64,000 nt of DNA from an uncultured Bacilli bacterium (GTDB lineage Bacteria > Bacillota_I > Bacilli_A > RF39 > UBA660), in assembly GCA_944358415.1 (NCBI GenBank), contig CALVRA010000005.1:6778-70777 (forward strand), in the 5' to 3' direction. The translations under genes were made by a program, and so were the position numbers. Shown in pieces: positions 1 through 64,000 of the stretch (positions are counted from its first letter, which is position 1; each line of letters starts with the position of its first letter). Below the pieces are notes generated by a model. That model searched no databases, was not told the origin of the DNA, and saw nothing but the letters and a program-made list of their open reading frames with translations.

Positions 1-1
1 A

Positions 2-280
2 AAAAAGATAAATTTAGTTCATGCGGTTTTACCATTTGACGATTCTGCCTTACTTATTAAAGATTTATTAACAATTCCAGAAGTTTCAAAGGCTTCGACT
101 AGAGTTGTCTTGGGCTTATATGGTGATTCGCAAGATTTGAATTATGACCATAGTGAAAGAGTATTAAGATCAATGATTAGAAATTTAGACTTCTTTGATT
201 ATAAAGGTGATGAAATTGATGGTACTACTGTAAAGATGGTATGGTCAACTTATCAAAAAAATATGAGAATGAGACACTAA
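2..280 (+). CDS. 3' end of a CDS that starts upstream of the window; product not recognised
   Basis: Frame 2 is open from the window edge to TAA at 278-280 (...VKMVWSTYQKNMRMRH*). A hairpin terminator follows. Confidence 0.5.
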   Translation, partial: KKINLVHAVLPFDDSALLIKDLLTIPEVSKASTRVVLGLYGDSQDLNYDHSERVLRSMIRNLDFFDYKGDEIDGTTVKMVWSTYQKNMRMRH

Positions 281-292
281 TGTCTCTTTTTT
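271..292 (+). terminator. Rho-independent terminator
   Basis: GAGACA-ctaa-TGTCTC followed by TTTTTT. Confidence 0.7.
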
Positions 293-317
293 GTTGTATA
301 ATGTTTATGGTGATAAT

Positions 318-800
318 ATGGAAAATAAATTAAAAAAAATAGTAAGTAGTTTAAAAGATAATAATAAAACAATTAGTACAATGGAATCTTGTACAGGTGG
401 AGCTATTGTAAATGCTCTTACAAATGTACCTGGCGCTAGTAATGTTTTAAAATATAGTGCGGTGACTTATTCTAATGAATTTAAGATTAAAATGGGTGTC
501 GATGCGTCAGTTATCGAAAAGTATACAGTTTATAGTAAGGAAACAGCTAGAGAGATGGCTAGAGCGATTAGTGATTTTGCTTTGAGTGATTATGGTATTG
601 GAATAACTGGAAAACTTGGTAAAAGAGATCCACATAATAAGTGTGGTGACGATAATCAGGTGTTTATGTGTCTTTACGATAGAAAAAAGAATAAATATAT
701 AGATTTTGATATTTTCGTGGATAGATATAATCGCCGTGATGATAAAAAAGAAGTTTTAGATGAAGTTGTTAATAAACTTTTAGATTATTTGGAAGATTAA
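318..800 (+). CDS. CinA-family protein, C-terminal (PncC-like nicotinamide-nucleotide amidohydrolase) domain only
   Basis: MESCTGGAIVNALTNVPGASNVLKYSAVTYSNEFK is the CinA/PncC signature. ATG at 318 chosen over the TTG at 291, which overlaps a TATAAT box. Confidence 0.8.
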   Translation: MENKLKKIVSSLKDNNKTISTMESCTGGAIVNALTNVPGASNVLKYSAVTYSNEFKIKMGVDASVIEKYTVYSKETAREMARAISDFALSDYGIGITGKLGKRDPHNKCGDDNQVFMCLYDRKKNKYIDFDIFVDRYNRRDDKKEVLDEVVNKLLDYLED

Positions 801-802
801 TT

Positions 803-1162
803 ATGTATAAAAATTTAGATTATTTATTTGAAAATTTAAGTAAGTCGAAGTTTCGCTCTAGTTTTCATTTACGTAAATATATGATTAGTTATGTTAACGA
901 AAAGGGATTAGATAAGATTAAAGAGCACGCTTATGATTTTATCAATAAGAAGTTAAAACCAGCTTATCCTAAAAACGATGGAAGACAAACAGCGATGAGT
1001 GGTCATCCTGTGTTTATAGCTCAGCACGCTACAGGAACTTGCTGCAGAGGTTGTTTAGAAAAATGGCATCATATTCCTAAAGGAAGAGAACTTACTTTAG
1101 ATGAAGTAGGTTATGTTGTAAATGTAATTATGAAATGGATAGAAAAGGAGATGGATTTTTAA
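803..1162 (+). CDS. DUF4186-family protein
   Basis: Motif ...HATGTCCRGCLEKWHHIPKGRELT... is typical of DUF4186. Starts 2 nt after the previous stop. Confidence 0.7.
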   Translation: MYKNLDYLFENLSKSKFRSSFHLRKYMISYVNEKGLDKIKEHAYDFINKKLKPAYPKNDGRQTAMSGHPVFIAQHATGTCCRGCLEKWHHIPKGRELTLDEVGYVVNVIMKWIEKEMDF

Positions 1163-1202
1163 AATTTATATACATTTTGGTTATAATATGATATAATTTT
1201 AA

Positions 1203-1217
1203 TGGTAATCATTATCA
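1203..1217 (+). promoter_or_regulatory. Fur/PerR-type 7-1-7 operator
   Basis: TGGTAATCATTATCA differs at one position from the Fur 7-1-7 consensus TGATAATNATTATCA. It lies just downstream of two TATAAT boxes (1182-1197) and upstream of the Fur-family gene. Confidence 0.6.
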
Positions 1218-1233
1218 TTAAGGGGGATGCATA

Positions 1234-1605
1234 ATGCGTGAGACACGGCAGATGAAACTTATCTTAAATTATGTAGATAATAGTTATGACCATCCAACTG
1301 CTATGGAAGTTTATGAATTTTGTAAGAAGTCTGTTTCTAATATTAGTTTAGCGACAGTTTATAGAAATTTAAATAAACTTTCTAGTTTAGGATTAATTAA
1401 GCAAATTAAAATGCCTAATAATATCGATAGGTTTGATCATGTACATGATGAACATCCACATTTTATATGTATTGAATGTGGTGAGATTACTGATTTAGAT
1501 AAGAGTTTGGATGTCAGTAAAATTGCCCCTAAGAATGTTAAGATAACCACATATGAAATAAATTTTAAAGGTGTTTGTGAAAAGTGCCAAAGGAAGGGAG
1601 AATAG
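1234..1605 (+). CDS. Fur-family transcriptional regulator, probably a peroxide-responsive PerR type
   Basis: ...HPTAMEVYEF...ISLATVYRNLNKLSSLGLI...HPHFICIECGEITDL...C..C. Co-oriented with rubrerythrin 3 nt downstream. RBS AAGGGGGA. Confidence 0.85.
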   Translation: MRETRQMKLILNYVDNSYDHPTAMEVYEFCKKSVSNISLATVYRNLNKLSSLGLIKQIKMPNNIDRFDHVHDEHPHFICIECGEITDLDKSLDVSKIAPKNVKITTYEINFKGVCEKCQRKGE

Positions 1606-1608
1606 GAT

Positions 1609-2163
1609 ATGGAATTAAAAGGAACAAAAACTGAAAAGAATTTATTAACTGCTTTTGCAGGAGAAAGCCAAGCTAGAAATAAGTATACTTATTTTGCTGC
1701 AACAGCTAGAAAAGAAGGTTATCAACAAATTGCTGCTATTTTTGAAGAAACTGCTAATAACGAAAAAGAACATGCTAAAATGTGGTTAAAAGCTTTATTT
1801 GGTGGTGAAATTAAAGATAGTTTAAAAGTTGATACTATGGAAGCTTTAAAATTAGCTGCTGAAGGTGAAAATTACGAATGGACTGAAATGTATGCTGATA
1901 TGGCTAAAGATGCTAAAGAAGAAGGTTTTGATAAATTAGCTTACTTATTTGAAGAAGTAGGTAAAATTGAAAAGACTCACGAAGAAAGATATAACAAATT
2001 ATTAGAAGCTGTTAAAGAAGAAAAAGTATTTAAGAGTGAAACTCCTAAGATGTGGGTTTGCCGTAACTGTGGTCATGTTCACTATGGTGAAACTGCTCCA
2101 ATGGTATGTCCAGTATGTGCTCATCCACAATCATATTTTGAAATTAAAGCTGAAAATTATTAA
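1609..2163 (+). CDS. rbr: Rubrerythrin
   Basis: Diiron ferritin-like N-domain (ESQARNKY...EKEHAKMW...EGENYEW...EKTHEERY) plus C-terminal rubredoxin CRNCG...CPVC. Confidence 0.95.
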
Positions 2164-2166
2164 GAA

Positions 2167-2199
2167 AAAAGAATTGCTGAATATAATAGCAATTCTTTT
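2167..2199. terminator. Bidirectional hairpin terminator between rbr and tRNA-Lys
   Basis: AAAAGAATTGCT-gaatataat-AGCAATTCTTTT. Confidence 0.7.
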
Positions 2200-2211
2200 A
2201 ATATACTTAAA

Positions 2212-2287
2212 TGGTGTCCCCTTAGGGATTCGAACCCTAGACCCACTGATTAAGAGTCAGTTGCTCTACCAACTGAGCTAAGGAGAC
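2212..2287 (-). tRNA. tRNA-Lys (anticodon CTT)
   Basis: The reverse complement folds as a cloverleaf: GTCTCCT acceptor, anticodon loop CTCTTAA, TTCGAAT T-loop, encoded CCA. Confidence 0.9.
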
Positions 2288-2409
2288 AAGTTCTTAATAA
2301 GTATAACACAAAATAGTATGTAAATTCAATAGTTATTTTTTGATTATGTGTTTAAATTCGACATGTTTATATATTTAATTAAGTGTATAATAGTTTAAGG
2401 GTGAGAAAT

Positions 2410-3777
2410 ATGCGGAAGAAAAGTGTAATAGTTATATTGTTATTTATTTTTATGGCTTTAACTTTGTTTGGAATATTTTATAATAATCCAAAAGATGAAA
2501 AGAAAGTTAATTTAAAAGAAAAAACAAATACGTTAAATGCGATGGTTATTAATAAAGAAAAGGGTAAAATAACTGTTCAGGATAGTGACAATATTATTTA
2601 TACTTTTAATTTAGATGCCGATTTTAATATTGGTGATACAGTTCAAATTGAATATGATGGTGATTTAGATAAAAATAAGGAACTACAAGATATTATAATT
2701 AAAGATTATGAAGTAATGTATGACTATAATGATAAAAGTGGAATTCCTAAATTATGGTTAGATGATGGCTTATTTAAAAAATATTATGAAAAAGCTTATG
2801 AGAAATTAGAAAATATGACTTTAGATGAGAAGATTGCTCAAATATTGTTGGTGAGGTATCCTGATGATGGCTTAGGGGTTTTGAAAAATAATCAATTTGG
2901 TGGTTATGTGTTTTATGCGAAAGATTTTAAAGATAAAACTTATGATGAAGTAAAAACAATGATGAGTGATTTACAAGGTGTTTCTAAAATTCCTATTTTA
3001 ACAGCTGTTGATGAGGAAGGTGGTAGAGTTGTTAGGGTGAGTAGTAATCCTAATTTAGCAAGCATTCCTTTTAAATCATCTAGAGAGTTATATTTGGAAG
3101 GTGGATTTAATAGAATTAAGGAAGATACAATTCAAAAGAGTAAACTTTTATATGATTTAGGAATTAATCTTAATTTAGCGCCCGTTATAGATGTGTCTAC
3201 TAATTCTAATGATTATATGTATTCTAGGTCTTTAGGTGAGGATAGCGATACTACTTCAGAATATGCGAAAACAGTTATTTCGGCTAGTCATGGGTTAGGT
3301 GTTTCTTATACTTTGAAGCATTTTCCTGGTTATGGTAATAATTTAGATACTCATGAAGATGTAGTTATTGATAAGCGGAGTTATGAAGATATATTAAAAA
3401 ATGATTTACCGCCTTTTAAAGCTGGTATTGAAGAGGGAGCAGAAGCCGTATTAGTTAGTCATAATATAGTAAGTAGTGTGGATTTAGAAAATCCTTCTTC
3501 GCTTTCTTCTAGTATTCATAATTTACTTAGAAATGAGCTCAAATTTACGGGAATAATTATTACTGATGATTTAGCTATGGGAGCGACTAAAGATATTGAA
3601 AATTCGACAGTGGAAGCTATTTTGAGTGGTAATGATTTAATTATTACTACCGACTTTGAAGATAGTATGAATTCGGTTAAAGAAGCAATTAATAATGGCA
3701 TTCTCAATGAGAGTTTAATTGATAAACTTGCGTTTAGAGTAATTGCTTTTAAATATTATAAAGGGTTAATCTTTTAA
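2410..3777 (+). CDS. Glycoside hydrolase family 3 (beta-N-acetylhexosaminidase, NagZ-like) with N-terminal membrane anchor
   Basis: ...AVDEEGGRVVR...KHFPGYGNNLDTHE...ITDDLAMGA... GH3 motifs. ATG at 2410 follows RBS AAGGGTGAG. Confidence 0.85.
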   Translation: MRKKSVIVILLFIFMALTLFGIFYNNPKDEKKVNLKEKTNTLNAMVINKEKGKITVQDSDNIIYTFNLDADFNIGDTVQIEYDGDLDKNKELQDIIIKDYEVMYDYNDKSGIPKLWLDDGLFKKYYEKAYEKLENMTLDEKIAQILLVRYPDDGLGVLKNNQFGGYVFYAKDFKDKTYDEVKTMMSDLQGVSKIPILTAVDEEGGRVVRVSSNPNLASIPFKSSRELYLEGGFNRIKEDTIQKSKLLYDLGINLNLAPVIDVSTNSNDYMYSRSLGEDSDTTSEYAKTVISASHGLGVSYTLKHFPGYGNNLDTHEDVVIDKRSYEDILKNDLPPFKAGIEEGAEAVLVSHNIVSSVDLENPSSLSSSIHNLLRNELKFTGIIITDDLAMGATKDIENSTVEAILSGNDLIITTDFEDSMNSVKEAINNGILNESLIDKLAFRVIAFKYYKGLIF

Positions 3778-3891
3778 AAAAATTTAATTTTACATTGATT
3801 TGTGATATACTTTTTTGATACGAGGGAATATTAAAAATTATTATAGTTAACGCTATATTAAATTAAAGAGTGTTTGAAAAGGAGAAATAAA

Positions 3892-4509
3892 ATGCTTAAA
3901 AAAGTTGGTGAAAGCGATTGTGTAAGTATTAATTATACTGGTTTTGAAAGAGTATTTGTGGATTTATTTAAAAGGTTTTCTAAAAAGGGACTACCTCTTG
4001 ATGAACTTAATTATAATTTATTAGAAAAGCTTGTTGAATTTGTAAAAGGTGATTATAAGCAGTCTTGTTTAGTTTGTAATGAGATGTTAGAGATGTATGA
4101 AAATGGTGAAGTTAATAATATTAAATATGCATTATTTAAAGATTTTAATATTATTAATATGAAGTCAAAAAAACTTTTTAATAAGTATGAGCCTTTCTTT
4201 AATGTTTTTGATGATATTCAAGCTGAAGAATTTTTTAGTAAATTAGATTATTATATGTCTTTTATGTTTTATGTAATTCATAATACATATTTTAGTGATG
4301 AGAAAAAACAAAGCAAATATTTAAATCAAATTATTAATAATTTAAATGAAATAAGTCAGCTTGGCATTAATAAGATATATTTAGATTTTTATCCTAATGA
4401 CACTTTTGAAAAAGTTCAACTTTATTATCAACCAGAAGGATTTATTAAGGATGAATCAGGCGACGCGTTTTTTATAGAGAAGAGAATGTTTATTCTAATG
4501 TTTCTTTAA
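3892..4509 (+). CDS. Hypothetical protein; probably the 5' part of a gene split by a frameshift
   Basis: ATG at 3892 after RBS AAAGGAGAA. The frame ends at TAA 4507-4509, shortly after a T6 run (4468-4473). Confidence 0.55.
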   Translation: MLKKVGESDCVSINYTGFERVFVDLFKRFSKKGLPLDELNYNLLEKLVEFVKGDYKQSCLVCNEMLEMYENGEVNNIKYALFKDFNIINMKSKKLFNKYEPFFNVFDDIQAEEFFSKLDYYMSFMFYVIHNTYFSDEKKQSKYLNQIINNLNEISQLGINKIYLDFYPNDTFEKVQLYYQPEGFIKDESGDAFFIEKRMFILMFL

Positions 4510-4595
4510 AAAGTGAATTAAAAACAGATTGTGTAGATATTACTTTTTATCATCCTGATTTTATTATAAAAGGTTCTAGGATAATTGGTTTTAGT

Positions 4596-4964
4596 TTGGA
4601 AAAGAGTGGTAATTTTGATTCTAAAGAGTGGGAAATGACAATTTATAATATGAATTTTAATTCTGCTTCTTTGCCGACTTTGGAAAAATTAGAAAATACG
4701 ATGTCTGATTTAAATGATTATCAAGATCTTATGCATATGGAAAAGTTAAGACTATTTAGAGCTAAACTTAAAGAGTTATCTAAAAAAGTAAGTGATTTAA
4801 GATTAAGTTCAGAAGATTTAATTTGTTTAGCTGATGAATTAAATTTACGTGGTAGATTTAATTATGAAGCTACTCCTTTGTTTACTGATGAGGAATTATT
4901 GATGATGAGTATTGCAGAAAATGAGAATAAAAACAAGATAAAAATAAAATGCTTCGAAAGATAA
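4596..4964 (+). CDS. Hypothetical protein; probably the 3' part of the same split gene
   Basis: This frame is open from 4455 with no RBS before the TTG at 4596. It joins the upstream ORF if the T run had 7 T. Confidence 0.5.
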   Translation: MEKSGNFDSKEWEMTIYNMNFNSASLPTLEKLENTMSDLNDYQDLMHMEKLRLFRAKLKELSKKVSDLRLSSEDLICLADELNLRGRFNYEATPLFTDEELLMMSIAENENKNKIKIKCFER

Positions 4965-5197
4965 AATAATGATTTTTCTATTATTTTACTTATTGTGTCA
5001 TAAAGTGAAAATAAAAGAATATCTTTACTTTTTTTCATATTATTTATGTGGTAGATAATTAATTTTAGATTTTTTTTACATTTAAAATTCATTTAAGTTT
5101 TTTAAAACATTTTTCATTTTAGTGTTGATATTGATAATTATTTATGTTAGAATATAGAAGAAATTTGAGTGATTGTGAAAAAAAACTGAAAAAACAC

Positions 5198-5226
5198 TTG
5201 TCAAATTTCATAAAATAATGTACAAT
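5198..5226 (+). promoter_or_regulatory. Sigma-A-type promoter of the tRNA/T-box/gatCAB unit
   Basis: TTGTCA, 17-nt spacer, TACAAT, located 20 nt upstream of tRNA-Ile. Confidence 0.65.
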
Positions 5227-5246
5227 GATAAAGTCGAATGAGAAAT

Positions 5247-5323
<77 letters not shown>

Positions 5324-5331
5324 TTTTGTTT

Positions 5332-5407
5332 GGCCCGTTGGTGAAGCGGTTAACACACATGCCTTTCACGCATGCATTCATGGGTTCAAATCCCGTACGG
5401 GTCACCA
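5332..5407 (+). tRNA. tRNA-Glu (anticodon TTC)
   Basis: GGCCCGT acceptor, anticodon loop CTTTCAC, TTCAAAT T-loop, encoded CCA. Confidence 0.95.
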
Positions 5408-5436
5408 ATTTTGTTAATTAATATTTTATATAAATA

Positions 5437-5689
5437 CTGTGAAGTGGAGAAGTAATATAGGAGACTATTTAAAGAGAGCCAGCGATGGTGAAAGTCTGGT
5501 AATAAGCCTTATATGAATAACACCACAGAGTTACTTGTTTGAAATTTTAAGTAAAATAAGTCGGCTGTAATCCGTTACCATATTATATGTTTCAAAAGAT
5601 GGAAACTATAGAGTGATCACGTAAGTGATAAATAAGGTGGTACCGCGAATTGCAGTTATTCGTCCTTAAGGATGTATAACTGTTTTTTG
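5437..5689 (+). promoter_or_regulatory. T-box riboswitch leader with Asn (AAC) specifier
   Basis: Stem I closes with CTGTG/CACAG. It has an AGAGAG bulge (5473-5478), a GGTGAAAG distal loop and a specifier loop GAATAACA with AAC at 5519-5521. T-box sequence AAATAAGGTGGTACCGCG at 5630-5647. Terminator CAGTTAT...ATAACTG plus T6 at 5653-5688. Confidence 0.85.
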
Positions 5690-5696
5690 TATAAAT

Positions 5697-5772
5697 GCCT
5701 GATTAGCTCAGTCGGTAGAGCAAACGGCTGTTAACCGTTGGGTCGTAGGTTCGAGTCCTACATCAGGCGCCA
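5697..5772 (+). tRNA. tRNA-Asn (anticodon GTT), copy 1
   Basis: GCCTGAT acceptor, loop CTGTTAA, TTCGAGT T-loop, ATCAGGC-G-CCA 3' end. Confidence 0.95.
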
Positions 5773-5778
5773 TTATTT

Positions 5779-5854
5779 GCCCAATTAGCTCAGTTGGTAG
5801 AGCAAACGGCTGTTAACCGTTGGGTCGTAGGTTCGAGTCCTACATTGGGCGCCA
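5779..5854 (+). tRNA. tRNA-Asn (anticodon GTT), copy 2 (acceptor variant GCCCAAT/ATTGGGC)
   Basis: Same cloverleaf as copy 1, with compensatory changes at pairs 4-69 and 5-68 and a D-loop AGTTGG. Confidence 0.95.
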
Positions 5855-5862
5855 CTTTATTT

Positions 5863-5938
5863 GCCTGATTAGCTCAGTCGGTAGAGCAAACGGCTGTTAA
5901 CCGTTGGGTCGTAGGTTCGAGTCCTACATCAGGCGCCA
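5863..5938 (+). tRNA. tRNA-Asn (anticodon GTT), copy 3 (identical to copy 1)
   Basis: Sequence identical to 5697-5772. Confidence 0.95.
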
Positions 5939-5946
5939 CTTTATTT

Positions 5947-6022
5947 GCCTAATTAGCTCAGTTGGTAGAGCAAACGGCTGTTAACCGTTGGGTCGTAGGT
6001 TCGAGTCCTACATTAGGCGCCA
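5947..6022 (+). tRNA. tRNA-Asn (anticodon GTT), copy 4 (acceptor variant GCCTAAT/ATTAGGC)
   Basis: Same cloverleaf as copy 1. Followed by a T8 run at 6025-6032. Confidence 0.95.
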
Positions 6023-6056
6023 TCTTTTTTTTGTATATTTTAATGGAGGCGATATT

Positions 6057-6356
6057 ATGCAGAAATTTACTAAAGAAATGGTTGATGATTATGCAGATAA
6101 GTTATTAATAGGTCTTACTGAAGAAGAGAATAAAATGGTTTTAGATGAGTTTGAAATTATTGATAAAACAATTGATATTATTAATAAAATTCCAAATATA
6201 GAAAATGTGAAGCCAATGACACATGCTTTAGATAATTTTGAATATGAACTTCGTGAGGATGTGCCTGAGGAGTCTATTGCAATAGAAGATTTGCTTGCAA
6301 ACTGTGATGATAGTACAGTGGATGGTGAAGTTGAAGTACCAAGGATGGTGGGATAA
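6057..6356 (+). CDS. gatC: Asp/Glu-tRNA amidotransferase subunit C
   Basis: MQKFTKEMVDDYADKLLIGLTEEE...PMTHAL... ATG at 6057 follows RBS GGAGG. The longer ORF from 5988 runs through tRNA-Asn copy 4. Confidence 0.9.
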   Translation: MQKFTKEMVDDYADKLLIGLTEEENKMVLDEFEIIDKTIDIINKIPNIENVKPMTHALDNFEYELREDVPEESIAIEDLLANCDDSTVDGEVEVPRMVG

Positions 6357-6357
6357 T

Positions 6358-7815
6358 ATGAGTTATATGGATAAAACGATTGAAGAAGTGCATGAGGCTT
6401 TAGTTAAAGGTGAAGTTACTAGTAAAGATTTAATTAAAGAAGCTTTAGAAAAATCTCATGAGGTGCAGGAAAAATGTAATGCATTTGTAACAATTATGGA
6501 TGATGTTAAAGAGGAAAAAGTTACAGATGAACTTTTATCTGGCATTCCTTATGGTATTAAAGATAACTATAGTACTAAAGGTATTTTAAGTACGGGATCA
6601 TCTAATACTTTAAAAGATTATGTACCATTTTTTACAGCAACAGCTATTGATAATTTAGCTAAAAAAGGAGCCGTTGCTGTTAATAAAACTGTTTTAGATG
6701 AGTTTGGTATGGGTGGAACTGGAACGACTGGTCATACTGGTATAGTTACTAATCCATGGGATAAGACTAGAATGTGTGCAGGTTCATCAGCTGGTAGTGC
6801 GGCTGCTGTTGCGGCTGGTGTTTATCCTTATGCGACTGGTAGTGATACAGGAGATTCTATTAGAAAACCAGCAGCTTACTGTGGAATTGTTGGATATAAA
6901 CCAACTTATGGCATGATATCGCGTTACGGTTTATTTCCATTTGCTAGTAGTTTAGATCACTGCGGAGCTTTAACAAGAAGTGTTAAAGATGCAGCAATTG
7001 TGGTAGATGGAATGAAAGGTATAGATAAATATGATATGACTTCATGGGATTCTTCTAATATGCATTTATATGAATCTATAGATGGTAAGGTTAAAGGTAA
7101 GAAGCTTTGTTATATTAAAGAGCTATGTGATATTAATATGTATCCTAATGCGGACGCGGAACTTAAAGCTCATTTAGAAAACTTTATGAAGACTATAGAA
7201 AAATGTAAGAATCTTGGTATGGAAGTTACTGAGGAGTCTGTCGATATGACTTTACTTAGTGCAATTCCTTCAGTATATGTTGTTATATCATGTGCAGAAG
7301 CAACAAGTAATATGAGTAATTTAACAGGATTTATTTTTGGCCCTAGAGCAGAGGGTGATAAGTGGGATACTGAGATGAAAAATTATAGAACTAAAGGTTT
7401 TTCACCACTTATTAAAAGAAGATTTGTTATTGGTTCTTATGTACTGCAAGCAGAGAATAAAGATAGATATTTCCACAATGCTCAAAGAGTTAGAAGACTT
7501 GTCGTTGACAAGTGGAATGAGCTTTTTGAAAAATATGATGCAGTTATTTTACCAGTGGGATCAGGTCCTGCAAAAAAATTAGAAGGTTCTAAAGATGCTT
7601 TGGATAAAAACACAGCTATTTTAGAGGATCATTTACAAATTGGTAATTTTGGAGGTTTTCCTTCTATTACAATTCCAAATGGTTTTGTTTCTAATTTACC
7701 AGTTGGAGTTAATATTACAGGTAAATGTTATGATGATATAAATGTTTTAAATATTGCTTATGCATTAGAGAGTTCTATGGGGTATAAAAATCAAATAGCG
7801 AGGGAGGTTAAATAA
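6358..7815 (+). CDS. gatA: Asp/Glu-tRNA amidotransferase subunit A
   Basis: Amidase signature ...GGSSAGSAAAVAAG...GSDTGDSIRKPAA... ATG lies 1 nt after the gatC stop. Confidence 0.95.
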   Translation: MSYMDKTIEEVHEALVKGEVTSKDLIKEALEKSHEVQEKCNAFVTIMDDVKEEKVTDELLSGIPYGIKDNYSTKGILSTGSSNTLKDYVPFFTATAIDNLAKKGAVAVNKTVLDEFGMGGTGTTGHTGIVTNPWDKTRMCAGSSAGSAAAVAAGVYPYATGSDTGDSIRKPAAYCGIVGYKPTYGMISRYGLFPFASSLDHCGALTRSVKDAAIVVDGMKGIDKYDMTSWDSSNMHLYESIDGKVKGKKLCYIKELCDINMYPNADAELKAHLENFMKTIEKCKNLGMEVTEESVDMTLLSAIPSVYVVISCAEATSNMSNLTGFIFGPRAEGDKWDTEMKNYRTKGFSPLIKRRFVIGSYVLQAENKDRYFHNAQRVRRLVVDKWNELFEKYDAVILPVGSGPAKKLEGSKDALDKNTAILEDHLQIGNFGGFPSITIPNGFVSNLPVGVNITGKCYDDINVLNIAYALESSMGYKNQIAREVK

Positions 7816-9272
7816 TGGGATATAAAGTATTAATTGGTTTAGAGATGCACTGTGAAATCAGTAATACTAAAACTAAAGTATTTTCTTCGGCTATAAATGG
7901 TTATAGTGATAAAGCTAATACAAATATTAGACCGGTTGATATGGCTTTTCCTGGCACACTTCCTGTCGTTAATAAAGAAGCGGTTAGACTTTCTTTAATG
8001 GCAAGTATGATTTTAGGATGCACGCAGCCAGAATATTTATATTTTGAAAGAAAAAATTATTATTATCCTGATTTACCTAAGGGATTTCAAATTACCCAGG
8101 AAACAAAACCGGCACCTATTGGTAGTTATGGTAAGTTAGAGTATGAGGTAAATGGTGAGAAGAAAAGTGTTAGAATTAATAACTTACATTTGGAAGAGGA
8201 TGCGGCTTCTTCTGATCACTATGCTTCTGGCTCTAGAATTAACTATAATAGGGCAGGAGTGCCTTTACTTGAACTTGTTACGGAACCTGATTTTAGATCA
8301 GCTGATGAGGCAGTAGCTTTTTTGGAAACAATGAGAAGTATTTATCAGTATGCAGATATTAGTGAGGCTGATAGTAAAAAAGGACAAGTTAGATGTGATG
8401 TCAATGTGTCTATTATGGAAGATAATTTAGATGAAAATGACCCTAAAAACTGGGGAACTAAGATTGAGATTAAGAATGTTAATTCATTTGGTGGGGTTAG
8501 AGATGCAATAAATTATGAAATTCAAAGACAAATTGATTTAAAAGAGGATGGAAAATATGATGAGATGCCTCAGCAAACACGTAGATGGGATGAAGAATCT
8601 GGAACAACTATTTATATGCGTAGTAAAGTAGATGCGATTGATTATAAATATTTTGTGGAACCTAATATTCCAAAATTCAAAATTTCTAAAGAGTGGTTAG
8701 AAGAAATTAGAAAGAGTATTCCTAGACTCGCCTTTGAAAGAAAGGAACAATATATAAATGAATATGGTGTATCAGAATATGATGCGACTATTTTAGTTAA
8801 AGAAAAACCAGTAGCTGACTTTTTTGAAAAAACTATTAGTTTAGGGGCAAATCCTAAAAGTGCTTCTAACTGGATTACGACTAATTTACTAGGTAATTTA
8901 AATAAAATGGAATTAACGATTGATGAAGCAAAACTTACACCAGAACATTTAGCAGAGCTTATTAAAATGGTTGAAGATAAAGAAATTTCTTCACAGCAAG
9001 CTAAAGGAGTATTTACTGAAAGTTTGGAAACCGGCAAATCTCCTCATGATATTGCAGCAGAAAAAGGTTTAAAACAAATTACTGATGAAGGTGAGATTGT
9101 TAAAATAACTAATGAGGTTTTAGATGAAAATCCTGATGTTATAAAGCAATATAAAAATGGTAAGACTAATATGGTCAACTATTTAGTTGGACAGGTTATG
9201 AAAAAAACTGGTGGGAAAGCTAATCCTAGTTTAGCTAGGGATGTTATGGCTAAAGAAATAGAGAAGAGGTAA
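7815..9272 (+). CDS. gatB: Asp/Glu-tRNA amidotransferase subunit B
   Basis: ...IGLEMHCEI...NYNRAGVPLLELVTEP...RCDVNVS... and a YqeY-like tail. The start overlaps the gatA stop (ATAATG). Confidence 0.95.
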   Translation: MGYKVLIGLEMHCEISNTKTKVFSSAINGYSDKANTNIRPVDMAFPGTLPVVNKEAVRLSLMASMILGCTQPEYLYFERKNYYYPDLPKGFQITQETKPAPIGSYGKLEYEVNGEKKSVRINNLHLEEDAASSDHYASGSRINYNRAGVPLLELVTEPDFRSADEAVAFLETMRSIYQYADISEADSKKGQVRCDVNVSIMEDNLDENDPKNWGTKIEIKNVNSFGGVRDAINYEIQRQIDLKEDGKYDEMPQQTRRWDEESGTTIYMRSKVDAIDYKYFVEPNIPKFKISKEWLEEIRKSIPRLAFERKEQYINEYGVSEYDATILVKEKPVADFFEKTISLGANPKSASNWITTNLLGNLNKMELTIDEAKLTPEHLAELIKMVEDKEISSQQAKGVFTESLETGKSPHDIAAEKGLKQITDEGEIVKITNEVLDENPDVIKQYKNGKTNMVNYLVGQVMKKTGGKANPSLARDVMAKEIEKR

Positions 9273-9276
9273 GGCA

Positions 9277-11016
9277 ATGAAATATAGAACACAGTACATT
9301 AATGAGCTTTCTGAAGAGAGTATTGGAAATGTTATTAAAGCTTGCGGATTTGTTGAAAATATTCGTGATCACGGTGGAGTTATATTTGTCGATGTTCGTG
9401 ATGAAACTGGGGTTTTACAAATTGTAAGTAATGATGATAGTATATTTAATGGTTTAACTAAAGAGTCAGCTGTTACTTTAACTGGTACTGTACGTATGAG
9501 AGATGAAGAAAATTTTAATCCTAAAATTAGTACAGGAACAATTGAGGTTTTAGTTGATAGTTTTGAAGTTTTAGGTAAAGCTAAGAATGAACTTCCTTTT
9601 GAGATTATTACTTCTACTAATGTTAATGAAGAGGTTAGATTAAAATATAGATATTTAGATTTAAGAAATCCAAAAGTTCATGAAAATATTTTATTTAGAA
9701 GTAAAGTTATTAAGTATTTAAGAGATGTTATGGAAGAAAAGGGCTTTACTGAAATTCAAACACCTATTTTAACGGCATCTTCTCCTGAGGGAGCTAGAGA
9801 TTATTTAGTACCTTCCCGTAAATATAAAGGCAAATTTTATGCTTTACCACAGGCACCACAGCAATTTAAACAATTACTTATGGTAGCTGGCTTTGATAAA
9901 TATTATCAAATTGCCCCTTGTTTTAGAGATGAGGATGCGAGAGCAGATAGATCACCTGGAGAGTTTTACCAATTAGATATGGAAATGGCTTTTGCTTCGG
10001 CCGAAGATGTTTATGAAGTGGCGGAAGATGTAATGTATAAAACATTTACTAAATTTTCTAATAAAAAAGTTTCACCTAAACCTTTTAAAAGAATTACTTA
10101 TAAAGAATCTATGCTTAAATATGGAACAGATAAACCAGATTTAAGAAATCCATTAGAGATAATAGATTTAACTGATGTATTTAAAAATACAACATTTAAA
10201 CCATTTTCTGGCTCTATTGTTAGAGGTATTGCCGTAGATGATATAGCTTCTAAGTCTAATTCTTGGTTTAATGAACTTGTTGATTATGCGAAGAAAATAG
10301 GAATGCCTGGAATTGGTTATATAAGTGTTTTAGATGATGGAACATTTAAAGGACCAATTGATAAGTTTTTATCTGACGTGGAAAGAAAAGATTTAATAGA
10401 AAAAGCTAATTTAAAAAAAGGTTCTGTTTTATTCTTTATTGCTGATAAAAAAGAACTTACTGCGAGTGCGCAAGCAGGACTTATTAGAACAGCTTTAGCT
10501 GAAAGATTAGATTTAATAGATAAAGATAGATTTGAATTTTGCTTTATTGTTGATTTTCCAATGTATGAATATAGTGAAGATGAAGGCAGATTTGTTTTTA
10601 CACATAATCCATTTAGTATGCCACAAGGTGGAATGGATGCACTTTTGAATCAAAAAACAGAAGATATTTTAGCTTATCAATACGATATTGTATGTAATGG
10701 TGTTGAATTATCTTCAGGTGCGGTTCGTAATCATGATGTAGAGATTATGGAAAAAGCTTTTGAGATTGCTGGATATACTAAAGAAGAATTAGAAAGTAGA
10801 TTTAAGTCACTTTATACAGCTTTCCATTATGGTGCACCACCACATGCAGGTATTGCGCCTGGTATTGATAGAATGATTATGCTTTTAAAAGATGAACCTA
10901 ATATTCGTGAAATTATTGCTTTTCCTTTAAATAGTAATGCACAAGATATGATGATGGGCGCGCCAGCGGAAGTAACAGAAAAGCAATTAAGAGAAATTCA
11001 TATTAAGGTTAGATAA
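9277..11016 (+). CDS. aspS: Aspartate--tRNA ligase, bacterial type with insertion domain; discriminating or non-discriminating status cannot be read from sequence
   Basis: Class II motifs ...FYALPQAPQQFKQLLM...FRDEDARADRSPEF...GAPPHAGIAPGIDR... Starts 4 nt after gatB. Confidence 0.95.
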   Translation: MKYRTQYINELSEESIGNVIKACGFVENIRDHGGVIFVDVRDETGVLQIVSNDDSIFNGLTKESAVTLTGTVRMRDEENFNPKISTGTIEVLVDSFEVLGKAKNELPFEIITSTNVNEEVRLKYRYLDLRNPKVHENILFRSKVIKYLRDVMEEKGFTEIQTPILTASSPEGARDYLVPSRKYKGKFYALPQAPQQFKQLLMVAGFDKYYQIAPCFRDEDARADRSPGEFYQLDMEMAFASAEDVYEVAEDVMYKTFTKFSNKKVSPKPFKRITYKESMLKYGTDKPDLRNPLEIIDLTDVFKNTTFKPFSGSIVRGIAVDDIASKSNSWFNELVDYAKKIGMPGIGYISVLDDGTFKGPIDKFLSDVERKDLIEKANLKKGSVLFFIADKKELTASAQAGLIRTALAERLDLIDKDRFEFCFIVDFPMYEYSEDEGRFVFTHNPFSMPQGGMDALLNQKTEDILAYQYDIVCNGVELSSGAVRNHDVEIMEKAFEIAGYTKEELESRFKSLYTAFHYGAPPHAGIAPGIDRMIMLLKDEPNIREIIAFPLNSNAQDMMMGAPAEVTEKQLREIHIKVR

Positions 11017-11038
11017 GGAATACTTTATTAGTATTTCT
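11016..11038. repeat. Left copy of the 21-23-bp target-site duplication (the aspS terminator hairpin)
   Basis: AGGAATACTTTATTAGTATTTCT is identical to 12711-12733. Confidence 0.85.
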
Positions 11039-12537
11039 CAGGCTGTTGACAAAGTAAGTTCAAAAATTAAAGAACTTACTTTTCTGATGTAATATTTTAT
11101 AATTTTAAATAATTTCTGAAAATTAAGAGTATTTAGTGGTTTACCAAGGTCACTTTTCCACATCCATCTTGCCATTTTCTTTAAATTATGACACGCGAAA
11201 ATCATCGTGGCATTATGCGAATTTTTCTTTAAGCCACGAATCCTTGTATACCTTAGACAATGTAATTCTTTACAGTCACCAAAAACTCTTTCTATTGTTT
11301 CTTTCCTTTTTGGATATAATTCTTTCCAAGGTTTTGTATATCTTAATTCATTAGTATATTCTTTATATGCTTCCCATACATGTCTTGTTATTATTTTTTG
11401 ATTATTTTTGCTTTCTGTACATTTATCTTTAAATGGACAATTTTTACACTTTTCTGGATTTGATTTATATATCTTATAACCATTCTTATCTGTTGTAGAA
11501 TATTTTAATATTTCATTATTTGGACATATATAACAGTCAAAATATTCATCATATACATATTCATGTTTTCTAAAAAAACCTTTCTTAGTCATTGGCCTTT
11601 TATATGGCATAAGTGGTGTATGTCCATTTGATATTATTTTTTTACATATAGCTGGAATTAGATAAGCCGCATCTAAACATACATTTTCTATTTGATATCT
11701 AAATCTTTGATTTACTTGCTCATAAGCTCCATAAAATGATACACTGTCATGAACATTTCCAGGTATAGTTGTATTTGATAGTACAAAACCATTTTTATCA
11801 CAAAAAGTATGATGTGAATAAGCAAAACATTTATCTTTTTCACCTTTATGAAAACATCCACTTTCAGGATCTGTTTTACTTTGTTTAATATGTTTTGTAT
11901 TAACATCTTCCCTTACTTCGCCAGTTTCTTCATCGAACATAATCTCTCTTTTACCAGTTTCTTTTAATGGCTTTTTCCCATGATTTTCTCTATCATTATT
12001 TATCTCTTCAAGCATGGCATCTTCATAAGCCTTTTTTACTATTTCTACTTCTACATCTTCATATTTGTTTTTATTGGCATTAGCTTTTTGATGTGTACTG
12101 TCTCCAAATATTGTAGATACATCTACATATCCTAAACTAATGGCTTGATCTAATATTTTAGTAAATATTTGTTCAAATACTTCGCTATCTTTGTATCTTC
12201 TTATATAATTTTGACTCCATGTTGAATAATTTGGTATTTCATCATATATTGATAATCCTAAAAACCATCTATAAGCTATATTTACCTTACATTCCTCACA
12301 CGTTTTTCTCATTGAATTTATTCCAAATATTATATTTATAAATATTAATTTAAAAAGTACCACTGGAGGAACACTTGGTCTACCAAATTCACTATATAAA
12401 TCTTTTACTAATTCTTCTATAAAAGTAAAATCTATACAGTTATCTAGTTTTCTAACCAAATGATCTTTGGGTACTAGCTCATCTAAAGTATTTAATATTA
12501 TACAATCATTTTTATATTTTTGTTTAGTCATTGCCAT
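11038..12537 (-). CDS. DDE transposase with InsH-type N-terminal domain (IS1182-family-like)
   Basis: ...LVPKDHLVRKLDNCIDFTFI...GRPSVPPVVLFKLIFI...NIAYRWFLGL... is typical of IS5/IS1182 transposases. The ORF runs through the left inverted repeat. Confidence 0.85.
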   Translation of the reverse strand: MAMTKQKYKNDCIILNTLDELVPKDHLVRKLDNCIDFTFIEELVKDLYSEFGRPSVPPVVLFKLIFINIIFGINSMRKTCEECKVNIAYRWFLGLSIYDEIPNYSTWSQNYIRRYKDSEVFEQIFTKILDQAISLGYVDVSTIFGDSTHQKANANKNKYEDVEVEIVKKAYEDAMLEEINNDRENHGKKPLKETGKREIMFDEETGEVREDVNTKHIKQSKTDPESGCFHKGEKDKCFAYSHHTFCDKNGFVLSNTTIPGNVHDSVSFYGAYEQVNQRFRYQIENVCLDAAYLIPAICKKIISNGHTPLMPYKRPMTKKGFFRKHEYVYDEYFDCYICPNNEILKYSTTDKNGYKIYKSNPEKCKNCPFKDKCTESKNNQKIITRHVWEAYKEYTNELRYTKPWKELYPKRKETIERVFGDCKELHCLRYTRIRGLKKNSHNATMIFACHNLKKMARWMWKSDLGKPLNTLNFQKLFKIIKYYIRKVSSLIFELTLSTA

Positions 12538-12710
12538 TTTATCACTTCCTTATTCTAACCTATATATACATTATCTCATATTTACATAAAAAAAGCGAGA
12601 TATAGCAATGACAAATTTGGTTAGAATAAGTCTTTATCTCGCAAGTCCATTATACATTATTTTTTTCTTTTTGAAAAGGCTGTTGACTATATACCTTTGT
12701 CAACAGCCTG
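11039..12710 (-). mobile_element. Insertion sequence, IS1182-like (IS5/IS4 DDE superfamily), about 1.67 kb
   Basis: Perfect 16-bp terminal inverted repeats CAGGCTGTTGACAAAG (11039-11054 and the reverse complement at 12695-12710). One transposase ORF. Flanked by a long direct repeat. Confidence 0.85.
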
Positions 12711-12733
12711 AGGAATACTTTATTAGTATTTCT
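12711..12733. repeat. Right copy of the target-site duplication; this copy keeps the T-run of the aspS terminator
   Basis: AGGAATACTTTATTAGTATTTCT followed by TTTTT. Confidence 0.85.
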
Positions 12734-12775
12734 TTTTTCATTTTGCTCATAATAAAAAATGAAAGGAGTTAGATT

Positions 12776-12892
12776 ATGAGCTGTAAAAATAAAAAGAATA
12801 AAAAAAATAATAAGTCGCTTTTGGAAAAAACAGTTAAAAAGGAAGCTACTAGTCCTGCAGATATGCAAGATAATGTTAAAAAAGATATGTAA
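12776..12892 (+). CDS. Small lysine-rich protein (38 aa), unknown function
   Basis: Below the ORF-track size cutoff. RBS GAAAGGAG lies 7 nt before the ATG. Product MSCKNKKNKKNNKSLLEKTVKKEATSPADMQDNVKKDM. An imperfect hairpin plus T-run follows. Confidence 0.4.
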   Translation: MSCKNKKNKKNNKSLLEKTVKKEATSPADMQDNVKKDM

Positions 12893-12951
12893 AAGCTTAA
12901 ATTTTAGGCTTTTTTTTGTTATAATATGTTTATTATTTTTGGAGGTTTGTT

Positions 12952-13284
12952 ATGAAAGAAGAGACTAAAAGAATTTTAGAAAATCGTTTACAAGATGTGA
13001 ATGAAAAAATATTAAGAAATGAAGAGCATATTATGGGAGGCTTATATGCTTGTGGGGTTGGAGCTTTGGGGATGATTTACGGAGTACTTTCAAAAAGCGA
13101 TAGTAGTTTTATTAGCGGAATGATTGTAAGTTCTGGAAGTTTACTTTTTAGGCTTTTTTATCAAAGACAAAATAATTATTTAAGAGATGCACAATATGAT
13201 TTAAGATACGCTTTGAAGCACCCTGAGATTGTGATAGAGTATAGTAGCGATAAAAAATATCAAGGGAAACATTTTAAAAAGTAA
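12952..13284 (+). CDS. Hypothetical small membrane protein
   Basis: RBS GGAGG. Two hydrophobic segments (GGLYACGVGALGMIYGVL, ISGMIVSSGSLLF). Confidence 0.6.
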   Translation: MKEETKRILENRLQDVNEKILRNEEHIMGGLYACGVGALGMIYGVLSKSDSSFISGMIVSSGSLLFRLFYQRQNNYLRDAQYDLRYALKHPEIVIEYSSDKKYQGKHFKK

Positions 13285-13313
13285 TTGACAGATACATTTA
13301 TTTAAGGTAAAAT
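13285..13313 (+). promoter_or_regulatory. Promoter of tRNA-Ser
   Basis: TTGACA, 17-nt spacer, TAAAAT, located 17 nt upstream of the tRNA. Confidence 0.6.
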
Positions 13314-13330
13314 TATAAACGTAGTGTTTT

Positions 13331-13421
13331 GGAGTAGTACTCAAGAGGCTGAAGAGGCGCCCCTGCTAAGGGTGTAGGTCGGGCAACCGGCGCGAGGGTT
13401 CAAATCCCTCCTGCTCCGCCA
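13331..13421 (+). tRNA. tRNA-Ser (anticodon GCT)
   Basis: Long variable arm, anticodon loop CTGCTAA, TTCAAAT T-loop, encoded CCA. 91 nt. Confidence 0.9.
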
Positions 13422-13435
13422 CTTTTGTTTATTAG

Positions 13436-13463
13436 CTTACTTATTAATTTAAGTAAGTTTTTT
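13436..13463 (+). terminator. Rho-independent terminator after tRNA-Ser
   Basis: CTTACTTA-ttaatt-TAAGTAAG followed by T6. Immediately followed by the promoter TTGACA-17-TATTAT (13465-13493). Confidence 0.75.
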
Positions 13464-13518
13464 ATTGACAAAATTTCTTTTTTATTGTATTATTGTATTA
13501 GTACAGTGAGGTGATTAA

Positions 13519-13866
13519 TTGTTTAGTAATGAAAAACCAATTTATATGCAGCTTTCTACTTTTTTGGCTATGGATATAGTGAGTGGAAAGTATAAAGCAG
13601 GTGCAAAAATTCCGTCAGTTAGGGAACTTTCTAGTATATTTAAGGTTAATCCGAATACAGTTTTAAAAGCTTTGAGTGAACTTGAGAATTTAAATTTAAT
13701 TTATACTGAGAGGACAAATGGTAAATTTGTAACAAAAGATAAGAAAGTTATTGATAATTATTTAAAAAAATTAGCTTTTGAAAAGACAAAGATTTATTTA
13801 AATGATATGAATAAATTAGGATTTAATAAGAATGAAATTAAAGATTTGATAGAAAGGTGTGAATAA
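13519..13866 (+). CDS. GntR-family transcriptional regulator (YtrA subfamily)
   Basis: ...PIYMQL...G.KIPSVRELSSIFKVNPNTVLKALSELE..LIYTERTNGKFV... TTG start follows RBS AGGTGA. Confidence 0.85.
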   Translation: MFSNEKPIYMQLSTFLAMDIVSGKYKAGAKIPSVRELSSIFKVNPNTVLKALSELENLNLIYTERTNGKFVTKDKKVIDNYLKKLAFEKTKIYLNDMNKLGFNKNEIKDLIERCE

Positions 13867-14559
13867 ATGTTATTAGAGTGTAAGAATGTGTGCAAGAGCT
13901 ATGGAAAAAAGGAGGTTTTAAAAAATATTAATTTGAAGTTACCTAAGGGGAAGATTGTCGGTTTACTTGGTAAAAATGGTAGTGGTAAGACAACTTTAAT
14001 TAAGGTTATTAATGAACTTCTTTCTTTAGATAAAGGTAGTATTTTAGTTGATGGTAAAATGGTAGGTGTAGAAAGTAAAAAACTAATTTCGTATTTACCT
14101 GAGAGGAATTATTTAAATGTTCATAAAAAGGTTAAGGATATAATAGATTATTTTAGTGATTTTTATGAAGATTTTGATAAAGATAAAGTTTATAAGTTAC
14201 TTGATGATTTGAATATTAAAGCTGACGATAAATTATCTGTAATGTCTAAAGGAATGAGAGAGAAAATGCAGCTTGCTTTAGTTATGAGTAGAAGAGCTAA
14301 ACTTTATATTTTGGATGAACCTATGGGTGGAGTAGATCCGGCGACTCGAGATTATATTTTGGATACTATTTTAAATAATTTTGATGATGGTTCAACAATA
14401 CTTATGTCGACGCATTTGATTAGTGATATTGAAAGGGTTTTAGATGAAGTAATTTTTATTGATGATGGTAAGATTACAAGATGTGAGAATGCGGATAAGC
14501 TTAGGAGTGAAACAGGGAAGAGTATTGATGAAGTATTTAGGGAGGATTTTAAATGTTAG
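13867..14559 (+). CDS. ABC transporter ATP-binding protein
   Basis: Walker A GKNGSGKTT, signature LSKGMREK, Walker B LYILDEP. Confidence 0.9.
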   Translation: MLLECKNVCKSYGKKEVLKNINLKLPKGKIVGLLGKNGSGKTTLIKVINELLSLDKGSILVDGKMVGVESKKLISYLPERNYLNVHKKVKDIIDYFSDFYEDFDKDKVYKLLDDLNIKADDKLSVMSKGMREKMQLALVMSRRAKLYILDEPMGGVDPATRDYILDTILNNFDDGSTILMSTHLISDIERVLDEVIFIDDGKITRCENADKLRSETGKSIDEVFREDFKC

Positions 14560-15335
14560 GTAAGGTTTTGAAATATGATATTAAAGCATTAAGTAGGTAT
14601 TTAATACCACTTTATGCAGTGATACTTGGTTTAAGTTTAATGATTAGAATTCTTAGTTTGTTTGATGATGTTTCTATTATTGCGATTGTTTTAGGTCTTA
14701 TGATATTAGCTTTGGTGTTTGCGGTAGGATTTTCATTTCTTTTGACAGGAATATTTAATATTAAATATTATTTGGAAAATTTATTTAAAGATGAGGCTTA
14801 TTTAACACATACACTTCCAGTAAAAAAAGGAACTTTACTTTTATCTAAAGTGCTTGCGTGTGTGATAACTATTATTATGACTTTTATATGTGTTTTGTTT
14901 AGTTTACTTATTGCTTTTTATAAGGAAGGATTTTTTAGTGAGATATTTAAAATTTTAGGTGAAAGTTATGCTGGTATGGAAATTTATAAATTCGTTTTAT
15001 ATATGGGAATTTATGGAATAATTGGTTATTTAACGACAATTTTAATGGTATATGCAGCTATTTCTATTGGACATAGTAAAAGTTCTAATAAGATAGTGTC
15101 ATCAGTTATTTGGGGATTAATATTTTATTTTGGAATTGAATTTTTAAATTTAGGATTGCTTTTTATTGTAATGGCAGCGGAACCTTCATTTATTATGAAT
15201 TTAGAAAATAATACTTTTATGATGAGTGATTTACTTAATTTCTTTACAATATTTATGGTATTTATAGCTATACTTGGAGGCATATTTTATTATATTAGTT
15301 ACAGATTTATGAGTAAAAGACTTAATTTGGAATAG
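14553..15335 (+). CDS. ABC-2-type transporter membrane protein
   Basis: Six predicted hydrophobic segments. Overlaps the ATPase stop by 7 nt. Confidence 0.7.
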   Translation: MLGKVLKYDIKALSRYLIPLYAVILGLSLMIRILSLFDDVSIIAIVLGLMILALVFAVGFSFLLTGIFNIKYYLENLFKDEAYLTHTLPVKKGTLLLSKVLACVITIIMTFICVLFSLLIAFYKEGFFSEIFKILGESYAGMEIYKFVLYMGIYGIIGYLTTILMVYAAISIGHSKSSNKIVSSVIWGLIFYFGIEFLNLGLLFIVMAAEPSFIMNLENNTFMMSDLLNFFTIFMVFIAILGGIFYYISYRFMSKRLNLE

Positions 15336-15395
15336 ATTAGGTCTTTTTATTATTTGAAATTTTTTATTTTTTATATCATATTATAGGTGATATGT

Positions 15396-15887
15396 ATGAA
15401 GTTATATAAAGATTTTTTAAAGGCGGTTTTAAAAAATGATCCTTCTTTTAAAAATAAAATGGAAGTTTTTTTATATCCTGGTTTTTGGGGTTTGGTATTT
15501 TATAAAATTTCAAGATTTTTTTATTTAAGAAAGATTTACTTTTTTGCAAGATTATTTATGGAAATAGGAAAAAGATTAACTAGCATTGAAATTCATCCTG
15601 GGGCAGTTATTGGAAAAAGATTTTTTATTGATCATGGATTTGGGGTGGTGATTGGTGAAACCACTGTTATAGGTGATGATGTTACGATTTATCATGGAGT
15701 AACACTTGGAGGAACTGGAAAGGAAAAAGGTAAAAGACATCCCAATATAGGAAATAATGTATTAATAGGTGCTGGTGCGAAAGTACTTGGAAATATTAAT
15801 ATTGGTAATAATGTAAAGATAGGGGCAAATGCGATAATTTTAAAGGATGTGGATGATAATGTAACAGCAGTTGGAATTTATAAGTAA
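15396..15887 (+). CDS. Serine O-acetyltransferase-like hexapeptide-repeat acyltransferase (short form)
   Basis: ...[45 protein letters not shown]...[19 protein letters not shown]... Confidence 0.8.
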
Positions 15888-15906
15888 AATGTGGTAGAAT
15901 TAGTTT

Positions 15907-16485
15907 ATGGAAGATAGAGCGAAGATTATAGCATTTTGTGGAATAGATGGCTGTGGTAAGAGTACACAGTTAAAATTGGTAAATGATAATTTAAGCAAGT
16001 CATCTAAAGTTATGGTGGCTAAACTTGATTATTTTCCTTTAAATAAAATGGGGGATAATAAGTATTTAGATATGATTTTGAAAGGATATAGTGGCCTTAG
16101 GATAATTGATTATTATAAGAGGTTACAAAGCAAGGATGTTTTTAATTATGATTATATTTTATGTGATAGGCATTTGCTTTGTTATTTGGCTTATGCTTAT
16201 GCCTATGGAATTGGACATTTGGATCTTATAAGAAAATTGTTTTTTATGGTGAAAAATCCAGATTTGACTTTTTATTTTGATGTTCCAGTTGATGAGGCTT
16301 TGAGGAGAATTAGTGGACGATCATTTAAAGATAGAAATGAGAATTTTAAAACACTTACTTTGGCTAAAGAAGGTTATAAGTTTATGATAGATTCTTTTGA
16401 CAATGTGTTTATGGTGGATGGAACTTTACCTAGTGATGAATGTTTATCTTTAGTTATTGATAAAGTGAAAAGTTTAAAAAAATAA
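15907..16485 (+). CDS. Thymidylate-kinase-like P-loop kinase (divergent paralog)
   Basis: P-loop FCGIDGCGKSTQ and a DRH...YLAYAYA segment resembling the Tmk DRY...AYQ region. Confidence 0.6.
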   Translation: MEDRAKIIAFCGIDGCGKSTQLKLVNDNLSKSSKVMVAKLDYFPLNKMGDNKYLDMILKGYSGLRIIDYYKRLQSKDVFNYDYILCDRHLLCYLAYAYAYGIGHLDLIRKLFFMVKNPDLTFYFDVPVDEALRRISGRSFKDRNENFKTLTLAKEGYKFMIDSFDNVFMVDGTLPSDECLSLVIDKVKSLKK

Positions 16486-16504
16486 ATTAATTATGGAGGA
16501 ATAT

Positions 16505-18439
16505 ATGGAAAAACGTAAAAAAGTTATTTTAGCTTTAGCAATTATAGTGATTTTGCTAGCAATTTTATTTAGAATAGTTAGTTTAACTGGTAGAGCAAAT
16601 AATGAGGTGAAGTATGTTTCTAGTTTGATTGAAAAACAAGAAAAGGTTGAGGATAAATTTGAAAGTGATGGTTATACATTTGAAAATCCAAAGGTAATTT
16701 TAAATCCTTATGGTAATTCACCACTTACGGCTTTAGTGATTTTTGAAACTGAAAAAGAAGAAGAGATTAAAGTTACTATAAATGGCAAGGATGAACTTAC
16801 AACATATAGTCATACTTTTGATGAGAGTAAGAGGCATTTTTTACCTATTTATGGTCTTTATGCAGGTGAGGAAAATGAAGTTGTTCTTTCTTTGGGAGAT
16901 AAAGAAAAGAAATTAAAAATTAAAACTGATAAGCTTCCTGATGATTTTATTTTGCCAACTAAAGTTTATAAAGATGAAGATAAGCTTAATAATGATTTAT
17001 ATTTTTTTACACCATCATCTAGTGGTTATATGTGTGCTTATGATGTGAATGGTGATGTGAGATGGTATTTAGATGAAAGGGCTATTTGGGAGATTAATAG
17101 ACTTAAAAATGGTCATTTGCTTGTAAGTACGGAAAGGCTTGTTAATGCACCTTATTATTCGACAGGCTTATATGAGATGGATATGCTTGGTAAGATTTAT
17201 ACAGAATATAGTTTACCTGGGGGATATCATCATGATTATTTTGAGATGGAAAATGGTAATATACTTGTCGCATCTGATGATTTTGATAATGAAGAGGGAA
17301 CAGTCGAAGATTATGTTATAGAACTTGATAGAGATACTGGTAATATTGTTAAGAGTTTTGATTTAAAAGATATTTTGAATATGGAAGATGGTAAGAGTGA
17401 AAATTGGACAAATTATGATTGGTTTCATAATAATTCAGTTTGGTATGATAAGAAAACTAATTCAATTACTTTATCAGGAAGGCATCAAGATATAGTTGTT
17501 AATATAGATTATGATAGTGGTGAGTTAAATTGGATTTTAGGTGATAATACAAACTTTAGTAAAGAGTATCAGAAGTATTTCTTTAAATTAGAAGAAGGTG
17601 AGTGGCAGTGGTCCCAACACGCAGCAATGATACTTCCAAATGGTAATGTATTTTTATTTGATAATGGTAATAATAAGTCAAAAAATAAAAATGAGTACGT
17701 GAAAGCTGAGGACAGCTATTCTAGAGGAGTTATTTATGAAATAGATACTGAAAATATGACGGCTAAAGAGGTATGGGAATATGGGAAAGAAAGAGGTAGT
17801 GAGTTTTATTCTCCTTATATTTCTGATGTAGATTATATAGATGATAATCATTATATTGTACATTCTGGAGGTATTTCTTATAAAAATGGTGTTATTCAAA
17901 ATGTGCCGGCAGGAATAGCTAATTCTGATAAGTTAGTTAGTGATACAGTAGAAATTTTAGATGATGAGGTAATATTTGAAATGATACTTCCAACTAATAA
18001 TTATAGAGTGGAAAAAATGAGTTTATATGATGGAAAATTTATTTTAGGTAAAGCTAAGGAACTTGGAAGTTTAGGCATGACTTTGAAGGATGATGAAAAA
18101 TTTGTCTTTATGGCTGGAGGTAAAGAAATAGATGATGAATATAAGAAACATGATATTGAAATAACTGAGGAAAAGGATAGATTGGCAGTGTCTGGAACAT
18201 TTAAAAAGGGTTCAAGAGTTAAGGTTATTTTATATAAAGATATGATGGAGTATATTTATTTGATGAGAGTTAGTAAAACACCTTATACGGCTTTATGTGT
18301 AGATTTAGGTGATGAGGGAACTGATGAGGATATTAAAGCAGTTAAATATATTAATAAAGAAGGTTTAATTGGCAAGTATAGTATTTTTATTGAGATTGAT
18401 GGAGTTTTATATAAAACTGATGAGTATGTTAAATTTTAA
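16505..18439 (+). CDS. Arylsulfotransferase (ASST) family protein, membrane anchored
   Basis: N-terminal TM helix, then beta-propeller-like ASST features (...GGYHHDYFEMENGN...DWFHNNSVWYD...WSQHAAMILPNGN...). ATG at 16505 follows GGAGG. Confidence 0.7.
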   Translation: MEKRKKVILALAIIVILLAILFRIVSLTGRANNEVKYVSSLIEKQEKVEDKFESDGYTFENPKVILNPYGNSPLTALVIFETEKEEEIKVTINGKDELTTYSHTFDESKRHFLPIYGLYAGEENEVVLSLGDKEKKLKIKTDKLPDDFILPTKVYKDEDKLNNDLYFFTPSSSGYMCAYDVNGDVRWYLDERAIWEINRLKNGHLLVSTERLVNAPYYSTGLYEMDMLGKIYTEYSLPGGYHHDYFEMENGNILVASDDFDNEEGTVEDYVIELDRDTGNIVKSFDLKDILNMEDGKSENWTNYDWFHNNSVWYDKKTNSITLSGRHQDIVVNIDYDSGELNWILGDNTNFSKEYQKYFFKLEEGEWQWSQHAAMILPNGNVFLFDNGNNKSKNKNEYVKAEDSYSRGVIYEIDTENMTAKEVWEYGKERGSEFYSPYISDVDYIDDNHYIVHSGGISYKNGVIQNVPAGIANSDKLVSDTVEILDDEVIFEMILPTNNYRVEKMSLYDGKFILGKAKELGSLGMTLKDDEKFVFMAGGKEIDDEYKKHDIEITEEKDRLAVSGTFKKGSRVKVILYKDMMEYIYLMRVSKTPYTALCVDLGDEGTDEDIKAVKYINKEGLIGKYSIFIEIDGVLYKTDEYVKF

Positions 18440-18505
18440 AGGTTATATGTTAATTTGTCATATTTGACATTTTGATGTATAATCTTTTTCTATGAGGTGA
18501 TTATT

Positions 18506-19462
18506 TTGAAAGCATCTATTATATATAATCCAAATGCGACAGGTATGAGTGCGGATGTTTTGAAAAGTATGCATAATGTTTTAGAAAATCAAGGTTTAGA
18601 GGTTAATGATTTTGAAAGTAGGTATCCTGGCCATGCGATAGAACTTGTTAGAGAAAAAAATTTTCATAGTGATTTGATGGTTACTATGGGTGGTGATGGT
18701 ACTTTAGGGGAGGCTTTTAAAGCTTTAGGTGATGTTAATCAAGAAGCATTACTTACTCATATTTCAACAGGAACAGCGAATGATACGGCGCATAATTTAG
18801 GCCTATTTCCTGGTTCTTTATATTCTTCAGTTAAACTTTATAGTAATTTAAATGAATGTGCGGTAGTTCCTGTGGATATGCTTACGGCTAATGCAATTTC
18901 TTTTTCTTATGTTTCGTGCTGTGGAACATTTACTAATTTGACTTATGAAACACCTAAGAGTTTTAAGAAAACATTTGGAAAGATGGGATATTATATTTTT
19001 TCTTCTATTGTTGGACTTTCTTCTTTACCTGATGTTATTCATAAACCGCTTAAGGTTAGTTATGAAAAAGATGGCAAGATGAATATTACTTCCGCACTTA
19101 CAATGATTGTTTCAAATACAAAAGCTTTTGCTGGTTTTAAGTTATTTCCAAAGGCTTTAATTAGTGATGGAAAATTTGAGGTGACTATTTTAAAAGGATT
19201 ACCTGGGGTTAGAACATTAAAGGCTTTATCACAGTTACTTTATAAAGATGGTGAAAGGTTTAAATTTCAAAATTATAGTAAATATATTGAAAATTTTCAA
19301 ACGGATAATTTTAAAGTTATTTTTGAAAATGGTGCACCAAGGCTTGGTTTTAATCACGATGGTGATCACGCTTTTGTTTCTTTAAATAATGATAATTCTT
19401 TAGAATATAAAATTTCTAAAAAGGTAAAAATGTTATTACCACAAAGGACTATCCAAAAATAG
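18506..19462 (+). CDS. Diacylglycerol/lipid kinase family protein (YegS/DagK-like)
   Basis: ...VTMGGDGTLGEA... catalytic-domain motif. TTG at 18506 is preferred because the GTG at 18497 lies inside the RBS GAGGTGA. Confidence 0.8.
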   Translation: MKASIIYNPNATGMSADVLKSMHNVLENQGLEVNDFESRYPGHAIELVREKNFHSDLMVTMGGDGTLGEAFKALGDVNQEALLTHISTGTANDTAHNLGLFPGSLYSSVKLYSNLNECAVVPVDMLTANAISFSYVSCCGTFTNLTYETPKSFKKTFGKMGYYIFSSIVGLSSLPDVIHKPLKVSYEKDGKMNITSALTMIVSNTKAFAGFKLFPKALISDGKFEVTILKGLPGVRTLKALSQLLYKDGERFKFQNYSKYIENFQTDNFKVIFENGAPRLGFNHDGDHAFVSLNNDNSLEYKISKKVKMLLPQRTIQK

Positions 19463-19519
19463 TTTTTTGTGGTTTCTTTTTATTTTGGTTTTCATATATA
19501 TAGTTAGGAGGCGATAAAA

Positions 19520-20512
19520 ATAGCGTACAAAGGAATAGATGTTTCTAAATATCAGGGTGATATTAATTTTAAGAAAGTTAAGGATGCTGGAGTAGAGTTT
19601 GTTATTATCCGTATTGGATATGGTCAGTATGAGAGTCAAAAAGATGAAAAGTTTGAACGCAATTATGAAGGCTTTAGAGATGTTAATATTCCAGTAGGAG
19701 TTTATTTATATTCTTATGCGAAGAGTGTGAATGATGCAAGAAAAGAAGCTGAAGTTACTTTAAAATGGCTTAATGGTAGAGAGCTTAATTTACCAGTTTA
19801 TTATGATATAGAGGATAAAAGTCAGATTAATTTGGGTAAAAATACTTTAACTAGTATGTGTGAGGCTTTTTGTGATGAGATTGAAAAAGGTGGTTACTGG
19901 GCAGGAGTTTATACGAATAAGTATTTCTTTACAACTTATTTAGATTATGTAAAATTACAGGATAAGTATACAATTTGGGTAGCTCAATATAATGATACTA
20001 ATACTTATAGAGGTAAGTATGATATGTGGCAATATACTTCATCTGGTAAGGTTAATGGTATTTCAGGTAATGTTGATATGGATATTCTTTATAGAGATAT
20101 ATTTGATAATCGTGGGAATGAAGGTAATACAGAAGATAGATTAGATTTACCTGATTTAAGTGGTTATAGGGGAACTTCAATTGTTGATGCGCTTAAGTCG
20201 GTGGGCTATGACAGTTCGTTTGACTCTAGGAGAGAGTTATATAAAGAGGCTGGATTTACAGATACTTATGAGGGAACAGCTTTACAAAATGAAAATTTAC
20301 TTAGAGCTTTACAAGGTAAGGATGATTATTATAAAACAGATTATAAGGGACTTTCTTTTGTCGATGGTTTAAAGTCTATTGGAGTAGATTCTAGTTTTGT
20401 AAATAGGAAAAGGATTGCGAAAGCAAATGGAATTTCTAATTATACTGGAACGGCTTTACAAAATATTAAGTTACTTAACATGCTTAAAAAAGGTACTTTG
20501 AGAAAGATTTAA
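19520..20512 (+). CDS. GH25 muramidase (lysozyme) with two C-terminal ~48-aa repeats; no canonical start codon
   Basis: The frame is open from 19508 and encodes (I)AYKGIDVSKYQGDINFKKVKDAGVEFVIIRIGYG..., the GH25 N-terminal catalytic motif. The first ATG/GTG/TTG in frame is at 19727. ATA at 19520 lies 8 nt after AGGAGG. Confidence 0.6.
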   Translation: MAYKGIDVSKYQGDINFKKVKDAGVEFVIIRIGYGQYESQKDEKFERNYEGFRDVNIPVGVYLYSYAKSVNDARKEAEVTLKWLNGRELNLPVYYDIEDKSQINLGKNTLTSMCEAFCDEIEKGGYWAGVYTNKYFFTTYLDYVKLQDKYTIWVAQYNDTNTYRGKYDMWQYTSSGKVNGISGNVDMDILYRDIFDNRGNEGNTEDRLDLPDLSGYRGTSIVDALKSVGYDSSFDSRRELYKEAGFTDTYEGTALQNENLLRALQGKDDYYKTDYKGLSFVDGLKSIGVDSSFVNRKRIAKANGISNYTGTALQNIKLLNMLKKGTLRKI

Positions 20513-20601
20513 AAGAGGTTTTTAATCTCTTTTTCTGATTGAAAAAAAGTCTTTTTTTAGATATAATTAGTTTATAATAGAGAAGTGTGATAGGTGTTTT
20601 T

Positions 20602-22152
20602 ATGGGAAAGAAAAATTATAATTTAAATAAGAAAGTCTATAAGAAAAAATATAAAGAACTTTTTGATGATTCTTATGATGAAAAAGTAGTTCATAAGAAA
20701 AAGAATCAAGATAAATCAAAAAAGTCTATAAGAAATAGTGGAGAGATTGAAAATTTAGAAAAACCGAGACATGAGAAAAAAGATTTAAAGAAAAATATTT
20801 ATGAAGATAGTTTAGATAAGAAAAAACGTAAGATTTTTAAAGTTTTAATAATTATAGTATTAATTTTAATTTTGTTTGTGTTTGGTTATTTAGGTTATAG
20901 GATGTATGTACGCAGTGAAATATTAAAAAAAATTAACGATAATATTAATATAGAATATGGTGAAGAGGTTACTGAAAAATATATTTTAAAAGATGATTTT
21001 GAAAAAGTTTCTTTTTCTCCTAAATTAAGTAGTTTGAAAAAAGTTGGTAAGCATAAGGTTAGTTTAGTTATTAATGGTTATGAATTTGTGGTGTTTGTTA
21101 ATATTAAAGATACAACTGCGCCTGAGCTTGAGGTACAAGATGTTCAAAAATATTTAGATGAAGAACTTCCTAAAGCTGATGATTTTGTGGTTAAAGTATC
21201 AGATTTATCTAAAGTTAATTTGAAGATAAGTGATATTGTGTCAAAGGCTGGTGATCAGGAAGTTGAAGTTACAGCCATAGATGAGTATGGTAATAAAACG
21301 GTTAAGAAAGCAAAGTTAACTATTACCGATTACAAAGGATCAGTTAAGATAAATGGACTTACTAATTTAACGGTTTATGTGAATAGCAAGCCTGATTTAA
21401 GAAAAAATGTTTCGGCAACTGATGATAGATTTGGAACACTTGATTTTAGTGTGGATGACTCTAAGGTTAATTATGGTAAGGTAGGAAGTTATAAAATTTA
21501 TTATACGGTTAAAGATAAATTAGGTAATGTGACTGTGAAAGAAAGAAATATTACAGTTAAGGAAAGAACAGTTATGATTAATGGTTTTCCAACTTATAGT
21601 CAGTTTCCGAATTATCCAAATGGCTGTGAGACGGTAGCTTTATATTTAATGCTGAAGTATTATGGGGTTAATATTTCTCCAGAGGTTTTGGTTAATAATT
21701 TAAAGAAAGGTGATGGGGTTCACTGGGAAGGTGGAGTTAGATATGGCGGCGACCCAGAAATTGAATTTGTTGGTGATCCTAGGGATCAACATGGTTATGG
21801 TGTTTATCAAAAACCAATTATTAATTTAGCAAGTAAATATAAATCTGGTATGGTAGATTATACTGGTCATTCATTAAATGATGTTTTAGAAATTGTTAGA
21901 AGCGGGAAGCCAGTTCAAGTTTGGGTTTCAATTAATTTAAAAAATACTTCGGTATGTGCGGACTGGATACATAAATCAAGTGGGAGAAAAATAAACTGGA
22001 TTTGTAATCTGCACAGTGTTGTGATTGTGGGATTTAATGATAATTATATTTATGTGTCTGATCCTTATGTTGGCAAGATTAAAAGTTATAATAGGACTCA
22101 ATTTCAAAAAATATATAATTTGTTTGGAAAAAGAGCAATTTATTTTAAATAA
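20602..22152 (+). CDS. Membrane-anchored protein with Ig-like repeats and a C-terminal C39-like (YvpB-type) cysteine peptidase domain
   Basis: Lysine-rich N-terminus, one TM helix, repeated ...DTTAPEL.../...VTAIDEYGNKT... Ig-like units, then ...YSQFPNYPNGCETVALYLMLKYYG... Confidence 0.65.
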   Translation: MGKKNYNLNKKVYKKKYKELFDDSYDEKVVHKKKNQDKSKKSIRNSGEIENLEKPRHEKKDLKKNIYEDSLDKKKRKIFKVLIIIVLILILFVFGYLGYRMYVRSEILKKINDNINIEYGEEVTEKYILKDDFEKVSFSPKLSSLKKVGKHKVSLVINGYEFVVFVNIKDTTAPELEVQDVQKYLDEELPKADDFVVKVSDLSKVNLKISDIVSKAGDQEVEVTAIDEYGNKTVKKAKLTITDYKGSVKINGLTNLTVYVNSKPDLRKNVSATDDRFGTLDFSVDDSKVNYGKVGSYKIYYTVKDKLGNVTVKERNITVKERTVMINGFPTYSQFPNYPNGCETVALYLMLKYYGVNISPEVLVNNLKKGDGVHWEGGVRYGGDPEIEFVGDPRDQHGYGVYQKPIINLASKYKSGMVDYTGHSLNDVLEIVRSGKPVQVWVSINLKNTSVCADWIHKSSGRKINWICNLHSVVIVGFNDNYIYVSDPYVGKIKSYNRTQFQKIYNLFGKRAIYFK

Positions 22153-22320
22153 AAAGCTAATTACTTTGTGGTAAATAGCTTTTTTAATATTTATTTTCCC
22201 ATATTTTTTCACAATTATCTCAAAATATTTACATAAAATTTTGTTATGATTATTACAGAGTTAAGAAAAAAACTCGAAAGGTTGTGATAGATGATTAGGT
22301 AAATTTTTTCTAAACTATAC

Positions 22321-22558
22321 TCACTTGCAGTCTTTATGGCTGTTTTTTCTTTTGTATGGCTTTTTTTCATTGGTAATATTTAATATATAATCTATACTTG
22401 TGTTATAGAAATAGGCAAGTTTAATTAAGATATTTATTGGTATGTTATTATCACCTGTTTCATAGTGGGAATATCCTCTTTGACTAATGCCTATTTTTTT
22501 TGGCAATATCTATTTGTTTTAAATCATTATCTTCTCTTGAGTCTTTTAATCTATTCAT
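22321..22558 (-). pseudogene. XRE-family HTH regulator disrupted by a +1 frameshift in an A8 run
   Basis: ATG at 22558 after GGAGGC gives MNRLKDSREDNDLKQIDIAKK, then an early stop. With A7 instead of A8 (22494-22501) it continues IGISQRGYSHYETGDNNIPINILIKLA... (78 aa, a complete HTH). Confidence 0.75.
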
Positions 22559-22674
22559 TTTATAGCCTCCAAAGTCATTGTACAGTAGACGAAATAAGTC
22601 TATCGACTTTTAGCCTAAATTAATCTATACTTTTATGTAGTGAATAAAATACTATGTTAGAGAGGTATAAGAGT

Positions 22675-23586
22675 ATGAAAAGTGTTTTAAAAAGTAAAGT
22701 ATTTATTTTGGTAGTGTTTATTTTTGTTTTTGGTGTGATAAGTGTATCTGCGGTTACTTATTTTCCTAGTAATGATGTTACATACAACAATGAAACAAGT
22801 GGTTTAAAGAGTACGGATGTTCAAGGAGCAATTGACGAGCTTTATGGTGTGTGTACAGCTGAACCACCGGCAGGAGGAAATGGAATGCTAGAAAAAGTCC
22901 CAATAGTAACATCAGGTGATGGTTTATATAAAGATGAGTATGAAGATGGCAGATATTTTTATAAAGGAGTAAATCCAAATAATTTTTAAGTTTTTAATGT
23001 ACAAAAATGGAGAATAATTTCTATCGAAAATGATGGAAGTATAAAAATAATAAATACAAATGCTTATGATGCATATTCTAATGAGACAAATAGCTGGGCA
23101 GGTAGTACTTTAAATACCTATCTTTTAAAAAATGATTTAGATACTATTAATTCGAATACAATAAATGCAAAAAGAATAATAACTCATGATTGGTCGGTTG
23201 GTGGGGTATCAGAAAACACAAGTGATATGCAAACTTTAATAAATGCTGAAAATTCACAAAAATGGTCAGGAAAAATAGCGACAATCACCATTTCAGAATT
23301 TTTGCGTACTAATTCTAATAAGAGTTCTTGTAATTCTATGACTTCATATTATAATACGTGTAATAAAACAACATGGTTATATAATAATGAAGGAATGTGG
23401 ACAATCAATAGTAATATTGATAATAAGGGGTTATATGGTATTTATAGAGATAATATAAGTTCATATAATTCGAGCTATAGTGACGCATATAGTTCAACTC
23501 CATTATATCAAGTTGTTTATCTTTCTGCTGATACTCAGATATATGGTGGTAGTGGGACTTCAAAAGTTCCATATCAAATAAGTTAA
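22675..23586 (+). pseudogene. Membrane-anchored or secreted protein interrupted by one in-frame TAA
   Basis: ORFs 22654-22989 and 23227-23586 are in the same frame. Every codon between them is sense except TAA at 22987-22989 (...GVNPNNF*VFNVQKWRIISIENDG...). Confidence 0.7.
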
Positions 23587-23635
23587 AAATCAATGTAAAA
23601 GTAAAAATGTTGAGATTGATTAGTTTCAACATTTT

Positions 23636-24064
23636 TTAATTTAATAAATATACTCCGAATGAAAGATAAGCGGCAAATAAAAGCCATAATAAATAAGGAA
23701 TGTTTAAAAGGCCAGATATTTTGTTTTCTTTATAGAATTTGGTAATCATTATAATGACTAATATTATTAATAGAATAATCCATAGAAATGAGAATAAATA
23801 CCATTTAAATACAAAGAAGAAAATAGACCATAAACCATTTACGATTAATTGTAGGTAGTAGATGGTTTTATTTTGTTCATCTTGTTTATAAAAGGAGTAT
23901 CCCATAATGATATATAAAATAGTCCAAACAATTGGGAAGATTATACCTGGTGGGGATAGTGGTGGTTTATTTAAATTTTGATAATTCATAAATGGGGATA
24001 TAATTAAACCTATTATGCTACCCATAATTACAGATATTAAAATATTTTTTATTAAATTTTTCAT
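23636..24064 (-). CDS. tspO: TspO/MBR-family tryptophan-rich sensory membrane protein
   Basis: ...KPPLSPPGIIFPIVWTILYIIMGYS...NGLWSIFFF... ATG at 24064 (MKNLIKN) chosen over the longer ORF. Confidence 0.8.
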   Translation of the reverse strand: MKNLIKNILISVIMGSIIGLIISPFMNYQNLNKPPLSPPGIIFPIVWTILYIIMGYSFYKQDEQNKTIYYLQLIVNGLWSIFFFVFKWYLFSFLWIILLIILVIIMITKFYKENKISGLLNIPYLLWLLFAAYLSFGVYLLN

Positions 24065-24147
24065 TTTATCACCAGTACTATTATATGAAAAATAAATGAA
24101 AATATAATTTGATTTGTGGTAAAATAGTATTAGAAAAGAGGAATACA

Positions 24148-24645
24148 ATGTTAGATATTGAAAATGTGAATGGAATTATAATCGCACCTGATGGCAGCTT
24201 TTGCAAGTTTGGGGTTTATAGTGATGCACCATTAGAGGAACTTACTGATATTAATTTTCATGATAGTTCTTTTAGAATGGAAGTTTCTAATACTAAATGG
24301 TTTAAAAAGCTTAAAAGAAAATTAAATATTATTTATAATGATGACAATATTCATAAACAAGGTATTAGTTGGGCGGCTGATGGAGTGGAGTTATTAATTC
24401 ATGGTGGCGATGGAGCTGGAGAGTTTTATGGAGTAATTGTTCCACTTCATTTATCTAATCCGCAAAAAATGCTATTTGAAAATAATTATAATTTTTTGAA
24501 AAATCAGATTATTAAAAATGATGTTTATTTTGAAGCTGTAGTTATTGATGATGAGGGTAATTATGCGGATGAGGGTCTACTTTTTGGTTTGGATAATTTT
24601 TATGATAGAATGGGATTACAAATTAGTAACAAGCGTATTCGTTAG
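24148..24645 (+). CDS. Hypothetical cytoplasmic protein
   Basis: ATG at 24148 follows RBS AAGAGGAA. No recognisable motif. Ends 11 nt before the response regulator gene. Confidence 0.6.
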   Translation: MLDIENVNGIIIAPDGSFCKFGVYSDAPLEELTDINFHDSSFRMEVSNTKWFKKLKRKLNIIYNDDNIHKQGISWAADGVELLIHGGDGAGEFYGVIVPLHLSNPQKMLFENNYNFLKNQIIKNDVYFEAVVIDDEGNYADEGLLFGLDNFYDRMGLQISNKRIR

Positions 24646-24656
24646 AAGGTGTAAAT

Positions 24657-25322
24657 ATGCAGAAAATTTTGATTGTTGAAGATGAAGTTAAGATTAGAGA
24701 AGAACTTTCTTATTTTTTGAAAAACAATGGGTATGAGGTTTTGGTTATAGATAATTTTGAAAATACTTTAGATGATATTTTAAAATTAGATACAAATTTA
24801 ATTTTGATGGATATTAATATACCTTTTATTAATGGAATGCATTTATGTAAGGAAGTTAGAAAAGAAAAAAATGTGCCGATTATTATTGTGACAAGTAGAA
24901 ATAGTGAGATGGATGAGCTTATATGTATGAACTATGGGGCAGATGATTTTATTGTTAAACCTTATAATCTTCAAATATTACTAGCTCATATAGAGGCAGT
25001 TTTAAAAAGAAGTAAGCCAGATATTAGTCATATTTTAGAATATGAGAAAATGAAAGTTAATTTATCTAAAGGAATAATAGAATATAATGATAAGTCAATT
25101 TTACTTACAAAAAATGAACTTTCTATTTTAGCTTATTTACTTGAAAATAGAGGTAAGGTTGTAAGTAGAGAAGATTTAATGAGTTATTTATGGGATGGTT
25201 TTATGTTTGTTGATGATAATACTTTAACGGTTAATATTACGAGATTAAGAAAGAAATTAGCAGAACTGGGATTTGATAATGTTATTCAAACTAGGAGAGG
25301 CTGGGGTTATATAATATTATGA
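24657..25322 (+). CDS. OmpR-family response regulator (BceR-like)
   Basis: Receiver domain (ILIVEDE...DINIP...) plus a winged-helix C-terminus (...TLTVNITRLRKKL...RRGWGY). Confidence 0.9.
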   Translation: MQKILIVEDEVKIREELSYFLKNNGYEVLVIDNFENTLDDILKLDTNLILMDINIPFINGMHLCKEVRKEKNVPIIIVTSRNSEMDELICMNYGADDFIVKPYNLQILLAHIEAVLKRSKPDISHILEYEKMKVNLSKGIIEYNDKSILLTKNELSILAYLLENRGKVVSREDLMSYLWDGFMFVDDNTLTVNITRLRKKLAELGFDNVIQTRRGWGYIIL

Positions 25323-26356
25323 GATTTATGGACTATTTAAAGGACCGTTTGATTTTAGTTTTAGGATATATTTTAGTACTTATTTTAGTTTTTGTAGTGC
25401 TTTTTGTTTTTAATGTTTATTATACAGGCATTGTGATGATTATGTTTTTACTTATTGGTTTAGGTTTATTTATGTTTTTTTATAGATTTTTTCAAAAGAA
25501 AAATTTTTATAATAAGATTTATAATATTTTAAATAAAATAGATAATAAGGCTTTAATTCATGAAATGATTAATGAAACTTCATTTTTAGATGGAAATATA
25601 GTTTTAGATATTTTAAGAATAACGGATAAGTATAAGTTAGATGAAATAAATAAGTATAAGTATATGCAGGAAGAGTTTGAGGAGTTTATGGAGATGTGGG
25701 TTCATGAGATTAAATCTCCACTGGCGGCTATTAATTTAATTTGTGATAATAATAAAAGTGCTTTGATGAAAAGTATTAATGAGGAAACTTTAAAGATTGA
25801 TTATTTTATAGAAATGATTTTATTTTATGCAAGAAGTCAAATGCCAGAAAAAGATTACTTGGTTAAGAAAAATAATTTAAAGGATATTGTTAATAAGGTG
25901 ATTATTCGTAATAAAAATAGTTTTATTTTAAAAAAAATTATTTTAGATATACATGATTTAGATGTGACTGTGAGGACGGATAGTAAATGGATGGAATTTA
26001 TTATTAATCAAATTATTGTTAATAGTATAAAGTATGAATCTTTAAAGATTGAGATATTTTCTATAAAGGATAAGGAAAATATAAGTTTGATAATTAAAGA
26101 TAATGGAATTGGAATTAGTTGTAAAGATTTACCTAGAGTGTTTGACAAAGGTTATACTGGAAGTAATGGAAGGGGCAGGTATAATTCAACTGGGATGGGT
26201 CTTTATTTAGTTAAAAGACTTTGCATGGCTTTAGGGAATGATGTTATAATTAATAGTGAAGAGGGCGAAGGAACAGAAGTTAAGTTAGTGTTTCCAGTAG
26301 GCTCTTTTACAAATGAAGTTATAGGAGGAGAAAATGGGATTAAAAGTAAAAAGTAA
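25319..26356 (+). CDS. Sensor histidine kinase, BceS-like intramembrane-sensing type
   Basis: Two adjacent TM helices with a minimal loop, H-box HEIKSPL, and N/G boxes (...NSIKYE...DNGIGI...GMGLYLV...). Confidence 0.9.
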   Translation: MRFMDYLKDRLILVLGYILVLILVFVVLFVFNVYYTGIVMIMFLLIGLGLFMFFYRFFQKKNFYNKIYNILNKIDNKALIHEMINETSFLDGNIVLDILRITDKYKLDEINKYKYMQEEFEEFMEMWVHEIKSPLAAINLICDNNKSALMKSINEETLKIDYFIEMILFYARSQMPEKDYLVKKNNLKDIVNKVIIRNKNSFILKKIILDIHDLDVTVRTDSKWMEFIINQIIVNSIKYESLKIEIFSIKDKENISLIIKDNGIGISCKDLPRVFDKGYTGSNGRGRYNSTGMGLYLVKRLCMALGNDVIINSEEGEGTEVKLVFPVGSFTNEVIGGENGIKSKK

Positions 26357-26678
26357 TAGGAATGAAAATGATCCTTTGACATTTAATATGGGTGATATGG
26401 ATTTTTTTGTTTCATTTGATAATATAGATAAAAAAGTTAAGTTAGATGAGAAAAGTTTGATTTTACTAAAGGAGGCTATTAATGGAAATAAGAGACTTTC
26501 TTTGAGTAAAAAGATGATTTTAGCTGGTGAATATGAGGTTTTACTTAATAGTAGTTTAGAGGTTAATGAATTATGGGTTAAAGCTTTTGATAAACTTACA
26601 GAAAATAAGTTTATTGAAAAAGATGGTAAAGATTATGTAGTTACTTCTAAGGGCTTTGAATATTATGAAAGTCTTTAG
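26334..26678 (+). CDS. Hypothetical soluble protein inserted between the kinase and ABC genes
   Basis: Strong RBS AGGAGGAG lies 4 nt before the ATG. Overlaps the kinase 3' end by 23 nt. No TM segment. The C-terminus ...FIEKDGKDYVVTSKGFEYY resembles a winged-helix wing. Confidence 0.65.
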   Translation: MGLKVKSNRNENDPLTFNMGDMDFFVSFDNIDKKVKLDEKSLILLKEAINGNKRLSLSKKMILAGEYEVLLNSSLEVNELWVKAFDKLTENKFIEKDGKDYVVTSKGFEYYESL

Positions 26679-26687
26679 AAGTTTTTT

Positions 26688-26703
26688 CTTACAAAATTGT
26701 AAG
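26688..26703. promoter_or_regulatory. Perfect 16-bp palindrome, candidate response-regulator binding site
   Basis: CTTACAAAATTGTAAG is centred about 50 nt upstream of the TATAAT at 26746-26751 that precedes the ABC ATPase gene. Confidence 0.5.
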
Positions 26704-26769
26704 GTAATGTAAGGAATTTAAATTGTTTTAATTTTTTCCCTTTAGTATAATGAGAGCGAGGTGAGAAAA

Positions 26770-27534
26770 ATGGAAATTTTAAAGGTTTCAAATGCGTGTA
26801 AATATTATGGCAGTAGGTCTAATTTGACTAAGGCTATCGATAATATTTCTTTTGATGTTTTAAAAGGAGAGTTTGTGGCAATTATGGGAGCTTCAGGTTC
26901 TGGTAAGACGACACTTTTAAACTGTATTTCAACGATTGATAAAGTAACTAGTGGACATATTTTAATTAATGGGACTGATGTTACAGAACTTAGAGGTGAG
27001 AAGTTAAATAAGTTTAGAAGAGAAGATTTAGGTTTTATTTTTCAAGATTTTAATTTACTTGATACTTTGACTGGTTACGAGAATATTGCTTTAGCTTTGA
27101 CGATTTTGGGTAAGAAGCCTAAGGAAATTGATGAAAAGATTAAGGAAGCCGCTAAAACACTTAATATTGGGAAGATTTTGAATAAATATCCTTATCAGAT
27201 GAGCGGTGGTGAGAAGCAAAGAGTGGCAGCTGCTAGAGCTATGATTGCAAAACCTAAACTTATTTTAGCTGATGAGCCAACTGGAGCTTTGGATAGTAAA
27301 AGTAGTAGAATGCTTTTGGAAAAGTTAGGAGAGCTTAATAAGGAACTTATGGCGACAATTTTAATGGTTACACATGATGCTTTCGCAGCTAGTTATGCCT
27401 CTAGGGTGATTTTTATTAAGGATGGAAAGGTTTTTAATGAACTTATTAGAGGAAGTGATTCTAGGAAAGAGTTTTTTGATAGGATTATCGATGTGGTGAC
27501 TTTACTTGGAGGGGATATGAATGATGCTCTTTAA
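26770..27534 (+). CDS. ABC transporter ATP-binding protein (BceA/MacB-type)
   Basis: GASGSGKTT, LSGGEKQRVAAARA, ILADEPTGALD. ATG at 26770 follows GAGGTGA. Confidence 0.9.
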   Translation: MEILKVSNACKYYGSRSNLTKAIDNISFDVLKGEFVAIMGASGSGKTTLLNCISTIDKVTSGHILINGTDVTELRGEKLNKFRREDLGFIFQDFNLLDTLTGYENIALALTILGKKPKEIDEKIKEAAKTLNIGKILNKYPYQMSGGEKQRVAAARAMIAKPKLILADEPTGALDSKSSRMLLEKLGELNKELMATILMVTHDAFAASYASRVIFIKDGKVFNELIRGSDSRKEFFDRIIDVVTLLGGDMNDAL

Positions 27535-29506
27535 GTTATCTATTAAAAATATTAAAAAAAGTTTTAAGGATTATGCAATATATTTTTTAACTTTGGTTTT
27601 AGGTGTAGCTATTTTCTATGTGTTTAATGCGATAGATAGTCAAGAGGCAATGCTTCAATTAAATGAGACTGAGAAAGATATTATTAGACTGATGAATGAG
27701 TTTTTAGGTGGAGTATCTATTTTGGTGGCTATTATTTTGGGCTTTCTTATTATATATGCTTCTATGTTTTTGATTAAAAGAAGAAAAAAGGAGTTTGGTA
27801 TTTATCTTACTTTAGGTATGGGTAAAAGACAGGTTTCTAAAATTCTTTTGATGGAGACATTTATTATCGGTTTGATTTCTTTAATTGTCGGTTTAGGTCT
27901 TGGAATTATTGCATCTCAGTTTATGAGTATTGTGGTGGCTAAATTATTTGAAGCGGATATGTCGCGGTTTGAGTTTGTATTTTCTTTTGCTTCTTTGATG
28001 AAAACGGTTATTTATTATGGAATTATTTATTTAACTTTAATGATTTTTAATGTGTTTGCAATTACGAGATATAAGTTAATTGATTTACTTACAGCTTTTA
28101 AAAAAGGCGAAAAAGTAAAGATTCGCAGTTTATCTTTATCAGTTATTATATTTTTAATATCTATTATTATTTTAGGTTATGCTTATTATTTAGCAACCAA
28201 CAGGCTTGATAGTTTAGATTTGTTTGGATTTGCGATAATTCTTGGAATTATTGGTACATTTTTATTTTTCTTTGGAATTTCTGGCTTTATTTTAAAGCTT
28301 GTTCAGAGTAATAAAAAGATATATTTAAAGGGATTAAATATATTTAATTTAAGACAGATTAATAGTCAAGTAAATACGGCAGTGTTTTCGATGAGTATTA
28401 TTTGTTTACTTTTGTTTTTTACAATTACGATTTTTTCGTCAGCTTGGAGTATTAATGTCAGTTTAAAAAATGATTTAGTTTATGGAACACCAGTAGATGT
28501 ACTTATTGCATCTTATGCGGAGGATGTAAAAGATGTAAAATCGGATATTTTAGATGAGGTAGGTTATAGTGTAGATAATTTTAGTGGTTATGTAGAGGGT
28601 AATACTTATGGGTTTGAAGGTGTGACTGTTGGCGTTTTACTTAAACCTATTTTAGAAGATGCTTTAAAGGATTATCCTAATTTATTAGTTGACAATTATT
28701 TACCAGTGATGAAGATTAGTGATTATAATAGGTTCGCTTCATTTTATGGAAGAGACACTTATACTTTAGATGATGATGAATTTATTTTGATTGCAGATTA
28801 TGCCCAGATGTTAGAAATTTATAATAAGGCTTTAGAAAAAGGTGTGATATTTAAAATAGGAGATAAGGAATATCATAATAAGTATGATGAATATAAAGAG
28901 GGTTTACTTAGTATGAGTGGAAGCAAAAGTAATGCAGGTATTATTGTGGTTCCAGATAATATAGATACTTCTTCTTATGCGACTTTACGCAGCTATTTGG
29001 CTGGAAATTATAAGGGAGATAAAGAGAAAGCTGAGGAAAAATTTATAAAATATAGGGATGATTTAAGTTCGCTTGGAGCAGTAAGTGATACTAAGTTAGA
29101 TATTTATTCGGCAAGTACTGGTTTAAGAGCAATAATGATATTTATTGGACTTTATTTAGGCATTATATTTTTGATTTCATCGGCTTGTATATTAGCTTTA
29201 AAAGAGCTTTCTGATAGTAGTGATAATAAGGAAAAGTATGGAATGCTTAAGAGAATTGGAGTTAGTGATAAAAGTTTAGATAGAGCTTTATTTGTTCAAG
29301 AGGGAATATTTTTTATGTTTCCACTTCTGGTAGCTATTATTCATTCGGTTTTTGGAATTATGTGTGCGAATATAATTTTGGAAAGTATGAGTGTGAAGGC
29401 AAATATGGAGTCTATTTTGATAACTGCTTTATTTATTATTTTGATTTATGGTGGCTATTTCTTAGTTACTTATATAACAAGCAAACGAATTATAAATGAA
29501 AGATAA
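27521..29506 (+). CDS. FtsX-family ABC permease (BceB-like, about 10 TM with a large extracellular domain)
   Basis: 661 aa. FtsX-type hydrophobic blocks at both ends flank a roughly 200-aa soluble domain. Confidence 0.85.
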   Translation: MMLFKLSIKNIKKSFKDYAIYFLTLVLGVAIFYVFNAIDSQEAMLQLNETEKDIIRLMNEFLGGVSILVAIILGFLIIYASMFLIKRRKKEFGIYLTLGMGKRQVSKILLMETFIIGLISLIVGLGLGIIASQFMSIVVAKLFEADMSRFEFVFSFASLMKTVIYYGIIYLTLMIFNVFAITRYKLIDLLTAFKKGEKVKIRSLSLSVIIFLISIIILGYAYYLATNRLDSLDLFGFAIILGIIGTFLFFFGISGFILKLVQSNKKIYLKGLNIFNLRQINSQVNTAVFSMSIICLLLFFTITIFSSAWSINVSLKNDLVYGTPVDVLIASYAEDVKDVKSDILDEVGYSVDNFSGYVEGNTYGFEGVTVGVLLKPILEDALKDYPNLLVDNYLPVMKISDYNRFASFYGRDTYTLDDDEFILIADYAQMLEIYNKALEKGVIFKIGDKEYHNKYDEYKEGLLSMSGSKSNAGIIVVPDNIDTSSYATLRSYLAGNYKGDKEKAEEKFIKYRDDLSSLGAVSDTKLDIYSASTGLRAIMIFIGLYLGIIFLISSACILALKELSDSSDNKEKYGMLKRIGVSDKSLDRALFVQEGIFFMFPLLVAIIHSVFGIMCANIILESMSVKANMESILITALFIILIYGGYFLVTYITSKRIINER

Positions 29507-29527
29507 ACGAAATTTTTTCGTTTTTTT
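29505..29527 (+). terminator. Rho-independent terminator
   Basis: AAACGAAA-ttt-TTTCGTTT followed by T-rich tracts. Confidence 0.7.
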
Positions 29528-30232
29528 CGTTTTTTTTCGTTTTGAAAAAGGAAATCATTAGAAAATATTGTATGTTATATATAGAGAGTAATTTTAATAA
29601 TTATTGTGATTATTTGTGATTTTAATTTGAAATTGCAAACGTAGGTAATATGACTAGAAGTCTACTAAAAAATAGAGAGGCTTTGATATAATGAATGAAA
29701 TTATTAATAAAGATAAAGTAAATATAGAAAATTTAATTTATGAAATAAGGGGTAAACAAGTGATGATTGACAGTGAAATATCTGCAACCAAATGTCACGG
29801 AATAATTTACTAGACTTAGTTACTTTTGAATACTTAAGCAAAAATATAATATTATCAATATTAAATTGATGTGTGCGTTCTAATATTATATGTAAAATAA
29901 GTTTTTAAATTATTAGGTAAGGTAATAAAAATAATAGATTAGTAGCTTGAGATATGTTTAATTACATATCTTTTTTGCCTGTTTTAAATAAGATATTAAT
30001 GGCGAGTAAAGATATGTTGGAATTTTAACTGATATAGAAATAAATTTTCTTAATGGTAAAATAGTAAAATTTAAGCGATAAGCAATTTTAAGGTAATAAG
30101 ATTTATTCATTGCAAAACAAGAAATTGCTTCTTATGCAAAAGGAAATTTATCTCCTTTTAGTTATAAATTTTTGAAAGAGTTTTATATTTAGTATGTAAA
30201 GTTTGAATGTCTAAAAATTTGTGCACAATTAG

Positions 30233-30261
30233 TTGACATGATCTTAAAAAAATGATATATT
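30233..30261 (+). promoter_or_regulatory. Near-consensus sigma-A promoter inside the inserted element
   Basis: TTGACA, 17-nt spacer, TATATT. Preceded by the 10-bp palindrome TTGTGCACAA (30219-30228). Confidence 0.6.
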
Positions 30262-30267
30262 ACTAGT

Positions 30268-30335
30268 GATTGGTACTTAGAAAACTTTCGAAGCTCTAAG
30301 TCGTCAGACCTCTATACAGCGTATAGGGGTTTTTG
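30268..30335 (+). ncRNA. Candidate small RNA (about 70 nt), unknown class
   Basis: Hairpin CTTAGA...TCTAAG, then terminator CCTCTATAC-agc-GTATAGGGG plus T5 (30309-30334). No RBS and no ORF longer than 9 codons. Confidence 0.4.
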
Positions 30336-30827
30336 AGTGTTTGTTTTTTAATATAAATATATTTGTAAACTAGGAAATAATTTAATAGAATTTTAAGGTG
30401 GCATTTGGTAACAGCAAGTGATTTGGCCAAATTATATCATGTTGAAACAAAAAGAATTAATGGAGCTGTAAAAATGATCCAGAAAAATTTCCGGAAAGAT
30501 TTAGTTTTATTCTAATGGAAATGGAGATGAATAGTTTGAGGTCAAATTTTTCGACCTCAAACATAAATACTCGTGGTGGGCGTAGATATTCTATTAGAGT
30601 ATTTACAGAGCAAGGCGTGGCAATGCTTGCAACAATATTAAAGTCTAAAATAGCTATTGGTGTGAGTATTGTTATTATGGATGCATTTGTAGATATGAAA
30701 AAATATATTTCATCTAATTTGATTAGATAGTATTATGGATTAGAAAATTATGATAAAATTTTGAAAAATTAGATAAAAAGAAGGAATTTTGATAAAAAAA
30801 TCGTATGTTTATATATGAGGTGGTAAA

Positions 30828-30965
30828 ATGCGATTAATTAAACAAAATTCTTTTATTATGATTTTGTTAGCTAATTTTGGAATTAGTTATAAAATTATAA
30901 AGGGTAAGAAAAAAATCACAGGTTTATATAAAAGAATTAAATTAGGTAAGATATTTGACTTATAA
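30828..30965 (+). CDS. Possible small cationic/hydrophobic peptide (45 aa)
   Basis: Below the ORF-track cutoff. AGGTGG lies 4 nt before the ATG. Product MRLIKQNSFIMILLANFGISYKIIKGKKKITGLYKRIKLGKIFDL. Confidence 0.25.
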   Translation: MRLIKQNSFIMILLANFGISYKIIKGKKKITGLYKRIKLGKIFDL

Positions 30966-31009
30966 ATAGGGCTTTGTTACAATCTACTATAGAAAAGGAG
31001 GGTTGTTTA

Positions 31010-31723
31010 ATGACGCCACATAATAGTGCAGAAAAAGGTGAGATTGCTAAAACAGTTATTATGCCAGGAGATCCTTTAAGAGCAAAGTATATTGCGGAAA
31101 AGTATTTGACTGATTATAAATTAGTTAATGATGTTAGAGGAATGTATGCTTATACAGGTTTATATAATGGTAAAAAAATTACTGTGATGGCTCATGGTAT
31201 GGGTATGCCTAGTATGGGAATATATGCTTATGAACTTTATAAGTTCTATGATGTAGATGAGATTATTAGAATAGGTTCATGTGGAGCTTATTTAGAAGAA
31301 ATGAAATTGTTTGATATTATTTTAGCCACTTCTGTTTATACGGAAAGCAGTTTTGCTTTAACTTTAAACAATGATTTATGTCATGTTGCTTATAGTGATG
31401 AGGATTTAAATATTAAAATTGGAAAAGTGGCTTATCAAAATGGTATAAAATTATACCGTGGAATGACAGCTTGTTTAGATTGTTTTGATGTTTATATGAC
31501 TGATATAAGTAAGTTTTTTGATAGGATGCCTAAAGGAGTAAAACCGATTGCGGCTGAAATGGAAGCTTTTGCTTTATTTTATATAGCTAAAATGCTTGGT
31601 AAGAAAGCGGCTTGTTTGATGAGTGTAGTTGATTCTAAGTATATTAAGGAAGTGGCTACATCAGAAGAAAGAGAGCAAGGTTTAGATAAAATGATAAAGT
31701 TAGCCTTAGATGCGGCTATATAA
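31010..31723 (+). CDS. deoD: Purine nucleoside phosphorylase, DeoD type
   Basis: MTPHNSAEKGEIAKTVIMPGDPLRAKYIAE...GMGMPSMGIYAYEL...AAEMEAFALF... Promoter TTGACT-17-TACAAT at 30955-30983. Confidence 0.9.
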   Translation: MTPHNSAEKGEIAKTVIMPGDPLRAKYIAEKYLTDYKLVNDVRGMYAYTGLYNGKKITVMAHGMGMPSMGIYAYELYKFYDVDEIIRIGSCGAYLEEMKLFDIILATSVYTESSFALTLNNDLCHVAYSDEDLNIKIGKVAYQNGIKLYRGMTACLDCFDVYMTDISKFFDRMPKGVKPIAAEMEAFALFYIAKMLGKKAACLMSVVDSKYIKEVATSEEREQGLDKMIKLALDAAI

Positions 31724-31759
31724 CTAAATTTTTTGGACATAATAATGACGAGGTGTAAT

Positions 31760-33019
31760 ATGGAATTTTATAATTATAATATTAATGGTTTTGATTTACA
31801 TGTTATAAAAACTAAACGTTTTAAAACTGTTTTTTATAACGTTAATTTAAGATTTGATGATGCAAAAGAAAACGAAAAATATATTTCTTTACTTAGTAGA
31901 TTATTATTGCAGACGAGTAGTAAATATGATAGTGTAAGGGAAATTAATGCTTTTTGTGCGAGTATTTATGATCCTTCTTATAATGTTAAAGTGTTAGAGA
32001 GTGGTTCACAAAACATTTTAACTTTGACAGCTAGTTTTGCGAATGAAAAATACACTGAAAAAGGTATGAACAAGAAAAATTTTGAATTTTTATCAGAGGT
32101 TTTATTTGAACCAAAAATTGTTTCTGAAGCTTTTGACGAGAAAGTTTTTGAAGTTCAAAAAGAAAAGGTTGCCGAGTATTATAAAACTATGCGAGATAAA
32201 CCACAACATTATGCGAGTAGCAGATTATCTGAAGAAATGCAGGTTAAAAAATATAAAGCATATACATTAGAAGAATTGATTGAAGGTATTGAGAAACTTA
32301 GTGCGAAAGATCTTTATAAATTTTATAAAAAAATTATGGATACTAGCAAACTTGATGTATTTGTGTGTGGGGATGTTGATCCGATAGAAATACGTGATAT
32401 GTTAAGTTCAATTATCAATTTTAAAGGTTCTACTAATGGGAATATAGAGCATTATGTTAAACAAGTTAGTTATAATAAAGAACCTAAGGTGATTGTGGAA
32501 TCTGCAAGTAATGCTCAAAGTAATTTAATTATTGGGTGTAAGCTTTTAGATTTAACAAATTTTGAAAGACAATATGTATTTGTTTTATATTCATGGATTT
32601 TAGGTGGAGGAATGAATTCTCTTTTAACGCAAACAGTTAGGGAAAAAAATTCTTTGTGCTATTACATATATGCAATAAGGCATAATTTGTTTGATGTAAT
32701 GAAGATTTATGCTGGAATTGATTGCGATGAGTTTGATAAGACTTATAAGCTTGTTTGTGAAGATATGGAAAATATGAAAAAAGGTAATTTTTCTGATGAA
32801 CTTTTTGAGGGAGTTAAAGAGATATACTATAATTCATTGGTGAAAATTGATGATTCACAAAGTGATTTAGTGGGAAATTATACGTCAGAGGTATTTATTG
32901 GTAATGATAGTATAGAAAAAAGAAAAGAGCAGATGAGTAAAGTTACAAAAGAAGATGTTATGAAACTTGCTGAAAAGGTTCATATTGATACAGTATATTT
33001 ATTAAAGGGAGAAAGGTAA
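31760..33019 (+). CDS. M16-family peptidase-like protein without the HxxEH motif (non-catalytic partner, YmfF-like)
   Basis: M16 fold length and pairing with the next gene. No HxxEH motif seen. Confidence 0.7.
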   Translation: MEFYNYNINGFDLHVIKTKRFKTVFYNVNLRFDDAKENEKYISLLSRLLLQTSSKYDSVREINAFCASIYDPSYNVKVLESGSQNILTLTASFANEKYTEKGMNKKNFEFLSEVLFEPKIVSEAFDEKVFEVQKEKVAEYYKTMRDKPQHYASSRLSEEMQVKKYKAYTLEELIEGIEKLSAKDLYKFYKKIMDTSKLDVFVCGDVDPIEIRDMLSSIINFKGSTNGNIEHYVKQVSYNKEPKVIVESASNAQSNLIIGCKLLDLTNFERQYVFVLYSWILGGGMNSLLTQTVREKNSLCYYIYAIRHNLFDVMKIYAGIDCDEFDKTYKLVCEDMENMKKGNFSDELFEGVKEIYYNSLVKIDDSQSDLVGNYTSEVFIGNDSIEKRKEQMSKVTKEDVMKLAEKVHIDTVYLLKGER

Positions 33020-33020
33020 T

Positions 33021-34310
33021 ATGCAAAAGAAAAATTATAATGGTTTAGATTTAACAGTATATGAAGATGTTTTAGATAATGGGCTTAAAGTTTATATTGC
33101 GCCAATACCAAGACATACAATTCATGCTCGTGTTACTACTTTTTTCGGCGGTTCTGTTTTAGAGTTTAAAATGGATGGTGATAAAAAGTTTACTAAAGTT
33201 CCTGGTGGAGTAGCTCATTTTTTGGAACACAAAATGTTTGAGAAAGAAGATGGTAAAGACCCTTTAGCAGTTTATGAAAATAATGGGGCTATTGGAAATG
33301 CTTTTACTAATGAATTTATAACGGCTTATCATTTTACGGGAGCTGGACATTTTTTCTCTAATTTAGAAACATTACTTTCTTGTGTTCATGAGCCTTATTT
33401 TACTGATGAGAATGTTTTAAAAGAAAAGGGCATTATTTTTCAAGAAAAAAAACAAGATTTAGATAATCCGTTTTCGATAGTTTATGATAGGTGTTTGACA
33501 AATACATTTTATAATTTAGATTTTAAAAATACAGTTTTAGGCAGTTTAGAAGATATTAGTTCAATAACAAAAGAGGATTTATATAATTGTTATAATACTT
33601 TTTATCATCCAAGTAATATGGCATTAACTATTAGTGGTGATGTCGACCCTTCAGAAATTATGAGTTTTCTTAAAAAATTTTATAAGAGATATGATTTTAA
33701 GAAAAGACCAAAGGTAGAGATTAAAAAGAAAGATGAGCCTGCTGAAGTTGTTAAGGAAAAAGATATTATTTATATGGATAGTTTATCTAAAGAAGTTATT
33801 ATTTGTTATAAGGTGAAAAAGCCTGATTATATTAGTGATGAATATTTAAATAGAATATATTTTTCTTTGTTATTAGAGTTAAAGTTTGGGTCAATTTCTC
33901 CTTCAGTTGATGTGTTTGCTCATGATACTAATGTAATTTCTTCTGTTTCATCTTATATGGAACCAGTTGATGATTATTATATAATAATATTTAATGTGAC
34001 TTTGAAAGATGAGGTAGATGGATTTATTAATTTAATTGATAATCAAATTAAAGATATGAAATTTAATGAAGAGGATTTTAATTTGATAAAAAAAGCTATT
34101 TTAAATTCAGTGATTTTGTCAACTGAGAATGCAACAGAAATTTGTTCAATGATAGCTAATCAAGTGTATTTTTATGATAAACCAATTTATGATATGTATG
34201 ATAAACTTAAAGGGCTTAATTTTGAAGAATTTAAAAAAGCGGTTTCTGGTATTGATTTAAGTAACCGTAGTGTTGTTATTTTAGATAGTAAAACTAAGAA
34301 GCAAGATTAA
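33021..34310 (+). CDS. M16-family zinc peptidase (YmfH-like)
   Basis: Zinc motif HFLEHKMFE. Starts 1 nt after the previous stop. Confidence 0.8.
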   Translation: MQKKNYNGLDLTVYEDVLDNGLKVYIAPIPRHTIHARVTTFFGGSVLEFKMDGDKKFTKVPGGVAHFLEHKMFEKEDGKDPLAVYENNGAIGNAFTNEFITAYHFTGAGHFFSNLETLLSCVHEPYFTDENVLKEKGIIFQEKKQDLDNPFSIVYDRCLTNTFYNLDFKNTVLGSLEDISSITKEDLYNCYNTFYHPSNMALTISGDVDPSEIMSFLKKFYKRYDFKKRPKVEIKKKDEPAEVVKEKDIIYMDSLSKEVIICYKVKKPDYISDEYLNRIYFSLLLELKFGSISPSVDVFAHDTNVISSVSSYMEPVDDYYIIIFNVTLKDEVDGFINLIDNQIKDMKFNEEDFNLIKKAILNSVILSTENATEICSMIANQVYFYDKPIYDMYDKLKGLNFEEFKKAVSGIDLSNRSVVILDSKTKKQD

Positions 34311-34878
34311 TTGACTTCTTAGTTTTTATTGTACATATTTTTTTTATTTCGTTTTCAATTTTTTGGAAATGTTTTGTTTCGATATGAAAAGTATAAATGA
34401 CGTTGGTTTGAAACTCTTTTTTAATATTTATGTCTTTCAATAGGTAATTAATTTGTTTTATATTTTTATAAGGAAATTCAATAGTGATGGTATAGCCATC
34501 TATGATATTAGATATTGTAGTTTTTTTTAAAGCTTCACTAGTACTAGAACTATAGGCTCTAATCAGGCCTCCGGCACCTAATTTAATGCCACCAAAATAT
34601 CTAATGACAACACAGAGAATATTAGTTAGATTGTTTTGTTTTAAAACATTTAAAATAGGGATACCAGCAGTTCCACTTGGTTCATTATCGTCTGAACATT
34701 TTTCTTTATTATCTATGATATAAGCATAACAATAATGGGTGGCATCTTTGTATGTTTTTTTTATATTTGACAATTTTTCGGCAATTTCATTTATGTTATT
34801 TATTTTTTCAATTACAGTAATGAATTTTGATTTGTTGATAATTATTTCATTTTTAATATTTTCTTTAATTGTTTTCAT
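34294..34878 (-). CDS. yigZ: YigZ/IMPACT-family protein
   Basis: ...KFITVI...DATHYCYAY...DDNEPSGTAGIPIL...VVIRYFGGIKLGAGGLIRAY... Confidence 0.85.
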   Translation of the reverse strand: MKTIKENIKNEIIINKSKFITVIEKINNINEIAEKLSNIKKTYKDATHYCYAYIIDNKEKCSDDNEPSGTAGIPILNVLKQNNLTNILCVVIRYFGGIKLGAGGLIRAYSSSTSEALKKTTISNIIDGYTITIEFPYKNIKQINYLLKDINIKKEFQTNVIYTFHIETKHFQKIENEIKKICTIKTKKSINLAS

Positions 34879-35116
34879 ATTTTTCACCAATTAGTTATAA
34901 AATTTTATTTTTAAATATTTGATAGTTTTTAGAATTTATTTTTATCAAATATTCTAAGAAATATTAGTAATAAAATCCTGTAAATTATTTTTTAAATATT
35001 ATATATATAATTTATTAAAAAGTCAAAAGTGTCATTTTGAATTTAATATATGTTTTAATAAAAAATCTTGCTAAAATATTGATATTTCATTATAATTACT
35101 TATGAGGTGAGGAGTT

Positions 35117-36874
35117 ATGGTTTTAGAAAAACTTAAGTTAGTACCACACAAACCTGGGTGCTATTTAATGAAAAATAAGGATGGAGTTATCATATATGTT
35201 GGTAAAGCTAAAGATTTAAAAAATAGATTAAACTCTTATTTTCACTCTTCACATACTGGTAAGACAGCTAGGCTTGTTAGTGAAATAGCTGATTTTGATT
35301 ATATAGTTGTTTCTTCTGAGACAGAGTCACTTATTTTAGAGATTAATTTGATTAAAAAGCATGATCCTAAATATAATATTTTACTTAGAGATGATAAGAC
35401 TTATCCTTATATTGAGCTTACTTTAGATAAGGTTCCAAGGTTATTAATAGTGAGAAATGTTCATAGGAAAAAGAAAAAAACAAGATTATTTGGACCTTAT
35501 CCAAATGTATATGCGGCAAGGAAAGTGGTTAATTTACTTAATAGATTATATCCTTTGAGAAAATGCAGGACTTATCAAAAACGGCCTTGTTTGTATTATC
35601 ATATAGGTCAGTGTTTAGGTTATTGTACAAATAATGTTCCTGTAGAAAAAATTGAAGCGATGGAAAAGGATATAGTGAGTTTTTTAAAAGGTAATAATGA
35701 GATAGTTACTGATAAATTAAAGGGGGAAATTAATAAGGAAAGTGAGGCTCTACATTTTGAAAAAGCTTTAGAACTAAAAAATTTACTTGATGATATTAAT
35801 GTTATTTTAGTTAAGCAAAAGATTGAGGTTAATGATAATATTGATAGAGATATATTTGGTTTTTATAGTGATGGCAATTATTTGAGTGTGTTTGTACTTT
35901 TTGTAAGAGGTAGTAAGATTAGTGGTCATCATCATCAGATTATTCCTTTGATTGATGATAATGGTGAGGAGTTAACTAGGTATATTGCAAAGTTTTATGA
36001 TAAGGCTTTGCTTCCAAAAGAAGTTTTAATACCTAGTATTGCTGATAGTAATTTATTATCTGATTATTTAAAAATTAAAGTTAAAATTCCAGAAAAGGGT
36101 GTTAAGAAAAAACTTGTTGATATGGCGTCAGATAATGCCAAAAAACAACTTGAAGATGAGTATGAATTAGTTATTAAAAACGAAGAAAAAACGTTTAAAG
36201 CTAATGAAGAACTTAAAAATGTTCTCGGTTTGGATAAATTAGATAGAATTGAACTTTTTGATAATGCGCATTTGTTTGGAACTTATAATGTTTCTGGGAT
36301 GGTGGTTTTTATTGATGGGACACCAGCTAAAAATGAATATAGGAAATTTAAAATTTCAGTGGATAAAAATGATGATTATGGGACTATGAGAGAGGTTATT
36401 TACAGAAGATATTTTAGGGTGTTAAAAGATAATTTAGTAAGACCTGATTTGATTATAGTCGATGGTGGTATTGGTCAGATGAATGTGGCTAAAGAAGTGT
36501 TAGATAGCTTAGGAATGGATATTAATTTGGTTGGTTTAAAGAAGGATGATAAACATTCAACTAATGCTTTAGTTACTTTTAATGGCGAAATTCCTATTGA
36601 AAAAAGAAGTAATTTATTTCATTATTTGGAAAGAATGCAGGATGAAGTTCATAATTTTACAATTAATTATCATAAACAGATAAGAAGTAAAGGCCTTTAT
36701 GCTTCTATACTGGATGATATTTCTGGTATTGGTAAGGAAAGAAAAAAAGAACTTTTGAAAAAGTATAAGACAGTTGAAAATATGAAAAATCAAAGTATAG
36801 AAGAGCTTTCTACTGTTTTGCCTAGGAATGTGGCAGTAGAGTTAAAAGATGTGTTAGAAAATTTAGAAAAATAA
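35117..36874 (+). CDS. uvrC: Excinuclease ABC subunit C
   Basis: GIY-YIG N-terminus (PGCYLMKN..GVIIYVGKAKDLKNRL), UvrBC-interaction and RNase-H-like endonuclease regions, HhH tail. Confidence 0.95.
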   Translation: MVLEKLKLVPHKPGCYLMKNKDGVIIYVGKAKDLKNRLNSYFHSSHTGKTARLVSEIADFDYIVVSSETESLILEINLIKKHDPKYNILLRDDKTYPYIELTLDKVPRLLIVRNVHRKKKKTRLFGPYPNVYAARKVVNLLNRLYPLRKCRTYQKRPCLYYHIGQCLGYCTNNVPVEKIEAMEKDIVSFLKGNNEIVTDKLKGEINKESEALHFEKALELKNLLDDINVILVKQKIEVNDNIDRDIFGFYSDGNYLSVFVLFVRGSKISGHHHQIIPLIDDNGEELTRYIAKFYDKALLPKEVLIPSIADSNLLSDYLKIKVKIPEKGVKKKLVDMASDNAKKQLEDEYELVIKNEEKTFKANEELKNVLGLDKLDRIELFDNAHLFGTYNVSGMVVFIDGTPAKNEYRKFKISVDKNDDYGTMREVIYRRYFRVLKDNLVRPDLIIVDGGIGQMNVAKEVLDSLGMDINLVGLKKDDKHSTNALVTFNGEIPIEKRSNLFHYLERMQDEVHNFTINYHKQIRSKGLYASILDDISGIGKERKKELLKKYKTVENMKNQSIEELSTVLPRNVAVELKDVLENLEK

Positions 36875-36949
36875 TGTGAAGCTTAATCGACAAAACTTTA
36901 CTTTTTTTTTATATTTTGATATTATTGTATAAGATAAGAGGGTGCGCTT

Positions 36950-37531
36950 ATGAAGAAGTCTTTAATGATAATTGGAATTGTTATTTTAGTTATTATAATT
37001 ATTTTTGCTTTTGCTTGGAGATGGGCGATTGGTTTAAAGGAGGATAAGGCGGAAACTAAAGTAAAAATGGATGAAATATTAGATGCTTATCCAAAATTTA
37101 ATACAGAGGTTGATAATTTTTCGGCACTTAGGAATCAATTATATGAGTATAAGAAAAATTTATTTTTAGAAACTTTAAGAGATAATACAGATGCTTGGAA
37201 TGTTTTTATGGATAATTATTTAAAAGCTATTGAGAAGGTTGAGGATGCAGCTTTGGTACTTAAGGAAAATTGTAAGATTGAGTATGGAGATGTGAATGTC
37301 AGTTCAAAATGTACGACTTTTAAAGCAAATTATGAGGCTGCCCAAAATTATTATATTAGTGATGTTGTTATGTATAATGATATGGTTACAGATTATGAGG
37401 AGTATAATTTAGAACATGGTAATAAGTATAAAAAGTTGAATAAGGCTTTGTTTAGTACTTATGGTGATTATATAGATTATGATGAAGATGGTGAGTTTTT
37501 TGGTAAAGGGGAAGATGTAGATGAAAGATAA
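36950..37531 (+). CDS. Hypothetical membrane-anchored protein
   Basis: One N-terminal TM helix and an acidic C-terminus. Confidence 0.6.
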   Translation: MKKSLMIIGIVILVIIIIFAFAWRWAIGLKEDKAETKVKMDEILDAYPKFNTEVDNFSALRNQLYEYKKNLFLETLRDNTDAWNVFMDNYLKAIEKVEDAALVLKENCKIEYGDVNVSSKCTTFKANYEAAQNYYISDVVMYNDMVTDYEEYNLEHGNKYKKLNKALFSTYGDYIDYDEDGEFFGKGEDVDER

Positions 37532-38798
37532 AATTGAAGTTTTATTTGAAGATGAAGAGGATATTGAATTAAATAAGAAAAATGAAGCTTTGGAAAATGA
37601 AGAAAATTATGATGATTATGTAAAAGATGAATCTTTAGATAATATTTTTCCTGATAAAGATGATGTTAATGTTGATAGATTATTAAACGAATTTAAGGCT
37701 TTTGATGATGAAGTTTTAGATAAAGAAGTAAAAGAAATTGTTAAAGAGGAGCCTAAAAAAAAGAGCAAAAAGATGAAATTATGGCAAATTATTTTAGTTA
37801 TAATTATTTGTTTAATTTTAGTGGTGGGTTCTAGTTTAGCTTTCTTATTATATGGTCCTTATCCAAAGTTTAGAAATTGGTTAATTACAACGGCGATGAC
37901 AACAATGAGTCATCAGTATTTAGCAACTTGGTTTTATGATGAGGAGACAATAAGTGAAGTGATGCAGGATAATTATGTTAAGGAGTCTAATGATGCAACT
38001 GATTTAAATGCAATTAGTTTTGTTGATTATAGTAATTCTAATGTGATGTATAAGAATAAATATGAGAAAGAAATTTTGACTCATGAAAAGGGTGCAAGTT
38101 ATAAACTTATTAATATAGACGGTGATGGTCTTAGAGGTTATTTGGTTGCCATATATGATCCATCTAAAGTAAAAATAGCAACGGCTACTAATATGAATAG
38201 TTCTGGTGAGATGCTTACAAAAATTGCCGAAAAAAATAAGGCTGTTATAGCTATTAATGCGAGTGGGTTTAATGATCCTGGTTATATGGGAAATGGTGGT
38301 AAACCACATGGAGCTGTTATTCAAAATGGTAAACTTGTAAGTAATTTGTCTAGATCTAATGTTGGGGGAGGAATTATTGGTTTTACTAATGACAATAAAT
38401 TAATTATGGGTAAAATGAGTGCGGAGGAAGCTTTAGCTAAAGGTGTTCGTGATGCAGTTGAGTTTGGACCATATTTGATCGTTAATGGAGAACCATCATT
38501 TATTAAAGGTAATGGTGGTTGGGGTACAGCACCTAGGACAGCTATTGGTCAGAGAAAAGATGGAATTGTATTATTTTTAGTTATGGATGGCCGCGATTAT
38601 ATTCATGGTATTGATGGTGTTGGAATGACTGAATTAACAGAAATTTTAATGAATTATGGAGCTTATAATGCATCTAATTTGGATGGTGGTACTTCTTCTG
38701 CTTTAGTAATTAATGGAAAACTTACTAATAAACCGGTTAATGGTAGTGGTAAGAAAACGACAAGGGCTATTCCTAATGCTTGGATAGTGACAGAATAA
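37521..38798 (+). CDS. Phosphodiester glycosidase family protein (DUF2233-type), membrane anchored
   Basis: ...AINASGF...PRTAIGQRKDGIVLFLVMDGR...NLDGGTSSAL... Confidence 0.75.
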   Translation: MKDKIEVLFEDEEDIELNKKNEALENEENYDDYVKDESLDNIFPDKDDVNVDRLLNEFKAFDDEVLDKEVKEIVKEEPKKKSKKMKLWQIILVIIICLILVVGSSLAFLLYGPYPKFRNWLITTAMTTMSHQYLATWFYDEETISEVMQDNYVKESNDATDLNAISFVDYSNSNVMYKNKYEKEILTHEKGASYKLINIDGDGLRGYLVAIYDPSKVKIATATNMNSSGEMLTKIAEKNKAVIAINASGFNDPGYMGNGGKPHGAVIQNGKLVSNLSRSNVGGGIIGFTNDNKLIMGKMSAEEALAKGVRDAVEFGPYLIVNGEPSFIKGNGGWGTAPRTAIGQRKDGIVLFLVMDGRDYIHGIDGVGMTELTEILMNYGAYNASNLDGGTSSALVINGKLTNKPVNGSGKKTTRAIPNAWIVTE

Positions 38799-38896
38799 TT
38801 TATTTTAATAGACATATATTTACATTAGGTAATTGTTCTGTTTATTTGGATGTGTTTATTATTTGATATAATAAGCATAGATAAGGGGGAAGCCTT

Positions 38897-39946
38897 ATGG
38901 CTAGGAAAAGGAAAAAAAGTAAAAGAAAAGTATGGTTTGGTTTATTAATTGTTTTAATTTTAAGTGGAATTGGTGTTTATTATTATTTGAATAAAGAGGA
39001 AGTTCAGGATTTTGTTTCTAAGAAAGTTCCTATAGAGAAAAAGTTAAAAATTGTCGATGAGGATTCTAAGTCACGACCAATTGCGGTGATGATTAATAAT
39101 AATCATGTAGCATGGCCTCATATTGGACTTCAGGATGCTTATATTACTTATGAGATATTAGCTGAGGGTGGCATTACTAGATTGATGGCTATATTTAAAG
39201 ATAAGGATACAGCTAAGATTGGATCAGTTAGAAGTGCGAGGCCTTATTATTTAGATTATGCTTTGGAAAATGATGCTATTTATGTGCATTATGGTTGGAG
39301 TGATCAAGCTAAAAAGGATATTAGTGCACTTGGAGTGGATAATATTAATGGTCTTACAGCTTCTTCTGTTTTTTGGAGAGATAAATCCTTAAATAAGGCA
39401 ACTGAACACACGGTATTTACTAGTATGGAAAAAATAAAAGAGTACGCACATAGTAAAGGTTATGATAGAGATACTAATAAAGATTTACTTTTAAATTATA
39501 GTGTTGATGAAGTTGATTTAAGTAAGAGAGAAGATGCGGTAAAAGCCGATACTGTTTTTATGAAGTATTCATATTATACTACTAGTAGTTATGAGTACGA
39601 TAGTGAAAATAAAGTTTATAAGAGGTTTATGTCTGATGAGCCACATGCTGATGAAAGTGGTAAGCAATATACTTATAAAAATATTATTATTACACCAATT
39701 GAAACTCATAGCTATGATTCTTATGGAAGATTAGAACTTGAGAATATTGGAACAGGCGAAGGATATTATATAACTGATGGTTATGCTATTCCAATTGTTT
39801 GGTCTAAAGATAGCAGGAGCAGTCAGACAGTTTATAAAAATTTAGATGGAGAAGAGATAAAAGTTAATGATGGAAATACTTTTATTCAAATAACTCCACC
39901 TTCTGAAAGTGTGGAAATTAAAGGAAATACTTCAGAAAATGAATGA
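38897..39946 (+). CDS. DUF3048-domain protein (YerB-like lipoprotein or anchored protein)
   Basis: ...RPIAVMINNNHVAWPHIGLQDAYITYEILAEGGITRLMAIF... Confidence 0.75.
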   Translation: MARKRKKSKRKVWFGLLIVLILSGIGVYYYLNKEEVQDFVSKKVPIEKKLKIVDEDSKSRPIAVMINNNHVAWPHIGLQDAYITYEILAEGGITRLMAIFKDKDTAKIGSVRSARPYYLDYALENDAIYVHYGWSDQAKKDISALGVDNINGLTASSVFWRDKSLNKATEHTVFTSMEKIKEYAHSKGYDRDTNKDLLLNYSVDEVDLSKREDAVKADTVFMKYSYYTTSSYEYDSENKVYKRFMSDEPHADESGKQYTYKNIIITPIETHSYDSYGRLELENIGTGEGYYITDGYAIPIVWSKDSRSSQTVYKNLDGEEIKVNDGNTFIQITPPSESVEIKGNTSENE

Positions 39947-40013
39947 AAATGACCAATTTGTAATTTGTTTATAAATGTGGTATACTGAATGAGTAACTTT
40001 GAGGTGAAATATA

Positions 40014-40520
40014 ATGAGTAGTCATAAAAAAGACTTGCAATATATGAGTATAGTTAATAATATTTTAGATAATAAAGAATTTTTGAAAATAAAAAAAATA
40101 GAACATCATGGGATAAGCAGATATGATCATTCTTTGAAAGTATCTTATTATTCTTATAAGATTGCAAAGTTTTTGCATTTAGATTATGAGCAAACAGCAG
40201 TTGGTGGTTTACTTCATGATTTCTTTTTAAGTCCAGAAGATAGAACACAAAGCGATCGTTTAAAGTCAGTGTTTACACATCCTAAACAAGCGGTTTCTAT
40301 GGCTAAAAATTATTTTAATTTAACAACTAAAGAGGAAGACATGATTAGGTCACATATGTTTCCAATTAATTTATCTATTCCAAAGTATGCGGAAAGTTGG
40401 ATTGTTAGTATGGTGGATAAATGTGTGGCTACAAATGAGCTTGCTTTAAAATTTCGATTTAAACTTAAGTATGCTTATAATTTATTTTTGCTATTTACTA
40501 TTAGTATTATGAAAATTTAG
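40014..40520 (+). CDS. HD-domain phosphohydrolase
   Basis: ...HHGISRYDHSLKVS...GGLLHDFF... Confidence 0.75.
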   Translation: MSSHKKDLQYMSIVNNILDNKEFLKIKKIEHHGISRYDHSLKVSYYSYKIAKFLHLDYEQTAVGGLLHDFFLSPEDRTQSDRLKSVFTHPKQAVSMAKNYFNLTTKEEDMIRSHMFPINLSIPKYAESWIVSMVDKCVATNELALKFRFKLKYAYNLFLLFTISIMKI

Positions 40521-40560
40521 GCTTTATTAAAGGCCTTTTTTTTGTTATAATTATTATGTT

Positions 40561-40637
40561 GTCCTTGTAGCTCAGCAGGATAGAGCAACCGCCTCCTAAG
40601 CGGTAGGTCGGCAGTTCGAATCTGCCCAAGGACGCCA
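40561..40637 (+). tRNA. tRNA-Arg (anticodon CCT)
   Basis: GTCCTTG acceptor, anticodon loop CTCCTAA, TTCGAAT T-loop, encoded CCA. Hairpin terminators lie on both sides. Confidence 0.95.
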
Positions 40638-40705
40638 TATATATAAATTACTGATTTAAATATTATATTAAATCAGTTTTTTCTTAATGTGAAAGGATCA
40701 GAACG

Positions 40706-41311
40706 ATGGAAAAATTTTATACTACCCAAGGTGCATTAAATGAAAATTTGGAAGAGGAAACAATTAGTTATCGGTGTTTTATAGGTGTACAGGGAAATAT
40801 TTGTTTAAAAGATGTGACTTTTGAAAATTGTGTTTTTAAAAATGTTGATTTTGATAATATTTGTTTTGAGGGTGTTGATTTTATAAATGTTATTTTTGAA
40901 AATTGTGATTTATCAAATAAAAATTTTAATGAAAGATTGATAAAGAAAGTTATATTTAAAAATTCTAAGTTAGCAGGTGTTTATTTTATAGATTGTTTTA
41001 TTAAAGATTCTGTATTTGATGGTGTAAGTGCGAGATATATTAATATGTCTTCGGCTAAGATAAATAATTTAAAATTAGTTGATAGTGATTTTTCAGAAGG
41101 TAGTTTTATTGAATTGAAAGTGAAAAATTTAGAGTTAAATAATGTTAATTTTAGTAACTCGGAAATAATTAATTCTGATTTAAAAGGAGTAGATTTTTCT
41201 TCTTGTAATATTGAGTTTGTAAAATTTGATTTAAAAAGTGTTTATGGAATTATTATTGATAGGTTTCAAAGTGTAGAACTTGTTAATTTGCTAGGTGTAA
41301 TTGTTAAATAG
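40706..41311 (+). CDS. Pentapeptide-repeat protein
   Basis: Runs of A(D/N)LxF-like pentapeptides (...FENCVFKNVDFDNICFEGVDFINVIFENCDLSNKNF...). Confidence 0.8.
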   Translation: MEKFYTTQGALNENLEEETISYRCFIGVQGNICLKDVTFENCVFKNVDFDNICFEGVDFINVIFENCDLSNKNFNERLIKKVIFKNSKLAGVYFIDCFIKDSVFDGVSARYINMSSAKINNLKLVDSDFSEGSFIELKVKNLELNNVNFSNSEIINSDLKGVDFSSCNIEFVKFDLKSVYGIIIDRFQSVELVNLLGVIVK

Positions 41312-41460
41312 GTTGATATTAAAAAGTTTAATTTAAAATGTAAAATGTATGAAAAAAAATAAGAAAAAGTTAAGGTTATGTGTTATAATTTTAATATAAA
41401 GTATAAAATTGACAAGAATATGGATATATTATATGATATGTTTCAAAGTGGGGGATTTTT

Positions 41461-44139
41461 ATGAATTTGGAAAATAAGCAAATTGAATTAAAGGAGATGC
41501 AGGAAGAGCTTTTAAGATTAAATAAAAGAGCTCTTAATGAACCTGATAATTTAAATCTGTCACGTAAAATTGCAAGTTTAAGTAATGATATTACAAAGCT
41601 TTCTTCAGAGATTGAAATTTTAAAACAAATGAATGATTTAGAAAGGAAATATATTAATAAAGAGGATATACCACTTCATTTTATTGATAATGATAGACAA
41701 AATGATGATATTTTATTATCATCTAATGATGTAAATTATGAAAAAGCATATTTACAGCAAAAGAGATTGTTAGAACTTAAGTATAGTTATATTAATCATC
41801 TTCCTTTTAATTATGATGGAAATGTGGTGCCTTTTGATAATGAAATGTATGAAAATATTTATAATCAGCTTAAGGATGAGGCTTTGTCTTTAAATTATGT
41901 CAATGATGTAAGAAAAGGTGTACATTTCAATGATGAAAAATTGAATAAGAGTTTTAATGGATACGTTGGTAAGCATTTTAAATTAAAAGAAGGTGCGAAT
42001 AATTATGAAGGTAATCATTTTAGTAAACCTGAAGGCGCACATTTTAGTAATGAGAAACTGATTAAAAATTCAAATGAATATGTTGGTAAGCATTTTAAAA
42101 ATAACACTATAAAAGAAGAAAATGAGTTAGAAAAAGTTGATTTTCCTTATGTGGAATTTATAAAAGATGGATATGGGTATATTGTTGGTAATTTTACAAG
42201 TGAATATTTGAATCAAAATTATAAAGCTTTAAATCTTAACATTTTAAATCAAGGTATCAAAAAAATAAGACTTATTAATAATTTATCTAGTAAACCTAAA
42301 AGTGTAGATGGGTTAGATGGAGTTACTGTAAGAGTTTTGAGAAATGGTAATATTGAGGTCTTAGGTGATGTTGAACATTTAGAAAATCATAATTTTAGCA
42401 TTGAAAAAGTTAAAGATGATTTTATTTCAATTAATTTGGATACATCTACATTAGAGGGAATTTATAATAAGATAAAAAATGATAGTGTGATACAAAATAA
42501 GAGTTTATTAAATAAGTATTTAGATGATTATTTGAAAAAATCAGATGAAAAAAATACTATTGATGAGAAAGCTAGAGAAAAGCTATATGTTATGATGACT
42601 AATAAATGGATTCATAATATGGCTAGTTTAGATATTAGTAAACTTAATGTATCTACAGATAAAAGTATAAATGATTATGAGATAATTAAAAATTTTTGTT
42701 TATCTGTTAATGATGTTCATAATTTAGACGAAATTTTTAGTTTATATGAAAAATTGAATGATAGATTATTATCAAAGAACAAAGATTTTTATAAGAAGTT
42801 AATTGAAGAAAATGATAAGTATGGTTATAAAGCTGATGCTTTATATAGATATTTTTGTATAAGTAATATTCGTTTAACATCTAATAAAATAGCTGCTTTG
42901 GATAGAAAAGATGCGTCTAATATTTATATTGATAAAAATAATTTTGGAGTTTATAGTGCGAATTTTGATAGTAAAGATTATTTACTTAATGTTCGAAGTA
43001 ATGAGGAAGGGCTTGCTGATTTTATTGAAAGTTATATTAGCGAGTGTGAAAAGCACAATATTAATTATAATATAACAGTAGATGTTAGGAATTTTAATAT
43101 TACGTTTCATGTTTCTAAAGAGAATTTGGTTAAAAATATTAATATACTTAATAAATTGGCTACTAAAAATAAGAGCCTTGTAAGTGGTGTTGGTAATATT
43201 AATAATTATGTGGAATTAAGTTCTTCTGGAATAATTAAAAGGGATGATATTTTAAAAATGGCTGCAACGTCTTTATTAGATAATTATATGAAAGGTGGCC
43301 AGTTTGCTTCTAAGGAAGATGCTTTAGCTGATATGAAGAAAAATGATTCTAATTATTTAGATAAGTATTTGGATGAAATTAGAAATGTTTGTGATAGAAA
43401 TAGGGTTGATTTTGATACTTTATGTTTTCAAAGGGGCACTTTGGAGGAATTTTTGAAGTTGGACTCTAAGGCTCAAAGGATTAATGGTATAGATAGTAAA
43501 GATGATAGTGGACTTGATATTGTGCCGGAGGATTATTTAAATAATATTAAGAATAGTATAGTTATTCCACCTAAAAAGGTTACTGTTGAAGAAAAGCCAG
43601 TTAAACGTAAAGTGACTCGTAAGAAGAGTACTACTTTAAAGGAAAAATGGAAAAATCTTAGTACTAAGAAGAAAGCTTTGATAATAGCTGGTATTATTGC
43701 AACAGTGGGAATTGGTGTGTTTGTGGCTGGTCCACATATAATAGCTGGAATTAGTGCTATTTTGAACTCTGGTGCTACTCAAGCGGATACAGTTAATCAA
43801 ACAGTTAATTTAATTGGTGATACTGTGACTAGTGCTGGTCCAAATTTGGATTATTCTAGTATTAGTGAAGGTCATACAGTATTTAGTAATGCTTATGATG
43901 CGGTCAATAATGTAAATGGTTTAACTTCTAATGAATGGTTTAATAGTAACCCTATAGATGTGTTTAATACTGCAACTAATAGTTATATGGGATTGACACC
44001 AGAACAACTTAATGATCCAACATTTATGGCGGAGCTTGCAAAAGATCCTAATAATTCTTTGTTACTTGGTAATAGTATATCTGATCCGTCAGGATTTGTG
44101 GGGCTTGATGAAGTTGTCAAAGGTGGAATGTCTAGATAG
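41461..44139 (+). CDS. Large (892 aa) protein of unknown function: coiled-coil N-terminus, GxHF repeats, one TM helix near the C-terminus
   Basis: Long clean ORF with RBS GGGGGA. A 39-aa tandem repeat carries five GxHF motifs (41917-42099). TM segment ALIIAGIIATVGIGVFVAGPHIIAGI. Confidence 0.7.
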   Translation: MNLENKQIELKEMQEELLRLNKRALNEPDNLNLSRKIASLSNDITKLSSEIEILKQMNDLERKYINKEDIPLHFIDNDRQNDDILLSSNDVNYEKAYLQQKRLLELKYSYINHLPFNYDGNVVPFDNEMYENIYNQLKDEALSLNYVNDVRKGVHFNDEKLNKSFNGYVGKHFKLKEGANNYEGNHFSKPEGAHFSNEKLIKNSNEYVGKHFKNNTIKEENELEKVDFPYVEFIKDGYGYIVGNFTSEYLNQNYKALNLNILNQGIKKIRLINNLSSKPKSVDGLDGVTVRVLRNGNIEVLGDVEHLENHNFSIEKVKDDFISINLDTSTLEGIYNKIKNDSVIQNKSLLNKYLDDYLKKSDEKNTIDEKAREKLYVMMTNKWIHNMASLDISKLNVSTDKSINDYEIIKNFCLSVNDVHNLDEIFSLYEKLNDRLLSKNKDFYKKLIEENDKYGYKADALYRYFCISNIRLTSNKIAALDRKDASNIYIDKNNFGVYSANFDSKDYLLNVRSNEEGLADFIESYISECEKHNINYNITVDVRNFNITFHVSKENLVKNINILNKLATKNKSLVSGVGNINNYVELSSSGIIKRDDILKMAATSLLDNYMKGGQFASKEDALADMKKNDSNYLDKYLDEIRNVCDRNRVDFDTLCFQRGTLEEFLKLDSKAQRINGIDSKDDSGLDIVPEDYLNNIKNSIVIPPKKVTVEEKPVKRKVTRKKSTTLKEKWKNLSTKKKALIIAGIIATVGIGVFVAGPHIIAGISAILNSGATQADTVNQTVNLIGDTVTSAGPNLDYSSISEGHTVFSNAYDAVNNVNGLTSNEWFNSNPIDVFNTATNSYMGLTPEQLNDPTFMAELAKDPNNSLLLGNSISDPSGFVGLDEVVKGGMSR

Positions 44140-44148
44140 GAGAAAATT

Positions 44149-44448
44149 ATGGAAAATGGTTTATATACTATAGTTGAATTTGATATTCATGATAAGTGGT
44201 TTGTGATTGCAGAAAAGATTATCAATAATATTAGATATAGTTATTTAATTAGAGTGAATGATAAAGAGGATGATTTTATCGATGAGTATCAAGTTGTTAA
44301 AAGTAGTTATGATGGTGCAGATGAGTATATGGAAATTGTAAATGGTGATGAGCTTAAAGGAATAATGCCTATGTTGGTGCCTGAGGCTAGTGAATTAATC
44401 AATCATCCAGAAAAGTTAAAAAAGTTACTAGAATTAAATAATAGATAG
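44149..44448 (+). CDS. Small acidic hypothetical protein, probably translationally coupled to the 892-aa gene
   Basis: Starts 9 nt after the previous stop, with RBS AGGAGAA. Confidence 0.6.
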   Translation: MENGLYTIVEFDIHDKWFVIAEKIINNIRYSYLIRVNDKEDDFIDEYQVVKSSYDGADEYMEIVNGDELKGIMPMLVPEASELINHPEKLKKLLELNNR

Positions 44449-44496
44449 AAGAAGGAAAACTTCTTTTTTCTTTCAAAATGGGTAGGAGGAAAATTT

Positions 44497-45177
44497 ATGA
44501 TTAGAACGAAAAAACAAGGTTTGTTAATTGTGCTTTCTGGACCTAGTGGAAGTGGAAAAAATACTATTTGTGATGAGGTGAAAAAAGAAAACTCAAATAT
44601 TTGGGAATCTATTTCAATGACAAGTAGAAAACCTAGGAAAGGCGAAGAAGATGGTGTTAATTATTATTTTGTGACTAAGGAACAGTTTGAAAAAAACATA
44701 GATGATGGGAGTATGCTTGAGTATGCTCAGTTTGCAGGGAATTATTATGGTACTCCTAGAAAAAGTGTGCAGGAACATTTAGATAAAGGTGAGGATGTTA
44801 TTTTAGTCATTGAAATTCAGGGGGCTTTACAAATTAAAAAGAAATTACCTCAAGCTTTATTTGTTTTTTTACTCCCTCCTAGTATGCGAGAGCTAAAAAA
44901 AAGACTTACTGATAGAGGAACAGAGTCAGAAGAGAAAATTATGGAGAGATTTGAGACGGCTTATAGGGAGATTAATGAACTTTCTAAGTATAATTATGTC
45001 ATTATAAATGATAAGATTGAAAATGCTGCATCTAAGTTATCGGCTATTATTCAAGCTGAAAGATGTAGAGTTGATAGGATTGAAGAGGTATTTTTGGATA
45101 CTTTAGAAGAAAAGATTCATGAGACTTTAGTTGATAAAAATTTAGAAAATAAAAGTTTAGATGTGAATAAAATTTAA
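44497..45177 (+). CDS. gmk: Guanylate kinase
   Basis: GLLIVLSGPSGSGKNT...YYFV.KEQF...LEYAQFAGNYYGTP... Confidence 0.9.
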   Translation: MIRTKKQGLLIVLSGPSGSGKNTICDEVKKENSNIWESISMTSRKPRKGEEDGVNYYFVTKEQFEKNIDDGSMLEYAQFAGNYYGTPRKSVQEHLDKGEDVILVIEIQGALQIKKKLPQALFVFLLPPSMRELKKRLTDRGTESEEKIMERFETAYREINELSKYNYVIINDKIENAASKLSAIIQAERCRVDRIEEVFLDTLEEKIHETLVDKNLENKSLDVNKI

Positions 45178-45187
45178 TGGTGATGAA

Positions 45188-46078
45188 ATGAGAATATTTG
45201 TTGATGATTTTTTACAAGTGAGATATGTTAATTTGTATAATTCAAAAGTTTCTGATGATATAAAATGTTTAGTTATTGGTGATGTTCACATTAGTGATAA
45301 TGTAAGTTTTAAAAAAATAGCATTATTAAAGAGACAAATTGAGAAAGAAAATCCGGATTATATTTTATTTGTTGGTGATTTGATAGATAGAATAGAAAAT
45401 CTTAATAGTTCATTTTCTTTATCTAAGATGAAGGATTTACTTTCTTATGCGTCAATGATAGGTAAAGTTTTTGTTATTTTGGGTAATCATGATTTTATTT
45501 ATAGAGGTACAGATAAAATTAATAAGAAAGCATTTTGTGAAGTTTTAAAAAGTATTAAGAATGTTACACTTTTAGATAATGAAGTATATTCTAGTGATAA
45601 AATATGGATTATGGGTTATACAGAAAATGTTCAATATTATAATAAAGAAAATTATGATTTTAATTTTTTTTATGAGGATTTGAAAAAAAGAAACAAGTTA
45701 TATGAGAATGTTAATCAAGAAGTGCCATCTATTGCTTTAGTTCATTCTCCAGAGTTTAGTGATGATGATAAATGTATTAGTTTATTTAAAGAATATGATT
45801 TGATTTTAAGTGGTCATACTCATGATGGGTGTGTGCCATTTGGAATTGGAAATTTTAAAAGAGGAATTATTAGTCCTAAGAAAACTTTTTTCCCAAAAAA
45901 TGTTAGAGGTCTTAGAAAGGTGGGAAGTAATTATATTTTAATTACTGGTGGTGTAGTAAAAATTCAAGAGTGTGCACCTAAATTATTATGGCCTTTTAAT
46001 CATTTGTGTCCTGTGCAAGTGGATGTGGTTACTTTTAGTAATAAAAAAGGTGTTGATGTTAGAAAAAAATGGTATTAA
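45188..46078 (+). CDS. Metallophosphoesterase
   Basis: ...VIGDVHISD...VGDLIDR...LGNHD...SGHTHDG... Confidence 0.8.
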   Translation: MRIFVDDFLQVRYVNLYNSKVSDDIKCLVIGDVHISDNVSFKKIALLKRQIEKENPDYILFVGDLIDRIENLNSSFSLSKMKDLLSYASMIGKVFVILGNHDFIYRGTDKINKKAFCEVLKSIKNVTLLDNEVYSSDKIWIMGYTENVQYYNKENYDFNFFYEDLKKRNKLYENVNQEVPSIALVHSPEFSDDDKCISLFKEYDLILSGHTHDGCVPFGIGNFKRGIISPKKTFFPKNVRGLRKVGSNYILITGGVVKIQECAPKLLWPFNHLCPVQVDVVTFSNKKGVDVRKKWY

Positions 46079-46095
46079 AAATATGTAGGTATTAA

Positions 46096-46695
46096 CTACA
46101 TTTTTTTAATTTTTATTAATGAATGGTGTGTTTTTTCTTCTTGATACGGATATTTTTCTATTTTAGCATCTATTTTGGATAATGTTTTATAATCTGTTTC
46201 ATACATTTTGTTTAGTTCTAATAAATAAAGAGTGTAAATTTGATTACTTAGATTATCATTTAAAAAATTTGGGAGATTTTGTATAAAGTTTTTCCTCATT
46301 TGAGCTTTTTCATAATAAGCCTGAGAAATAAATTTATCATTTTGGTATGGTTCTTCATATTTTGTTGTTTTTAAAATGTTATATGTCGATGGAATTGGTT
46401 TGTTTGCAAAGAAACGATCTATCATATAGTAAATTCGCTCTTGCATATAATTTTTTCTTGTTTGTTCTATTAGATTTATCCAGCTTTGGGCAGGAATTAT
46501 GGGAACTCTTTTTTCTAAGTTAATATTTCCAATGATGTTTTCAACAAATTTTTGCCTTTTTTGGGCACATTGTAAGCAATAACCTGCATTAATCCCATCA
46601 TGATATGTTATTAAGGCTGAGGTGGCACAGCAAATACATCTGTCATCTTTCCTTTGAATATCTAAAATTCTACTTGGTTTATATGGTACAAACAT
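46096..46695 (-). CDS. Hypothetical protein with an N-terminal CxxC...CxxC zinc-ribbon-like motif
   Basis: RCICCATS...GYCLQCAQ. RBS GGAAGTGA. Confidence 0.6.
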   Translation of the reverse strand: MFVPYKPSRILDIQRKDDRCICCATSALITYHDGINAGYCLQCAQKRQKFVENIIGNINLEKRVPIIPAQSWINLIEQTRKNYMQERIYYMIDRFFANKPIPSTYNILKTTKYEEPYQNDKFISQAYYEKAQMRKNFIQNLPNFLNDNLSNQIYTLYLLELNKMYETDYKTLSKIDAKIEKYPYQEEKTHHSLIKIKKM

Positions 46696-46858
46696 ATAAT
46701 ATCACTTCCTTTATATTAATAATAACATAAAATTATGTTTTTTCAATAAAATAATATTGGTATGTGTTTTAATGTTTGAGTTTTATTAATATAGATTTTT
46801 AAATTATATTTTGTCACTAAACTTTTGTTTTTACATATTTTAATGTAGAGGTGAAGTT

Positions 46859-47914
46859 ATGAATAATTTACAGGTGGTAATTGATAGTGGTCATGGAGGT
46901 ACTGATCCAGGTGCGGTTAGTTCATCTGGTGTTAGGGAAAAAGATTTAACATTAATGATTAGTCAGTATATGTATGATGAATTTCAAAAAAGGGGAGTTC
47001 CGGTAACTTTAGTACGCTCAGTAGATGAGACGGTATCACCGACAGAGAGAGTTAATAGAATTTTGGCGGCATATGGTGATAATCCAAATGTAGTGATTAT
47101 TTCTAATCATATTAATGCAGCTGGAAGTGCGACTCAAGGTGCTGAAGGAGCAGAGGTTATATATGCTTTAAGGGATGATAGTAGACTAGCTTCAAATATT
47201 TTAACATCTTTAGGAAATGCTGGCCAAAAGATGAGAAAGTTTTATCAAAGAAGGTTACCAAGTGATACGTCAAAAGATTATTATTTTATTCATAGAAATA
47301 CTGGAAGCAATACGCATCCAGTAATTGTTGAATATGGTTTTATTGATAATCCTGAGGATTTAGCAAAAATCCAAAATAATTATAAAGAATATGTCGATGC
47401 AGTTGTTGATGCGGTAATAGCTACAGCTGAGGGCGAGACAATTTCTAGTATGCCAGGTGATGGCAGTTATTATGTGGTTAAAAGTGGCGATAGTTTATGG
47501 AAAATAGCTAATATGTATGGAATAACGGTTGATGAACTTAAACGTTTGAATAATTTAAGTAGTAATAATTTATCAGTTGGTCAAATATTAGAAATTCCAA
47601 GTAGCTTTGATGATACATCTGATACTTATACTGTTAAAAGTGGCGATAGTTTATGGAAGATTGCGAATATGTATGGGATGACAGTGAGTGAACTTAAAAG
47701 TTTGAATGGTCTTACTTCAGATAATTTAATGGTTGGACAGGTATTAAAGGTTAAAGGTAATGTGAATAGCTCAAATAACACTTATACGGTGAAAGCTGGA
47801 GACAGTTTATGGAATATTGCAAATAGATATGGAATAACAGTCGATGAACTTAAGCGATTAAATAATTTAAGTAGTAATGTTTTAATGATTGGACAGGTAC
47901 TTAATTTACCTTAG
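46859..47914 (+). CDS. N-acetylmuramoyl-L-alanine amidase (Amidase_3) with three LysM domains; no signal peptide
   Basis: VVIDSGHGGTDPGA...ISNHINA...VEYGF... then three copies of Y.VKSGDSLW.IAN.YG.TV.ELK.LN.L.S..L.VGQ.L. Confidence 0.9.
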   Translation: MNNLQVVIDSGHGGTDPGAVSSSGVREKDLTLMISQYMYDEFQKRGVPVTLVRSVDETVSPTERVNRILAAYGDNPNVVIISNHINAAGSATQGAEGAEVIYALRDDSRLASNILTSLGNAGQKMRKFYQRRLPSDTSKDYYFIHRNTGSNTHPVIVEYGFIDNPEDLAKIQNNYKEYVDAVVDAVIATAEGETISSMPGDGSYYVVKSGDSLWKIANMYGITVDELKRLNNLSSNNLSVGQILEIPSSFDDTSDTYTVKSGDSLWKIANMYGMTVSELKSLNGLTSDNLMVGQVLKVKGNVNSSNNTYTVKAGDSLWNIANRYGITVDELKRLNNLSSNVLMIGQVLNLP

Positions 47915-47916
47915 AA

Positions 47917-48972
47917 TTATTTAATATTTTGAACAAGGTCAAATTTATATCCTTGTTTTTTCATGGTTTTTATAAATGTATCTAGAGCAAGATAGTTGCC
48001 TTTGTTTTTAGGATGGAGTAGATATATGGCCCCATTATGTACTTTTTTTGTGAGTTCATTTAAAGCTTTTTCTTTTGATACATCTTCTTCGAAATCTAGA
48101 TAATAAGCACTATAAAAATATGTTTTGTAACCTAAATCTTTTAGTATTTGGAGGGATCTATAGCTCCATTCACCGCGTGGTTCTCTATATATTTTTTGCA
48201 TCTTTTTACCGGTGATATTATAGTATGTTTGTTCGACCGAAGTTATTTCTTCTAGGTATTTGTTAAAATTTTCTTTAGTGGCTAAAGATGGCATGTTTAA
48301 ATGATGCGATGTATGATTGGCTATTGTGTGACCGTTATTATCCATTTGTTTTATTAAATCGGCGTTCATTTCCATATATTTTCGGCATAGGAAAAATGTG
48401 GCTTTGATATTATTTTGATCTAATACGCTGACTATTTCTTTGACATAAGTATCATTACTTCCTTCATCAAATGTTAAATATAAAACTTTTTCATCAGGTC
48501 CCATGTAGTAAGCATTATATTTTTTTAGTTCATTTATATCGGCTCCGCCTGTTGGCCTTTGACCGTTTGATTTATTATTGCTCCACCAACCTCTTGATGT
48601 ATTATCAATGTTATTGTAAGATTCTTTATATATTGGATTGTTGGGTTTGACTATTTTAACAAATCTATGAGCTTTGGCTGTTAGATTATTTTTGGTTTTG
48701 ACTGTATAAGTTATTTGATAGGTACCTTGTTTATTTGTGTTTATATTTCCTTTAATTTTAACTTTATTGGTGATGTTTTTACCGTTTTCATCAAAGGCTT
48801 TATATCCTGGTTCTTTATACGTATTTCCTTCGGCTAAGGTGATAATGTTTTTTCCATTTAGATGAATTGATGGAACTTTGATGGTATTTTTTTGGATAAA
48901 TTTGAAATATATGGTAAGGGCAATTAAGATAGTGATGATGAGAGATAAAAAAATTTTTATTTTTTTTAACAT
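47917..48972 (-). CDS. Polysaccharide deacetylase (NodB/PdaA-like) with an N-terminal anchor and an Ig-like domain
   Basis: ...VLYLTFDEGSNDTY...ATFFLC...ANHTSHH... Confidence 0.8.
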   Translation of the reverse strand: MLKKIKIFLSLIITILIALTIYFKFIQKNTIKVPSIHLNGKNIITLAEGNTYKEPGYKAFDENGKNITNKVKIKGNINTNKQGTYQITYTVKTKNNLTAKAHRFVKIVKPNNPIYKESYNNIDNTSRGWWSNNKSNGQRPTGGADINELKKYNAYYMGPDEKVLYLTFDEGSNDTYVKEIVSVLDQNNIKATFFLCRKYMEMNADLIKQMDNNGHTIANHTSHHLNMPSLATKENFNKYLEEITSVEQTYYNITGKKMQKIYREPRGEWSYRSLQILKDLGYKTYFYSAYYLDFEEDVSKEKALNELTKKVHNGAIYLLHPKNKGNYLALDTFIKTMKKQGYKFDLVQNIK

Positions 48973-49070
48973 GAAAACACCTCATGAAATTATACTAGAT
49001 TTAGTTTTAAAATATGAAAGGTTTGCGTATTTGTATAAAGTAATATATAATGTATATTGGAGGATAAAAT

Positions 49071-50441
49071 ATGAGGGTAAAAAAGGAAATTAATTCAGCT
49101 ATTTTTAGAGAATATGATGTTAGAGGTATATATGATTTAGATATTGATGAGGATGTTTCTTATACTGTTGGTAAAGCTTTTGGAAGTTATGTTCAGATAC
49201 ATGGATTAGATAAAGTTATTGTAGGCCATGACAATAGGGAAAGTTATAAGGTTATTTATCCGGCTTTGATTAATGGACTTTTGGATAGTGGAGTAGATGT
49301 TATTAGTTTAGGTTATGTGACTACGCCAATGCATAATTATGCGAAAATCTATTTAAATGTCTCTGCAGCTATTATGGTTACAGCTAGTCATAATCCTAAA
49401 GAATATAATGGTTTTAAAATATCTATGAATAAGAATGATTCTTTATTTGGAAAGGATTTGCAGGATTTTAAAAAATTTTTAGATAAGTATGAGTATATGG
49501 ATGGGGAAGGAAAAATAGAGAGTATTGATATTTTTCCTAGTTATTTAGATAATTTAAAGACTTCTTTAAATTTTGGTGATAGAAAAGTTAATGTTATAGT
49601 GGACTGTGGGAATGGGACAGGAAGTTTATTTATTAGAGATATTATGAAAGAGTTTAATATTAACTGTCAGTTTTTATTTTGTGAAAGTGACTCTAATTTT
49701 CCAAATCATGTTCCAGATCCGGCAGTTAAAGATAATTTGAAAGTTTTAGGAAATACGGTTAGGGAATTTCATTTTGATTTAGGGGTTTCTGTTGATGGTG
49801 ATTGTGACAGATGTGGTCTTGTTTTAGAGGATGGTAGTTTTGTTTCGGCGGATATGATTATGGCTTTATTTTACCGTGATTTAGCTTCTAAAATGAAAGT
49901 TAAGAAAGGTGTATTTGATGTTAAGTGTTCACTTTCTTTGATTGATGAGATTAAAAAGCTTGGTTTAAAACCCTGTATGAATAGAACTGGTAGTGTGTAT
50001 TGCCGCAGGTATGTAAGTGAGAATGATTTATTCTTTGGTGGTGAGTATTCTGGTCATTTATTTTTTAGAGATAGGTATTTAGGATATGATGATGGAATAT
50101 ATGGAATACTTAGGATTATTGAGCTGCTTTCAAAAACTGATAAAAAAATTAGTGAATTATTTGAAGGAATGAATCATTACTTTTCTACTGAAGAGATTAA
50201 AATTAGGGTTAGAGATGATAATAAGTTTAAAATAGTTGATGAAGTTATAGATTATGCGAAAGATAAAAATTATAATTTTTCTTTGGTAGATGGTATTAGA
50301 GTTATGTTTGATGATGGTTGGGCTTTAGTTAGAGCGAGTAATACAGGTCCTGATTTGACTGTTAGATTTGAGGCTAAAACAGAAAGAAGACTTAAAGAAA
50401 TTCAAGATGAGTTTACTTTAGTTATTGATAAAGTAAAATAA
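49071..50441 (+). CDS. Phosphomannomutase/phosphoglucomutase
   Basis: FREYDVRGIY..., active-site TASHNPKEYNGFK, Mg loop DGDCDR. Confidence 0.85.
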   Translation: MRVKKEINSAIFREYDVRGIYDLDIDEDVSYTVGKAFGSYVQIHGLDKVIVGHDNRESYKVIYPALINGLLDSGVDVISLGYVTTPMHNYAKIYLNVSAAIMVTASHNPKEYNGFKISMNKNDSLFGKDLQDFKKFLDKYEYMDGEGKIESIDIFPSYLDNLKTSLNFGDRKVNVIVDCGNGTGSLFIRDIMKEFNINCQFLFCESDSNFPNHVPDPAVKDNLKVLGNTVREFHFDLGVSVDGDCDRCGLVLEDGSFVSADMIMALFYRDLASKMKVKKGVFDVKCSLSLIDEIKKLGLKPCMNRTGSVYCRRYVSENDLFFGGEYSGHLFFRDRYLGYDDGIYGILRIIELLSKTDKKISELFEGMNHYFSTEEIKIRVRDDNKFKIVDEVIDYAKDKNYNFSLVDGIRVMFDDGWALVRASNTGPDLTVRFEAKTERRLKEIQDEFTLVIDKVK

Positions 50442-50502
50442 AAAATAAATTATATGGTATTTTTATTGCAATAAGCATTAAAATATTATATAATTTTTAT
50501 AT

Positions 50503-50576
50503 GCCGCAATAGTATAAAGGTATTACGAGGCCATGGTAAGGCTTTAATCGGCGTTCGATTCTCCGTTGCGGCACCA
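50503..50576 (+). tRNA. tRNA-Thr (anticodon GGT)
   Basis: GCCGCAA acceptor, anticodon loop ATGGTAA, TTCGATT T-loop, encoded CCA. One C-U mismatch in the T-stem (52-62). Confidence 0.8.
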
Positions 50577-50667
50577 TTTTGAAATCAATTCTCTTAATAT
50601 ATAAGGAAATTTTTAATTTTTAAAATTATTTTGATATTAATTTTAAATAAAAATATAATTTGTAGTT

Positions 50668-50745
50668 AAAATGCACATTCATTGTGCATTTTTTGTCAAA
50701 AAAACAAAGAAATGCACAAAGTTTTTGAAATATTGTGCATTTTTA
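50668..50745. repeat. Left copy of a ~78-bp double-hairpin repeat flanking fic
   Basis: AAAATGCACA-ttcat-TGTGCATTTT, then AAATGCACAA-agtttttgaaata-TTGTGCATTT. About 80% identical to 51859-51936. Confidence 0.7.
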
Positions 50746-50772
50746 TTTACTTTTTAATGTGGTTATGATATT

Positions 50773-51873
50773 ATGACTTTAGAGGTGATTAGTGTGGAAC
50801 CGATGAAAGTAAAGAGATTACCTATGGATTATGTTATGGATAAAGAATTACTTAGATTGCTTGCTGATGCAAATTCAAAATATGCTGAGTATAAAACATA
50901 TTTGAAAAATGTTGAATTTGATTCAAAGTTTTTTTTGGACTCAATAATTCTTAGTGAAAGTTTGAAATCTACGCAAATTGAGGGTACTCAAATTTCACAG
51001 GATGATATGTATTATTTAAAGTATATGCCTAAAAATGATGAAACTAAAGAAATTCAAAATTTAAAAAAGGTTATAGAATATTCCAAAGAATATTTGAATA
51101 AAAATAATGAAATTAATTTAGTTTTTGTGAATAATATACATAAAATTCTTTTAGATAGTGTTAGAGGAAATGAAAAAGAACCTGGTCATGTCAGAAATAT
51201 TCAAAATTGGATTGGACCAAAAGGTTGTAGTATTGATGAAGCTATTTTTGTACCGCCTATTCCTGAGGATGTTCCAATTCTTTTAGATAATCTTTTTAAA
51301 TACATGAATGATGCGTTTATAGATCCTATATTTATAAATATGGCTATATCGCATTCACAGTTTGAAACGATTCATGCTTATAGAGATGGAAATGGAAGAT
51401 TAGGAAGAGCACTTATTCCAATTCAATTAGCTAATTTAACTGAGGATAAACCGATTTTATTTTTATCAGAAGTTATAGAATTATATAAACCTAGTTATCA
51501 TAAGTTTTTAAACGAAAGTAGAAAAGGTAATATGCTTGGGTTTATTAAATTTTTCTTACAATGTATAATTGAACAGTGTGAAAATTATATAGCTAAAATA
51601 AAAATGATTAAACAAATTTTTAAAAAAGACATGGAAAAGATTAAAGTGTTGAGAAGAACTGCTGTTTATAGAATTATGCCAGCAATGATGCATCAAATTG
51701 TATTTACAAAAAAGGAAATTGTGGAGGAATCTGGTGTTTCAAGAAATACAGTTTCAAAGATAATAGATGAATTAGTAGAACTTGGCATACTAATTGCAGA
51801 TTCATCTCATACTAAGTTAGGGTATAGGTATGAAGAAATTTATAATGTCTTTGTTGGTAAAAATGCACAATGA
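50773..51873 (+). CDS. fic: Fic-family protein (class II, N-terminal inhibitory motif) with a C-terminal winged-helix domain
   Basis: Fic motif HAYRDGNGRLGR (51373-51408). Inhibitory S-x-x-x-E-G motif as STQIEG. The GTG at 50794 after AGGTGA is an alternative start. Confidence 0.85.
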   Translation: MTLEVISVEPMKVKRLPMDYVMDKELLRLLADANSKYAEYKTYLKNVEFDSKFFLDSIILSESLKSTQIEGTQISQDDMYYLKYMPKNDETKEIQNLKKVIEYSKEYLNKNNEINLVFVNNIHKILLDSVRGNEKEPGHVRNIQNWIGPKGCSIDEAIFVPPIPEDVPILLDNLFKYMNDAFIDPIFINMAISHSQFETIHAYRDGNGRLGRALIPIQLANLTEDKPILFLSEVIELYKPSYHKFLNESRKGNMLGFIKFFLQCIIEQCENYIAKIKMIKQIFKKDMEKIKVLRRTAVYRIMPAMMHQIVFTKKEIVEESGVSRNTVSKIIDELVELGILIADSSHTKLGYRYEEIYNVFVGKNAQ

Positions 51874-51936
51874 TTGTGCATTTTTTGATTAAAAAAAGAA
51901 AAAAAGCACATTTTTTTTGAAATGTTGTGCTTTTTT
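51859..51936. repeat. Right copy of the double-hairpin repeat
   Basis: AAAAATGCAC-aatgatt-GTGCATTTTT overlaps the fic stop codon. AAAAAGCACA-ttttttttgaaatgt-TGTGCTTTTT overlaps the stop of the convergent gene. Confidence 0.7.
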
Positions 51937-52582
51937 AAAAATAAAGATATTTGAAACCTAATTTTTTATATATGGAAGATGCTCTTGGAAGATCTAAAAG
52001 GTTTGTAAATATTAAATTATATAATTCATCAGCTAGGAAGATGAAACATAAAGTATAACTGATGATTAAAAATGTTTTTTTGTTTAATTTATTAGCAAGA
52101 TAAAAGCAAAAGGGAACAATAAGATACATTAATATAAGACTCATAATTCCAAATATTAAAATACTTCTTAGACAAACATAGCCATTTATGTTGCCAAAGT
52201 TTAATATTTCTTTATTATAGTCCCAACATTTTACATCATTAAAATGTTCCATATAGTAGCCACCAATATATTCTAATATTCCACTTGCTATGATACTTAT
52301 TAAGAAAATATATAGTGGGTGTTTTCTTTTTTTATAAGTTAATATAAATATGGCAGTGGCACCTATGGCATAGATATTAATCCATGGTAAAAAATTACCA
52401 CCTCTAAAGTAAAATGTTTTCATGCCACTATTAAAAAAGTAAAAAATAAATTCATATAGCCATCCTGCGATTCCTGATATTACTATTATTAGACAAATTA
52501 TAGCTAAAAGTGTTTTTTTATCAAATTTTTGATCGTTTTCTATATAGTTTTTTATATATTTTTTCATACATCTCACATCCAT
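51935..52582 (-). CDS. Polytopic membrane protein (PF06541-like, putative ABC-transporter type IV family)
   Basis: ...GIAGWLYEFIFYFFNSG...GGNFLPWINIYAIGA... The start may be the ATG at 52567. Confidence 0.65.
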   Translation of the reverse strand: MDVRCMKKYIKNYIENDQKFDKKTLLAIICLIIVISGIAGWLYEFIFYFFNSGMKTFYFRGGNFLPWINIYAIGATAIFILTYKKRKHPLYIFLISIIASGILEYIGGYYMEHFNDVKCWDYNKEILNFGNINGYVCLRSILIFGIMSLILMYLIVPFCFYLANKLNKKTFLIISYTLCFIFLADELYNLIFTNLLDLPRASSIYKKLGFKYLYF

Positions 52583-52682
52583 TTATATTTTATCAAAAAT
52601 TTAAATTTATTGTAATATGTAAATCTTTACAATTAGGCTTTTTACGTGTTATCATTATTATGAAAATAAGGTAGGTGTTTTT

Positions 52683-53624
52683 ATGCTTAAGGTTTTTAAG
52701 AATGATTTAAATAGTACTGTAAAAGAAGAAAATACTTTTGAAAAGAATAGTTGGATAGATATTGTTAATCCTAATAAAGAAGAAATTCAAAAGATTTCTG
52801 AGGTGTGTAAGATTAATTCATCTATTATTTTACAGGTTTTGGTGGAAAAGGAGTTGCCTAGGGTTAAAAAATTTGATGGGGGAGTTTTGATTGTAATTGA
52901 TGTTCCTTACATGAAAGATAAAAGTATTAGAAATAAATATGTTACTTATCCGCTTGGTATTATTCTTTGTGATAGTAATTATATTTTGACAGTTTCTTTG
53001 GTGGAACATGAGTTTTTGAATAAGTTTAAACAAAATAAGGTTGAAGATTTTGAGGTGACAGAAAGAGAACGTTTTTTAATGCAGATACTTTTTAATTCAT
53101 CAAGTGCTTATTTATATACTTTAGATGTTTTAGATGCGGATATTAAAAGAATAGAGAAAAGTAGTTATCATTCAACTAATAATAAGCAGATGCTTAATTT
53201 TTTAAATATTCAAAAGTCACTTGTTTATTTTATTACTTCATTAAAGGCAAATAGTATGGTTTTAGAAAAACTACAAAAGGAAAATGTTGTTGCTTTAAAT
53301 AAGGAAGAGAAAATTTTATTAGAAGATGCAGTACTTGAAAATAAGCAGTGTATTGAAAGTAGTATGATTTTTAGGGAAATTTTATCATCAACTATTGATG
53401 CTTATGGAACTATTATTTCTAATAATTTGAATGTTATTATGAAGTTTTTAACAGGTATTACAATTGTATTTTCAGTTCCGACGATGATTGCTTCATTTTT
53501 AGGAATGAATGTGCCTTTGGGTGCTTTGGGTGAGAGTGATATATCATTTATTTTGATATGTATTGTTTCTTTTATTGTATCATTTATATTAGCAATGTGG
53601 CTTAATAAAAAAAATATGCTTTAG
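52683..53624 (+). CDS. CorA-family magnesium/cobalt transport protein
   Basis: C-terminal ...FLGMNVPL... (GMN motif) between two TM helices. Confidence 0.85.
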   Translation: MLKVFKNDLNSTVKEENTFEKNSWIDIVNPNKEEIQKISEVCKINSSIILQVLVEKELPRVKKFDGGVLIVIDVPYMKDKSIRNKYVTYPLGIILCDSNYILTVSLVEHEFLNKFKQNKVEDFEVTERERFLMQILFNSSSAYLYTLDVLDADIKRIEKSSYHSTNNKQMLNFLNIQKSLVYFITSLKANSMVLEKLQKENVVALNKEEKILLEDAVLENKQCIESSMIFREILSSTIDAYGTIISNNLNVIMKFLTGITIVFSVPTMIASFLGMNVPLGALGESDISFILICIVSFIVSFILAMWLNKKNML

Positions 53625-53707
53625 GTGTTAAGTTATGTAATTTGGCTGTTTAATTATTAATTATATGGGTAAAATATGTTATGATATATATGAAAGGTAG
53701 GGATTAT

Positions 53708-54451
53708 ATGTTACCAGGAAAAGTAGCAATTATAACAGGTGGAACTAGAGGAATTGGTTTTGCGACAGTGAGAAAATTTTTAGATAATGGGGCAACAGTA
53801 ATTCTTTTTGGTTCTAAAGAAGAGAGTGTTCAAAAGGCTTTAACTATATTAAAACAGGAAAATCCTAATTATCAAGTTATTGGGATGCAACCTGATATTA
53901 CTGATTTAGGGGCTGTTGAAAGATCTTTTGCGGATATTAAAAATAGATTTGGTAAAATTGATATTTTAGTTAATAATGCAGGTGTTTCTTCAAGTACTAG
54001 TTTATATAATTATGATGAATATGAATTTGAAAATATTATCAATTTAAATTTAAAGGCAGTTTTTAACTGCTCTAAAGTAGCAGCCAAATATATGAAGGAA
54101 AATGGTGGTGGCGTAATTTTAAACACTAGTTCAATGGTTAGTATTTATGGTCAGGCTGCAGGATGTGGATATCCGGCTAGCAAGTTTGCGGTTAATGGGT
54201 TAACTAAGTCTTTGGCTAGAGAACTTGGACGTGATCATATTAGAGTTAATGCAGTTGCGCCTGGAGTTATTCATACGGATATGGTTGACAGTTTATCTGA
54301 GGAGATGATTAGGCCTATTGTGGCTTCTATTCCACTTGGTAGGATGGGAGAGCCTGAGGATATTGCGAATGCATTTTTGTTTTTGGCAAGTGATTTAGCA
54401 AGTTTTATTACAGGAGCTATTTTATCAGTTGATGGAGCTGGAATGTCTTGA
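53708..54451 (+). CDS. SDR-family oxidoreductase (FabG-like)
   Basis: TGGTRGIG, NNAG, and S...Y...K (YPASK). Confidence 0.85.
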   Translation: MLPGKVAIITGGTRGIGFATVRKFLDNGATVILFGSKEESVQKALTILKQENPNYQVIGMQPDITDLGAVERSFADIKNRFGKIDILVNNAGVSSSTSLYNYDEYEFENIINLNLKAVFNCSKVAAKYMKENGGGVILNTSSMVSIYGQAAGCGYPASKFAVNGLTKSLARELGRDHIRVNAVAPGVIHTDMVDSLSEEMIRPIVASIPLGRMGEPEDIANAFLFLASDLASFITGAILSVDGAGMS

Positions 54452-54479
54452 CATTCTTTTTATTTTGTTATAATATGCT

Positions 54480-54501
54480 TATATGAACAGATATTCATAT
54501 A
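54480..54501. promoter_or_regulatory. ArsR/SmtB-type operator
   Basis: TATATGAA-cagata-TTCATATA inverted repeat, just downstream of the TATAAT (54469-54474). From memory it resembles CzrA/CadC-type operators. Confidence 0.6.
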
Positions 54502-54514
54502 GGGAGGAAATTAA

Positions 54515-54817
54515 ATGCATAGTAAGGAATTTTTAGGAGGATTAGCTGAGTTTTTTAAGATTTTTGGAGATGAGACGAGAATTAGAATACTTGATTTATT
54601 AATTAATAAAAAATTTTCAGTTAATGAAATATCAAGGAAGTTAGATGTGAGTCAGTCTGCAGTTTCTCATCAACTTAAGACACTTAGAAGTTCTAATTTG
54701 GTTAAGACGAATAAAGTGGGTCAAACTGTTTATTATAGTATTTCTGATGAACATATTTCAGTTATATTGAAGTATGGAATAGAGCATTTGAAGGAGAAGG
54801 TAAATTATGAAGATTAG
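54515..54817 (+). CDS. ArsR/SmtB-family metalloregulator
   Basis: ...FKIFGDETRIRILDLL....FSVNEISRKLDVSQSAVSHQLKTLR... Confidence 0.9.
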   Translation: MHSKEFLGGLAEFFKIFGDETRIRILDLLINKKFSVNEISRKLDVSQSAVSHQLKTLRSSNLVKTNKVGQTVYYSISDEHISVILKYGIEHLKEKVNYED

Positions 54818-56627
54818 GATAAATAGTGAGATTATTAAAATTATAATAAGTTCGGTTTTATTTATTATTTCTTTATTTTTTAAGGAAAATGATATTGTTT
54901 ATTTCGTATTATTAATTTTAAGTTATGTGATAGTGGCTTATGATATTTTTATAGAAGCTTTTAAGAAATTATTAAAAGGTTATTTGTTTGATGAGAGTAC
55001 TTTAATGATTATTGCAACAATTAGTGCTTTTATAATTGGTGAATATCCAGAGGCGGTTATGGTTATGCTTTTATTTCAGTTTGGTGAGTATTTATCAGAT
55101 ATGGCGGTAAATAATTCAAAAGATTCAATTGTTAAACTTATGGATTTGAGAAGTGATTATGTTAATTTGAAAAAAGGAGATAAGATAGAAAAAGTAGATG
55201 TTAAAGAGGCTAAGGTAGGGGATGTTTTTATAGTTAAACCTTTTGAAAAAATTCCACTTGATGGAGTTGTTATAGAAGGTGTGACGAGTGTAGATAGTTC
55301 TAGTTTGACAGGGGAGAGTGTTCCTATTCAAGTGCAGCCAAATTCTTTGGTTTTAAGCGGTTATATGAATGGTAGTGGTTTGATTAGTGTTAAAGCTACT
55401 AGTGATGATGTTACTTCAACGGCTAGTAAAATTATTAATTTACTTGAAAATTCTAATGAGAAGAAAACTGTTACTGAGAAGTTTATTACAAGATTTTCTA
55501 GAATTTATACACCTATTATAGTTATTTTAGCTATTTTACTTGTGTTAGTTCCTTTTATGTTTGGTGGAAGTTTAGAGATTTATAATGCTTTAGTATTTTT
55601 AGTAACAGCTTGTCCATGTGCTTTAGTTATTTCAGTTCCTTTAGGGTTCTTTTGTGGTGTTGGTAGAGCTAGTAAAGAGGGAATTTTAATTAAAGGTAGT
55701 GATGGAATAGATGGTTTGGCTAAGGTAGAGGCTTTAGTTTTAGATAAGACAGGGACGATTACAGAGGGTAAGTTTGAAGTTAGAGAAGTAGTAAGTGAGA
55801 ATGTTTCAGAGTTACTTCGTATGGCGGCTTGCTGTGAATATTATTCAAATCATCCGATTGCAAATTCGATAGTTGAAGCTTATGATGGTAAAATTGATGA
55901 AAAAGAAATAAAAAATTATGAGGAAATTAGTGGTTATGGGGTTAGAGCTATAGTTTATGGAAAAGATGTTATTGTAGGCAGTGATAAGTTAATGGTTATG
56001 AATGGTATTGATATTCCTAAAGTAGATTCTTTTGGAACGATTGTTTTTGTTTCTTTAAATGGAAAATATTTAGGTTATATTGGCATTTATGATAAAGTGA
56101 AAGATTCAGCTTTGGATTTGGTTTCTTCGCTTAAGAAACTTGGAATTGAAAAAATTTTTATGTTATCTGGTGATAATGAGGATATTTGCAGAAAAGTTTG
56201 TGAAAAAGTGAATATAAGTGAGTATTATTCTAAATTACTTCCTACAGATAAGGTTATGAAGTTAAAAAAATTTAAAAAAAATTATTTTACAGCTTTTGTT
56301 GGTGATGGAATTAATGATGCTCCTGTCATTAAAGAAGCAGATTTAGGTATTTCAATGGGGGGTATTGGAAGTGACGCGGCAATGGAAGCTGCAGGTATAA
56401 TAATTATGCACGATAATTTAAGTAAAATTCCTTTAGCAATAAAGATAGCTAGAGTGACTCAAAGAATAGTGAAATTTAATATTATATTTGCTTTAGTATT
56501 TAAGTTTTTAATGCTTATATTGGCATATTATGGTTTAGCTAGTATTTGGATGGCGGTATTTGCGGATGTTGGAGTGACATTACTTGCAGTACTTAATGCA
56601 CTTAGAATAATGCGAAAGAAGATATAA
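54807..56627 (+). CDS. Heavy-metal-translocating P1B-type ATPase (Cd/Zn-type CPC motif) lacking an N-terminal HMA domain
   Basis: TACPCALVIS, DKTGTIT, GDGINDAP. The protein starts directly with TM helices. Overlaps the regulator gene by 11 nt. Confidence 0.9.
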   Translation: MKIRINSEIIKIIISSVLFIISLFFKENDIVYFVLLILSYVIVAYDIFIEAFKKLLKGYLFDESTLMIIATISAFIIGEYPEAVMVMLLFQFGEYLSDMAVNNSKDSIVKLMDLRSDYVNLKKGDKIEKVDVKEAKVGDVFIVKPFEKIPLDGVVIEGVTSVDSSSLTGESVPIQVQPNSLVLSGYMNGSGLISVKATSDDVTSTASKIINLLENSNEKKTVTEKFITRFSRIYTPIIVILAILLVLVPFMFGGSLEIYNALVFLVTACPCALVISVPLGFFCGVGRASKEGILIKGSDGIDGLAKVEALVLDKTGTITEGKFEVREVVSENVSELLRMAACCEYYSNHPIANSIVEAYDGKIDEKEIKNYEEISGYGVRAIVYGKDVIVGSDKLMVMNGIDIPKVDSFGTIVFVSLNGKYLGYIGIYDKVKDSALDLVSSLKKLGIEKIFMLSGDNEDICRKVCEKVNISEYYSKLLPTDKVMKLKKFKKNYFTAFVGDGINDAPVIKEADLGISMGGIGSDAAMEAAGIIIMHDNLSKIPLAIKIARVTQRIVKFNIIFALVFKFLMLILAYYGLASIWMAVFADVGVTLLAVLNALRIMRKKI

Positions 56628-56709
56628 AATTCAGAATTTTCTGGATTTTTTTGTTTTAAAAAAGGAATTTGGTTATTTTTGTCGTATGTTAATATATAGA
56701 GGTGAAAAT

Positions 56710-57402
56710 ATGGAAATGTTAAATGTAAAAAATTTAAGTAAAAAATATGTGAATGGGACTTATGAATTTTGGGCTTTAAATAATATTAATTTTAAAGTAA
56801 ATAAAGGTGAATTTGTAGCAATTATTGGGCCAAGTGGATGTGGTAAAAGCACGCTTTTACATTTATTAGCAGGATTAGATAGTCCAAGTAGTGGCAGTGT
56901 TTATATTAATAATCAAAATATTTATGAATTTTCAGATAAGGAGTTAATTGTATTTAGAAGAAAATATATCGGAGTTATTTATCAGTTTTATAATTTGGTT
57001 CCAGTTTTGAGTGTTAAGGAAAATATTTTGCTTCCAGCTTTATTTGATGGAAGAAAGGTAGATGATAAAAGAATTCATGATTTGATTAAAAGTTTAGGTC
57101 TTACAAATAAAGAGGATATGTTTCCTAATGATTTATCTGGTGGTCAGCAACAGAGGGTGGCTATTGGCAGAGCTTTAATAAATAAACCTAAGATTTTATT
57201 TTGTGATGAGCCAACTGGTAATTTAGATAGTAAAAATACGAATTATGTGATGAAGTTATTAAGGTTTTGTAATAAAAGGTTTAAACAGACTATTATAATG
57301 GTGACACACGATTTATCTTTGGCTAAAAAGGCTGATAGGGTTATTGAAATGTGTGATGGAATGATTATAAAGGATGAGTACAGTGATAGGCCTAAGCATT
57401 AG
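56710..57402 (+). CDS. ABC transporter ATP-binding protein (MacB/FtsE-type)
   Basis: GPSGCGKST, LSGGQQQRVAIGRA, LFCDEPTGNLD. ATG follows AGGTGA. Confidence 0.9.
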   Translation: MEMLNVKNLSKKYVNGTYEFWALNNINFKVNKGEFVAIIGPSGCGKSTLLHLLAGLDSPSSGSVYINNQNIYEFSDKELIVFRRKYIGVIYQFYNLVPVLSVKENILLPALFDGRKVDDKRIHDLIKSLGLTNKEDMFPNDLSGGQQQRVAIGRALINKPKILFCDEPTGNLDSKNTNYVMKLLRFCNKRFKQTIIMVTHDLSLAKKADRVIEMCDGMIIKDEYSDRPKH

Positions 57403-59308
57403 ATATTTTAAAAAAAATAAAAAACAGAGTTTAACTATTATTATTGCAGTAGGGCTTGCTAGTATTTTATTTTTTAGTGTTGGTATTTTATTTTCTTCTT
57501 TTAGAGAGTATTTAATAGATAAGGTTATAGAGAATAATGATTATCATGTTAAAATTATTGGAGATGTTTCTTTTGAAAAAAATATGACTTCTTTAAAGGA
57601 AAATAATGGGGAATACTATATAAAATTTGATAATATTTATAAAAGCTATGAATATACAGAAAAATTATGTCATGTGAATAAATGTGAAAAGATAATTTAT
57701 AATAATAAACTTTTTTCTTTGTATGGAATTGGTGATGATAATTATTTAGAGTTATTTATGAGTTTGATAATAGGTATTGTTACTATTTTATCTATTTCAG
57801 TTTTTTTTATTATATATAATGCTTTTCAAATGGCTTTTGTTAAGAAAAAAAAGGACATATTTTTGTTTTTATCATCTTTTGCGGATTGGAAGCAAATTTT
57901 TAAAATATTTTTATTTGAGGAAATTATTTGTGGTGTATTTGGTGTTTTAATTGGAGTTGTTTTGAGTGTTTTTTTGAATTTAGCTTTAATTAAAATAATT
58001 AATATAGTTTTATTTGAATTTTTAAACGGAAAGTTAGAGTTCAATATTTATATACCTTTTATTTTAATACCACTTATTTTTATAATGTTTATTGTTTTTT
58101 TATCTTCGGTTTTACCACTTTTAAAAATAAAAAAATATAATATTATAGATGTTTATAAAAAGGGTGATATTGATAGAGTTCATTATTTTCCTTTGAAAAA
58201 TTTAGCTTTAGGTTTTGCTTTTACTAATTATGAAAGAGGTAAGAGAAAATATAGAAGTTTAATTTTATGTATATTTATTTTAATTGTTTTGTTTAATAGT
58301 TTTTTAAGTTTTATTAGTTATACAAAGATAATTTTTAATGAATATTTAAATTTACCTAAGTATGATGTATCTTTAAATGTGAGTGAGTATGATTATGAAA
58401 AATTATTAGATTTTAGTAATTATTTAAAAGCGGATAAGACGAATATTTTTAAAACATGTATGCAGAAAGTAGAGATTCCTTTAAAAAATTATAATAAAGG
58501 TTATCAAAAAACAAGCAATTTAATTATTACTAATTTAGGGGGAAACAAGTTAGTTAATTTAGTCGATAATACAGTTTTAAAAGGTGATAAGATGTATAGA
58601 GAAAAATATATACCTTTTAAGAAAATTGAAAATTTAATGATTGGTGATTATCAAATTAATGTTTCACTGTCATCAAAGGTTTCTTTTGGATTTGAAAATA
58701 TGCTTTTGGAGGGAAATTATATTTTAAATTTGAATAATAATGATTTTAATTTAGTTTGTCCGAAGTATGAAGGAAAAGCTTTTATAAGGACTAAGGAGAC
58801 TGGCCTTGATAAGAAAATTGCAGAGTATGCTGAAAAAAATGATTTTTATGATTTAAGTTATATAAATGTGAAAAAGGGATATGAATTTATAAATAATGTT
58901 ATTTTGGTTTTAAAATTATTTATGTTTATAAGTGTTTTTATTATTGGAATTATTGTAGTTATGGTTATTTTTAATATTGTATCAGCAAATATAAAGATTA
59001 GGAAAAAGGAATTTGCAACTTTAAAAAGTTTAGGATTTGAACATGTTAATTTAAGTTTGTTTTTGGAAAGTTTAATAATTTGTTTAAAAGGAGGCTTTTA
59101 TGCTTTTCCATTTGTTTTACTAATTAATAGATATTTATTTAGTAATTTTGTTAACTTTTTTGATATTAAAGTTATGATTATGAATTATAAAGTCTTTTTA
59201 ATAAGTATTTTGTTTATTTTTATATTAGTTTTAGTATGTATGTTTTATAGTCATAGATGTTTATATAAAAACAGTTTGATTAATAATATTAAAGATGATA
59301 AATTTTAA
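57374..59308 (+). CDS. FtsX-family ABC permease
   Basis: 644 aa with two FtsX-type TM blocks. Overlaps the ATPase gene. Confidence 0.8.
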   Translation: MSTVIGLSIRYFKKNKKQSLTIIIAVGLASILFFSVGILFSSFREYLIDKVIENNDYHVKIIGDVSFEKNMTSLKENNGEYYIKFDNIYKSYEYTEKLCHVNKCEKIIYNNKLFSLYGIGDDNYLELFMSLIIGIVTILSISVFFIIYNAFQMAFVKKKKDIFLFLSSFADWKQIFKIFLFEEIICGVFGVLIGVVLSVFLNLALIKIINIVLFEFLNGKLEFNIYIPFILIPLIFIMFIVFLSSVLPLLKIKKYNIIDVYKKGDIDRVHYFPLKNLALGFAFTNYERGKRKYRSLILCIFILIVLFNSFLSFISYTKIIFNEYLNLPKYDVSLNVSEYDYEKLLDFSNYLKADKTNIFKTCMQKVEIPLKNYNKGYQKTSNLIITNLGGNKLVNLVDNTVLKGDKMYREKYIPFKKIENLMIGDYQINVSLSSKVSFGFENMLLEGNYILNLNNNDFNLVCPKYEGKAFIRTKETGLDKKIAEYAEKNDFYDLSYINVKKGYEFINNVILVLKLFMFISVFIIGIIVVMVIFNIVSANIKIRKKEFATLKSLGFEHVNLSLFLESLIICLKGGFYAFPFVLLINRYLFSNFVNFFDIKVMIMNYKVFLISILFIFILVLVCMFYSHRCLYKNSLINNIKDDKF

Positions 59309-59354
59309 ACTATGTGTCATATAATTATGATATAATTAAACAGAGGGTGATTAT

Positions 59355-60434
59355 ATGCGTGTAGTTATTAGTGCGGGTGGAACTGGTGGTCATATTTATC
59401 CAGCATTAGCTATTATTAATAAAATTAAGCAAAAGGAGCCTGATAGTGAGTTTTTATATATTGGAACGCACAATAGAATGGAAAAAGATATTGTTCCAAA
59501 TAAGGGCATACCTTTTGAATCAATTGAGATGTATGGTTTTAGTAAGAAAATTTTTAAAAATTTTAAGACGGTTAGGTGTTTGTTTAAAGCGTTTAAAAGA
59601 TGTGAGAAGTTGATAAAAGATTTTAATCCTGATGTTGTTATAGGAGTTGGCGGATATGTGACGGTTCCAGTGATTAAGAGTGCGAAAAAATTAGGTTATA
59701 AGACTTTTTTACATGAACAAAATGCACTTCCTGGTAAGTCTAATAAGTATTTGAGTAAATACTGTGATTTGATAGGAGTTTCTTTCGAAAGTTCTTTAAA
59801 ATATTTTCCTAGGGGTAAAGCAGTTGTTACTGGTAATCCTTGTAGTGAAGATGCATTAAAAGTGGATAGTTTGGTTAAGTCTAGTTTGGGACTTTCTGAT
59901 AATAAAAAGCTTGTTTTAATTGTGATGGGTTCTTTAGGTGCTTCTTTAGTAAGTAAGTTTTTAGAAAGTGAACTTTTGAAGTTTAAGGATAAAGATTATG
60001 AGGTTTTATTTGTGACTGGCAAAGGTTCTTATGATGAGGTTATGAGTCATAGTTATCCTAAGAATGTACATATTATTGCTTTTTATGAAGGTTTAACTAA
60101 AGTGATGAAGAAAACTGATTTGATGATATCGAGGGCTGGAGCTTCTACTTTAAGTGAAATTATTGCTTTAAAAGTGCCTAGTATTTTGGTGCCTTCACCT
60201 TATGTTGCTAATAATCATCAGTATTTGAATGCTTTGGATTTGGTTAATAATGAGGCAGCTTTGATGATTGAAGAAAAAGATTTAAAGGATGGAGTTTTGG
60301 TTTCTAAGGTAGATAGTTTGATTAATAATAATTTTAAGTTGAATAATATGAAAAAAAATTTAAAAAAGATGCAAGTTTTGAATAGTGCGGAAGTTATATA
60401 TGAAAATTTGAAAAAAATAATTTTAGATGAGTAA
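59355..60434 (+). CDS. murG: UDP-N-acetylglucosamine--N-acetylmuramyl-(pentapeptide) pyrophosphoryl-undecaprenol GlcNAc transferase
   Basis: MRVVISAGGTGGHIYPALAI...HEQNALPG...SRAGASTLSEI... Confidence 0.95.
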   Translation: MRVVISAGGTGGHIYPALAIINKIKQKEPDSEFLYIGTHNRMEKDIVPNKGIPFESIEMYGFSKKIFKNFKTVRCLFKAFKRCEKLIKDFNPDVVIGVGGYVTVPVIKSAKKLGYKTFLHEQNALPGKSNKYLSKYCDLIGVSFESSLKYFPRGKAVVTGNPCSEDALKVDSLVKSSLGLSDNKKLVLIVMGSLGASLVSKFLESELLKFKDKDYEVLFVTGKGSYDEVMSHSYPKNVHIIAFYEGLTKVMKKTDLMISRAGASTLSEIIALKVPSILVPSPYVANNHQYLNALDLVNNEAALMIEEKDLKDGVLVSKVDSLINNNFKLNNMKKNLKKMQVLNSAEVIYENLKKIILDE

Positions 60435-60500
60435 ATTTTTTCTTTAGAAAAATCGATAAACTAAAGATAATTAAAAACAGTAGAATAAAAAGGTGATTAT

Positions 60501-61169
60501 GTGGCAAAAAAAAAGAAAAGAAAAATAAAAGTTAAAAATGTTTTATTAGTATTTATTATAACTATAGTTATCTTGTTTTGTTTGGCTCTTTTGACAGATG
60601 TGAAAATTAACAATATTGTTATAAAAGGCAATACGATTTATAGTGACTGGGAAATTATTGAAAAAGCTGGGTTAGAAGATTATCCTAGTAGTTTGAAAAC
60701 TTTATCAAAAACAATTGAAAATAGGTTAGAAGATGATGATTATATACAAAGTGTTAATGTGAGAAGGCCTAGTTTGACAAAAGTTGTGATTGAAATTAAG
60801 GAAAATGTGCCTCTATTTTATTATTTGCCAGCTTCTAAGACGATTTTAGCAAATAATAAAGAGGTTACAGATAATTTTTCTGTTCCCACGGTGATTAATT
60901 ATATTCCTGATAATATTTATAAGAAGTTTGTTTCAGCTATGAAAGATATTAATTATGATATAGTTAAGAGGATATCTGAGATAAAATATGATCCTAATGA
61001 TGTTGATGATGGTAGGTTTTTATTATCGATGAATGATGGCAATCAGGTTTATTTAACGCTTAATAATTTTGATAAAATAGATGGTTATTTGGAAATTATT
61101 AAAGAATTTGATAATAAAAAGGGGATATTATATTTAGATTCTGGCGAATATTTTGAAGTTAAAGGGTAA
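60501..61169 (+). CDS. divIB: Cell division protein DivIB/FtsQ (POTRA domain)
   Basis: Basic N-terminus, one TM helix, POTRA-like ...INNIVIKGNTIYSDWEI... Position between murG and ftsA. Confidence 0.8.
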   Translation: MAKKKKRKIKVKNVLLVFIITIVILFCLALLTDVKINNIVIKGNTIYSDWEIIEKAGLEDYPSSLKTLSKTIENRLEDDDYIQSVNVRRPSLTKVVIEIKENVPLFYYLPASKTILANNKEVTDNFSVPTVINYIPDNIYKKFVSAMKDINYDIVKRISEIKYDPNDVDDGRFLLSMNDGNQVYLTLNNFDKIDGYLEIIKEFDNKKGILYLDSGEYFEVKG

Positions 61170-61263
61170 TTTTGCTTAAAAAAAATTAAATTGGGTTTAC
61201 ATTTTCTTTTAAGTAGGGTAAAATTATAGTATAATTAATGATAGACCGTAGGAGGATGATGTT

Positions 61264-62493
61264 ATGAAGCATGTTTATGCGAGTATCGATTTTGGCAGTG
61301 ATTCTGTTAAACTTGTCGTTTGCGAATTATACCAAAATCATTTAAATTTACTTGCAGCGACAACTATTCCTTCTAGAGGGATAAGAAATGGTTTAATTGT
61401 TGAGCCAGAGCTTGCGAAAAAATCAATAATGATGGCTTTAAAGAAAGTTAATGAAATGCTTGGAATTCCAATAAAAAAAGTAATTGCGAATATCCCTAAT
61501 CATCGTGCGGAATACAAACTTATTAAAGGTATATGTAATGTAAGAGGAGATTTAATTGATGGAACGGATATGATTAATTCATATAAGGCTGGTATTAAGG
61601 CAAATTTGCGAACTAATGAAGAATTTGTTACAGTTGTTCCAATTGATTTTAAAATCAATGATAGTAGGGTTGTGAAAGATCCTAAGGGATTCCCTGGAAA
61701 AAAACTTTTGGGTAGAGCGATGATGGTGACAGTTCCTAAGAAAAATGTCTATTCTGTAGCTAGTATATTAGAAGGGATGGGAATTGAACTTGTAGATATT
61801 TCGACTTCTAGTATTGGTGATATGAATTGTTTTAGGAATGAAGCGTTGGAAAAAAGTGTGAGTGCGATTATAAATATTGGTGCAGATATTACAACAGTGT
61901 CTTTATATAATAAATGTATTCCTGTTAGCACGAAGATAATTGGTGCTGGAGGTAATGATATTGATCGTGATTTAGCTTATGCATATAAATTCGATTTGTC
62001 TGAAGCTAGGAAAGTTAAGGAAAAGTTTGCACTTGCACATACTAGGAATTCTAGTGTTCATGATATTTATGAGACAGTTAATAGTGATAATGTAAAGATT
62101 AAGATTAATCAAAAAGCAGTTTCTGAAGTAATTATGAGTCGCATTAATGAAATACTTACTTTGGCAAAAAATGAGTTAAAAGACTTAACAAATAAGCCAA
62201 TTCAGTATATAATAGTTACTGGTGGTGTGAGCAATATGTTAGATTTTGAATATTGTTTACGCGATACTTTGCCTGTGGCTAGTAAAGGGGCAGTTAAATT
62301 AGTAGGTGTTAGAAATAATAAATATAGTACAGTTATTGGTAATATTATTTATTTTCTAAATACATTAAAATTAAAAGGAATGAATTATTCTATGCTTAGT
62401 GAAGATGAAATGGATGAGATTTCTTCACCTAAAGAAAATTCTAACGATGATACAATGCTAGGGAAGGTATTTGGATACTTTTTTGGCGAATAG
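61264..62493 (+). CDS. ftsA: Cell division protein FtsA
   Basis: Actin-like ATPase (...ASIDFGSDSVKLVV...IVTGGVSNM...). Located upstream of ftsZ. Confidence 0.95.
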   Translation: MKHVYASIDFGSDSVKLVVCELYQNHLNLLAATTIPSRGIRNGLIVEPELAKKSIMMALKKVNEMLGIPIKKVIANIPNHRAEYKLIKGICNVRGDLIDGTDMINSYKAGIKANLRTNEEFVTVVPIDFKINDSRVVKDPKGFPGKKLLGRAMMVTVPKKNVYSVASILEGMGIELVDISTSSIGDMNCFRNEALEKSVSAIINIGADITTVSLYNKCIPVSTKIIGAGGNDIDRDLAYAYKFDLSEARKVKEKFALAHTRNSSVHDIYETVNSDNVKIKINQKAVSEVIMSRINEILTLAKNELKDLTNKPIQYIIVTGGVSNMLDFEYCLRDTLPVASKGAVKLVGVRNNKYSTVIGNIIYFLNTLKLKGMNYSMLSEDEMDEISSPKENSNDDTMLGKVFGYFFGE

Positions 62494-62505
62494 GAGGAAA
62501 TTAAT

Positions 62506-63546
62506 ATGATAGGAATTGAAATGGATCAACTTGCAAAAATAAAAGTAATAGGTGTTGGGGGCGGCGGCTGTAATGCGGTTAATAGAATGACAGAATCGGT
62601 TGAGGGAGTAGAATTTATAGTTGCTAATACGGATTCACAAGTTTTAAATAATTCGCTTGCTGAGCATAAAATTCAAATAGGAGCTGAGCTTACTCATGGG
62701 CTTGGAGCTGGAGCTAATCCTCAAATTGGTAAAGAGGCTGCTTTAGAGTCTAAAAGTGAATTAGAGGAAGCTTTAAAGGGTGCAGATATGGTATTTATCA
62801 CCTGTGGTATGGGTGGTGGTACTGGTACTGGAGCAGCTCCTGTTATTGCGGATATTGCACAAAATTCTGGAGCTTTAACTATTGGTATTGTTACTAAACC
62901 ATTTTCTTTTGAAGGTAAAAAAAGAATGGAACAAGCTTTAGCTGGTATTGAGGAATTAAAAAAACATGTGGATACTTTGATTGTAGTGCCAAATGATAGA
63001 TTAAGAGAAATTATTGATAAGTCTACACCGCTTTTGGATTCGTTTAAAGAGGTTGATAATGTACTTAGAAGAGGAGTTCAATCTATTTCTGATTTGATTG
63101 CTTGTCCAGGATTAATTAATTTGGATTTTGCTGATGTTAAAACAGTAATGGAAAAACGTGGTAATGCTCTTATCGGTATAGGTGCAGGAGTTGGAGAGGA
63201 CAGAGCTGTGGAAGCAGCTAATCAAGCAGTACTTTCTCCACTTTTGGAAACTAGTATTGATGGAGCTACAGATGCGATTATTAATGTTACTGGTGGACCT
63301 AATTTAACTTTATTTGAAGTAGAAGAAGCTGTTGAAGCAATTAGAAAATCGGCAAATACTGATATTAATACCATATTTGGTGCGGTTATTAATGAAAACT
63401 TTACTGATGAGCTTATTGTAACGGTTATTGCGACTGGCTTTGATCAACATAAAGAACAAGAAGATGAGGATGATATTCCTATTGTAGGATTAGATGATGA
63501 GGATACTGTTATACCAGCATTCTTGAGAAAAAGAGGAAATTATTAA
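62506..63546 (+). CDS. ftsZ: Cell division protein FtsZ
   Basis: [13 protein letters not shown]...[13 protein letters not shown]... tubulin signature. Confidence 0.97.
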
Positions 63547-63575
63547 AAAACTTACCTTTTGTGGTAAGTTTTTTT
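63547..63575. terminator. Bidirectional terminator between ftsZ and the sortase gene
   Basis: AAAACTTACC-ttttgt-GGTAAGTTTT followed by T-run. Confidence 0.75.
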
Positions 63576-64000
63576 ATAGTGTTTTATTTTGATTTATTTC
63601 TTTTATTAAAACTGGACTTTTTTTACAATATACAGAAATTCGGTTATTTGGATCATTTGAACTACCAAGATTTGTACATGTTGTTAAAATTATAATTTCA
63701 TCATTTGGGTTTACTTCAGTATTTGTTTTAATTAAAGATGAATTTATGATGTTATTCATATCAATTAAAAATTGATTTTGGTCATCATAAGTTCCAAGTT
63801 GCTGGGTGGTTGGATTGTTAACAACACAAGCAATAACATCTAGGTTATATTCTTCGTTTTCAGTATATAGTTTTAATGATCCATCTGAGCCAATGGTTTG
63901 GTCATAAGCTTCTTGATTTTGGCAGATGTTTGCTAATTTGGTAAACATGGTACTGCCACCATTATTAAAGTTGTGACCCCAAATTCTTTGAACTTGACTG
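63574..64000 (-). CDS. Sortase-family transpeptidase (class B-like), 5' end outside the window
   Basis: The frame stays open to the window edge (...IWGHNFNNGGSTMFTKL...). Motif ...IIILTTCT... matches the sortase TLxTC catalytic motif. Confidence 0.65.
   Translation of the reverse strand, partial: SQVQRIWGHNFNNGGSTMFTKLANICQNQEAYDQTIGSDGSLKLYTENEEYNLDVIACVVNNPTTQQLGTYDDQNQFLIDMNNIINSSLIKTNTEVNPNDEIIILTTCTNLGSSNDPNNRISVYCKKSPVLIKEINQNKTL

Follow-up and report, generated by a model that had tools for sequence, protein, structure and literature searches.

In the 64,000-nucleotide stretch of DNA analysed here (the window), a gene of the ORF6N family (Pfam PF10543; PADLOC candidate PDC-S05), located at a locus whose neighbours are FtsX and deoD, is interrupted by an insert of 645 bp (29777-30421), with all of the features described below lying on the forward strand. 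Upstream of the insert, on the attL side, is the N-terminal part of the gene (29691-29776), consisting of 28 codons plus GA, the first two bases of codon 29; the open reading frame containing it (29691-29813) translates as MNEIINKDKVNIENLIYEIRGKQVMIDS and, past the junction, continues as EISATKCHGIIY to a stop. Downstream, the frame from 30422 reads (D)LAKLYHVETKRINGAVK and represents the C-terminal part of the gene (30422-30730). Excision of the insert in silico restores the reading frame: the joining of 29776 to 30422 yields ...VMIDSDLAKLY..., in agreement with intact relatives such as that of G025:C7 (...VMVDRDLARLY), and the read-through product matches PF10543 with an E-value of 5.5e-30 (values for the intact syntenic homologue are 1e-33 for PF10543 and 1.8e-96 for PDC-S05). 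Beyond the insertion itself, the host gene is frameshifted at an A5 run (30470-30474), where AVK is followed by NDPEKFPERF in another frame, and displays a third lesion in that homology to the 290-aa intact protein ends at approximately residue 130-163 of ~290, indicating that the PLD-like C-terminal domain has been deleted. The window copy of ORF6N is a pseudogene. Empty sites are found in other species, specifically as an intact 290-aa ORF6N gene at the syntenic locus of G025:C7 and as the first ORF6N gene of G065 (ORF6N#1), which is uninterrupted at the insertion position.

The insert has a G+C content of 24%, and the longest open reading frame within it encodes 50 aa. Each junction carries the sequence AGTGA (29772-29776 and 30417-30421), the last two bases of which form the left and right GA dinucleotides (29775-29776 and 30420-30421). 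Adjoining these are imperfect terminal inverted repeats, AATATCTGCAACCAAATGTCAC on the left (29777-29798) and GTGGCATTTGGTAACAGCAAGT on the right (30398-30419), which when anchored at their ends match at 16 of 22 positions (binomial P ~8e-5) and whose core, ACCAAATG/CATTTGGT, is retained at the ends of related elements from other genera. The same left end directly follows ORF6N codon 28 in G073, G219, G448, G345 and others, while the right end has the family consensus GTCATTTGGTAGCTACAAnT. The right-hand AAnTGA belongs to the conserved sequence of the element. Joined to one another, the ends give an attP-like sequence, ...CATTTGGTAGCTACAAGA-GA-AATATCAGCAACCAAATG.... The right end additionally holds AAGGTGG and an in-frame TTG (30405-30407), which together could restart translation of the ORF6N C-terminal part.

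Internally, the insert begins with a conserved non-coding left arm (29777-29976) that is homologous to the left arm of the G219 AbiD element and to that of the recombinase-bearing G345 element discussed below, the latter with 73% identity over 203 nt (pairwise E 6e-32). This arm terminates in a hairpin followed by a T-run (~29950-29976), which probably stops transcription arriving from the ORF6N promoter. Further downstream are a sigma-70-type promoter with a TG element, TTGACA-17-TATATT (30233-30261; 11 of 12 matches), a 37-nt ncRNA core, GAUUGGUACUUAGAAAACUUUCGAAGCUCUAAGUCGU (30268-30304), and a predicted intrinsic terminator, CCTCTATAC-AGC-GTATAGGGG followed by T5 (30309-30334). An earlier, sequence-only reading of this stretch had reported the split ORF6N gene with its restorable frame, the AGTGA at both junctions, the imperfect inverted repeats, the lack of an intact ORF, the terminator-like hairpin and the frameshift at the A5 run, all of which are borne out, and it had anticipated the existence of empty sites in relatives. 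What it described as stop-riddled remnants is instead the conserved left arm, and its promoter/small-RNA unit, while correct as to the promoter, was incompletely described, the RNA being the cognate structured ncRNA of a lost AbiD gene.

The full-length cassette and the loss of abiD

The origin of the insert can be traced by comparison with a congener, G073, whose contig C10 holds a 1,542-bp counterpart that has the same ends, its junctions reading GATAGTGA directly followed by AATATCTGCAACC, and GGTAACAGCAAGTGA directly followed by C. This version is composed, in order, of the left arm, the promoter and ncRNA, an intact abortive-infection gene of the Abi_2/AbiD type encoding 289 aa, another copy of the ncRNA, and the right end. 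Assignment of the 289-aa product is supported by matches to Pfam Abi_2 (E 1.4e-45), PADLOC AbiD (3e-53) and PDB 8VZ6 (E 7.8e-14), the last being the PbAbiF-ncRNA complex (PMC12737573). The abiD gene is intact in both the G073 and G065 versions and encodes the motif RNICAH, the Rx4H of Abi_2 HEPN proteins; within the window insert (29777-30421) no Abi_2 ORF is present, the gene having been deleted. The partner sought by the sequence-only reading therefore exists, but its cargo is AbiD rather than a transposase.

The two inserts are nearly indistinguishable where they overlap, with 98.7% identity in the left arm, apart from a ~60-bp segment including the hairpin (29950-30012) that is present in the window and deleted from the G073 copy, and with 154 of 154 nucleotides identical from the ncRNA to the right end. 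In contrast, their flanks show 83.7% (ORF6N N-terminal part), 67.6% (C-terminal part) and 61% (upstream DNA) identity, and the G073 element resides at a different locus, dnaJ-pflB. Near-identical inserts within ORF6N flanks of only 68-84% identity at different loci mean that movement was recent and site-specific.

The single ncRNA gene of the window is chimeric, matching the upstream copy, including its promoter, on the 5' side of GATTGGTACTTAG and carrying the variants of the downstream copy, including its terminator, on the 3' side. The crossover that deleted abiD is thereby confined to the interval 30268-30280, within the repeated 37-nt core, and this deletion left a single, orphan ncRNA gene behind. 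As such, the window copy illustrates how a toxin-antitoxin unit may die, with recombination between RNA repeats removing the toxin while the presumed antitoxin stays.

A structured RNA flanking AbiD genes

The ncRNA occurs on both sides of AbiD homologues in many genera, and 78 distinct copies of its core were collected beside AbiD genes. Across these copies a 7-bp stem, ACUUAGR/YCUAAGU, is paired in 100% of cases and includes swaps from UA to CG and from AU to GC, a degree of covariation reached by none of 500 shuffles; the fold is thus supported by covariation. The Rfam abiF motif (RF03085) has no match in the window at E-values up to 10, nor in G000, G073, G065, G025 or G008, and neither the Rfam scan of the region, at E up to 1, nor that of the ncRNA, at E up to 10, returned anything relevant. 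Given the lack of a match to RF03085, the antitoxin role of the ncRNA rests on position, conservation and analogy, which together suggest that it may neutralise AbiD in accordance with the toxicity and neutralisation model developed for AbiF-type toxins and their RNAs (PMC12373285; PMC12737573). The window ncRNA is presumably still transcribed, the expected product being ~70 nt in length, from near 30268 to 30334.

Comparison with the characterised AbiF/AbiD modules, PbAbiF-AbiFr (PDB 8VZ6) and AbiFCd-RCd22 of C. difficile, reveals both similarities and differences. As in these modules, the product of abiD in the full-length cassette is of the Abi_2 HEPN type and contains RNICAH, and upstream of the gene lies a structured ncRNA with its own promoter and a terminator at its end, as is the case for RCd22 (PMC12373285) and AbiFr (PMC12737573). 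Unlike them, the cassette employs a different RNA motif and has its two ncRNA copies upstream and downstream of the gene, where the known layout has two motifs upstream. Of the module, the window retains the RNA alone. Taken together, these data describe a structured RNA, not filed before, that lies on both sides of a clade of AbiD/AbiF toxins. Members of this toxin family have been proposed as the ancestors of Cas13.

Target site, cargo and a candidate recombinase

Insertion at the same ORF6N codon was found at at least 12 loci, in several genera and in different genomic neighbourhoods, the target being the first two bases, GA, of the Asp codon after ...RGKQVMLDS. The same ends at this same codon enclose a variety of other genes, all in genera other than that of the window: RhuM (locus L142), KilA-N (L147, L258 and L267) and YhcG/DUF1016 (L148 and L257). 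In the nine elements for which both junctions are available, the two inverted ends of an element agree with each other at 12-17 of 22 positions. Their flank repeats measure 5, 5, 5, 4, 4, 2, 2, 2 and 2 bp, the 5-bp repeats being those of the window element, of G073 and of L148. Every one of the nine has GA at both junctions, and no other flank repeat is shared by the whole set; this dinucleotide is here taken as the probable crossover site. These loci also contain tandem ORF6N fragments and many deletions. Searches of phage and plasmid collections returned only generic ORF6N matches, and a metagenome scan with the left-end 20-mer gave five matches, four attributable to chance and one a decayed, plasmid-like copy. 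Counting against the recombinase-based reading given below, a 5-bp flank repeat, seen in three of the nine elements, is one that a DDE-type mechanism could also produce.

A candidate for the mobilising enzyme is provided by G345:C8 (L167, 1332-10890), in which a 9.56-kb element that shares both family ends separates the N- and C-terminal parts of an ORF6N gene and encodes, adjoining its right end, a 564-aa protein with Resolvase, Recombinase and Zn_ribbon_recom domains. This is the one recombinase-bearing copy observed, and it belongs to a different genus from the window; its composition suggests that a large serine recombinase mobilises the family. Weighing against this, the window's own genome (76% complete) contains no Recombinase-domain match, and G073, the source of the near-identical full cassette, encodes only distant serine recombinases (26-32% identity). 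The closest homologues of the G345 recombinase in the window's genus (53-54% identity) do not adjoin ORF6N, and among 80 loci in IMG/VR that encode homologues (at most 52% identity) none lies beside ORF6N or has these ends.

Elements mobilised by serine recombinases are known to integrate inside genes with very short flanking repeats (PMC5704250), and for TndX of Tn5397 the central dinucleotide is GA and the target a conserved domain-coding sequence (PMC4430133). Similarly to the clostridial elements Tn5397 (TndX) and Tn4451/Tn4453 (TnpX), the family described here combines GA at the crossover and flanks with a recombinase similar in its Resolvase, Recombinase and Zn-ribbon architecture and, as for Tn5397, with integration into the coding sequence of a conserved domain, Fic in that case and ORF6N in this one (PMC4430133; PMC5704250). 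The target thus differs, as does the scale: the clostridial elements are conjugative or mobilisable, 6-21 kb in length and equipped with their own recombinase, while most members here are single-gene cassettes of 0.65-1.5 kb without one. In this respect they resemble CIMEs, decayed elements that have lost the integration gene and retain both recombination ends, attL and attR, and, as proposed for CIMEs, the window element could rely on the recombinase of a related element (PMC5704250). CIMEs, however, have been described for ICEs with tyrosine recombinases, whereas the presumed enzyme here is a serine recombinase and the cassettes carry single defence-type genes.

Together these observations make it likely that the insert is what remains, after decay, of an integrative cassette, CIME-like in having no recombinase and stripped of its cargo, from a family of serine-recombinase elements that homes to one fixed position in ORF6N/PDC-S05 genes. 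Its immediate ancestor would have been a 1.54-kb cassette comprising the left arm with its terminator, the promoter and ncRNA, abiD encoding an Abi_2 HEPN toxin, the second ncRNA with its terminator, and the right end with its restart codon. This cassette would have integrated into the ORF6N gene through a trans-acting large serine recombinase that worked on imperfect inverted ends of ~22 bp, with crossover at GA. The direct ncRNA repeats would then have recombined with each other, deleting the toxin gene and keeping a single chimeric ncRNA gene, with upstream promoter and downstream terminator, as an orphan antitoxin-type RNA, after which the host gene would have decayed further through the frameshift and the 3' deletion.

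Alternative explanations and broader implications

The sequence-only reading had called the insert MITE-like, and it shares with MITEs a small size, a non-coding and non-autonomous nature and terminal inverted repeats (16 of 22), so that it is indeed a genuine non-autonomous mobile insertion. That it should be a classic MITE, meaning that it arose by deletion from an insertion sequence with a DDE transposase and duplicated a 5-bp target, AGTGA, is nonetheless highly unlikely. Direct repeats of 5 bp do flank the window, G073 and L148 elements, but the repeat is 4 bp in two of the nine elements and GA alone in four, and the right-hand AAnTGA is part of the element, such that the AGTGA repeat does not generalise as a target duplication. 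MITE-type amplification is likewise not seen: the genome of the window (a 1.2-Mb assembly, 76% complete) contains no second copy, the 645-bp form is absent from the ~64-65 congeners searched, and the further copies that do occur in relatives always occupy one codon of one gene family. Finally, the longer G073 form encodes AbiD only, and in no case did a DDE transposase accompany these ends, the single autonomous relative having a large serine recombinase. Because tnpB lies upstream in G073, an IS200/IS605 origin (PATE) was also considered; it was dropped because the ends are inverted instead of forming same-strand subterminal hairpins.

A more serious, though still improbable, alternative dispenses with a dedicated recombinase altogether and proposes that homologous recombination swaps cassettes between ORF6N alleles already interrupted by a single ancient event, with the conserved N-terminal part plus left end serving as one arm and the right end as the other. 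The excess of recombinase-less cassettes (at least 10 loci) over the one recombinase-bearing copy would be accounted for in this way, as would the conservation (at least 84%) of the ORF6N N-terminal part and element ends, and the tandem fragments and deletions speak of frequent recombination at these loci. On the right side, however, identity drops from 100% to ~68% exactly at GA, and the shared arm there is only ~22 bp, too short for efficient homologous exchange. Also at odds with such exchange are the uninterrupted ORF6N genes at the same loci, the arrangement of the ends as inverted halves on both sides of a dinucleotide, in the manner of recombinase sites, and the presence in one element of a recombinase gene directly at the right end. 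A single ancient insertion had been suspected for G008 and G025:C42 in particular, and was ruled out by the contrast between 99-100% and 68% identity.

Least probable of all, to the point of being negligible, is a group I or group II self-splicing intron, or other intervening sequence removed at the RNA level, by which the ORF6N gene would be kept functional. Its appeal lies in the orientation of the insert with the host gene, the conserved site, the exact restoration of frame upon removal and the possibility that the end repeats pair in RNA. Yet no Rfam intron or other match was obtained at E-values up to 10, GUGYG...AY is absent, and no boundary inside the 5-bp repeat provides both a final U for the upstream exon and a final G for the intron. 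The 24% G+C insert, moreover, has its own promoter and terminators, the cargo differs among copies, and the host gene of the window is dead in any case.

A broader proposal is offered tentatively and is rather doubtful: that the ORF6N/PDC-S05 genes of small-genome gut Bacilli serve as a dedicated docking site for integron-like swapping of single defence genes, borne by minimal cassettes living parasitically off a serine recombinase that is provided in trans. The docked genes would then include AbiD with its ncRNA, RhuM, KilA-N and the YhcG nuclease; the ribosome-binding site and in-frame TTG of the right end would keep the interrupted host gene expressible; the repeat-toxin-repeat layout of the AbiD cassette would amount to a built-in, safe loss of the toxin in which the antitoxin RNA is kept; and this remaining RNA could shield the cell from incoming AbiD cassettes. 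Like the gene cassettes of integrons, the cassettes of this family are interchangeable single-gene units that share a docking site and have the same orientation in it. Unlike them, they involve neither attC/attI structure nor an IntI tyrosine recombinase, they dock within a protein-coding gene, and they bring along their own promoters.

Cassettes of about 1 kb, consisting of recombination ends and one defence-type gene, could offer reduced genomes of ~1 Mb a cheap means of swapping immunity genes, and following Tn5397 and Fic they would furnish another case in which a serine recombinase is, probably, aimed at conserved-domain DNA. Recombinase targeting, mini-cassettes and structured RNA, subjects usually studied apart, are linked at this site. 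For annotation, the stretch is best read as a pseudogene, a cassette remnant and an ncRNA gene instead of as several small ORFs.

An ORF6N gene interrupted by a decayed cassette

The ORF6N-type gene that begins at 29691 on the plus strand reads MNEIINKDKVNIENLIYEIRGKQVMIDS and then runs into foreign sequence, EISATKCHGIIY*; its family-typical continuation, (D)LAKLYHVETKRINGAVK in translation, resumes on the same strand at 30422. As the sequence-only reading had proposed, removal of 29777-30421 (645 bp, 24% G+C) restores the frame, and the read-through product matches Pfam ORF6N (PF10543) with an E value of 5.5e-30. Also borne out were the AGTGA present at both junctions (29772-29776 and 30417-30421), the lack of an intact ORF within the insert (the longest being 50 aa), and a second lesion in the host gene, where an A-run at 30470-30474 is one base short and causes a frameshift. 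Similarity to an intact 290-aa homologue stops at approximately residue 163, indicating that the C-terminal domain, which in intact copies carries a PLD-like FHDRYFILD...GASIN motif, has been deleted in the window.

A single copy of the insert is present in the source MAG (1.2 Mb in 40 contigs, 76% complete, from an uncultured gut Bacilli lineage), and the 645-bp form showed no sign of movement or multiplication. A genus-wide search revealed the full-length partner that had been called for, located on contig C10 of the congener G073. There, an ORF6N N-part closing with ...GATAGTGA gives way to AATATCTGCAACCAAATGTCACGG..., the left end of the window insert, after which come a left arm of ~390 bp, a promoter and first ncRNA copy, an intact abiD gene (289 aa), a second ncRNA copy with its terminator, and an 85-bp right arm ending ...GGTGGCATTTGGTAACAGCAAGTGA directly before the ORF6N C-part. 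The window insert is this 1,542-bp element minus abiD. Its RNA gene is chimeric: as far as GATTGGTACTTAG it follows copy 1 (promoter, ACTAGT), and the variants and terminator beyond are those of copy 2, which places the crossover of the abiD deletion within 30268-30280. In G065, which shares synteny with the window, the right half is the same and abiD is intact. The toxin would be removed, and the presumed antitoxin kept, by recombination between the RNA repeats on either side, and we infer that this is the non-lethal decay route for a toxin-antitoxin unit. What this genome retains is a fossil: the host gene is dead, the toxin has been lost, and the orphan ncRNA gene may still be transcribed.

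The interrupted ORF6N gene of G073 has, just 5' of it (locus L034, 3672-5238), a 382-aa TnpB/Cas12f-like gene and a 123-aa fragment from the C-terminal part of AbiEi, giving the locus the look of a small island of defence and mobile-element genes.

The AbiD-flanking RNA

The promoter-RNA-terminator unit at 30233-30334 (plus strand), which the sequence-only reading had recognized as a promoter and small RNA and which is resolved further here as the AbiD-flanking ncRNA, was the only portion of the insert clearly matched in the relatives compared first. It is found twice in each of two related genomes, G008 and G025, once per side of an Abi_2 gene, and the same 37-nt core borders AbiD homologues on both sides across the family, down to ~52% AbiD identity. 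When 78 distinct copies were aligned and base pairs counted, a 7-bp stem (ACUUAGR/YCUAAGU) was paired in 100% of cells, with double changes between UA and CG and between AU and GC. Over the whole fold, two-sided changes were present in 8 pairs (58 cells), the observed covariation was reached by none of 500 shuffles, and pairing collapsed when partners were shifted by at least one column.

The adjoining protein matches Pfam Abi_2 (E 1.4e-45), PADLOC AbiD (3e-53) and PDB 8VZ6 (E 7.8e-14), the latter being the PbAbiF-ncRNA complex (PMC12737573). In C. difficile, the AbiF toxin is neutralised by RCd22, an upstream, promoter-driven and terminator-ended ncRNA with the Rfam abiF motif (PMC12373285). 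The window-type RNA is like RCd22 in position and general form but, unlike RCd22, has no match to that motif (RF03085); it is a distinct motif, and by analogy it would serve as an antitoxin.

Several further arrangements of these genes were observed. In a rabbit-gut Bacilli MAG (CANRGQ01; L119, 3924-4484), 3.9 copies of a 145-bp unit, each with its own promoter, ncRNA core and terminator, are arrayed 3' of two tandem abiD genes, an array of interest given the proposed AbiF-to-Cas13 ancestry. Solitary ncRNA copies without an adjoining abiD are found in G025:C7 (L027, ~7090-6995, minus strand) and G071:C11 (L036, ~5284-5318), one of them ~400 bp 5' of an intact ORF6N gene at the window's syntenic locus; orphan ncRNAs may be common leftovers. 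The abiD of the G008 cassette (G008:C1) is interrupted by an IS21-type element (L025, 8242-10422) that has an istA-like ORF (401 aa) and an istB-like one (253 aa), and the orthologous gene in G025:C42 is broken by stops and frameshifts instead. In six loci from several genera (L039, L057, L076, L079, L126, L151), a Mob/Pre-type relaxase-like gene (MNLNYAIFRS..HNKREK..) directly follows the downstream ncRNA in place of the ORF6N C-part, which suggests that the AbiD-ncRNA module also moves on small mobilisable plasmids or elements. Finally, an Abi_2 paralogue ~30-35% identical to the cassette AbiD is present once in each of 380 of the 401 family genomes, an unusual universality for a gene of the abortive-infection type; beside the own-genome paralogue (G000:C25:3911-4804, outside the window), the 37-nt core was not found.

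Conserved ends and site-specific movement

Words from the left and right ends were searched in the 401 family genomes and the matches inspected. At this ORF6N codon, identical ends enclose alternative cargo: a RhuM-family protein (L142), KilA-N proteins (L147, L258, L267) and YhcG/DUF1016 PDDEXK nucleases (L148, L257, L255). In the genome G448, three ORF6N genes each contain a different cassette. Outside the window's genus, G219, G121 and four more MAGs have the same left junction after ...RGKQVMLDS, again with AbiD cargo. An in-frame TTG (H-L-V-A/T-x-x-D) is invariably provided by the right end, with AAGGTGG ahead of it in the window; translation of the ORF6N C-part could restart there.

Comparison with G073 points to recent movement. 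The left arms are 98.7% identical, one ~60-bp indel set aside, and the stretch from ncRNA core to right end is identical at 154 of 154 positions; the ORF6N N-parts are 83.7% identical, the C-parts 67.6% and the upstream DNA 61%. The host loci differ (FtsX permease-deoD in the window, dnaJ-pflB in G073), and the empty site that had been sought exists: both G025:C7 (290 aa) and G065 have an uninterrupted ORF6N gene at the position syntenic with the window's. Together these data indicate that the element is much younger than its flanks and that it entered different ORF6N genes at exactly one codon. Cassettes might instead have spread by homologous exchange between already-interrupted ORF6N alleles, with which the fall in identity from 100% to 68% exactly at the GA fits poorly.

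The sequence-only reading of a MITE-like element is upheld in that the insert is what remains of a non-autonomous mobile element and its inverted ends are real: symmetric 22-bp imperfect repeats abut the GA on both sides, matching at 16 of 22 positions in the window (P ~8e-5) and at 12-17 of 22 across family elements. A DDE-type element with a 5-bp target duplication is not what was found. Among nine elements with both junctions, four have no more than GA as flank repeat, two have CTGA and three AGTGA (the window and G073 making up two of these three), and the right-hand ...ACAAnTGA is conserved element sequence, so that the duplication is no property of the family. Intron models were also rejected, the insert having no Rfam hit, boundaries outside the intron rules, and its own promoter and terminators.

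A serine-recombinase element with the same ends

The cassettes encode no recombinase. Their presumed GA crossover and their integration in conserved domain-coding sequence are reminiscent of the clostridial large serine recombinases. TndX of Tn5397, for one, invariably employs a central GA, and its target is DNA coding for the Fic domain (PMC4430133). This likeness led to a search for Recombinase-domain genes in five genomes. One lies in G345:C8, 8.5 kb 3' of a left end found earlier. Here, the ORF6N N-part ends ...GCCTGTGA, followed by AATATCAGCAACCAAATGACACGAC, and the right end is GTGTCATTTGGTAGCTACAAGAGA, followed by the C-part. The 9.56-kb element carries an ADP-ribosylglycohydrolase, a histidine phosphatase, four unknown proteins and a 564-aa Resolvase+Recombinase+Zn_ribbon_recom protein. 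Its left arm and the initial 199 nt of the window insert are homologous, hairpin terminator included (73% over 203 nt, pairwise E 6e-32), and this arm is 87% identical to that of the G219 AbiD cassette. An autonomous-type relative, for which the sequence-only reading had proposed a search, exists as a serine-recombinase element and not an IS.

Serine-recombinase elements integrate within genes and have very short flanking repeats, and CIMEs are decayed derivatives keeping only attL and attR (PMC5704250). A serine recombinase is the likely engine of the ORF6N cassettes, although only one recombinase-bearing copy with these ends was found; its homologues in the window's genus (53-54% identity) and in IMG/VR (at most 52%) do not sit at ORF6N, and no Recombinase-domain gene was found in the window's own, 76% complete assembly. 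The insert is an AbiD-ncRNA cassette that has lost its cargo and belongs to a serine-recombinase-type family homing to ORF6N genes, a variation on known kinds, namely serine-recombinase integrative elements with their CIMEs and AbiF-type toxin-RNA modules.

The ORF6N genes themselves display additional features. Their L[RK]SQ[FI][VA]TS motif is encoded by a DNA palindrome (window 30534-30560; G025:C42, L026 ~7455-7431 minus; L027 ~6468-6444 minus), which reads TTGAGGTC..GACCTCAA in the window, with TTGAAGTCGCAAATTGCGACTTCAA and GGAGGTCACAATTTGTGACCTCC as its counterparts in two relatives. Compensatory changes between copies keep the dyad, suggesting that a hairpin or a dyad binding site within the coding sequence is under selection; three similar hairpins occupy the spacer 5' of the intact gene in G025:C7. 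A ~60-bp promoter-like stretch (...AAAAGGAA..N..TCGTATGTTATATATAGG..) directly before ORF6N is repeated before the next small ORF, both in the window (29530-29590 and 30765-30827) and in L027 (~6770-6700 and 5790-5725, minus strand), bracketing ORF6N in a way that would fit an insertion or duplication of the gene itself at this place. Lastly, a 45-aa ORF (MRLIKQNSF..., 30828-30965) 3' of the ORF6N remnant is kept at the syntenic place in G025:C7 (..MRLIKSNSFLKIFLPNLAISYKK..) and may be a genuine small gene, not an ORF arisen by chance.
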